A stretch of DNA of 36,723 nt from a virus (lineage: Duplodnaviria; Heunggongvirae; Uroviricota; Caudoviricetes), in IMG/VR virus record IMGVR_UViG_2851976983_000007. One strand, written 5' to 3'. The stretch's first letter is position 1. Each line of letters opens with the position of its first letter. Below are positions 1 to 36,723 of the stretch, one piece after another. A model generated the notes under the pieces. The model was not told the origin of the DNA. It searched no databases and saw nothing but the letters and a program-made list of their open reading frames with translations. Both the position numbers and the translations under genes were made by a program.

Positions 1-996
1 CTAACGAACCAGCCAGACCAGCATCAGGATAATCGCGACTAACAGTATCCACAGCGCGGGACGCGTTGCCATATTTTGCAACGTGTCCATCATCGGTGGA
101 AAAGGATTAAGCAGCGGTTGCATATCACGCGGATCAATCCCTTTAACCCGCCGTTGATAAAGCTGATTAAGAATATCCTCGGCCTGGGCAGAAGAAAGCG
201 ATGATTGCGCAGAAAGGCCATATTTTTGCTGGATATATGCCGATAACGCCGCCAGTTCACTGGCATCTAAAGGTTGTTTTAGCGCCATCTGTAGTGATTC
301 CAGCGTCGGCGTATTTTGCTGGCTTAACGTCTGGCGCGCCTGCAACCAGGTCACCAGATGGTTAAACAGTTTCGCTGGAATTAACTCGCCATCTTTCACC
401 CCGGAAAGTTCCAGCATCGATTGCCAGATCTGTTTGCTGGGTTCCCCCGTTGCCGCCGCAAGTTTGGTCACCAGCTGTTTTAGCGCATTGTGCTCCGCCG
501 GTAATAAAGGACGGTCGGTCGCCTCGCGCTGCTGTGGTTGCGGAATAACCATCTTCCCTTCCTGCAACAGGGTGAGAATGGTTTTTAATTGCTCCGGTGA
601 GAGCTGATTCAGCGGCGTCTGACCAAAGTTATGACGGATATAATCCGTGACCGCCTGACGATTATTCCCCAGACGTAAATACTCCCCTAATTGCGCTAAA
701 AGCTGGCGGGCAGAATGGCTTTTTTGCGCGGCCAGCAGACGTTGCGCCAGATTATGCTCAGCGGCAGGGAAGTGACGCGAAAGCAGCGGTGAATCTCCCG
801 ACAGACCAATATCGTGCCTGATACCCGCCCACAGTTCTGCTCTTTGTTGTTGCGTCAGTGAGGTCACTTTCGTCATTAAGCTTTCCAGCGAAGTACGTTG
901 CTGACTGGATAAAGGCTGATTGCCCGCGCCAGACGGCAGGTTATCTCCCTGACCTGGTGGTTGCCCAGGAGGAGGGCCGGAAATAGGTTGTATCAT
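1..996 (-). CDS. flk: Flk-like flagellar regulator, proline-rich N-terminus and C-terminal membrane anchor; host gene, complete
   Basis: 331-aa ORF MIQPISGPPPGQPPGQ... ending in hydrophobic tail WILLVAIILMLVWLVR; matches my memory of enterobacterial Flk; typical host GC. Confidence 0.7.
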   Translation of the reverse strand: MIQPISGPPPGQPPGQGDNLPSGAGNQPLSSQQRTSLESLMTKVTSLTQQQRAELWAGIRHDIGLSGDSPLLSRHFPAAEHNLAQRLLAAQKSHSARQLLAQLGEYLRLGNNRQAVTDYIRHNFGQTPLNQLSPEQLKTILTLLQEGKMVIPQPQQREATDRPLLPAEHNALKQLVTKLAAATGEPSKQIWQSMLELSGVKDGELIPAKLFNHLVTWLQARQTLSQQNTPTLESLQMALKQPLDASELAALSAYIQQKYGLSAQSSLSSAQAEDILNQLYQRRVKGIDPRDMQPLLNPFPPMMDTLQNMATRPALWILLVAIILMLVWLVR

Positions 997-1188
997 TACG
1001 TATCCTTATACCTGAAATCTTCGCAAGTATGCCTGGCCGCGAGATTATGGCACACTTGTCCGGTTAACTCTCGTCTCATACAGGTAACACAAACGTGAAA
1101 ATCCTTGTTGATGAAAAAAATGATGATTTAATTTATTGATATAAAAGGATTTATATCAGCACGTGTCCACGTAGTGACCACATTTTCG

Positions 1189-1228
1189 AGTTACAGATAA
1201 CACAAAGCCCGTTTTCACGGGCTTTGTG
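1189..1228. terminator. Perfect 17-bp inverted repeat (AGATAACACAAAGCCCG / CGGGCTTTGTGTTATCT) with 6-nt loop; likely terminator or insulator between low-GC module and flk
   Basis: Read directly from sequence around 1190-1230; no clear U-run, so intrinsic terminator function uncertain. Confidence 0.4.
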
Positions 1229-1262
1229 TTATCTGGATTGTGGCTAAGCCACATGATTTATG

Positions 1263-2155
1263 CTATTTCCAGTTACAAGCAGCTTGAAGTGGTTTTAGCG
1301 CGTTTGACAGGCCGTTTAAATTGAAAGTTGCACTTACAGGGCTCTCATTATAAGGAGTTATTTTTGTATACATTTTGTTTGAGTTGGCTAGTTTTCGGAT
1401 GAAATCAATGTCATTACCTTTATAAAAAACAGCCTTTGTATCTGTAGATACTAGCCAGTTTCGCTCAACTGCTTTCTGTTTATCAAGACGATAAAGCATG
1501 CTGGTTTGTTCAAGGCCTAAATATACATCCCAACTAAGAAATACTTCGGTTTTCTTTTCTCGGCAAGCTATAAACAGAGTGGGAGTAACCGCTTCTCCAA
1601 ATGGAGTTCTGATATAATCATCACTTTCTAACGATAAAATTACATTTTTCGAATCATCAATTGGCGATGTAGTAATGGATGTGTGCCATTTTCCTACATC
1701 TGTGGCTTTCTCTAATTTTGATTCAGCTTGAACAGCTTTATCCTGTGGGAATAGTTTATCGTAGCAGTTTAGTCTGGCTTCTTTATCATTTTCTGCTCGG
1801 CATTTAGATATCTCAGAAAGATTTGGTTGCTGAGCCTCTGTTGTTACTGGCTTTTCCGTTTTAGATTTTGAGTTTACAGATGGAGTAAATGTTGGAGAAA
1901 AAAACGATCATAACAAGATAAACGTCTGTCATCATCTTTCTCATCAGGGCATTGATCTCTGCTTTCGAATTTTTCAGCAACTTTCGTTCGAGTCGGTTGT
2001 ATTGACTTATCGTAACAAGAAAGTCTGTCTTTATTATTTTCTATTGCTCGGCACTGGAGTACTGCATTGAAGTTATTATGTTCAGTTGCTGCGTGAACAG
2101 GCAGTACACTAATTGATATAAATGATGCACCTATAGAAAAAATTATATTTTTCAT
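1263..2155 (-). pseudogene. Secreted Cys-repeat protein gene, reading frame broken at an A7 (minus-strand T7) homopolymer near 1898-1904; N-terminal part 1874-2155 carries a signal peptide, C-terminal part continues in another frame to 1263
   Basis: ORF 1874..2155 starts MKNIIFSIGASFISISVLPVHA; my manual translation shows the 1263..1499 frame is open upstream to a stop at about 1908 with no ATG; motif C-R-A-x-E-N-x-K-x-R-L-x-C-Y-D-K occurs three times across both frames; one extra T would fuse them. Confidence 0.5.
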
Positions 2156-2159
2156 TTTG

Positions 2160-2492
2160 TTATCCTTTTGGTTTAGTAAGAAATACTAAAATTCCGATAA
2201 TGATATCGCCAATAACCCATAAACTTCCAATGGTAATTAAACCTAAGCCTGTACCAATAACTGCACCGGCTTTTTCGGCATCGGATGTAGCATTATTTAT
2301 TATTTCACTAGTGCCTCCCAGTCCAACTAAAAGCGTATAGATCATAAAAATATTAAATAATATAAATATCCACTTAATGAGCTTTCCAAAAAATGAACGC
2401 TTAAGTTTTTTTATTTGTTTACCGCAAGCAGGGCAATACAATGCTGAATCGCTCACCTCTTTCTGGCATTCAGGACATTTGATTAATGCCAT
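2160..2492 (-). CDS. Zinc-ribbon (CPECx13CPACG) membrane protein, function unknown
   Basis: 110-aa ORF; N-terminal CxxC...CxxC followed by two hydrophobic helices; strong SD AAGGAGG about 9 nt upstream of ATG; low GC. Confidence 0.55.
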   Translation of the reverse strand: MALIKCPECQKEVSDSALYCPACGKQIKKLKRSFFGKLIKWIFILFNIFMIYTLLVGLGGTSEIINNATSDAEKAGAVIGTGLGLITIGSLWVIGDIIIGILVFLTKPKG

Positions 2493-2753
2493 GTAATCCG
2501 CCTCCTTTGGATCAATACGAGTTGATATTTGTTACAAAACATTTTGATTTTATCAGATTTTTTTTTATTGATAAGTGTCAATTGATTAGCTGGTATAGAG
2601 TGAGACATATAGAAGGGCAGATCTGTATCAGTAGTGATGCAAAAATCCCACAGTTTCATGGAATTTTTGCATTTAGAGCCGTGAGATAGGGTGCCTTATC
2701 GACCTTACCCTGGCAACCGATTGACGGGGGATTACTCCCCCGTCGCGGTTTCC

Positions 2754-2894
2754 TTACTGCTTACACTGTAAGAACGCCGCAAACTCCGCTCCCCAGAAAC
2801 TCATCCGTATTTCGCACAGCGAACCGTGCAACATCCAGATGATGAGGATTACCGTCACGCAGAACGTGATGGCTGTAAGCGATTTTTGCGACAT
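2754..2894 (-). CDS. Hok/Gef-family type I toxin-like small membrane peptide (46 aa)
   Basis: Manual translation MSQKSLTAITFCVTVILIIWMLHGSLCEIRMSFWGAEFAAFLQCKQ: TM helix then SLCEIR...AAFLxC pattern as in HokA/HokC; AGGAG upstream; GC-rich hairpin GACGGGGGA-GTAA-TCCCCCGTC just downstream (about 2717-2738); below the 60-aa cutoff of the ORF track. Confidence 0.6.
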   Translation of the reverse strand: MSQKSLTAITFCVTVILIIWMLHGSLCEIRMSFWGAEFAAFLQCKQ

Positions 2895-3084
2895 AGCACT
2901 TGCTCCTTTTCCGGAGAGGCGCTAACCTTTCACTTGCTTAGGGTAGACGGTTAGGGCCTCGGTTAAACAAAAGTGTTTTCCGGGGCCTTTCCACATCTGG
3001 CCTTCGGGTATTCCCTCCGACCATCAGCCGAAAGGCACCCGCGCGTAATCTATCGCTTTTTTGTTACTCCGGCAATTCTGCTTG

Positions 3085-3345
3085 TTAATTCTGAGGTAAA
3101 GGCAAACTCATCTGATTGTTTCCCCTGTGTGAAGCTGGTAGCTCATGCCACGGGATACCTTCTGAAGAGTGAACGCCGGAGGCGTGTTTCGATGTGAATT
3201 TATGGAAAGCTTCCAGTGTTGAGAAGCATACGCCGCATTCCAGATTGTTACACTGGTAATACTTTTGCCGCACGGTGTTTGAATCATTTTCCGGACGACT
3301 TGTGCGGATACGGGCAGATGCGCCACAAAGCGGACAACGGAACAT
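3085..3345 (-). CDS. ogr: Ogr-like zinc-finger late-gene transcription activator
   Basis: MFRCPLCGASARIRTSR...YYQCNNLECG resembles P2 Ogr MFHCPLC...HQCQNVNC; strong SD AGGGAGG; located beside D as in P2. Confidence 0.8.
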   Translation of the reverse strand: MFRCPLCGASARIRTSRPENDSNTVRQKYYQCNNLECGVCFSTLEAFHKFTSKHASGVHSSEGIPWHELPASHRGNNQMSLPLPQN

Positions 3346-3536
3346 AGCGACCTCCCTTAACGTGGTGTTGCCGCTATTCTAGATTGTACGATCCCTAATT
3401 CCAACTAACAGCTCGCTCTGTGCGAAGAGTGAAAATTGAACTTTCAATAGTTGTTGAACTTCCATACATCCAATGTGAAAATTCATACGTTCATAATAGT
3501 TAAAATTTAAAATATTGTATATCAGGTGAATAAAGC

Positions 3537-4559
3537 ATGGGAAGAGATATAACGCTGTACCCTAAAAAAGCAACTAGAAACGAACTTAAAAATTACCTTG
3601 AAAATTTAGGTTTTAAAAGGTGTAAACATTTGTGGGAATGGCCCCAAGGAACGTTGAATTACTCTTGGTTTGATGATACGGACTTCAAATCTACAGATGG
3701 AGTTTCGGCTGATATATATCCTGTTTCAAATGACGAATTACACATATCTGGTAATAAATGGGCATTGCATGTGCGTAATTTATATAGCGCTAGTTGGCAT
3801 GATGTAAAAATGCTTAATGATGTTCTAAAAGGCGCAAGGAGTCTTTTTGGTGGAACACTTATAGGTGATTATGGGAAAAATAGGTACGCTCCTCTATGGA
3901 AGGATTCTAGTAGTCCGATCAGTCGTGGCATTTCTTCAATATTTAATCATGTCCATCATGAGATTTCCGCTGTTAAACATGCCTTACCTGAACCTTCTAT
4001 TAAATTAAACCTACCGGAAGATGGCGGCTTATCCGAATACTTTGATTACATGCAATGTATGGATCCCAGTAGAGTTATATATAATGGATTAGTACCTTTT
4101 GCGGTTGCTATGTTTGAATACTTTTTCTCTAGAGCTTTTCAAATACTTATAAAGTACGATCCTTTCGCAATAGCAAAAAGAACATCGTATAAGCAAAAAG
4201 TTGATTTTGATATTCTGCTTGAGATAGAGAAAGGAAATATTTCAATAGAAAGTGTTATTGCAAGAAATTACACTTTTCAAAACTTAACCCACCTAAACAA
4301 AGCATATAAAGAGTGGCTGGATATAGATGTGAGAGCGATTCTTTATAAGAAAAAAAGAATTGGAAAATCAGTTGATTTTCTTGAGAATCGAATTTCTGAA
4401 ATCATACAATATAGACATGGGATAGTTCATCACTTTGAGTTGGATAGGACCTTAAATCGGGATGGATATATTCATATATTAGATGCGATAGAAAAAAGCA
4501 TAATTGAATTTATCCATTACATAGAAGGCAAATACAAATTTAAATTAAATGCGTATTAA
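3537..4559 (+). CDS. Low-GC cargo protein (340 aa), unknown function; C-terminal helical region with R-x4-H (QYRHGIVHH) suggests a HEPN-like domain; candidate abortive-infection/defence gene
   Basis: Strongly AT-rich ORF inserted between ogr and D on the opposite strand; own AT-rich upstream region with short direct repeats (GTGAAAATT x2, AATAGTT x2) and a downstream hairpin; no ATPase or nuclease motif I can recognise. Confidence 0.7.
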   Translation: MGRDITLYPKKATRNELKNYLENLGFKRCKHLWEWPQGTLNYSWFDDTDFKSTDGVSADIYPVSNDELHISGNKWALHVRNLYSASWHDVKMLNDVLKGARSLFGGTLIGDYGKNRYAPLWKDSSSPISRGISSIFNHVHHEISAVKHALPEPSIKLNLPEDGGLSEYFDYMQCMDPSRVIYNGLVPFAVAMFEYFFSRAFQILIKYDPFAIAKRTSYKQKVDFDILLEIEKGNISIESVIARNYTFQNLTHLNKAYKEWLDIDVRAILYKKKRIGKSVDFLENRISEIIQYRHGIVHHFELDRTLNRDGYIHILDAIEKSIIEFIHYIEGKYKFKLNAY

Positions 4560-4587
4560 GCAATCAACCTTACATAGGGATGACAAA

Positions 4588-4626
4588 GTCCGCTTCTGAC
4601 ACGGAGCGGACCGTCGTTTATGTTTA
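4588..4626 (+). terminator. Intrinsic terminator-like hairpin (GTCCGCT...AGCGGAC) followed by T-rich tract, downstream of the cargo gene
   Basis: Read from sequence; 7-bp stem, 10-nt loop, then CGTCGTTTATGTTT. Confidence 0.45.
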
Positions 4627-4679
4627 ATTCTATACTGTAAACTTGCCAGTTTAAGTTTGAGCTAATATGTCTAAGTTGC

Positions 4680-5789
4680 TCACTCTGTTTCTGCTATCCA
4701 TTCCGGGATTTTTGCCTCAAGCTCAAGCTGTGTGGTAAAGCCGCTGTTATCAATGGTGTGCTCGGCTTTCGCAATAATCCAGTCCTGATTATCAATCTCG
4801 CTTTTAAATCCTGTTACCGTGCCATGCATTTCGGGGTAGAGTTCTGCACGTCCACGCACCAGCGTGATGGAAAACGATGCGGCTCCGCGTTGTAGCTGCT
4901 GCCACTTTGCCGCCGCTGCGCGTCTTGCTGCCTGCTCGTTCTGATAAGTCTTGCGTAACACAAACACATTGCCTTCCGCGCCTTCCATATAATCACCTTC
5001 ACGGCTGCTGCTTTTCTCCTTTTTGGGTTTTGGCGGTTTGCGGCGTTTCACGCTGACTTTTTTCTTTTTCCCGTAATTAAGATCAAGCCAGTAAGCGCGT
5101 ACCCCCGTATACGCCTCGCGGTCAGCAATGCGGAACTGATGGCGATCGCCGCTGCTGCGTGTGATGGCGAACGATGGCAACGGCTGGCCCTGTGCGTTTA
5201 CGCCACCGCCGGGCATGATGAATAACAGATTACCGCTTTTTACCGTGGTGATTGCGCCCAGCATTTCCGCCATGCGCGTAAGGAAGGACATGTCGCTTTC
5301 TTCAGTCTGGTCGGCGTGGTCGATTTCGATATCCATCAGCATTTCGCTGATTTGCGGTTTCAGGCCGTACCGATGAGCGATGGCGGATACCACACGTTCA
5401 ACGGTCACATCATGCCAGGACGCCTCACGTTTAACATTAAATTCATCCCGAAAATCTGCGCTTCTGGCTGAAACAGTCAGCCTGTCCGGCGGTCCTTCGT
5501 GAGCGATTTCATCAACAATGTAAGTGCCTTTTTCTGTCAGCGGTTCCCCTTTCCAGCCAATGAGAACCGTCAGACGCGCGCCCCGTGGCGGTAGCTGCAA
5601 CTGGCCATCGGCATCATCCAGCGTGATGGTGAGCTGGTCCGCCTCAAATCCCCGGTTGTCGGTCAGTGACAGGCTCATCAGGCGTTCTGCCACGCCGGAC
5701 AGCGTTTTACCCTCGGCGAGAATATCAAAATCCGGCATTTTCACGGGGTCTGTGCCCTGACTGAGCAATTGCATGGTGGTGTCGGTCAT
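4680..5789 (-). CDS. D: Tail protein D (GPD family)
   Basis: Segments ITRSSGDRHQFRIADREAYTGVRAYW, SFSITLVRGRAELY and SGFTTQLELE parallel P2 gpD; start taken at MTDTTMQLL preceded by GGAGGGAG (track ORF runs on to 5921). Confidence 0.85.
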   Translation of the reverse strand: MTDTTMQLLSQGTDPVKMPDFDILAEGKTLSGVAERLMSLSLTDNRGFEADQLTITLDDADGQLQLPPRGARLTVLIGWKGEPLTEKGTYIVDEIAHEGPPDRLTVSARSADFRDEFNVKREASWHDVTVERVVSAIAHRYGLKPQISEMLMDIEIDHADQTEESDMSFLTRMAEMLGAITTVKSGNLLFIMPGGGVNAQGQPLPSFAITRSSGDRHQFRIADREAYTGVRAYWLDLNYGKKKKVSVKRRKPPKPKKEKSSSREGDYMEGAEGNVFVLRKTYQNEQAARRAAAAKWQQLQRGAASFSITLVRGRAELYPEMHGTVTGFKSEIDNQDWIIAKAEHTIDNSGFTTQLELEAKIPEWIAETE

Positions 5790-5946
5790 CTGCTCCCTCC
5801 CTGTGTGGCATGGTCGCATGTGCGTGCGGAGGGGGTTACTGCTTTTTGTTGTCGCCGTGGCGGGAGAATGGCGCAGGGGTGAGATTACGCGCGTGGTGGG
5901 TGATGATTGTTGCCGAATCATTTAACGGATACAAGGGGCTGAAGCT

Positions 5947-7131
5947 ATGAGTGAAACTCGTTTTCATGGTGCCCGTGTTACGGAAAATACCGACCTGGTA
6001 ACAGCGATTAACGATGTTGATTCCAGCGTTATCGGTATCGTGGCAACGGCGGATGATGCGGACGCGAAGCTGTTCCCGCTGAACAAGCCCACACTGCTGA
6101 CCCGCGTCAATGACGTGCTGGGAAAATGCGGGACAACGGGGACGCTTTATCGTGCGCTTAAGGCCATCGCAGACCAGGTGAGCACAAAGGTGATCGTCGT
6201 TCGCGTGGCTGAACACAAAGAAGAAGACGGAAAGACGCAGGATCAACTGGTTATCGGTGGTTCTGAGGATGACGGCAGCTATACGGGGATGTATGCGCTG
6301 CTTGTTGCAGAGCAGGATGAAAGCATCGGATACCGTCCGCGTATTCTGGCCGCGCCGGAGCTGGACACGGAGGCTGTAACAAAATCCCTGTGCGTGATTG
6401 CAGGTAAACTGCGCGCGTTTGTGTATGCCTCATGTCACGGCTGTAACACGATGGCTGAGGCGATTACCTACCGCCAGAAATTCAACGAACGTGAGGTGAT
6501 GCTCTTATGGCCGGACTTCATCGCCTACAACCCGAAAAGTGGCAAAAACGAAACGTTCCCCGCGCCTGCCTATGCGTGCGGCCTTCGTGCGTACATTGAC
6601 CATGAGCAGGGATGGCACAAATCACTGTCCAACGTTCCGGTTAAAAATGTGCTGGGGATGTCGAGGCATGTGTTCTGGTCGTTACAGGCCGAAGACAGTG
6701 ATGCCAACAGCCTCAACAACAAAGAAATCACGACCATTATTCGTCGCAACGGGTTCCGCTTCTGGGGCAACCGCACACCGGAAACGAACGCCTACATCTT
6801 TGAGGTGTATACCCGAACCGCACAGGTGCTGGCTGATTCAATTGCGGAAGCGCAGTTTGAAACCATCGACAGTCCACTGACGCCTGCGAACGTGAAGGAT
6901 GTTATCAGTGCCATCAGGGCAAAACTGGATTCACTGGTTACTGCCGGGAAACTGATTGGCGCGGAGTGCTGGTATGACGTGGTGGATAACAGCACCACGG
7001 ATTTACGTCAGGGGCGTGTGCGTATTCGCTACAAATATACGCCCGTTCCGCCACTGGAAGACATGGAGCTTTACCAGACGTTTACTGATGAATACTTTGA
7101 ACCCGCATTTGCGGTTCTGGGAGGTGCCTGA
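5947..7131 (+). CDS. FI: Contractile tail sheath protein FI
   Basis: 394 aa, position and size match P2 FI; followed directly by tube gene. Confidence 0.9.
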   Translation: MSETRFHGARVTENTDLVTAINDVDSSVIGIVATADDADAKLFPLNKPTLLTRVNDVLGKCGTTGTLYRALKAIADQVSTKVIVVRVAEHKEEDGKTQDQLVIGGSEDDGSYTGMYALLVAEQDESIGYRPRILAAPELDTEAVTKSLCVIAGKLRAFVYASCHGCNTMAEAITYRQKFNEREVMLLWPDFIAYNPKSGKNETFPAPAYACGLRAYIDHEQGWHKSLSNVPVKNVLGMSRHVFWSLQAEDSDANSLNNKEITTIIRRNGFRFWGNRTPETNAYIFEVYTRTAQVLADSIAEAQFETIDSPLTPANVKDVISAIRAKLDSLVTAGKLIGAECWYDVVDNSTTDLRQGRVRIRYKYTPVPPLEDMELYQTFTDEYFEPAFAVLGGA

Positions 7132-7643
7132 TGGCTGTGCCAAAACATCTTCGCTTTTTTACGCTGTTTGTGGATGGTGAAAACGAAGTGGGTAAGGTGA
7201 CGTCCGTCACTCTGCCCAAACTGACGCGCAAAACCGACAGCTACCGGGGTGGTGGCATGATGGGGGCGGTAAGTATTGATCTCGGTCTGGACGACTCTGC
7301 GCTTGATGCGAGCTTTGTCATGGGGGGCGCAGTTCGTGCGCTGTTCCTTAAGTATGGCGGCACGATTGACGGCACGCTGCTGCGTTTTGCGGGTGAATAC
7401 TACACCGATGCAGAAAGCGACCTGTATGAAGTCGAAATGCGCGGACGTGTGACGGAAATTGATATGGGGGAAGCCAAACAGGGCGAAGCCACATCACACA
7501 CTTACGCCATTAAAAACACCTACTACAAGCTGAGTGTTAACGATCGCCCGTTGTGGGAGATTGACCTGCTGAACTTCATTTACCGGAAGGACGGCAAGGA
7601 CATTGTGTCCGATCGCATCCGTTCCGCGCTTGGGCTTGGCTGA
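7131..7643 (+). CDS. FII: Tail tube protein FII
   Basis: 170 aa, ATGA overlap with FI stop; P2 FII-like size and position. Confidence 0.9.
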   Translation: MAVPKHLRFFTLFVDGENEVGKVTSVTLPKLTRKTDSYRGGGMMGAVSIDLGLDDSALDASFVMGGAVRALFLKYGGTIDGTLLRFAGEYYTDAESDLYEVEMRGRVTEIDMGEAKQGEATSHTYAIKNTYYKLSVNDRPLWEIDLLNFIYRKDGKDIVSDRIRSALGLG

Positions 7644-7697
7644 TAAGTAATATGCAGGCGGCGCAGTGCGTCGCCTCTGACTGAAAGGAGTTTCCTG

Positions 7698-8063
7698 ATG
7701 AAAGAGACGAAAAACATCGATACCGAAAACACGGTAGTTACTGACACTGTGAAAGAAACCAGTGAGCGTGGCGTAAAACTTACCCAACCAATTGAGCGAG
7801 GCGGCGAAAAAATCACGTATGTGGAGATCACCGGGGCTATTGAGCAGGCTGGATCTCTGCGAGATTTGTCGCTGTCTGATGTGCTGAATCTGAAAGCGGA
7901 ATCCATGTTTACGCTGCTGTCACGCGTGACATCACCGCGACTGGATGAAGTGACGATCAAAAAAATGGCATCCCGTGACTTTATTCAGTTATGTGTGGTT
8001 GCCGTAAATTTTTTGAGCGGTGCGGACTCTGGCGGGAAGAACGAACAGGCGACGGAAGCCTGA
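7698..8063 (+). CDS. E: Tail assembly chaperone E
   Basis: 121 aa upstream of the tape-measure gene; contains slippery heptamer. Confidence 0.85.
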   Translation: MKETKNIDTENTVVTDTVKETSERGVKLTQPIERGGEKITYVEITGAIEQAGSLRDLSLSDVLNLKAESMFTLLSRVTSPRLDEVTIKKMASRDFIQLCVVAVNFLSGADSGGKNEQATEA

Positions 8064-8227
8064 TCACGGTTGTGTGCTTTGAGCACATAGAAGACTTTGT
8101 GGCAGATATTGCCGTTATTTTTAACTGGTCGCCCGCCGAAATCTTCATGATGACGCCCGGCGAAGTGGTTAGCTGGCGTGAGCGGGCGGCACTTCGCAGC
8201 GGGAATGCAGACAATGAAGACTCTTGA
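7698..8227 (+). CDS. E+E' frameshift product: frame 0 to about 8015, then -1 frame to 8227
   Basis: TTTTTTG slippery heptamer at about 8009-8015 in frame T-TTT-TTG; the -1 frame ORF (track 7991..8227) runs on to overlap the T start; conserved chaperone frameshift in P2-like and other tailed phages. Confidence 0.7.
8009..8015 (+). promoter_or_regulatory. Programmed -1 ribosomal frameshift slippery site TTTTTTG
   Basis: Seen in sequence; position relative to E and the -1 ORF. Confidence 0.65.
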
Positions 8228-11021
8228 TATCCGGGTCGCTTTCAGCGCCGTTGACAGGCTGACCCGGCCTGCCGAAAACGCCCGCCGCCTGATGGGGCAG
8301 TTTGGTGACTCCATCCAGCGAACGCAGGGGGCGATCAAAAATCTCGAGCGTCAGGCGCGATCATTTGAGCGCGCCCGCGACGCTGTCAGTAAAGCGGATG
8401 CTGGCATATTGAAAGCACGACGCCAGCTTAACGCCCTTAATCAGTTACAACGCACGGGTACAGTGCTCAGCGAAAAACAACAAAAGCTGATGCAGCAGTT
8501 AAGCACCCGGCTTGAACACCTGAATGAATCGCGCACACGTGAAATTCAGAAAATGCGGGAGCTTGGCGGAGAGCTGAAACGCCACGGCATTTCCCTGACA
8601 GGCAGCGATAACACCATCCAGCAGGCCATCAGACGCACCGAACAGTACAACAACCAGCTTGAACGCGAACGGCAGGCGCTTGCGCGTGTAACGCGGGCGC
8701 GTGAGCGGTATTCGCGCGCGCAGGAAACTGCGGGAAAACTGAAAACAGGTGGTGCGCTGGCAATTGGTGCGGCAGCGGCTGGCGGCTATGCTGCCGGGCG
8801 TTTTTTGCAGCCTGCGATCGGGTTCGGGAAAGAGATGTCCCGCGTTCAGGCACTGACGCGAATCGACAAAAACAGCCCGCAGTTTAAGGCGCTGCGTGAG
8901 CAGGCGTTAAAACTTGGCTCTGAAACACAGTTTACTGCGAGTGATGCCGCCAGTGGGCAGAGCTTTCTGGCAATGGCTGGTTTTACTCCGCAGGCCATTC
9001 AGGCCGCATTGCCCGGTGTTCTTAATATGGCGCTGGCAGGTGGCGTCGAACTCGGCGAGACGGCTGATATAGGCTCCAATATCCTCACACAATTCAACCT
9101 GACAGCCGATCAAATGGACCGTGTTGGCGATACGCTGACAGCAGCATTCACCCGGACCAATACTGATTTACGCGCGCTGGGCGAAACCATGAAGTATACC
9201 GGTCCGGTTGCCGCAAAACTTGGTATCAGTCTTGAAGAAGCGGCAGCCATGGCCGGGATGCTTGCCAATAATGGTCTTCGTGGAAGCGATGCTGGTACAG
9301 CCATGCGCGCAAGTCTGTCCCGCCTTGCATCACCGCCAAAAGCTGCGGCTGATGCGCTGAAAGAGCTGGGGGTGTCAGTTGCTGACGCCAGAGGCAAAAT
9401 GCGCCCGATGGAGGATGTGCTGCTTGATCTCTATAAGGCGACACAAAAATACGGACAGGTGGACCAGGTCTCCTTCTTCAAGGACATCGCCGGAGAAGAG
9501 GCGTTCGTTGGTTTGCAGACGCTTGTTGCGGCGGCTGGTTCAGGAGAGCTGCAAAAACTGACCAGAGAATTGCAGGGGGCAAGGGGAGAGGCCGATCGCG
9601 TTGCAAAAGTAATGGCCGATAATCTTGATGGGGACCTGAAAAATCTCGACAGCGCATGGGAAGGTCTTCGTATTCGCATCAGTGATCTGGTTGACGGTCC
9701 GCTGCGTTCTGTCACGCAGTGGCTCACGCGGGTGCTTGAAAAAATCACCTCGCTGGCGCAGGCCCATCCGGTACTGACGCGCCAGCTACTGATAGCAGGC
9801 GGTGCGTTGCTGGCAATGACTGCAACGGTTGGCTCGTTGTCGCTGGCTATTGGTGTGCTTGCTGGCCCGCTGGCAAAACTGCGTCTTGGCTTTTCCCTCC
9901 TGACCGGTTCAATGAATGCTGTCAGACTCCTGCCAGCACTATGGGGAATGGTGACGGGTTCCGTTTCGTTACTGGGGGGCGCTATCGGGGCGTTGTTCAG
10001 TCCGGTCGGTCTTATCGTGGCTGCGCTTGCCGGAGCTGCCGTTCTCATCTGGAAATACTGGGATCCCATCAGGGCATTTTTTGCCGGGGTGTTCAGCGGG
10101 ATTATGGAAAGGCTGACCCCGTTGCGCGAAACCTTTGAACGGTTTGGTCCTGTTTTTGACGCAATCGGAAGCGGGATCAGCCAGGTGTTTAACTGGTTTA
10201 AATCGCTGTTGTCACCGATGGAGTCCAGCAAGGAAACGCTGGATAAATGTACCAGTGCTGGCGAGATATTCGGTAACGTTCTTGGCGGTGCGTTACAACT
10301 TGTTTTGACACCTGCAAAAATGCTACTGGATACGCTGGCGTGGATACTTGAAAAACTTGGCGTCCTTCCGGATGAAGCGGAAAGGGCGCGCAAGAAAATC
10401 GAAGACGCACAGCGTGAGGCCATTCTTCAGGACAAGGTTGCCTTGCTTCAGGGGGACCTGGCGAAAATCAATCCGCCGAAGCCTGTGGAAAATGGCAATG
10501 GCACCGGAGGTGATAACCCCAAAGACAATAAACCGCTCACAGACAGCAATACCGGTACGCTGCGCAGACTCAGCAAAATTGCTGATAACACAGGTAAGCT
10601 GGTTGAGGAGACGAAAAAACGCATTGGCCCCGGCGATATTGTCTTTAAGAACCTGCCCCGAGCACTTGCTGTTCGTGGGGAGTGGCAGGAGCGGAAGATT
10701 GCGCAGGTCAGTAAGCCTGCCCCCGCAATTAATATCACACCCGTGGTCTCGGCTCCGCTGCCTCCGGCGCTGGTCCCTGTTGTTGCGGCCAGCTCCCGCC
10801 CGGTGGCGGAGGCTATACGATCTCCAGTGGCATCAGTTCCTGTAACTTCCCGTAACCGGGAGCCTGTTGCCTCCGGATTTGGTGGTGAAATTCATGTTCA
10901 TCTGCATAACGTTGTTACGCAGAATCCCCGCGAACTGGCGAAACTGGTCGGTGAAATGGTCAGGGCAGAAATGGAACGGCGCGCCCGTGCCGGGCGTGGC
11001 AGTTTTTACGATAAAGATTGA
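8205..11021 (+). CDS. T: Tail tape measure protein T
   Basis: About 940 aa, helical N-terminus and hydrophobic middle typical of tape-measure proteins; start uncertain (GTG 8178, ATG 8205 or 8214). Confidence 0.85.
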   Translation: MQTMKTLDIRVAFSAVDRLTRPAENARRLMGQFGDSIQRTQGAIKNLERQARSFERARDAVSKADAGILKARRQLNALNQLQRTGTVLSEKQQKLMQQLSTRLEHLNESRTREIQKMRELGGELKRHGISLTGSDNTIQQAIRRTEQYNNQLERERQALARVTRARERYSRAQETAGKLKTGGALAIGAAAAGGYAAGRFLQPAIGFGKEMSRVQALTRIDKNSPQFKALREQALKLGSETQFTASDAASGQSFLAMAGFTPQAIQAALPGVLNMALAGGVELGETADIGSNILTQFNLTADQMDRVGDTLTAAFTRTNTDLRALGETMKYTGPVAAKLGISLEEAAAMAGMLANNGLRGSDAGTAMRASLSRLASPPKAAADALKELGVSVADARGKMRPMEDVLLDLYKATQKYGQVDQVSFFKDIAGEEAFVGLQTLVAAAGSGELQKLTRELQGARGEADRVAKVMADNLDGDLKNLDSAWEGLRIRISDLVDGPLRSVTQWLTRVLEKITSLAQAHPVLTRQLLIAGGALLAMTATVGSLSLAIGVLAGPLAKLRLGFSLLTGSMNAVRLLPALWGMVTGSVSLLGGAIGALFSPVGLIVAALAGAAVLIWKYWDPIRAFFAGVFSGIMERLTPLRETFERFGPVFDAIGSGISQVFNWFKSLLSPMESSKETLDKCTSAGEIFGNVLGGALQLVLTPAKMLLDTLAWILEKLGVLPDEAERARKKIEDAQREAILQDKVALLQGDLAKINPPKPVENGNGTGGDNPKDNKPLTDSNTGTLRRLSKIADNTGKLVEETKKRIGPGDIVFKNLPRALAVRGEWQERKIAQVSKPAPAINITPVVSAPLPPALVPVVAASSRPVAEAIRSPVASVPVTSRNREPVASGFGGEIHVHLHNVVTQNPRELAKLVGEMVRAEMERRARAGRGSFYDKD

Positions 11022-11027
11022 GGAGTC

Positions 11028-11522
11028 ATGGCCATGATGATGATCTACGGCATGTTTGTTTTTGAGCTGCGCACGCTGCCGCATCAGCAGTTACAGCAAA
11101 ACAAAAGCTGGCGGCATGTGAAAAATGAACGCGTTAACCGTTCAGCAAGCTGGCAGTATATCGGTGCAGGTGATGATCGCATCGTTCTTTCTGGTGTGCT
11201 TTATCCTGAAATTACAGGTGGCGAAGTGTCGCTGTCGCTGCTGACCACGCAGGCGTATACAGGACGACCCTGGCCTTTGATTGATGGCGTCGGGCAGATT
11301 TACGGCATGTATGTCCTGACCGGAACGAATACGACCCGTTCCGAGTTTGATCGCTACGGTAAGGCGAAAAAGATAGAATTTTCACTGACCCTTGAACGCT
11401 GTGATGAGGATTTGCGGGAGCGCCTGCAATCCTCATCGTTCAGCGATATGCTGTCCGGCTTCAAAGATAAAGTGACATCATCTCTTAACAGCGCGGTCAG
11501 TTCAGTTAAAGGGCTGTTCTGA
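11028..11522 (+). CDS. U: Tail protein U
   Basis: 164 aa, GMFVFELRTLPHQ... resembles P2 gpU N-terminus; follows T. Confidence 0.85.
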   Translation: MAMMMIYGMFVFELRTLPHQQLQQNKSWRHVKNERVNRSASWQYIGAGDDRIVLSGVLYPEITGGEVSLSLLTTQAYTGRPWPLIDGVGQIYGMYVLTGTNTTRSEFDRYGKAKKIEFSLTLERCDEDLRERLQSSSFSDMLSGFKDKVTSSLNSAVSSVKGLF

Positions 11523-11533
11523 TTTAACACAAA

Positions 11534-11570
11534 AACCGCTAATGACCAGATTAGCGGTTATTTTGTTTCC
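11534..11570. terminator. Hairpin AACCGCTAAT-(6)-ATTAGCGGTT followed by ATTTTGTTT; terminator after U, overlapping the 3' end of the invertase ORF
   Basis: Seen in sequence. Confidence 0.5.
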
Positions 11571-12145
11571 TGACTCTTCTCAATTGTTCCGCTTGATTCT
11601 CCTGCGGGGTGGTAACGATAAATCGTCGATATACCAATGCCGTAAATTATTGCCAGTTGTTTTCTGTCGTGCCCGTTTTTGATCAGCCTTGCTATTTGCT
11701 CATGCTGTTCTTTTGTCAGCTTCGGGCGACGTCCGCCTGTGCGCCCTCGTGCGCGCGCTGCAGCCAGTCCGGCCAGTGTACGTTCAACAATTAATTCACG
11801 TTCCATTTCAGCCAGGGCACCCATCACGTGGAAGAAAAAACGCCCCATTGGAGAAGATGTATCTATGCTGTCGGTCAGACTGCGAAAATTAATCCCTCGC
11901 TCCCGTAGTTCCCCGACGAGAGAAATCAGATGTTTCATGCTTCGCCCGAGGCGATCCAGTTTCCAGACAACCAGCGTGTCGCCTTTTTGAAGGCGCTTTA
12001 AAGCGCGTTTTAATCCCGGTCGGTCTGTCTTTGTCCCGCTTAATTTATCTTCAAATATTTGTTCGCATCCTGCACAAACAAGAGCGTTTCGTTGCAGGTC
12101 TGTATTCTGGTCATTTGTTGATACGCGAACATAGCCAATAAGCAT
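11558..12145 (-). CDS. Serine DNA invertase, Hin/Gin/Pin/Cin family
   Basis: MLIGYVRVSTNDQNTDLQRNAL...TLVVWKLDRLGRS...SPMGRFFFHVMGALAEMERELI...GRRPKLT: near-canonical Hin-family sequence with catalytic Ser in RVST; start at second ATG, which has GGGGG spacing. Confidence 0.9.
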   Translation of the reverse strand: MLIGYVRVSTNDQNTDLQRNALVCAGCEQIFEDKLSGTKTDRPGLKRALKRLQKGDTLVVWKLDRLGRSMKHLISLVGELRERGINFRSLTDSIDTSSPMGRFFFHVMGALAEMERELIVERTLAGLAAARARGRTGGRRPKLTKEQHEQIARLIKNGHDRKQLAIIYGIGISTIYRYHPAGESSGTIEKSQETK

Positions 12146-12200
12146 GATCATCCCCCTGAATAAAAACCGGGGATGATGCCAGTTAGCTGTTACCTCTGCA

Positions 12201-12226
12201 TTTTCTTAAACGTTGGTTTGGAGAAG
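12201..12226. other. Candidate invertase crossover site, left (26 bp, 12-2-12: TTTTCTTAAACG TT GGTTTGGAGAAG)
   Basis: hix/gix-like half-sites TTnTCnnAAAC; about 50 bp from the invertase start; inverted relative to the right site. Confidence 0.55.
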
Positions 12227-12925
12227 GGCCGATGGGTTGTTGGCCCGGGCAATGCAATACTGTATGGACAGCTGGTCCGGTATGGTGTTTTGGTTCAACG
12301 GGCGAAATTTTCTGCCTCTGATTACCCTGTGCTGGCGAAGTGTTCCTTCGCTGTATTACCTGAAGCCCGGTGATTTCATTCGTATCTGATGACGGCGAGG
12401 TCAGACGGGTCGAATATTGCTGGCAGGCAGCTACAAACTTTTCTCAGTTTCCGGAATATAGGCGAGGTGCGGGACACGCAATTAACTTCATGATGCATCG
12501 CCGAAATCAGCCAGGATTTCAGATTTAATTTCACAGTAATCTGTGGTGATGTGTGAATTTTTTGCTGTCAGCCGCGAAAATTGCATTTATTTCTGGTGAG
12601 GCTAATAATGAACCTGTTTGATGAAATGGGCTGGCTACAGTGCCGGCGATATGCGTGTTTTATTATGATGCTGAACATCTGAGTATACGGGCTGTCTGAT
12701 GAATATAATACTGCGTAAGTATGCCCGCCTGTTCATGGTATTGCCCTGGCGAACATTGGAAGAGGCAGTATTTACAGGTAAGGATGGACCATGAAAAGAC
12801 CATCGCAATGAGACTGTTATCAATCGAAATGGTCGCTGTAAGTGGATTATATCGGTGCCATCAAAACGTTATGTCAGCTTTACCGTTACGCCATTGATAA
12901 TGGATGGTGAGAATGGGTGACAGAT
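12227..12925. repeat. Left arm of long inverted duplication (about 85-90 percent identical to 13220-13968, inverted), carrying an alternative tail-fibre C-terminal segment and a frameshifted tfa copy
   Basis: Manual alignment of + strand here against the reverse complement of the right arm; many substitutions and 1-nt indels. Confidence 0.7.
12608..12925 (+). pseudogene. tfa' remnant (tail fibre assembly chaperone pseudogene), multiple frameshifts relative to the intact tfa
   Basis: Begins ATGAACCTGTTTGATGAAATGGGCTGG, homologous to tfa ATGAAACCTGTTTTTGATGAAAATGGGCTGG, but stops after about 25 codons. Confidence 0.6.
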
Positions 12926-13157
12926 ACTAAGGCCACACGGTGCCGCAGTAGAGCGCAGAAGCACAGCGCCAGTCACTGATTGATGCTGCAATGGCTTCCA
13001 TCAGCCTGATTCAGCTGAATTACAGGCCGGGCGGAAGCTGACGCAGGCAGAACCACCCGGCTTAACGCCGTGCTGATTCATGCCGGTCGACATCAGCCCG
13101 GCCGATGTCATGCCTGAATGCGGAGCAGCCATTCAATATCTGGCGCTGGTTCGCCGT

Positions 13158-13535
13158 TCAGTGCGCCAGTTGTGCCTTATATTGCACCATTCTCACCATC
13201 CATTTATCATATGGCGTTAACGGTGAAAGCGTGACATAACCGTTTTTGATGGCACCGATATAATCCACTGTAACAGCAGCACCATTTTCGATTGAGTAAA
13301 CAGTCTCATTGCGATGGTCTTCTTCATGGCTCCATCCCTTACCTGTAAATACTGCCACTCTTCCCGGGATGTTTTCGCCAGGGTCAATACCAGTGGAACA
13401 GGCGGGCATACTTACGCCAGTATTAATATATTCATCAGACCAGCCCGTATACTCAGATGTTTCAGCATCATAATAAAAACAACGCATATCGCCCGGCACT
13501 GTAGCCAGCCCATTTTCATCAAAAACAGGTTTCAT
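13158..13535 (-). CDS. G: Tail fibre assembly chaperone (Tfa, N-terminal Tfa domain only)
   Basis: 125 aa; ...PACSTGIDPGENIPGRVAVFTGKGWSHEEDHRNETVY... parallels lambda Tfa ...[39 protein letters not shown]... Confidence 0.85.
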   Translation of the reverse strand: MKPVFDENGLATVPGDMRCFYYDAETSEYTGWSDEYINTGVSMPACSTGIDPGENIPGRVAVFTGKGWSHEEDHRNETVYSIENGAAVTVDYIGAIKNGYVTLSPLTPYDKWMVRMVQYKAQLAH

Positions 13536-13968
13536 TATTTAGCCCTCACCAGAAAGTTAAATGCAATATTTCGCGGTCTGACAGCAACAAAATTCACACC
13601 ATCACCCACAGAGTTACTGGTGAAATTAAATCGTGAAAATCCTGGCTGATTTCCGGCGATGCCATCATGAAAGTTAATTGCGTGTCCCGCACCTTCGCCT
13701 ATATTCCGGCAACTGAGAAAGTTTGTAGCTGCCTGCCAGCTTAATAATCGCGACCACCGTCTGCACCTCGCCGTCATCCAGATACGAATGAAATCACGCG
13801 GGCTTCAGGTAATACCAGCGAAGGAAACACTTTCGCCAGCACAGGTAATCAGAGCAGAAAATTTCGCCCCGTTGAACTTCAAAACACCATACCGGACCAG
13901 CTGTCGATTACAGTATTTGGCATTGCCGCGGAGGCCCAGAAGAACGGAACGCCAATAGCTGGAGCACC
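13220..13968. repeat. Right arm of the inverted duplication (H C-terminal region plus 5' two-thirds of tfa)
   Basis: See left arm; pairing derived by manual alignment. Confidence 0.7.
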
Positions 13969-15030
13969 TTCTCCCAAACCAAGGTATGCGAGAAGACCAG
14001 CAACATCCTTTCCACTCAAATTAGTCAGCGTATTGTCCAGCGGTTGTTTGTCTGCCAGTGCATTAAGCACTGTTGTTGAAAAGTTAGGGTCATTCCCCAG
14101 CGCCGCCGCCAGTTCATTCAGTGTATCCAGTGCCGCAGGGGCAGAACCCACCATTGCCGCAATTGCTGATTTCACAAAAGCTGTGGTGGCAATCTGTGTA
14201 TTGTTGACCGACTGTGCCGCAGTAGGTGCTGTTGGCGTTCCGGTAAGTGCCGGACTCGATAGCGGCGCTTTCAGTGCCAGCGCATTGTTAATGGTGGTGC
14301 TGAATTTCGGGTCATTGTTAATGGCTGCGGCAATTTCTTTCAGTGTGTCCAGCGTGGCTGGCGCACCGTTAATCAGATCGGTAATAGCGGCCTGAACAAA
14401 CTCAGTGGTCGCAATCCGCGTGGTGTTATTTCCTGCGGCAGGCGTCGGCGCTTTTGGTTCTCCGGTAAATGTCGGATTATGTTTCTGCGCATACTGGGTA
14501 TGAGGATCCTGTGCGGCAATGTGGTTTCTCATCTGGTCATCCACATACAGCTTTAATTCCAGGACTTTATCATCCACGTATTTACGGGTCGCCAGTACCA
14601 CCGACGGGTCGATTTTCAGCGTGATGGCTTCGGTGTTCGTGACAACCAGAATCATGCGGATAGTCTGGGTGCGTCCACTGCCTTCCTGCAACTGCGGTTT
14701 GTACGTTTCCGGGCAGTTTGCCACCGCAATGAGTACACCTTCATCATCATAAAGACCAATCTCACGGATCCAGAATCCTCCCTCGTTTTCAGGGATGATT
14801 TGCTCAGCAATAATCTGGCTCTGATTGTTAGGGTCAACACTCAGAAGATTCAGCGGTGCAATGCGTTTCTGGTTAATCAGTTTTGTTTGTGCAGGGTCTG
14901 GTGTTGGTAACACACCATTTGCATCACCAACGGCCATTTGCGTCAGATTCAGCTTACTGCCGAGCATCGTCGCGTTAGCCAGTCGTGCCGCGCCCTGATT
15001 AGTCAGAATGGCGTAGTATTTCACTGTCAT
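13879..15030 (-). CDS. H: Tail fibre protein H: P2 H-like constant N-terminal region, then only 34 aa after the crossover site
   Basis: N-terminus ...MAVGDANG...EGGFWIREIGLYDDEGVLIAVAN...YKPQLQEGSGRTQTIRMI... parallels P2 gpH; 383 aa versus about 670 in P2, so the distal region is short or decayed. Confidence 0.85.
   Translation of the reverse strand: MTVKYYAILTNQGAARLANATMLGSKLNLTQMAVGDANGVLPTPDPAQTKLINQKRIAPLNLLSVDPNNQSQIIAEQIIPENEGGFWIREIGLYDDEGVLIAVANCPETYKPQLQEGSGRTQTIRMILVVTNTEAITLKIDPSVVLATRKYVDDKVLELKLYVDDQMRNHIAAQDPHTQYAQKHNPTFTGEPKAPTPAAGNNTTRIATTEFVQAAITDLINGAPATLDTLKEIAAAINNDPKFSTTINNALALKAPLSSPALTGTPTAPTAAQSVNNTQIATTAFVKSAIAAMVGSAPAALDTLNELAAALGNDPNFSTTVLNALADKQPLDNTLTNLSGKDVAGLLAYLGLGEGAPAIGVPFFWASAAMPNTVIDSWSGMVF
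13969..13994. other. Candidate invertase crossover site, right (TTCTCCCAAACC AA GGTATGCGAGAA), inside the H coding sequence
   Basis: Left half closely matches my recollection of the hixL left half (TTCTTGAAAACC); in frame it encodes AYLGLGEG of H; inverted relative to the left site. Confidence 0.6.
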
Positions 15031-15635
15031 GCGTTTACTCTCAGATTATCAATTAAATGAATGGCCGGGGCAGGGAAATAATCCCCTTCGACAATAATGG
15101 ACTCCGGGGTGTAGGGATAAACCGTCAGGGCATCGCCGTGATAGCATCCCGTACCAACGAAAATCTTTCCGTTCACACTCAGGCTGATCGCCAGCCCCGT
15201 CAGATGGCGACTTACTGGTTTTGCATCCGCAATAAGGCGCTCAAGTTCCTGATACATTTCATCGGTGATGCCCTGATCAAGTACTCCGACAACAATGCGA
15301 AATGTTCCTGGCTCCTCGTTGAGTTGCCACCACTCCTTTACTTCAATCAGGTAGCCGAGAGGCTCCACGGCTCTTCGCAGTGCGCTGATGGTCCCTTTGT
15401 GTCGGTGTATCAGCCATGCATCACGAATCACCTGTCGCTTTGTCTCTTCCGGCCAGTTGCGATCCCAGCGGTCAACGGAAAACGCCCAGGCGAGATAAGG
15501 CAGCAAATGCACCGGGCAGGTGTCCGGTGACCACAGCGTGTTGAGGTCTACCGGGATGTCTGTAATGCGCGCTCCGACTGCTTCGGCGCAACGCATGAAA
15601 CGGCTGGCTGATGGCGGTAACAGTGAATTACTCAT
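15027..15635 (-). CDS. I: Baseplate protein I
   Basis: Start at MSNSLLPP with AGGTGG SD; overlaps J stop; track ORF extends to 15668. Confidence 0.8.
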   Translation of the reverse strand: MSNSLLPPSASRFMRCAEAVGARITDIPVDLNTLWSPDTCPVHLLPYLAWAFSVDRWDRNWPEETKRQVIRDAWLIHRHKGTISALRRAVEPLGYLIEVKEWWQLNEEPGTFRIVVGVLDQGITDEMYQELERLIADAKPVSRHLTGLAISLSVNGKIFVGTGCYHGDALTVYPYTPESIIVEGDYFPAPAIHLIDNLRVNA

Positions 15636-16524
15636 TGCGCCCACCTTCGCTGATGGTGAATGACTCACAGCGCGCCGCCTGTATGTCGCTGATGGCCAGA
15701 TTCTGTGTGGGTTCGATTATCTCCACGCGTTGCACACCGTGCACATGCAGTGCGGCAGCAATGGCGGACAACGCCACGTCCTGACCGATAAGCCCCTGCT
15801 CAGCCAGCCACTTCCTGAACGACGATTCAGCCGCCGCCAGAATAGGTTCGGATTCCGGACCGGGGTAAAAGTACAGTTTTGCATTCAGCCGCCATGTCAC
15901 GATTCTGGCGCTCTGTACGGTCAGGCGGTCGGCCACCGGGCGGGTATCCTCTGCATTCAGAACGGCGCGAACGGTATTAAGCAACGCCTCCGTTGCTGTG
16001 CCGTCGCCTTCAGTGGACAGGATGGAAACCGTCACATTTGCCGGAGACGGACTGATAGCCCGCGCATCACGCACCAGACCGCTGGCGCTGCGGGCAAAAT
16101 ACTCGTATGCACCTGACGGGCCAGCAACACTCAGGCCGTCGTACGCCCGCTGCGCCCGCAGTCTCAGCGAGGTGTCGCTCTCCATCACCGCGTCGGTGGT
16201 ATCCGTTGCCGGAGTGATAACCAGGCGCTTTGTGTTCATATTGCCCGCGAGGTTGTCCAGGTCTGTCCCGGCGCTGTGGCTTAACATGCAGGCGCGTGCC
16301 CCCTCGTTAACCCGCTGGCGTAACAGCATTTCACGAAACGACATGGTTTGAGCGATAACGTTAAGGGGTTCCGATTCCAGCTCCAGCGCGGCGGAAACGG
16401 CTTCACGCTGTTCGGCGGGATAAGCCGCAATCATCATGGCCTTTGTGTCAGCCAGAATTGCCTCAAAGTCAGGCTCCGCGATGATGGCGGGGTCCGGTAA
16501 CTGTGAAAGGTCAACGGCGGGCAT
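15628..16524 (-). CDS. J: Baseplate assembly protein J
   Basis: 298 aa; position between W and I. Confidence 0.85.
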   Translation of the reverse strand: MPAVDLSQLPDPAIIAEPDFEAILADTKAMMIAAYPAEQREAVSAALELESEPLNVIAQTMSFREMLLRQRVNEGARACMLSHSAGTDLDNLAGNMNTKRLVITPATDTTDAVMESDTSLRLRAQRAYDGLSVAGPSGAYEYFARSASGLVRDARAISPSPANVTVSILSTEGDGTATEALLNTVRAVLNAEDTRPVADRLTVQSARIVTWRLNAKLYFYPGPESEPILAAAESSFRKWLAEQGLIGQDVALSAIAAALHVHGVQRVEIIEPTQNLAISDIQAARCESFTISEGGRNE

Positions 16525-16527
16525 GAT

Positions 16528-16878
16528 TTACTCCCTTAGCGTGATGGTTAATTCAACATTCTGCATGGTCTGCATGACAGTGCCCGACAGCGTCACCCCG
16601 GCGCGGCCTCCCGCTTTCCAGACAACGTCGATGGCATCCAGGGCAATGCGGGGTTCCCATCGTGTCAGCGCAATCACGGCAGCACTCATGCATTGCAGAC
16701 GCGTGGTGTTATTCATGGGTTCGTCAATCAAATCAGGCACAAGGCTGCCATATTCCCGTCGCATAACCCGGCTTGCCAGCGGGGTGGTCAGGATATCCCT
16801 GACTGACTGTTTCAGGTGCTCCATATCGTTCAGGTTTCCCGTCCCGTCCGGATTCATTCCTGTGTAGCGGGTTGTCAC
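16528..16878 (-). CDS. W: Baseplate wedge protein W (GPW/gp25 family)
   Basis: 116 aa; position and size. Confidence 0.85.
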   Translation of the reverse strand: MTTRYTGMNPDGTGNLNDMEHLKQSVRDILTTPLASRVMRREYGSLVPDLIDEPMNNTTRLQCMSAAVIALTRWEPRIALDAIDVVWKAGGRAGVTLSGTVMQTMQNVELTITLRE

Positions 16879-17456
16879 TGCGGGCCTCCTGTCGAATCGC
16901 TGCCGCCTTTCACGCCACCGTGTTTATGCGTATGCACTGTGATGCCGTTTGAGGTGAAGTTGCCGCCGCTGTGCGTGATATTGCCGCTCATCTTTCCTCC
17001 TTTTGTGACGTCAAGCGTCGCCGTTCTCAGAAGGTTTGTGCATTCCACGACGGGCGTATCCAGTTTCACGCTGACGGATGCCTGTAAAGTGGCCGTTTTC
17101 ATGCCGCTGGCGCTCAGTGCGCCAGCGTCCGCGTCGTAGCGGAACACCGCGCCGTCCGGCGCGCTGATCACGATTTCTTTCAGGCTTTTGCCGGGGGCCG
17201 GACTGGCATCACTGCACAGGCTGCCAATTATCATGGCGGTTTCCGGGTTGCCGCCAATGCAGGCAATTACCACCTGTTCGCCTGGTGATGGCGGCAGCCA
17301 CACATTGAAGGCTCCCGCGCGCGTGGTGTTCCAGCGCAGCCAGCCTGTTTCCAGTTCGCCGCTGCGAACGCGCACGCGCCAGGACTTCTCATCAACTTCA
17401 GAGATGATCCCGGTGCGGATGATATTGCTCAGCAGTCGCATGAGTTCTGCGCTCAC
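16875..17456 (-). CDS. V: Baseplate spike protein V
   Basis: 193 aa; position and size. Confidence 0.85.
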   Translation of the reverse strand: MSAELMRLLSNIIRTGIISEVDEKSWRVRVRSGELETGWLRWNTTRAGAFNVWLPPSPGEQVVIACIGGNPETAMIIGSLCSDASPAPGKSLKEIVISAPDGAVFRYDADAGALSASGMKTATLQASVSVKLDTPVVECTNLLRTATLDVTKGGKMSGNITHSGGNFTSNGITVHTHKHGGVKGGSDSTGGPQ

Positions 17457-18097
17457 CGTACAGCCTCCGCAATCCGGCCCAGCACCGTGTTATAAATCAG
17501 GCGCTCATCTGCCTGGCTGATACCCAGCAGCTCACGTACCGGGTAATCGGTGAAAATGCCCGGCGCAACCTGATCGCGCTTACCGAACTGATGAACGCGG
17601 GCAATACGTGCGGCCACGCCGCTGTAACCCACCGTCACACCGGAAGCATCTGCACGTGCTTTCAGGTAGCGGGCGGTGCGCAGTTTTACGAACATGGGGA
17701 CGCGCTTTGTGCTGTCCTGGTTGATGCGCCGGGTGCGTATTTCCAGAAAACGGTCGATGTCATCCCGGTAAAACGTGCGGATATTGTTTTTATCCTTATC
17801 CCACCCGGTAATGGTTCGCCCGTATTTCCCCGTGTCGTGATGCCAGTTTTTCAGCGTGCGTGCTTCGTTATTCCAGATAAAGCGAATGCGTTCCTGTATC
17901 CGGGTTACGCGGCGTCTGCGTGGTGTCCACGCGGTCCCGTCCGGCGCTTTCTGTGACCGGATACGCGCCTGCTGGGCGCGGCGTAAATCCTGTGCCAGCT
18001 TTCTGGCGATGTTATTGATGGCCTGCTGATTCAGGCTGTCGCGGATGGCCTCAAAGGTTTCATCCACGCGTGTGAATGCCTTATCCATCGCTTTCAC
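17453..18097 (-). CDS. S: Tail completion / virion morphogenesis protein (S-like)
   Basis: 214 aa; overlaps V start and R stop in the P2 order. Confidence 0.75.
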   Translation of the reverse strand: MKAMDKAFTRVDETFEAIRDSLNQQAINNIARKLAQDLRRAQQARIRSQKAPDGTAWTPRRRRVTRIQERIRFIWNNEARTLKNWHHDTGKYGRTITGWDKDKNNIRTFYRDDIDRFLEIRTRRINQDSTKRVPMFVKLRTARYLKARADASGVTVGYSGVAARIARVHQFGKRDQVAPGIFTDYPVRELLGISQADERLIYNTVLGRIAEAVR

Positions 18098-18548
18098 CCC
18101 ACGTCACATCCTGGAATACATGCGACCAGTCGCCTTCGGAAGATGGTAGGCGGGGTTTTGGCTCCGGCAGGTGTTCTGCCTGCGGTGTGCCCTGACTGCT
18201 GCGCGTGATGCGAACGCGTTCCCGCAGGGGGAGCGTAAACAGGAGATCGGCGCTGTCATCGTCATTGATAACGGCGGAGAATTTGAGGTCCTGATTACGC
18301 TCAGGGTTGAGCAACAACTGTGGCTGATTTTCGGATAACCACGCCAGCAGCGGCAGCGTGAGGTCGTCCAGCTCCCCGGCGTAATCCATGACAAACATCA
18401 CCATCTGATAGCGGTAAACAAACGAGGGCGTTTCTCCGGTCGTTTCAATGTTGCCGCTCTCCACGAAAATGGTGAATTTTTCCGGGTTGGCCTGACACCA
18501 TCGGCATGAACGGGTCATGGCTTCACGCAGGGAATCAGTTTTCAGCAT
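18081..18548 (-). CDS. R: Tail completion protein R
   Basis: 155 aa, same size as P2 R; position. Confidence 0.8.
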   Translation of the reverse strand: MLKTDSLREAMTRSCRWCQANPEKFTIFVESGNIETTGETPSFVYRYQMVMFVMDYAGELDDLTLPLLAWLSENQPQLLLNPERNQDLKFSAVINDDDSADLLFTLPLRERVRITRSSQGTPQAEHLPEPKPRLPSSEGDWSHVFQDVTWGESDG

Positions 18549-18825
18549 GGTTGTTGTCCTCGTTGTTCAGTCGTTGCAGCCTGCGCTGTTCCAGTAATTC
18601 AATGGCCCGTTTATCCGCGTTACAGGTTTCCAGTGCATCCAGAAGGCGGTCGCCCCATATACCGAGATTTCCCCATGTGGGAGTGTCAGGGAAGGGGGGA
18701 GGCGTTACCGGTATGGTCAGCGTCTGCGGTATAAGCCGGACTGACGGCGCTGGCCGTGGCGCGTTCTGCGTGCCTGCGCAGCCTGTCAGTAAAACGAGCG
18801 TCAGGCAAAGCGTGGGCGCATTCAT
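18535..18825 (-). CDS. lysC: Outer-membrane spanin lipoprotein (LysC/Rz1-like), embedded in another frame of lysB
   Basis: MNAPTLCLTLVLLTGCAG lipobox followed by proline-rich segment; start taken at the second Met. Confidence 0.6.
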   Translation of the reverse strand: MNAPTLCLTLVLLTGCAGTQNAPRPAPSVRLIPQTLTIPVTPPPFPDTPTWGNLGIWGDRLLDALETCNADKRAIELLEQRRLQRLNNEDNNHAEN

Positions 18826-19093
18826 CTTTTGCAATATCGTTGCGTAGCTGTTCACGTCTTGCCTCTCCGTCCTGATTGCGTTGCTGATTTTCCACGCGGA
18901 GTTGCGCCAGCACCTGCTGCATATCCTGTACCCCGGCGCTGATGATATTCAGGGTGTCGGCGGTACGTTTCAGGGTGCTGGCCTGCGCTTCGTTTCTGGC
19001 GTTCTCCCGGCCCAGCGACCATGACAGACGCATGGATGTTCCCCATGCGGCAATCAGAAGGAAAGCGACACCCAGCGTGGGCCAGAGCTTCAT
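18686..19093 (-). CDS. lysB: Inner-membrane spanin (LysB/Rz-like)
   Basis: Start at MKLWPTLGVAFLLIAAWG (N-terminal TM), then helical charged region; track ORF extends upstream to 19237. Confidence 0.6.
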   Translation of the reverse strand: MKLWPTLGVAFLLIAAWGTSMRLSWSLGRENARNEAQASTLKRTADTLNIISAGVQDMQQVLAQLRVENQQRNQDGEARREQLRNDIAKDECAHALPDARFTDRLRRHAERATASAVSPAYTADADHTGNASPLP

Positions 19094-19482
19094 GCCGGAT
19101 AGGCTCCGTGTGGTAACTGAAAATGCGGTCCGTCTTTCAGGGTCTTCCAGTCGCCGCCCCATTCCACCGGAATATTCAGCTCCCGGCTGGCCTGTCTGAA
19201 TGCTGCTGCGATTTTTTCGTACAGCGGCCATTCCCATGACACCTGGCTGCCGATATAAGCCACAACATCCACGGCATGCCCCGTAAGGTGGCGGCTGTTC
19301 ATGGTCTGGCTCTTACCTGTGGCCACAAGTTGCTTCTGGCGGTAACGGCTGCGCAACCCTTCGGTGATACCAAAATCCACTTCCGAAATTTCCAGTGCCC
19401 GTCGGGTCACTTTCACCAGATCAGGATTTACGCCCTGCAAATTCTTTTCGCTCCGGCTGCTGAATTTAAATGTGTTGCTCAT
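19090..19482 (-). CDS. Endolysin, peptidase M15-type (L-alanyl-D-glutamate peptidase-like)
   Basis: 130 aa with SRHLTGHAVDV zinc-binding-type motif; lies between holin and spanins. Confidence 0.75.
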   Translation of the reverse strand: MSNTFKFSSRSEKNLQGVNPDLVKVTRRALEISEVDFGITEGLRSRYRQKQLVATGKSQTMNSRHLTGHAVDVVAYIGSQVSWEWPLYEKIAAAFRQASRELNIPVEWGGDWKTLKDGPHFQLPHGAYPA

Positions 19483-19802
19483 TCGTCCTTCTCCTTCACC
19501 CTGCGATTAAAGGCCGCAATAACCTTGTCGCGTGCTTTCTCTGCGCCCATAAAACCGATTGATGCGCCGATAAACGTCACGGCATCTTCAGGAAACCCGA
19601 AGAAGCGCAACGACCCGGCCACGGCCATGGCAAGAACGCCGCACGCCAGCGATCCCGTTACGGTCTGAACCAGTGTTCGTCCGTCATAAAGACTCATCAG
19701 CGCGGAAATGCTGACCGCCGCGCCTACTGCATACACCGTTGGCAGGTGGTCAAAGAGCCACGCAATAACCTGCTCTGTGATCCCTGTTTGAATGGTGCTC
19801 AC
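19479..19802 (-). CDS. Holin (three predicted TM segments)
   Basis: GTG start with GGGGGGA SD immediately after the X stop; hydrophobic segments AVGAAVSISALMSL, VTGSLACGVLAMAVAGSL, AVTFIGASIGFMGA. Confidence 0.6.
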   Translation of the reverse strand: MSTIQTGITEQVIAWLFDHLPTVYAVGAAVSISALMSLYDGRTLVQTVTGSLACGVLAMAVAGSLRFFGFPEDAVTFIGASIGFMGAEKARDKVIAAFNRRVKEKDE

Positions 19803-19804
19803 TG

Positions 19805-20011
19805 CTACTCCCCCCACAACTGAATCATTTCTCGTTTCTTCTTCTCCGGCTCCGGCATCTCCACGTCCTGCCCGGCGTCCAGAAATACCTGCTGACAGAG
19901 TCCGGGGTTGGCATCCAGCACCTTTTCGGTGACGCCCTGCGTCGTGCCGTAGTACCGGAAACAGAGCGAATCCACGGTGTCGCCTTCCAGTGCCTTCACT
20001 TTCATCAGCAC
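19805..20011 (-). CDS. X: Tail protein X
   Basis: 68 aa; ...LCFRYYGTTQGVTEKVLDANPGL... parallels P2 gpX. Confidence 0.8.
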   Translation of the reverse strand: MLMKVKALEGDTVDSLCFRYYGTTQGVTEKVLDANPGLCQQVFLDAGQDVEMPEPEKKKREMIQLWGE

Positions 20012-20499
20012 AGCTCCGCAAAAATTCGCGGGCGGCGCAGAATGTCAGAGATGGCCCAGCTCACATCGCGCCACAAATCCGATGTCTGTATATCCAGTGC
20101 GTCCGCCCGGCGGTCGCCCTTGTCCGTTGTGTCCGCATCGCGGTAACGCTCCAGAATCAGGGCGCGCGTGGCGGTATAAACCGCATTGCGCCAGTGCCAG
20201 AGATTGACGCTTTCTCCGTTAATTACGGGTGCCGGAACATCGGCCAGCGTCTGATGGCCAGCCGCCTGCTGTTCCTGCTGCCATGCTTCCAGCTCGCGGG
20301 TAACGTGAGCCACCGCCCCGGTGGCGGTATGCAGCAGGCGGGAGGTGGTCACGCGCCCCGGCAGTCGTACCGCCAGACGCAGCTCACGCAGCACAATATC
20401 CGGCCAGAATGCACCCGCTGAAATACGGGTATCACCATCATCGGTATCGGTGATGTCGTCCTCTGCGGGTCCGGGGTTGGTTCTGGCAACCATACTCAT
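20005..20499 (-). CDS. L: Head completion/stabilisation protein L
   Basis: About 165 aa between M and X; start at ATG with AGGAG (track ORF starts at GTG 20508). Confidence 0.8.
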   Translation of the reverse strand: MSMVARTNPGPAEDDITDTDDGDTRISAGAFWPDIVLRELRLAVRLPGRVTTSRLLHTATGAVAHVTRELEAWQQEQQAAGHQTLADVPAPVINGESVNLWHWRNAVYTATRALILERYRDADTTDKGDRRADALDIQTSDLWRDVSWAISDILRRPRIFAELC

Positions 20500-20600
20500 G
20501 GGGTTCACTCCTGAAAAAATCGGGCGGTGGGTGCGCGGTGTAAACGGTCACGGAGTCAAACCGGAACACCGCGCACGCCGCCCGCTGACGGGGTCAGTCG

Positions 20601-21401
20601 TTAACCGCGCTTCGCCTTCTGCGTCGCGGTGGTTTTTCGTGTTGCAGGCTTCCGCGTTGTCTTTTTACTTTTGCTGCTTTCGTCCTGCGCCTGCGGTGCG
20701 CTGGCGTCTTCTGGTTCGGCTGCGGAATCGGCTTTTTTCAGGGCGCGGGAAAGGGTTGCAATCTCGCGTTTCACACCTGCGTTCGGGTTCAGGTGCATCG
20801 CTTCGCGCAGCAGCTTCAGTGATAAGGCCATGTTGTCTGCATCGGTCAGACCACGACGGGCAAAGGCGCACGCCTTGCATAATTTGGCGCGTACTTCGTC
20901 CGGCATGTCCTGGTCGGTGACAATCTTCCGGAGGGTGTCCAGTGGTTCGATAAAGGCGGACAAATCCGCGTCGGCATCCGCCCCGGCCTGCGTCAGTACC
21001 GGGTTGCAGATTTCTTCGGTCAGCACTGTGGCAGCAGTACGGCCAAAGTTATCCGGCATAATGAGGTTATGACGGACCACATACGCACCAATACGCAACG
21101 CCAGCGGAAGATCGCCGCAGTCAATCGCCCACACCATCAGCGTGGCAATCACTTCATCCTGCTGCCCGCCGTCAGCCTCCAGCGTTCCCTCAATCCAGCC
21201 GGAAAAATCCGGCAACAACTCTTTTTTGATGGCGGCTTTCGCGCTTCTGGCCTGTACGCCCTTAAGCCGGGCCTGTGCCAGACGCAGACGATACAGCACC
21301 TCTTCATGCGCGGTACGCGCGGCGTGGTCCACGCCTTCATTCGCCCGGCCTGCGCGCTGTGCCATCACGTTCTGCCAGTGTTGCTGTGCAGGAGTAATCA
21401 T
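20601..21401 (-). CDS. M: Terminase endonuclease (small) subunit M
   Basis: 266 aa; GGAGAG SD; position between N and L. Confidence 0.85.
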   Translation of the reverse strand: MITPAQQHWQNVMAQRAGRANEGVDHAARTAHEEVLYRLRLAQARLKGVQARSAKAAIKKELLPDFSGWIEGTLEADGGQQDEVIATLMVWAIDCGDLPLALRIGAYVVRHNLIMPDNFGRTAATVLTEEICNPVLTQAGADADADLSAFIEPLDTLRKIVTDQDMPDEVRAKLCKACAFARRGLTDADNMALSLKLLREAMHLNPNAGVKREIATLSRALKKADSAAEPEDASAPQAQDESSKSKKTTRKPATRKTTATQKAKRG

Positions 21402-21446
21402 TTGTTCTCTCCGTTACTGGCGGGCATGATGCCCGCCGTGAGTTGA

Positions 21447-22499
21447 TTAGCTGTCGGCGAACTTCAGGCCAGTGACCATCGCGCACTTGCCATAGTCTTC
21501 AACGACATAAGCGTCATTGATGGACTGGTAGGTGGCGATGCGGTTGTATTCCGGCTCGTCTTTCATCAGGCGACGCATTGAACCTTTCTGCCAGTAAATC
21601 GACAGGTTGTTGAACGAGGTGATCAGCATCGTTGCATCCGGGAAGAACGGCGCAAGGAACACGCCCAGCCCGCCAATGGTGCGCGATGACAGGATGAGCT
21701 GCCCGGCGAGTAATTCCGCATTGGGATTCTGGCCGCTGATGCTGTTCAGCACGGGCAGACGCAGCGAGTTAAACAGGTTGCGCCCCATAATCACCACGAG
21801 GTCGTCAGCTTCCTTGTGCCATTCATCCAACAGGGATGAACGCGCGTCCTGTACCAGTGCATCAGCGTTCGCATACTTACCCGCGTGCGCCACGGTGTTG
21901 TCCATGTTGCGGGAGGTCAGCGTCACGTCATTCATAACGCGTTCGCTGGCGTCGGTTCTGATGTGCTCCAGCCAGCCCACGTTAACGTCCTGAAGCAGCT
22001 TGTTGGTGCTGAAGTTGGACTCATCCGCGTGAGACGTGCCGTTGAAACCGATCATGATGCGGTCAAGCGCCACCTGTCGGGCAATCTGTGCGCTGATGCG
22101 GGACTGAAAATCAGGGTGTGCCGACCAGGCATCAAGCTGCGGATACGAAATAAACGTGTCGTAGTTCACCTGTTCGCACTGGTATTTGCGGTTTTTCAGA
22201 TCAACCACGTTATTCGGGTTACGGCGTTTTGTGCCGTCATAACTGGTATTCGTGCGCGCAATCGGCCCGGTGGTATCCAGGAGGATTTTTTCGCCTTTCT
22301 GGTCGGTCACGCCGATCACGTTAATTCTTTTTGTAAATTCGGTGCTTTCCTTTGAGGCGTTTTCAAAACGCTGCTGTACCGAGGGTTCCACGGTAAATCG
22401 CGATACCAGTGCGGAAACCGGGATATTGTTAAGCGACGCCTGCTGCGCCATATAGCAACCCAGCTTGTTGCGGGTAATATCTGACATCACCAGATTCAT
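21447..22499 (-). CDS. N: Major capsid protein N
   Basis: 350 aa; ...FTVEPSVQQ...GFNGTSHADE...VEDYGKCA... parallels P2 gpN. Confidence 0.9.
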   Translation of the reverse strand: MNLVMSDITRNKLGCYMAQQASLNNIPVSALVSRFTVEPSVQQRFENASKESTEFTKRINVIGVTDQKGEKILLDTTGPIARTNTSYDGTKRRNPNNVVDLKNRKYQCEQVNYDTFISYPQLDAWSAHPDFQSRISAQIARQVALDRIMIGFNGTSHADESNFSTNKLLQDVNVGWLEHIRTDASERVMNDVTLTSRNMDNTVAHAGKYANADALVQDARSSLLDEWHKEADDLVVIMGRNLFNSLRLPVLNSISGQNPNAELLAGQLILSSRTIGGLGVFLAPFFPDATMLITSFNNLSIYWQKGSMRRLMKDEPEYNRIATYQSINDAYVVEDYGKCAMVTGLKFADS

Positions 22500-22522
22500 A
22501 AAAAATTTGCTCCTTTGTCTTA

Positions 22523-23359
22523 TCAGAAGTCAGCCAGCTGGTCGGAGGCTGCGCCCGTTGCGGTGAACCGATTCTGCGGATCGCCGTCCTGCGTGCGCAG
22601 TTTTTCCTTCAGTGCTGCCAGCTCTGTGGTCAGTAAAGTGATTTTCTGGCTGTCCTGCTGATGGCGGGTTTCCAGCACATTAAAACGGTCGATAATGTCG
22701 GCCTGTGACGTTGCGACACCTTCCACCGCTTCCTGAATACGGGAGAAACTGGCGTCATCCGCTTTGCGGCCACGGCCAATAATCCCCATAACGCGGTTAA
22801 ACCACTGGGTGCCTTCTTCCTGACGTTGTTCGGTGAGTTCGATAAGTTCTGACTCCATAGCGGCGGTAAACATCGCCACGTCTCCCTGCTGACAGTTGAA
22901 TGTCATCAGTTGCATACGTTGTTGTGCCGCAAAGGCCAGACGTTCCGTGCCCAGGCTGGCAGGGGTGTCGGTCATTGCCAGCCCGCGCAGGTAAGGGCCT
23001 CCCGTGATGGTTGACTGTGGTTCCAGCTCAATACTGGAGTAAATTTTTTTACCATCGTTAAGCAGGGACATCATGCGAGCGGTCGGCTCAATTTCGGCAT
23101 ACAGTGCCGTGCGACCTGCCAGCGGGCCATCGGTTATGTCTTCGGTGCTCAACCCCACAACATCGCCCATAGCGGAAAACTCGCTACCGGGGAGTGGTGA
23201 CAGGATGTGCTCAATATTCACACGTGCACCATAAACGGACGGGTTATAACTGGTGGCGGCAGCTTTCAGCATGTCGCCGTTGATTTCGCGCCCGTCTGCC
23301 GTTACACCGGAGACAGCCACGCGAAACTTTTTGCGGGATGTCTTTTTTTCATTAGCCAT
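22523..23359 (-). CDS. O: Capsid scaffolding protein O
   Basis: Start at MANEKKTSRKKFRVAVSGVTADGREI with AGGGG SD; parallels P2 gpO N-terminus; track ORF extends to 23392. Confidence 0.85.
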   Translation of the reverse strand: MANEKKTSRKKFRVAVSGVTADGREINGDMLKAAATSYNPSVYGARVNIEHILSPLPGSEFSAMGDVVGLSTEDITDGPLAGRTALYAEIEPTARMMSLLNDGKKIYSSIELEPQSTITGGPYLRGLAMTDTPASLGTERLAFAAQQRMQLMTFNCQQGDVAMFTAAMESELIELTEQRQEEGTQWFNRVMGIIGRGRKADDASFSRIQEAVEGVATSQADIIDRFNVLETRHQQDSQKITLLTTELAALKEKLRTQDGDPQNRFTATGAASDQLADF

Positions 23360-23513
23360 AGTTTTTGCCCCTCTGACTGGTTCTTCAGTCATGATGGCAA
23401 AGCGTAACAGGTTGATACAAAGGGCTTTTGTTGTAAGAAAACGGCCAGAACAGGGGGTTAAGGAGAACAGTTTCGCGCGCGGGTAATCTTCCTGTAATTA
23501 CTCAGGGGGAGCA

Positions 23514-25265
23514 ATGATTCAGGACGCTTTTGTGCGCCAGCGTGCGCGGCAACTTTACTGGCAGGGTTATCCGCCCGCAGAAATATCACGTCTGATGGGA
23601 ATAAACCCGAACACGATTTATGCGTGGAAAAAACGCGACCAGTGGGATGAAACGCCACCCGTGCAGCGTGTCACGCAGTCCATCGATGCGCGCCTCATCC
23701 AGCTCACTGAAAAACAGAATAAAACAGGTGGTGACTTCAAGGAAATAGACCTGCTGACCCGGCAGCTTAAAAAACTGCATGATGGCCAGCCGGATGCGAC
23801 GGCCACAGGAAAGAAAGGCCGGGCGAAAAAACTCAAAAATCATTTCACGCCGGAACAGATTGCCGCACTGCGGGAAAAAATCATCAGCAGGCTGGAGTGG
23901 CATCAGCGGGGCTGGTTTGACTCCCTGACCCTTTGCAGGGAAGCCGGGATACGTAACAGGATGATCCTGAAATCCCGACAGATTGGGGCGACCTGGTATT
24001 TTGCACAGGAAGCGCTGCTGATGGCGCTGCGTGACGATGTGGCGCAACCTTACCAGCGTAACCAGATTTTTTTGTCTGCGTCGCGTCGTCAGGCGTTCCA
24101 GTTTAAAAGCATTATTCAGAAGGCCGCGGCTGAAGTTGATGTGGAGCTGAAAGGGGGCGATAAAATCATCCTCTCAAACGGCGCAGAGCTGCATTTTCTC
24201 GGCACTTCTGCTGCATCGGCACAGTCCTATACGGGCAATTTTTATTTTGATGAATTTTTCTGGGTCAGTCGCTTTGCCGAACTGCGCAAGGTGGCTGGCG
24301 CTATGGCAACCCTCAGCGGACTGCGGCGCACCTACTTCTCCACGCCATCCACCGAAACGCACGAGGCATACGCCTACTGGAACGGCGACCGCTGGAACGA
24401 GAAAAAGGCCACGCATAAACGCCAGCGTTTTTCTGTGGACTGGAAAACGCTGCATAACGGGCTTATCTGCCCTGACCGGACGTGGCGGCAAATTGTCACG
24501 CTGGAAGATGTGGTTAAACACGGCTGGAAACACACCGATATCGACGAAATTCGTGATGAAAACACCGAAGACGAGTTCCTCAATCTCTATATGTGTGAGT
24601 TTGTCCGCGAAGGGGAATCGGCATTTAACCTGAATATCCTGATTGGCTGCGGTGTTGACGGATACGACGACTGGAAAGACTGGAAACCTTTTGCTCCCCG
24701 CCCGATGGGGAATCGTCCGGTATGGATTGGGTATGACGCAAACGGCAGCAGTGGCAACGGGGACAGCGGCGCTGTGTCCGTGGTGGTTCCTCCGGCTGTT
24801 CCTGGTGGCCGTTTTCGAACGGTGGAGACGCGACGCGTTCAGGGGCTGGAGTTTGAAGAACAGGCCAGAGTCATTGAAGAGTTCACGTGTCGCTACAACG
24901 TGGAACACATCGGCATTGATGTGACGGGCGGGAACGGGGAGGCTGTTTATCAGATAGTGAAGCGGTTTTTCCCTGCTGCTATTCCGTACACCTTCACGCT
25001 GTCATCCAAACGGTCGCTGGTACTGAAAATGCTGCAAATAATGCGTGCCGGACGGTGGGAATACGATCGCGCCGAACGCGAGCTGGTCGCGGCCTTTAAC
25101 GCCGTGCGTAAGGTGAAAACACCGGGTGGCTTTATCACTTACGAAACGGACCGCGCGAGGGGGATCAGCCACGGCGACCTTGCGTGGGCAACCATGCTTG
25201 CTGTCATTAACGAACCAATTGGCGGCGAAGGAGAAAACGAGCGTTTCACGGTTATGGAGTTCTGA
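23514..25265 (+). CDS. P: Terminase ATPase (large) subunit P
   Basis: 583 aa; divergent from the O operon as in P2. Confidence 0.9.
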   Translation: MIQDAFVRQRARQLYWQGYPPAEISRLMGINPNTIYAWKKRDQWDETPPVQRVTQSIDARLIQLTEKQNKTGGDFKEIDLLTRQLKKLHDGQPDATATGKKGRAKKLKNHFTPEQIAALREKIISRLEWHQRGWFDSLTLCREAGIRNRMILKSRQIGATWYFAQEALLMALRDDVAQPYQRNQIFLSASRRQAFQFKSIIQKAAAEVDVELKGGDKIILSNGAELHFLGTSAASAQSYTGNFYFDEFFWVSRFAELRKVAGAMATLSGLRRTYFSTPSTETHEAYAYWNGDRWNEKKATHKRQRFSVDWKTLHNGLICPDRTWRQIVTLEDVVKHGWKHTDIDEIRDENTEDEFLNLYMCEFVREGESAFNLNILIGCGVDGYDDWKDWKPFAPRPMGNRPVWIGYDANGSSGNGDSGAVSVVVPPAVPGGRFRTVETRRVQGLEFEEQARVIEEFTCRYNVEHIGIDVTGGNGEAVYQIVKRFFPAAIPYTFTLSSKRSLVLKMLQIMRAGRWEYDRAERELVAAFNAVRKVKTPGGFITYETDRARGISHGDLAWATMLAVINEPIGGEGENERFTVMEF

Positions 25266-26311
25266 TGAGCAGAAAAAATAAAAAAGTGCGCATGAGTTCA
25301 CGCATTGATCTCGCTGATGCGCTCAGGAAAGAATCATCGCTCAGTGCATTCACATTTGATGGTCCTTATCGCCTGACCGGGCATGACCTGCTGGACAATA
25401 TGTACTGTGCTGATAACGGGCGATGGTATGAAACCCCGGTGGACTGGTACGGTCTGGCAAGAGCCGCCCGGCAAACGTCCTGGCATCAGTCTGCGCTTTA
25501 CTTTAAGCGCAATGTATTGCTCGGTTGCTACATCCCGCACCCGCTGCTTTCCCGGCAGGATTTCTCGGCGCTGGCGCTGGACTGGTTTGTGTTCGGTAAC
25601 GCATTCCTTGAGCTTCGGAGCAATATGCTCGGCGAACCACTTAAATTACGGCACGCACTGGCGAAATACATGCGACGCGGAAGCGATCTTGAATCATGGT
25701 GGTATGTGCAGGATGGCAAGGACGCGTTTCAGTTTCGCCCTGGCAAAGTGTGCCACCTGATGAATCCGGACATTAACCAGGAAATTTACGGCATGCCGGA
25801 ATATCTTGGCGCATTACTCTCGGCCAGCCTGTCTCATTCGGCGGACATGTTCAGAAAACTGTATTACGACAATGGATCCCACGCCGGGTGCATCATCTAC
25901 ATCGGTGCAGCGCAGGTAAACCGCGAAAGCATGGACTCCCTGAAAGAAACGTTACAGGGTGCGCGTGGTGGTGGTGCGTTTAAAAACGTGCTCATCCATG
26001 CGCCCAACGGGGGCAAAGAGGGGGTGCAAATTTTGCCGTTCCAGCAGATCACCGCAAAGGATGAGTTCATGAATGTTAAGGCGGCATCCCGTGATGATGT
26101 GCTGGCTGCGCACCGCGTTCCGCCGCAACTGATGGGGGCGATGCCGGGCGAAAAAAGTGCGTTTGGTGATGTGGAGAAGGCCGCGCGGGTTTACGCAATT
26201 AACGAGCTGATGCCTGTCATGGAGGCCATGAAGCACATCAATGACTGGCTTGGCGAAGAGGTGATCCGCTTTAACCCTTACGCACTGTTAGACACCCAGC
26301 CCACATCCTGA
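25265..26311 (+). CDS. Q: Portal protein Q
   Basis: 348 aa; ATGA overlap with P stop. Confidence 0.9.
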   Translation: MSRKNKKVRMSSRIDLADALRKESSLSAFTFDGPYRLTGHDLLDNMYCADNGRWYETPVDWYGLARAARQTSWHQSALYFKRNVLLGCYIPHPLLSRQDFSALALDWFVFGNAFLELRSNMLGEPLKLRHALAKYMRRGSDLESWWYVQDGKDAFQFRPGKVCHLMNPDINQEIYGMPEYLGALLSASLSHSADMFRKLYYDNGSHAGCIIYIGAAQVNRESMDSLKETLQGARGGGAFKNVLIHAPNGGKEGVQILPFQQITAKDEFMNVKAASRDDVLAAHRVPPQLMGAMPGEKSAFGDVEKAARVYAINELMPVMEAMKHINDWLGEEVIRFNPYALLDTQPTS

Positions 26312-26337
26312 CGCGCTTCGCTTGTCTGCTGCTTCGC

Positions 26338-26362
26338 CGGGGCATAAAAAATTTATGCCCCG
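26338..26362 (+). terminator. Hairpin GGGGCATAAA-AA-TTTATGCCCC downstream of Q
   Basis: Seen in sequence; no clear U-tract. Confidence 0.35.
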
Positions 26363-26767
26363 ACTCTCCAGCTCCTGTATCAGTCAGATAATTTCACGAC
26401 GCTTTCCTGCTGATTGCCATTATCGACAGTCAGACTCTTACGCAATCCCACCGCGTTGACTGCATGTTCTCGCCGTCTCAGTGCGATTTTGACGGCCTTA
26501 CCTTTCACCCCATCAAATCAAAAGCCCTCACGTCTTTTTCACGCTCAGCGTGAGAAATACAGCCATTCTGTTGTATCTCTGCGACATCGTTCAGGGAATG
26601 CTATTTACCCCCTGAAACGCGGGCTGTTCCCCCGTCACCTGCGCGCAGAAAAAACGCGTTTTTTTGTGCACGTACGGATCCTTGACGGATCCAGCCACCA
26701 CGCGGGCCGGAAGTACAAAAAGTCGTTCAAAAAAATTGTGCAAACTTGTGCACTATCGTGCAAACAA

Positions 26768-26795
26768 AAAAAGCGCCTTATCGGCGCTTCAAAAG
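26768..26795 (-). terminator. Intrinsic terminator (AAGCGCC-GATAA-GGCGCTT followed by T-run on the minus strand)
   Basis: Seen in sequence directly downstream of the 89-aa minus-strand ORF. Confidence 0.45.
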
Positions 26796-26797
26796 TA

Positions 26798-27067
26798 TCA
26801 ATTGTTGCTGTGTATTAATCGCCAACCACGAACATATGCTTCATAGGCATCTCTGTGCCTTACAGTTCCAGCCTGGCTAAACGGAATGTTAGCTAAAACT
26901 AAATCATTCTGAGCCATAGCGCGTCCTTCAAGCGCATCTTTTATGCCTAGCTCAAAAGCACAGGCAGCGCATTTGTGCCGACCTTCTTGTCCTTGATATT
27001 CAGGGAGAGACAGAAATGTTGGATTATAACGATGAGGGTTCTTGCAAATACCTGTTTTAGCCCGCAC
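26798..27067 (-). CDS. Hypothetical 89-aa protein (GTG start), low-GC hotspot cargo
   Basis: GAGGT SD 9 nt upstream of GTG; terminator immediately downstream; no recognisable family. Confidence 0.4.
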   Translation of the reverse strand: MRAKTGICKNPHRYNPTFLSLPEYQGQEGRHKCAACAFELGIKDALEGRAMAQNDLVLANIPFSQAGTVRHRDAYEAYVRGWRLIHSNN

Positions 27068-27092
27068 TTTATTTACCTCATAGGAAAAATAT

Positions 27093-27237
27093 GCGTGCCT
27101 TTACAGAGGTGCGTGTAAGCAATAAAATATACGACGCACATTTTGATTTACTTCGGAAGGCACGCATATCAGGTTAAGTGAGTCCGACCGAGTTTTACGC
27201 CCCAATAGTTGCTGCTATTGGGGCGTTTTGCATGGAC
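27093..27237 (+). ncRNA. Candidate structured small RNA or regulatory element: 13-bp long-range inverted repeat (ATATGCGTGCCTT ... AAGGCACGCATAT) followed by an intrinsic terminator (CGCCCCAATAG-TTGCTG-CTATTGGGGCG-TTTTG)
   Basis: Seen in sequence; lies antisense to the upstream region of the 89-aa gene; no promoter verified. Confidence 0.3.
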
Positions 27238-27431
27238 AATGCCGCGCAATTATCTTGTCGCTCACAATGCGAACGATCTTACAAAAAGGCACATTACTGT
27301 CAAGATAATTGATCGTTTTAATCGATAGATAATAGACAATCTATTTGTTTAACAGATCGATTATTGAAGTAAGTGTGCCAAGTGGAATGATACTGTCTCT
27401 ATAAACGTGAGCATTTTTCGCGCAGATGCTT

Positions 27432-27743
27432 TTACTCAGGAAATAACGCCCGGATATTCCCAGCCATCTGGCTGGTTATCTTAGCCACTGGTGCAGACTG
27501 TGCTTCAAACTTTTTTGAGCTGATTTGTGTCACAGGTAACATCTCATCATCAGCCCATGCGGCCAGTCGGTAAGCCTCTGCCGGATTCGTCTTCAGAAGT
27601 GCCAGCCCGGCCAGAAAAGCCACGCGTTGGCCGCTTTTGCGGGCTTCTGGTGTAAGGCTGTCCAGCCAGGCGCATGCTTCTCCTTCGTTCTTGACGGCAG
27701 CTGGCTTCAGATAGAAACTTATCCGTCTGGTTGGTGTTGTCAT
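27432..27743 (-). CDS. parR: ParR-like centromere-binding protein (type II partition adaptor)
   Basis: ISFYLKPAAVKNEGEACAWLDSLTPEARKSGQRVAFLAGLALLKTNP parallels R1 ParR IAFKLNPDVNQTDKIVCDTLDSIPQGERSRLNRAALTAGLALYRQNP; AAGGAG SD; start 5 nt after the parM-like stop; track ORF extends to 27878. Confidence 0.75.
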   Translation of the reverse strand: MTTPTRRISFYLKPAAVKNEGEACAWLDSLTPEARKSGQRVAFLAGLALLKTNPAEAYRLAAWADDEMLPVTQISSKKFEAQSAPVAKITSQMAGNIRALFPE

Positions 27744-27747
27744 TGGT

Positions 27748-28707
27748 TTACTCCTTGTCCATTGCGTACAGCCCATTAACCAGAGCAAACTGTGGCACCC
27801 CGTCCGCGATGAAAGTCGCATTAACTCCGCAGGCTTCGCGGATAGCGGGTGCCACAATCTCCGCCCCGCCACCGACAACCATCACCCGCCCGTAACCCGA
27901 AAAACCCGCCAGCGCGCGGATCACGCGTTGTTTCAGTGTTTCTTCCTTTTCACGAATAACCGCCATCAGGCTGTCGTAATGCGCGTCATTGTGGATGTGC
28001 TGGCGCAGCCAGGCTTCATCATGGCGATGTTCGATAATGGTATTGGCGATGTGGTGACTGGTACGCATACCGTTAGTGGCCATCACCGACAGTACGGCAT
28101 CGGCCATCAGGGAAACGCCTACGTGTGGATCGCAAAACACCTGGCTGATACCTGCCAGTTGTCCCTGAACCTTTGCCACATCCAGCGTGGTTCCGCCTAA
28201 ATCCACAATCAGCAGGGATTCAAACGGACTCATGTCAGCCAGTGCTTTAAAGCCAGCCGGAATGGATTCAGGCATAACCCGTACGTTACGGATAGTGAAT
28301 GCTTCGCCGTTCTGGTACTCCACCGGGCGCATGACGTTCGCTTTTTTGCGGTTGATGTTGGCCATGTCCGGCTGTGCGTTTGTGTCGAAATATTCGCTCA
28401 GTGGCAGGGTGACAACCACATCCACTTCCTGTGGTGTGATGCCTGATTTGACCAGCGCGTGATGAATGGCAATGACATTCACATCGCTGTACTGGTATTG
28501 CGTGTCGGTCGTCTGGACAAAGCGATCGCTGACCGGATCAAAACCATAGCGCACGCCATCAAGCATGTAGTTCGCGGGCTGCGTGCCACCGAACGGCGCA
28601 GACCATTCCGACTTGAAGCTGTTCGGGCTGATGGCGTTGCGGCGTTCGCCGTTCTCAGTCCATGCCAGCTTGATGTTGGTGGAGCCGTCATCGATACAAA
28701 TTTTCAT
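27748..28707 (-). CDS. parM: ParM/StbA-like actin-family ATPase (type II partition NTPase)
   Basis: MKICIDDGSTNIKLAW...YSDVNVIAIHHAL...VMPESIPAGF...LLIVDLGGTTLDV...GYGRVMVVGGGAE matches R1 ParM along its length. Confidence 0.9.
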   Translation of the reverse strand: MKICIDDGSTNIKLAWTENGERRNAISPNSFKSEWSAPFGGTQPANYMLDGVRYGFDPVSDRFVQTTDTQYQYSDVNVIAIHHALVKSGITPQEVDVVVTLPLSEYFDTNAQPDMANINRKKANVMRPVEYQNGEAFTIRNVRVMPESIPAGFKALADMSPFESLLIVDLGGTTLDVAKVQGQLAGISQVFCDPHVGVSLMADAVLSVMATNGMRTSHHIANTIIEHRHDEAWLRQHIHNDAHYDSLMAVIREKEETLKQRVIRALAGFSGYGRVMVVGGGAEIVAPAIREACGVNATFIADGVPQFALVNGLYAMDKE

Positions 28708-28736
28708 GTCGCTTTTCCTTATGTTGATTAATTAAT

Positions 28737-28850
28737 CGCTTACGGGATTCTGAAATCCCGTTTTTGCCTGTTTTATGCGCGCTTCATATATCGCGGCGCG
28801 TTTTTTGCTCATTTACGGGATTTGTGAATCCCGTTTCTGTCTGTTTTTTG
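28737..28850. promoter_or_regulatory. Two direct copies (about 73 bp apart) of a 20-bp palindrome ACGGGATT-N4-AATCCCGT each followed by a T-rich tract, upstream of the parM-like gene; candidate parC-like centromere/operator
   Basis: Seen in sequence at about 28742-28761 and 28815-28834; architecture resembles ParR sites flanking the par promoter. Confidence 0.5.
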
Positions 28851-28987
28851 TTTCCACTGGTCAGGCCACCCCGCAGCAGGTCTGCTTTGCGGCGGGCGCG
28901 TTCAGTGGTTTCACTGATTCTCTGTGCGTGCTCTGCGTCGCGGATGGCGCGCAGCATGTCAGAAAGCACGGTAACGGGTGTTTTCAT
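28784..28987 (-). CDS. Hypothetical small protein (67 aa) between A and the par module; its 3' end overlaps the palindromic repeats
   Basis: ORF only; weak SD. Confidence 0.3.
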   Translation of the reverse strand: MKTPVTVLSDMLRAIRDAEHAQRISETTERARRKADLLRGGLTSGNKKQTETGFTNPVNEQKTRRDI

Positions 28988-29185
28988 GGTGTTCTGGTCC
29001 TGCTGAAGTGTGGATGCCAGGCGTGCGGCGGCTTCGGGGTCTGATGCCCCCAGCTGTTCCAGATAGCTGGCGACCGGGTTATGGCGGATCTCCGTGCTGC
29101 TTACGCCGTGGTTACGGCTCAGGCGCTGCCAGAGCTGCGTGATCCGGCTGTCCGGTCGGGTATCCGGTTTGCGTACAATTTCAAA

Positions 29186-31606
29186 TCACTGCGGTGCAAT
29201 GATGCTGCCGTCGACGTACAGACTGCCGCCCCGTAACAGGTGCTGCATCTGCTGTTCACCGATATGCAGGCCGAGAGATTCAGCAGACTCCCGCCATTCT
29301 TTAGCGAGTAACTCGTGGTTATCAGGCAAAGGCCGTGGCTGTTTGCGGCTCTGTGTCCAGTTCTGCATTTCATCACTGCTGTTTTTTGCCTGTTTGTCAC
29401 GCAGCGAACGCATCAGCGCCCGGCGTTCGTGCCGTTTCAGTGAGCGCATCCATTCATTCACGTCAACGCCGTCAGGAAGCTGCGGCCACGGTGCTGGCCG
29501 TTCTTCCGGCTGTTCTGTCCCGTTGTTGTCCGTTTCCTGTACACGGGGACAGTTATTGCCACGAGTCCAAGGGGCGGCAGGGCCGCCCTGAAGGTCAAAA
29601 CCATTTTCGCGGGCGCTGTCTTCCGCTTCCGGTTTACGTCTTACCAGCTTCCAGTTATCCGGATGTGTGCACACACGGGAAGACTCCCCGATGAGCGGTG
29701 ACCAGATCCCGTAAATCTGTACGCTCTGTTCGCCGTAATCGTTCAGCTCATCTGCGAGGTCGTAGGCGGTGCGAATCAGGTAGTCTTTGCGTGGAACAAG
29801 TACGCCGCCCTGTTTTTCAATGTAGGAGGCAAAACACCCGGCATCAGCGGCAGCGAGCACTGCATCCATTGCGTCATCCTTCAGTCGTTGCGGGCCTTCC
29901 GGGTTGCGTGCCATCTGGCTGGCAAGGCGGCGCAGTTCACGCCACACCTGACGGGAGGGGATGCCAAAGAACTGGAACTGGCGGACCCGGTGAAGGCGCG
30001 CCCAGCCGATGGCGCGCTCCACGCTCTCGGCCATTGATTTTCCGGTTTCGTGGTCAACGCGTGGCTTGCCCGTTTTCGGGTCGATACCATCCACGGCGCG
30101 GCTGTCCAGGTTCTTTCCGATGTAGGTGGCGATGTAGCTGGTTGGCGTGCCTTTTGAGCCGTCGACGTACTCCGCCTTAAAACGCGGAGTTATGTCATCG
30201 CCCAGCTCGTGGCGGTCTTCCTGAATGGCAATATCGCAGACGTGGGACACGATGGTTTCAATCTCGTCCGGATGTGCAAAGACCATCATATGCCAGTGCA
30301 CAGTGCCGTCATGGTGAGGCTCCACCGTGCGGATGCCATACCAGCGAAGACCGTCGCGGTTCAGTTTTTTGCGGACCGCCGCAAAAAACGTGTTAACCAG
30401 GTAATCGCTGGAGTCGCGCATGGTGGCCCCGTTCCATTTGGGATTCGGATGACCGTTCTCTGTTGTGGCGTGGTATTTTGACGGGCAGGTGACAGTCAGA
30501 AACACCGCTCTGTCGCCACGGGCTTCGGCCAGAAGTTCCAGTCCCTTCATGGTGGCCATCATTTCTGCCTTACGGTGAACCGGGTTACTTACTCCCGCGT
30601 AATACACCGTCTCGAGATCAATCGTGAACCCGTCTTCATTTTCCAGCATGAAACTTTTCAGGAAATCGCGTGTTTTCTCGCGCTGTGCGCGAAACTCGCT
30701 TAACGCGTCCTGGCTCAGATAGGGTGATGTTTTTCTGGAAACCAGACAGGCGGCGCGGAGTTGTTCTTCTCTCCACTCGCAACGTAACAGCCACAGTTTG
30801 CGTTTCCACCATTCCGCACAGGTCAGGCGAAGGATTGCGCCCGGCAGCAGCTCCGTGTCCGGTTCGTTCCTCCGGTCTTTGTCTGTTGTCAGTGCGTCAT
30901 AATGTGGAGGCATGGCGTGCAGGTGTAACGCCATGCGGGCCAGCATCTGATACGCCTTCAGCGTTACATCCATGGTCAGTTCGCCATCAGTAGCGCCAAA
31001 GCCATCGCAGAGTTTTTCGAAGGTGCTGCTGAACATCGCCGCCGTCATGGTGGCCAGCGTCTGTATCTGGTGTTTGTTGAGCTGCGGCAGGTAAAGCAAA
31101 TCGTCCAGGCGTTCGCGTCCGGCAAGGGAGCGATAACCCGGTGTCAGCCAGCGGTGATCGGTGCGGTCCAGACGTTCGAATATTTTGCACAGGGTTCCGC
31201 GCGCGTAGCGTTCCGCCTGCCAGCTCTTTTTGCCTTTCTGACGATCGGCTTCCTGCTTCTTGCGCAGGAAGGAGAGGTGGCGAATAAGCGGATCGCGCAG
31301 ATAGGACGGCAGCAGGCGCAGCGAGGCCATGGCTTCATCCACCGCGCCGCGTGCCTGTTTTCTGGCGTCTCCTGCCAGTGTGATGGTTTTGTCCTGTTTT
31401 TCCTGTGCGTCCAGGCTTTTATTAATCAGGTTGCCCAGCGGCGTGGCGGAGAACGCCGCATCAGCCATTTCCTGGCGGCGCTCGTTCTCTACCCGGTAGG
31501 CATCCAGCCAGGAGGAAAGCGCGGATTCAGGAGCGGAGATCCCCGTTCCTTCACGCCCCACTGCGTGGCGCGGTTGTTGCCAGTCCCTGATGTACTCTGC
31601 CGTCAT
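29186..31606 (-). CDS. A: Replication initiation protein A (rolling-circle endonuclease)
   Basis: 806 aa; ...[24 protein letters not shown]... parallels P2 gpA ...[22 protein letters not shown]... Confidence 0.9.
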   Translation of the reverse strand: [806 protein letters not shown]

Positions 31607-31612
31607 AGTGAT

Positions 31613-31978
31613 TTACTTCGTCATGCCATTCAGGGTGTCGCGGCAGACTGTAGCCAGCCGCTGAATTTCCAGCACGGTGTCTTCTGTGTCGGCATGGCGA
31701 TGTGTGATGCGGATGCTGTCGGCAATCACATCGACGATTGCAGAGGATGGGCGCTGGTAAATGCCAATAACGGACGGGGTGCCACCTTCAATGCGGTAAA
31801 GCCTGTAATTTCCCTCGTGGCTGTCAATCATGTAGCGACCATCAATAACAATCTTTCCGTCAGCGAGCTGCGGTACAGGCAGGGATTTCAGGTACATGTC
31901 ATAACGATCACGCACGCGAGCGGCAAGATCACGCTCTGTGTTGAGCAGGTATTCAAGAAAGTCGTTGGCGAGAATCAT
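31613..31978 (-). CDS. Hypothetical early protein (121 aa)
   Basis: ORF just upstream of A, overlapping its start; P2 orf80-83-like position. Confidence 0.55.
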   Translation of the reverse strand: MILANDFLEYLLNTERDLAARVRDRYDMYLKSLPVPQLADGKIVIDGRYMIDSHEGNYRLYRIEGGTPSVIGIYQRPSSAIVDVIADSIRITHRHADTEDTVLEIQRLATVCRDTLNGMTK

Positions 31979-32050
31979 TGCGGCAATCCTCTTGTTACAG
32001 ATGTGCGAAGGCCTCCCGCCGCAAGGTGCAGGAAAGGCCCGGAACAGGAA

Positions 32051-32281
32051 TTAATGGAGTTTGTTTTGCTGCTGGATGAGCTGTTGAAGCTCGTGCAGAT
32101 CATCCGCCAGATAGCTGAAAACAGAGGCGGAATAAATGTTTGATAGTGCGTGGCTGCGCTCATGCAACATATTGATGTGCATGATTTGCGCGACGCGTGA
32201 TGCGCGGGAAAGTCTGCGGTTGATTTCAGTCTGGATGTGACGACGCTCCGCGATAGCGCGGTGTGGTTTGCGGTTTGCCAT
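32051..32281 (-). CDS. Hypothetical early protein (76 aa, helical)
   Basis: ORF in early operon; the overlapping 205-aa ORF in another frame looks spurious. Confidence 0.45.
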   Translation of the reverse strand: MANRKPHRAIAERRHIQTEINRRLSRASRVAQIMHINMLHERSHALSNIYSASVFSYLADDLHELQQLIQQQNKLH

Positions 32282-32603
32282 GGTGTGGCCCCTTGTGTAG
32301 TAAGTTGTGAAAACTCACCATCCAGAGCTGCGAAACTGTGGGTGGCGAGACGTACGAGGTTCGCAGTACCGGCTACACAAGAACCCGGCCCGACCGAAGT
32401 CGGCCCCGTACGCCCCGCCATAATTCTGACGCGAAAAAAACGTGGCAATACAGTACGCACAAAAAAACCGCTGGCGCGGTTGTGCGCTTGTGTAGTCAGC
32501 AGGCTGCGAAACCCGGCACCCGTTTTGTGAGGTGCAGCGGAAATGTAACCTGACTGATTGCGGCATGGCAAGCGGTTTTTTTGTGTGTGCATGTTCTGGT
32601 TTC

Positions 32604-32903
32604 TTAGTGGTTCAGAAAAAAATCAAAAACCTTGTCAATGCGTTGCAGCAGCTCTTGCTGTATTGCTTTCGGCGTTTCCGGTTCGCCTGGCGCCTCCAAC
32701 GTCGCGCAGAAATCCTCGATTTCATGACGGAGCGTCAGGCGAATGGCGAGAGGTGTGGTTCTGGCGTGCTCCAGCTCATCCAGCAGCGCCAGCACAGCAG
32801 ACGGCGAGAGCATTGCGCGAAACGCCAGTAATTTTTGAGGCGTTGCCATTCGTTGCAGGTCAGTCGCCAGTTCGCGTAATTCCTGGTGGTTGATGGCGCT
32901 CAT
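32604..32903 (-). CDS. Hypothetical early protein (99 aa)
   Basis: ORF; stop/start overlap with the next gene. Confidence 0.5.
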   Translation of the reverse strand: MSAINHQELRELATDLQRMATPQKLLAFRAMLSPSAVLALLDELEHARTTPLAIRLTLRHEIEDFCATLEAPGEPETPKAIQQELLQRIDKVFDFFLNH

Positions 32904-33145
32904 GCTCTGGCTTCCTTCAGTAGCTGGTTAAACGTGTTGGTAAGTGGATTGCCGCACCCGAACGGCATCGGGTTTATCTGGTAAGAAAAGCGACCGCCTG
33001 TTTTGCGCTCTTTTCTTATGACTGAACCGCTGCGCCAGAGTCGGCGTAACTCCGCATTAATGGCTGTGGTTGGGGTATTCAGTGCTGCGGCGATTTCTCC
33101 ACCGCTACACCCCGGATTGGCGGCGATATAGTCCAGAATGGTCAT
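32900..33145 (-). CDS. Putative winged-helix DNA-binding protein (81 aa)
   Basis: MTILDYIAANPGCSGGEIAAALNTPTTAINAELRRLWRSGSVIRKER has helix-turn-helix character. Confidence 0.5.
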   Translation of the reverse strand: MTILDYIAANPGCSGGEIAAALNTPTTAINAELRRLWRSGSVIRKERKTGGRFSYQINPMPFGCGNPLTNTFNQLLKEARA

Positions 33146-33345
33146 CTGCGTGACTCCTGTACCTGTCGGATAAGGTTCACCCGCACCACATTCGTGGCGC
33201 AGAAGTAAGTGCCGTCAGTGAGATAGATGTGATGTGCATCCTTTTCTGAACGGTGTTTGTCGATTGTGGTAATCAGGCGTTCGTCGACTTCGTATTCACG
33301 CCCTCTGGAGGTAAAACGAACGACAGGAAAATGCTTAATTGCCAT
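33142..33345 (-). CDS. Hypothetical early protein (67 aa)
   Basis: ORF; GGAGG SD upstream. Confidence 0.5.
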   Translation of the reverse strand: MAIKHFPVVRFTSRGREYEVDERLITTIDKHRSEKDAHHIYLTDGTYFCATNVVRVNLIRQVQESRR

Positions 33346-33541
33346 TACGCCTCCTTGGCGTGTGCGAATACCTCCGCGAATGCGGATTGTTTTTACATTT
33401 TCTTATTTAATCTGTGGTTTTATTTGCTCTGTTATTCGCCAGTGAAAAAGCGTTCAATCTTTTTTATTGAATGAATAATTCGCATAATCCCAATAGCGCA
33501 GGCCACCGAAATAATCAGAACAAGCCATGAGATAAATATAC

Positions 33542-33784
33542 TCATGCGATATTCCCCAGCTCATACGGTTCAATATGTTCCCCGCATTCTGCGGCACAGA
33601 TCAGCTCGGAAAGTTCGTTAAGTGCATCCAGATCATCAGCGTAAAAAGCCACGTCATACAGACTTCGGATTGCTCTGGTCAATGAGTCACGGGCCGCACG
33701 TTCAGCATGAGCGCCTGATGCACTTAAGCGAAAATAAAAGCGCTCAAGTGCTTTGTTAATGAGAGTTTTATATTCTTTGCCCAT
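33542..33784 (-). CDS. Hypothetical early protein (80 aa)
   Basis: ORF only. Confidence 0.45.
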   Translation of the reverse strand: MGKEYKTLINKALERFYFRLSASGAHAERAARDSLTRAIRSLYDVAFYADDLDALNELSELICAAECGEHIEPYELGNIA

Positions 33785-33795
33785 CGCAACGCCCT

Positions 33796-34083
33796 TTAAT
33801 CTGCTTTCTGAATTTCAGTTTCTGAATCCATACAGATAATTTCGATATAGGGTTTATCGCCATTAACCTGACGAGCCTTTTCAGCTTCGCTAATGATTTC
33901 GCGTACGGTCTGGTACGGAAGTTCCACGATCAGTCGCGTGCCGTTCAGATAAACGTAAGTGGCTTCGGCGGCTCCGTTTTTCCCCGCCGGAGCCACTCCA
34001 TCAATAGCGGATGCGCGTAATAACAGTTCACCGCGAAAATCAATAAAGCGGATAAATACACCTTGAGTATGGTCTTTAGTCAT
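33796..34083 (-). CDS. Hypothetical early protein (95 aa)
   Basis: Start at MTKDHTQGV with AGGTG SD; track ORF extends to 34143. Confidence 0.5.
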   Translation of the reverse strand: MTKDHTQGVFIRFIDFRGELLLRASAIDGVAPAGKNGAAEATYVYLNGTRLIVELPYQTVREIISEAEKARQVNGDKPYIEIICMDSETEIQKAD

Positions 34084-34093
34084 AAAGCACCTG

Positions 34094-34435
34094 TTATAAA
34101 TCAGCCTGTTTAATAAAACTCTGTCCACGCAGCAGACGATCAACCGTGCGAAGCGCTTCGTATAATGTGAAATCCTGCCCGAACTGATTGTCGCCGCTGC
34201 TCAGAGCAAAAATGCGGTTTCCGGTAAACGGATTGCGCGGGCATTTGTGGACCACGATTCCAGCTTTCTCAATCAGCCAGGCATGCTCGCCGATTTGTTT
34301 TACTGGGTAGCCATCCGGCGTTGCGTGTGTATCACTCAGGCTGTAGCGGATGTTGCTGCGTGATGCACTGGTAGCAAAACGGTTAGCGTGGCGTTCTGCA
34401 CCATTGCGAAAGCGTGAATTACGTTGCTGTTTCAT
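34094..34435 (-). CDS. Hypothetical early protein (113 aa)
   Basis: ORF only. Confidence 0.5.
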   Translation of the reverse strand: MKQQRNSRFRNGAERHANRFATSASRSNIRYSLSDTHATPDGYPVKQIGEHAWLIEKAGIVVHKCPRNPFTGNRIFALSSGDNQFGQDFTLYEALRTVDRLLRGQSFIKQADL

Positions 34436-34436
34436 G

Positions 34437-34544
34437 TTAAAGACTCTGTACAGATTTAATTATTCCGGCATAGAGGCCGAACTCAAAATATTTGCGATTA
34501 AATCGCATCGCATTGTTTTCACGTTTTGCGGACTGCTGGTTCAT
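34437..34544 (-). CDS. Small ORF (about 35 aa, MNQQSAKRENNAMRFNRKYFEFGLYAGIIKSVQSL) translationally coupled to the next gene
   Basis: Strong SD GGAGGCAAACGAAA before ATG; stop 1 nt before the next ATG; below the ORF-track cutoff. Confidence 0.35.
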   Translation of the reverse strand: MNQQSAKRENNAMRFNRKYFEFGLYAGIIKSVQSL

Positions 34545-34687
34545 TTTCGTTTGCCTCCGCACATGAGAATTGCGCCGCTTAAGAGGTAACCGAAGTTAAT
34601 TGATAGTATTACAATTAACATAAGGTCCAATTTGTCCATGCCACACATAATTACCCTCATTGCAGTAGTTGTGGGTTGTCAGGTTTC

Positions 34688-34894
34688 TCACCCGATAAAC
34701 CAGATAACAAACGCTATCAACATCGCCCCAATAGCTGCCGGGAAAAGTCCTTTGGTATAAGCGGCGATATATTCAATGCTGAGTTCAATAAAGCGTTCTT
34801 TATGTCCCGTTAACTTGCGAAACAAATAGATCTCTATTACGCCTATCTCAATAAAAACAAGGGTCAGAATGGCGCTGATGATATGGCTGGTCAT
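34688..34894 (-). CDS. Small membrane protein (68 aa, two TM helices)
   Basis: Hydrophobic segments ISAILTLVFIEIGVI and AAIGAMLIAFVIWFIG. Confidence 0.45.
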   Translation of the reverse strand: MTSHIISAILTLVFIEIGVIEIYLFRKLTGHKERFIELSIEYIAAYTKGLFPAAIGAMLIAFVIWFIG

Positions 34895-34900
34895 TTATGA

Positions 34901-35188
34901 CTAAAGTCCTAGCCACAACAACCATGCGTCGCGGCGTTCTTTCGGTTGCTCAAAAAACGCTTTGCGCATGCCTTCGTTAAATGCTGGCAGATATACCCAG
35001 TTTTCTGATGCACGCGTCTTTACTGAACCTGGTTTCACAAAGTCAATTGTTGGTAGCTTTGCTGCGTCAATCATGGTTCTGACTGTGGATTCCTTGCGGC
35101 CGATCATCTTGGCGAATAGTTGATATGGCACCGCTTCAAGTGGATATGGTGCTACCTGAATGAACCCCCCAAGCTCTGATTCGCTCAT
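34901..35188 (-). CDS. cox: Cox-like excisionase / early-promoter regulator
   Basis: ...VPYQLFAKMIGRKESTVRTMIDAAKLPTIDF...ENWVYLPAFNEGMRKAF...RDAWLLWLGL parallels P2 Cox ...IPYQEFAKLIG...RRMIDKGKLPVID...EYWVYLPAWNNG...RDGWLMWLGL. Confidence 0.8.
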   Translation of the reverse strand: MSESELGGFIQVAPYPLEAVPYQLFAKMIGRKESTVRTMIDAAKLPTIDFVKPGSVKTRASENWVYLPAFNEGMRKAFFEQPKERRDAWLLWLGL

Positions 35189-35262
35189 TGTGGTAATCTC
35201 CCTAATTCGTTCGAATGGCTCAAAATGGCTTATATCGGCTTATTTGAGTGTTTTTATGTTTG

Positions 35263-35308
35263 TGCCCGATGTGGCATGTTGTGATGGGGGATATGCCCGA
35301 TATGGCAT
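35263..35308. promoter_or_regulatory. Two direct repeats TGCCCGAT(G/A)TGGCAT, 31 bp centre to centre, in the cox/C divergent region; candidate C-repressor operators
   Basis: Seen in sequence; P2 C binds direct repeats at the early promoter. Confidence 0.45.
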
Positions 35309-35622
35309 CTTTGTCAAGCATGGGTGAAAAATTTCGCCTGATTCGTGAAGCAGAAGGTATGACCCGCCAGGAGTTTGCGGATTGTGTTGGGCTGCCTTAT
35401 GGGACGGTAACTAACTATGAGGTGAGGGGGAAGCAAGTAACAGAGGGTGCCTTACTTAAGGTTACGAAACACCCTAAATTTAAGAAGTATGCTTATTGGT
35501 TATCAACAGATGAAACGATGCCGGAGGTCGGGCAAATTTCTCCGGCTCTCTCTCTTGATGGTTCCTGCAATTCGGAGGGAGATCGCGTTTCAACCGAAAC
35601 AATCCAAAAATTATCCCGCTGA
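35302..35622 (+). CDS. C: Immunity repressor C (HTH)
   Basis: ...QEFADCVGLPYGTVTNYEVRGK...KHPKFKKYAYWLSTDETMPEVGQISPAL parallels P2 C ...QQLADLTGVPYGTLSYYESGRS...QTPQFTKYTLWFMTNQIAPESGQIAPAL; start uncertain (35284, 35302 or 35320). Confidence 0.7.
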   Translation: MASLSSMGEKFRLIREAEGMTRQEFADCVGLPYGTVTNYEVRGKQVTEGALLKVTKHPKFKKYAYWLSTDETMPEVGQISPALSLDGSCNSEGDRVSTETIQKLSR

Positions 35623-35718
35623 GGCCAGAAAACTGGTTAGACCTGCTTTTTGTCTGGTCTGATTATTGCTGGAAAGAGGCTGGAGAAATTGTAGAGCGGT
35701 TCATTGGAGGGCTTCGTA

Positions 35719-36723
35719 ATGTCGATTAAGAAGCTCGAAGATGGTCGTTATTTGCTGGACATCAGGCCGAACGGACGCAAGGGAAAGCGCGTGCGTAAGG
35801 TATTTGACAAAAAATCGGTAGCGGTGGCCACTGAACGCTACATCATGGCGAACGCTGAAAAGCGGGAATATATACAGGGCTACCGTGATCGTCGAACGCT
35901 AAATGATTTGCTTGAGTTGTGGTGGATGTATCACGGCCAGCACAGGCGTAAGGCGGAAGAAGACCGAAAACAACTGCGCAACATAATCAATGAGCTTGGC
36001 GCTGATATGCAGGCTGTGGATCTTGATAAGCTGAAAATTATCGCGTGGCGTTCTCAAAAGATAGCTGATGGATTGAAACCGTCATCTGCTAACAGGTACA
36101 TGAATCGGTTATCCGGAATGTTTACCGTGCTGAAAAAAATAGGTCTTTGGGATGCAGAACATCCAGTAAGGGGAATTTCTATTCTTTATGTATCTCCACG
36201 AGAAATGGCGTTCCTGTCACAGAAGGAAGTGGCGCTATTGCTCGATACACTGGAGGGCGACTACTGGCGTGTTGCGCTTTTGTGTTTAAGCACAGGGGCG
36301 CGCTGGAGTGAAGCTTGTAAGCTTCGTGGTGAACAGATAGTTCATAACCGTGTAACGTTTCTTGAAACCAAAAATGGCCGGAAGAGAACAGTGCCAATTT
36401 CGCAGGCAGTTTGTGAGGCGATCAAAACCAGAGAAACAGGCGGCTTGTTTGAGGTGAAGTACCGGGAATTCTGCCTGGCGCTGAAAAGAGTTAAGCCCGA
36501 TTTACCAAAAGGCCAGGCTGCACATGTGCTGCGGCATACGTTCGCCAGCCATTTTGTGATGAACGGAGGAAACATTATTGCGCTTCAGAAGATTCTTGGT
36601 CACGCAACCATTCAGCAAACAATGGCATATGCGCATTTTGCACCGGATTACCTGCAGGATGCGGTGGCCCTTAATCCGCTGAAAGGTGGCGTAAGTGTCC
36701 ACGCAGTGTCCACGGGGGATTAA
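35719..36723 (+). CDS. int: Tyrosine integrase
   Basis: 335 aa with ...HVLRHTFASHFVMNGGNIIALQKILGHATIQQTMAYAHF... catalytic region; GGAGGG SD; stop at the last base of the window. Confidence 0.9.
   Translation: MSIKKLEDGRYLLDIRPNGRKGKRVRKVFDKKSVAVATERYIMANAEKREYIQGYRDRRTLNDLLELWWMYHGQHRRKAEEDRKQLRNIINELGADMQAVDLDKLKIIAWRSQKIADGLKPSSANRYMNRLSGMFTVLKKIGLWDAEHPVRGISILYVSPREMAFLSQKEVALLLDTLEGDYWRVALLCLSTGARWSEACKLRGEQIVHNRVTFLETKNGRKRTVPISQAVCEAIKTRETGGLFEVKYREFCLALKRVKPDLPKGQAAHVLRHTFASHFVMNGGNIIALQKILGHATIQQTMAYAHFAPDYLQDAVALNPLKGGVSVHAVSTGD

Follow-up and report, generated by a model that had tools for sequence, protein, structure and literature searches.

Genes and features of the locus

The DNA analysed here, called the window throughout (the whole stretch of 36.7 kb), is a P88-like prophage (genus Xuanwuvirus, P2 family). 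The 2.9-kb segment around the palindromes described below shares 96-98% identity with Escherichia phages 520873, 503458 and P88 and with Citrobacter phage Shae_phiSM. Its minus-strand genes run in the order gpA, parM, a ParR/StbB-family gene and variable cargo, with cos and the portal gene following on the opposite strand (Table 1). The par cassette occupies the gpA-gpQ hotspot of the prophage, and the genes downstream of parR differ among relatives. At the edge of the cos region, 28 nt past the portal stop, there is a hairpin with a perfect 8-10-bp stem (GGGGCATAAAAAATTTATGCCCC, 26339-26361), which is likely a terminator or a cos-associated element.

Table 1. Genes, palindromes and conserved blocks around the gpA-parM junction of the window
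Feature	Coordinates	Strand	Evidence or content
gpA replication endonuclease	28784..31606	-	Pfam Phage_GPA, 1.4e-129; in-frame TGA at 29186-29188
Distal conserved block	28799..28848	-	A-rich motif AAAAAACAGACAGAAAC, palindrome, then GTAAATGAGCAAAAAAC; from the per-column census
Distal palindrome, ACGGGATT-N4-AATCCCGT	28815..28834	.	Within the last gpA codons; encodes ..TGFTNPV..
Variable central spacer	28775..28798	-	Two alleles; includes the gpA stop TGA (28784-28786)
Proximal conserved block	28713..28774	-	TAAAACAGGCAAAAAC, palindrome, GTAAaCGATTAATTAATCAACAT, then Shine-Dalgarno AAGGA (28720-28716)
Proximal palindrome, ACGGGATT-N4-AATCCCGT	28742..28761	.	In the 76 bp between gpA and parM, 35-54 nt before the parM ATG
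parM, actin-like segregation ATPase, 319 aa	27748..28707	-	Pfam StbA_N, 1.8e-82; ParM_N, 1e-68
parR/stbB-like adaptor, 103 aa	27432..27743	-	Pfam Plasmid_stab_B PF10784, 2.4e-23

The two downstream genes are readily classified. ParM aligns with the ParM of plasmid R1 (PDB 1mwk) over residues 2-316 at an E value of 1.3e-92, with the IDDGSTNIK and DLGGTTLD motifs aligned, and it is 52% identical to R1 ParM. The parR gene starts 5 nt past the parM stop, and its product aligns with R1-family ParR/StbB proteins in the N-terminal region and in the C-terminal N-I-x-x-L-F-P tail, which matches the ParM-binding tail region of R1-family ParR. ParM and ParR are therefore bona fide members of the type II (R1/StbAB) family. 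In ParR proteins, DNA is read by an N-terminal ribbon-helix-helix part (PMC5016525). The segment M-x-x-x-T-R-R-I-S-F-Y-L-K-P at the ParR N terminus, which together with the next helices is invariant in 28/28 clade members examined, appears to correspond to this DNA-reading part; the middle and C-terminal parts fall to 42-57% identity across the clade. An AF2 monomer of ParR was of low confidence (pLDDT 57.7), with helices where expected and the N-terminal strand unmodelled, and a PDB sequence search with ParR gave no match at E<=1. Earlier literature already mentions the P88-type par cassette as a putative partition system; we found no description of its cis site in the literature searched.

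The upstream gene is interrupted in the window. In relatives gpA encodes 940 aa and ends at the equivalent of window position 28784, 76 nt before parM. The codon that reads as an in-frame TGA in the window is GGA (108) or GGG (4) in 112 related loci, and the TGA shortens gpA to 806 aa; the replication protein of this prophage may be defective or shortened. The first-pass annotation had noted a 67-aa ORF (28987..28784) whose 3' end is overlapped by the downstream palindrome. The overlap stands, but the ORF is no gene of its own: it shares the gpA frame and equals the final 67 codons of gpA as found in relatives (940 aa), so that it represents the C-terminal tail of gpA, severed by a nonsense mutation. 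The distal palindrome is accordingly in the final codons of gpA, and the proximal one in the short intergenic region.

Within gpA, at about 29519-29590, a 45-70-nt stretch is 82-91% identical to gpA of P2-like phages that are dissimilar elsewhere, from Klebsiella, Salmonella (SopEPhi, SEN8) and Yersinia, and is a candidate for a conserved replication origin or nick region. The palindromes themselves were also considered as a P2-family replication origin or gpA nick site. We rejected this, since they stay with parMR when the upstream gene changes (see below) and the segment common to distant P2-like phages is the one just described.

Two palindromes in direct repeat units upstream of parM

The sequence ACGGGATT-N4-AATCCCGT occurs twice in the window, with no third copy. 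Each palindrome is a perfect 8-bp stem with a 4-nt loop, and their starts are 73 bp apart. On the plus strand the proximal copy reads ACGGGATTctgaAATCCCGT and is followed by TTTTTGCCTGTTTTA, and the distal copy reads ACGGGATTtgtgAATCCCGT and is followed by TTCTGTCTGTTTTTTG; the paired architecture reported in the first-pass annotation, including the T-rich run on that strand, is thus borne out. Each palindrome is held in a 38-nt direct repeat (28740-28777 and 28813-28850, 82% identical) that also includes an A/T-rich flank, the T-rich tail of the plus strand. A 17-nt A/T-rich motif family, again T-rich on the plus strand, has three copies. Taken together, two repeat units of about 40 bp lie at -35 to -141, directly upstream of parM.

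A scan of the 36.7-kb window for the pattern GGGATT-N2-8-AATCCC found these two places only. Dinucleotide shuffles of the window gave a mean of 0.03 matches, and 0/100 shuffles reached two. On either strand the folding energy of the hairpins is -10 to -12 kcal/mol, and their z-scores against shuffled sequence are -3.1 to -5.4. The shuffle counts, along with hairpin stability beyond that of the shuffles, indicate that the palindromes are real and not the product of chance. The 160 nt upstream of parM contain four AAAAC tracts on the sense strand, the maximum for the window (mean 0.59 per 160 nt). Fourier analysis of A-tract periodicity did not find a clear 10-11-bp peak.

The two copies had been thought to bracket the likely par promoter. 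We found no support for this: neither a consensus scan nor a looser scan detected a sigma-70-like promoter on either strand, be it between the palindromes, across them or close by, although such searches could miss a weak or non-canonical promoter. A weak candidate in the proximal loop, cAGAAT/aAAAAT, whose -35 hexamer matches at 3/6 positions, was not accepted. A scan for a minus-strand terminator between gpA and parM was likewise negative. With neither promoter nor terminator detectable between the two genes, parMR is probably transcribed mainly with the early replication operon.

The repeat units travel with parMR

The region upstream of parM was gathered from about 90 loci, which gave 71 distinct sequences (haplotypes). 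The sources were annotated phages, an IncHI2 plasmid-borne prophage, genomes, IMG/VR contigs and contigs reached through ParR homologues, the last contributing twelve loci at 98-42% ParR identity. Both palindromes are present in 71/71 haplotypes, at a spacing of 72-74 bp. The GGGA/TCC core is nearly invariant, and the GG/CC centre of the proximal copy is invariant. A per-column census resolved two conserved blocks, each holding one palindrome, and the spacer between them is the most variable part (Table 1).

Three different upstream contexts meet this conserved sequence at the same point, near 28848, where the distal repeat unit begins. One is the gpA tail of P88 type, the next a different ORF (loci L021 and L076), and the third yet another ORF (L083); each upstream ORF reads into the par module and ends at the same TGA. 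Since the junction is common whatever the upstream gene, the repeats belong to the par cassette and not to gpA, and the left boundary of the cassette is the 5' edge of the distal block. The cassette itself is found in P2-like lineages with differing portal and Ogr contexts. It is present in 1303/5426 complete E. coli genomes (24%), at 1449 places on chromosomes versus 2 on plasmids.

The most divergent version, from Hafnia (L015/L016), is informative with respect to what is being conserved. Here the distal palindrome has the gpA stop codon at its centre (GGGATTCATGAATCCC), which argues that the dyad is kept independently of coding and reading frame. Between E. coli and Hafnia, the 24 core bases (GGGATT/AATCCC, twice) are identical at 24/24 positions and the proximal block has 22 successive bases in common. 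Identity is 80% over the aligned upstream region of about 140 nt, compared with about 70% for the third positions of parM codons and 59% for the neighbouring gpA tail. Core identity above the level of third codon positions and of the gpA tail points to selection on the sequence, although all sequences come from one closely related clade and conservation is in part shared ancestry.

The way in which the stems vary bears on whether DNA or RNA is conserved. Among the 16 stem pairs, 4 never vary in the 71 haplotypes, 12 vary on one side only and none varies on both. Distal variants are wobble-compatible on the plus strand and proximal variants on the minus strand, a split that looks like the pattern expected of random transitions. 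The absence of compensatory change, which at this low divergence is weak negative evidence, suggests that the element is conserved as DNA sequence, with neither strand showing the signature of selection for an RNA stem. One seemingly compensatory pair, in a GC-rich inverted repeat around the gpA stop (phage 520873), was rejected, 9/10 haplotypes with the left change having no right change. Some natural variants weaken one arm (e.g., AAACCC or AACCCC for AATCCC; GAGGG for ACGGG), so that recognition must be tolerant, or the palindrome edges are not contacted. As the ParR N terminus and the dyad cores are both invariant, a comparison of ParR with palindromes for co-variation is without power; an unchanging N terminus would nevertheless fit an unchanged binding site.

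More distant relatives proved scarce. Genome contigs yielded just 3 near-identical loci, viral contigs yielded 80 loci whose ParM is at least 99% identical, and a tblastn search for ParM in plasmids and phages found nothing between the group at 95% or more and the group at 52% or less. A blastn search of the 153-bp region against plasmids gave six matches only, all of them integrated or whole P88-like prophages. In metagenome contigs, the motif pair with its 89-90-nt span was found next to parMR only.

Two kinds of match call for separate mention. Most hits of the metagenome scan for the palindrome pattern are unrelated tandem arrays: environmental contigs (L115, L125, L140, L156, L168, L172, L178, L183 and others) hold three to seven copies of GGGATT-N4-AATCCC at a regular start-to-start spacing of 56-86 nt, with no parMR nearby, and these are probably an unrelated tandem repeat family, possibly CRISPR-type arrays. 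The other is a ParM locus of E. coli type, 98% identical, in the assembly of the Firmicute Vagococcus sp. WN89Y (L027); its contig is 226 kb long, and it looks like contamination or mis-binning.

A putative parC-like site, weighed against other readings

We consider it probable that the two palindromes with their A-rich flanks are a parC-like centromere, and possibly operator, that ParR of this type II ParMRC cassette would bind. A preference for protein-binding sites over terminators had been expressed in the first-pass annotation, and several results speak for it: a genuine ParM/ParR pair lies directly downstream, the palindromes are conserved without compensatory changes and remain attached to parMR when the upstream gene differs, and no conserved plus-strand gene requires a terminator. 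Position adds an argument by analogy, since in known type II systems parC is immediately upstream of parM (PMC5016525). ParR may read the dyads, the A4-5C tracts or both.

An unlikely variant is that the dyads bind some other protein, of the host nucleoid or of the phage (for example, one linked to replication), and that ParR reads only the A4-5C tracts. In keeping with it, the distal copy is inside gpA, the tracts resemble R1-family iterons, and none of the six other parM loci inspected shows a counterpart of GGGATT/AATCCC. However, the palindromes go with parMR and not with gpA across the three junction types, the part of gpA common to distant P2-like phages is separate from them, the cassette contains no further DNA-binding protein gene, and the genes past parR are variable.

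It also seems improbable that the palindromes work as RNA elements of a minus-strand gpA-parM transcript, as a processing, stability or translational-coupling signal formed by the hairpins or by distal-proximal pairing. The sense strand does fold the same hairpins, at -10.7 and -11.3 kcal/mol (z -5.4 and -4.4). Moreover, because the palindromes are identical, RNA from either strand can pair the distal with the proximal copy as one long stem (28710-28855), which encloses the gpA stop; on the sense strand this 146-nt region reaches -36.8 kcal/mol. It is probably also part of the gpA-parM message, given that neither terminator nor promoter was detected between the genes. Yet none of the 71 haplotypes supplies a compensatory change, and the one-sided changes leave the sense RNA with C.A or A.A mismatches, at distal pair 7 alone in 22 haplotypes. 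An Rfam search of the region returned no meaningful family match, and the conservation extends to the A-rich flanks, which a simple hairpin does not explain.

A terminator scan picks both palindromes, on the plus strand only, as stem-loops with a T-run, in agreement with the first-pass annotation, and they fold there at -12.0 and -10.2 kcal/mol; most distal variants are G.U-compatible on this strand. If they were intrinsic terminators of the plus strand, they would halt antisense transcription that enters the replication gene from the cos/hotspot side, or mark the end of a short antisense RNA over the parM start. We regard this as very unlikely, since the shape is right but there is nothing to terminate: no conserved plus-strand gene or sigma-70-like promoter lies upstream. 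The earlier statement that no plus-strand gene ends nearby holds for real genes, although two mechanical ORFs (28459..28731 and 28583..28735) do end 7-11 nt before the proximal hairpin. We rejected both as genes: each is a shadow of parM on the opposite strand, and in Hafnia the longer of the two has two internal stops. The distal T-run is interrupted and poor (TTCTGTCT), proximal variants mismatch on the plus strand (A.C, 23 at pair 1 and 13 at pair 3) as expected from random transitions and not from strand-specific selection, and the portal gene already has the strong hairpin at 26339-26361 after it. The T-run is in fact the complement of the sense-strand A4-5C tracts (e.g., AAAAAACAGACAGAAAC and TAAAACAGGCAAAAAC), and the terminator shape can be traced to a dyad beside iteron-like A-tracts of the kind typical for R1-family centromeres. 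Finally, a functionless relic, a duplicated segment palindromic by accident, would suit the mere two copies and the variants that degrade single arms, but is hardly credible beside E. coli-Hafnia core conservation above the synonymous-site level, a 72-74-bp spacing kept in all haplotypes and a cassette carried by 1303 complete E. coli genomes.

Comparison with known partition sites

If the parC-like reading is right, the nearest relatives are the R1/R100 sites (ParMRC = StbA/StbB/stbDRS, type II). The likenesses are an actin-like ParM, a ParR of the same Pfam family, repeats directly upstream of parM in two blocks around a spacer, and A-tract-plus-C motifs; an R1-type parC (L007) has nine AAAAC in 200 nt, and in IncI/IncL-M relatives the AAAAC motif is on the other strand. 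R1 parC consists of ten direct 11-bp iterons (5+5) that flank the parA promoter, which is repressed by ParR (PMC5016525). In contrast, the prophage site has two 20-bp dyads in units of about 40 bp and no recognisable promoter, its spacer is variable and carries the stop codon of the upstream gene, and its host element is a chromosomal prophage. The unlike architecture, two dyads with no recognisable promoter, counts against the parC-like reading. Other R1-family parM loci that we inspected also have upstream repeats. On a Serratia liquefaciens plasmid (L008), the interval from -209 to -17 of parM contains a perfect hairpin with a 16-bp stem and several TACTCAATATGAGTA-type dyads around the promoter region, and this would be another ParMR locus with a palindromic putative parC.

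A unit of about 20 bp, bound by a ribbon-helix-helix dimer-of-dimers, is found in pSK41 parC and in Arc/Mnt operators. The prophage dyads are similar in length, and the putative ParR stoichiometry given below follows by analogy, whereas the pSK41 repeats are contiguous direct 20-bp units. Ribbon-helix-helix proteins accept direct or inverted half-sites, as in the case of the omega protein (PMC5016525).

Partition cassettes on integrated elements have precedents. The srpMRC system of SXT/R391 ICEs is, like the P88-type cassette, a type II partition cassette on a normally integrated element, and it acts on the excised circular form (PMC4489591). It differs in that a ParR domain is not recognisable in SrpR, SrpM is only distantly related to ParM and the host element is an ICE, not a phage; binding and stabilisation by srpMRC were shown by experiment. 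AlpAC/alpS of the Corynebacterium prophage CGP3 is implicated in phage DNA transport and replication after induction, and it resembles the P88-type cassette as a prophage-encoded actin-like filament with a DNA-binding adaptor for specific phage DNA sites (PMC5539076). The AlpAC proteins are unrelated in sequence to those of the cassette, and their host is Gram-positive.

A model for the cassette and its implications

A mechanism can be proposed for the parC-like site by reference to these systems. Dimers of ParR, a putative ribbon-helix-helix protein, would bind each repeat unit of about 40 bp, with the 20-bp dyad taking a dimer-of-dimers as in Arc/Mnt-type operators. The unit spacing of 73 bp is about seven helical turns and would place both complexes on the same side of the DNA, and two ParR-bound units on one face could join into a single ParR-DNA complex. 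The conserved C-terminal tail of ParR would then capture growing ParM filaments, which would push circular phage genomes apart or position them. The nearly exclusively chromosomal location of the cassette, combined with its likely co-transcription with gpA, suggests that the substrate would be the excised or infecting phage circle and not the integrated prophage.

More tentatively, the dyads may serve a working phage centromere, through which ParR and ParM position or segregate P2-like circles once infection or induction has occurred, or sustain an extrachromosomal carrier state, and not be a leftover of plasmid maintenance; we put this forward as a possibility with the balance of our judgement against it. 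A complete P88-like genome has been deposited as a 34.5-kb circular E. coli "plasmid" (L108 = NZ_CP148288.1, 1-34461), with genes from integrase to parMR, gpA, tail and head genes, hok and ogr. This record may represent a phage circle, excised or replicating, or else a by-product of assembly; it is compatible with a phage centromere and proves nothing.

Most likely, to judge from the repeats and the genes beside them, the palindromes are an ordinary, uncharacterised member of a well-known type of system, the type II parC. Their description carries an annotation warning, in that a dyad beside A-tracts mimics a terminator on the opposite strand. With the par cassette in 24% of complete E. coli genomes, locating the putative cis site gives a 150-bp target for work on the question of why a P2-like phage that integrates should retain segregation machinery of the actin type. 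The importance would be greater if the cassette gives P2-like phages an unexpected extrachromosomal or DNA-positioning stage, and a working phage centromere, if true, would apply to about a quarter of E. coli P2-like prophages.
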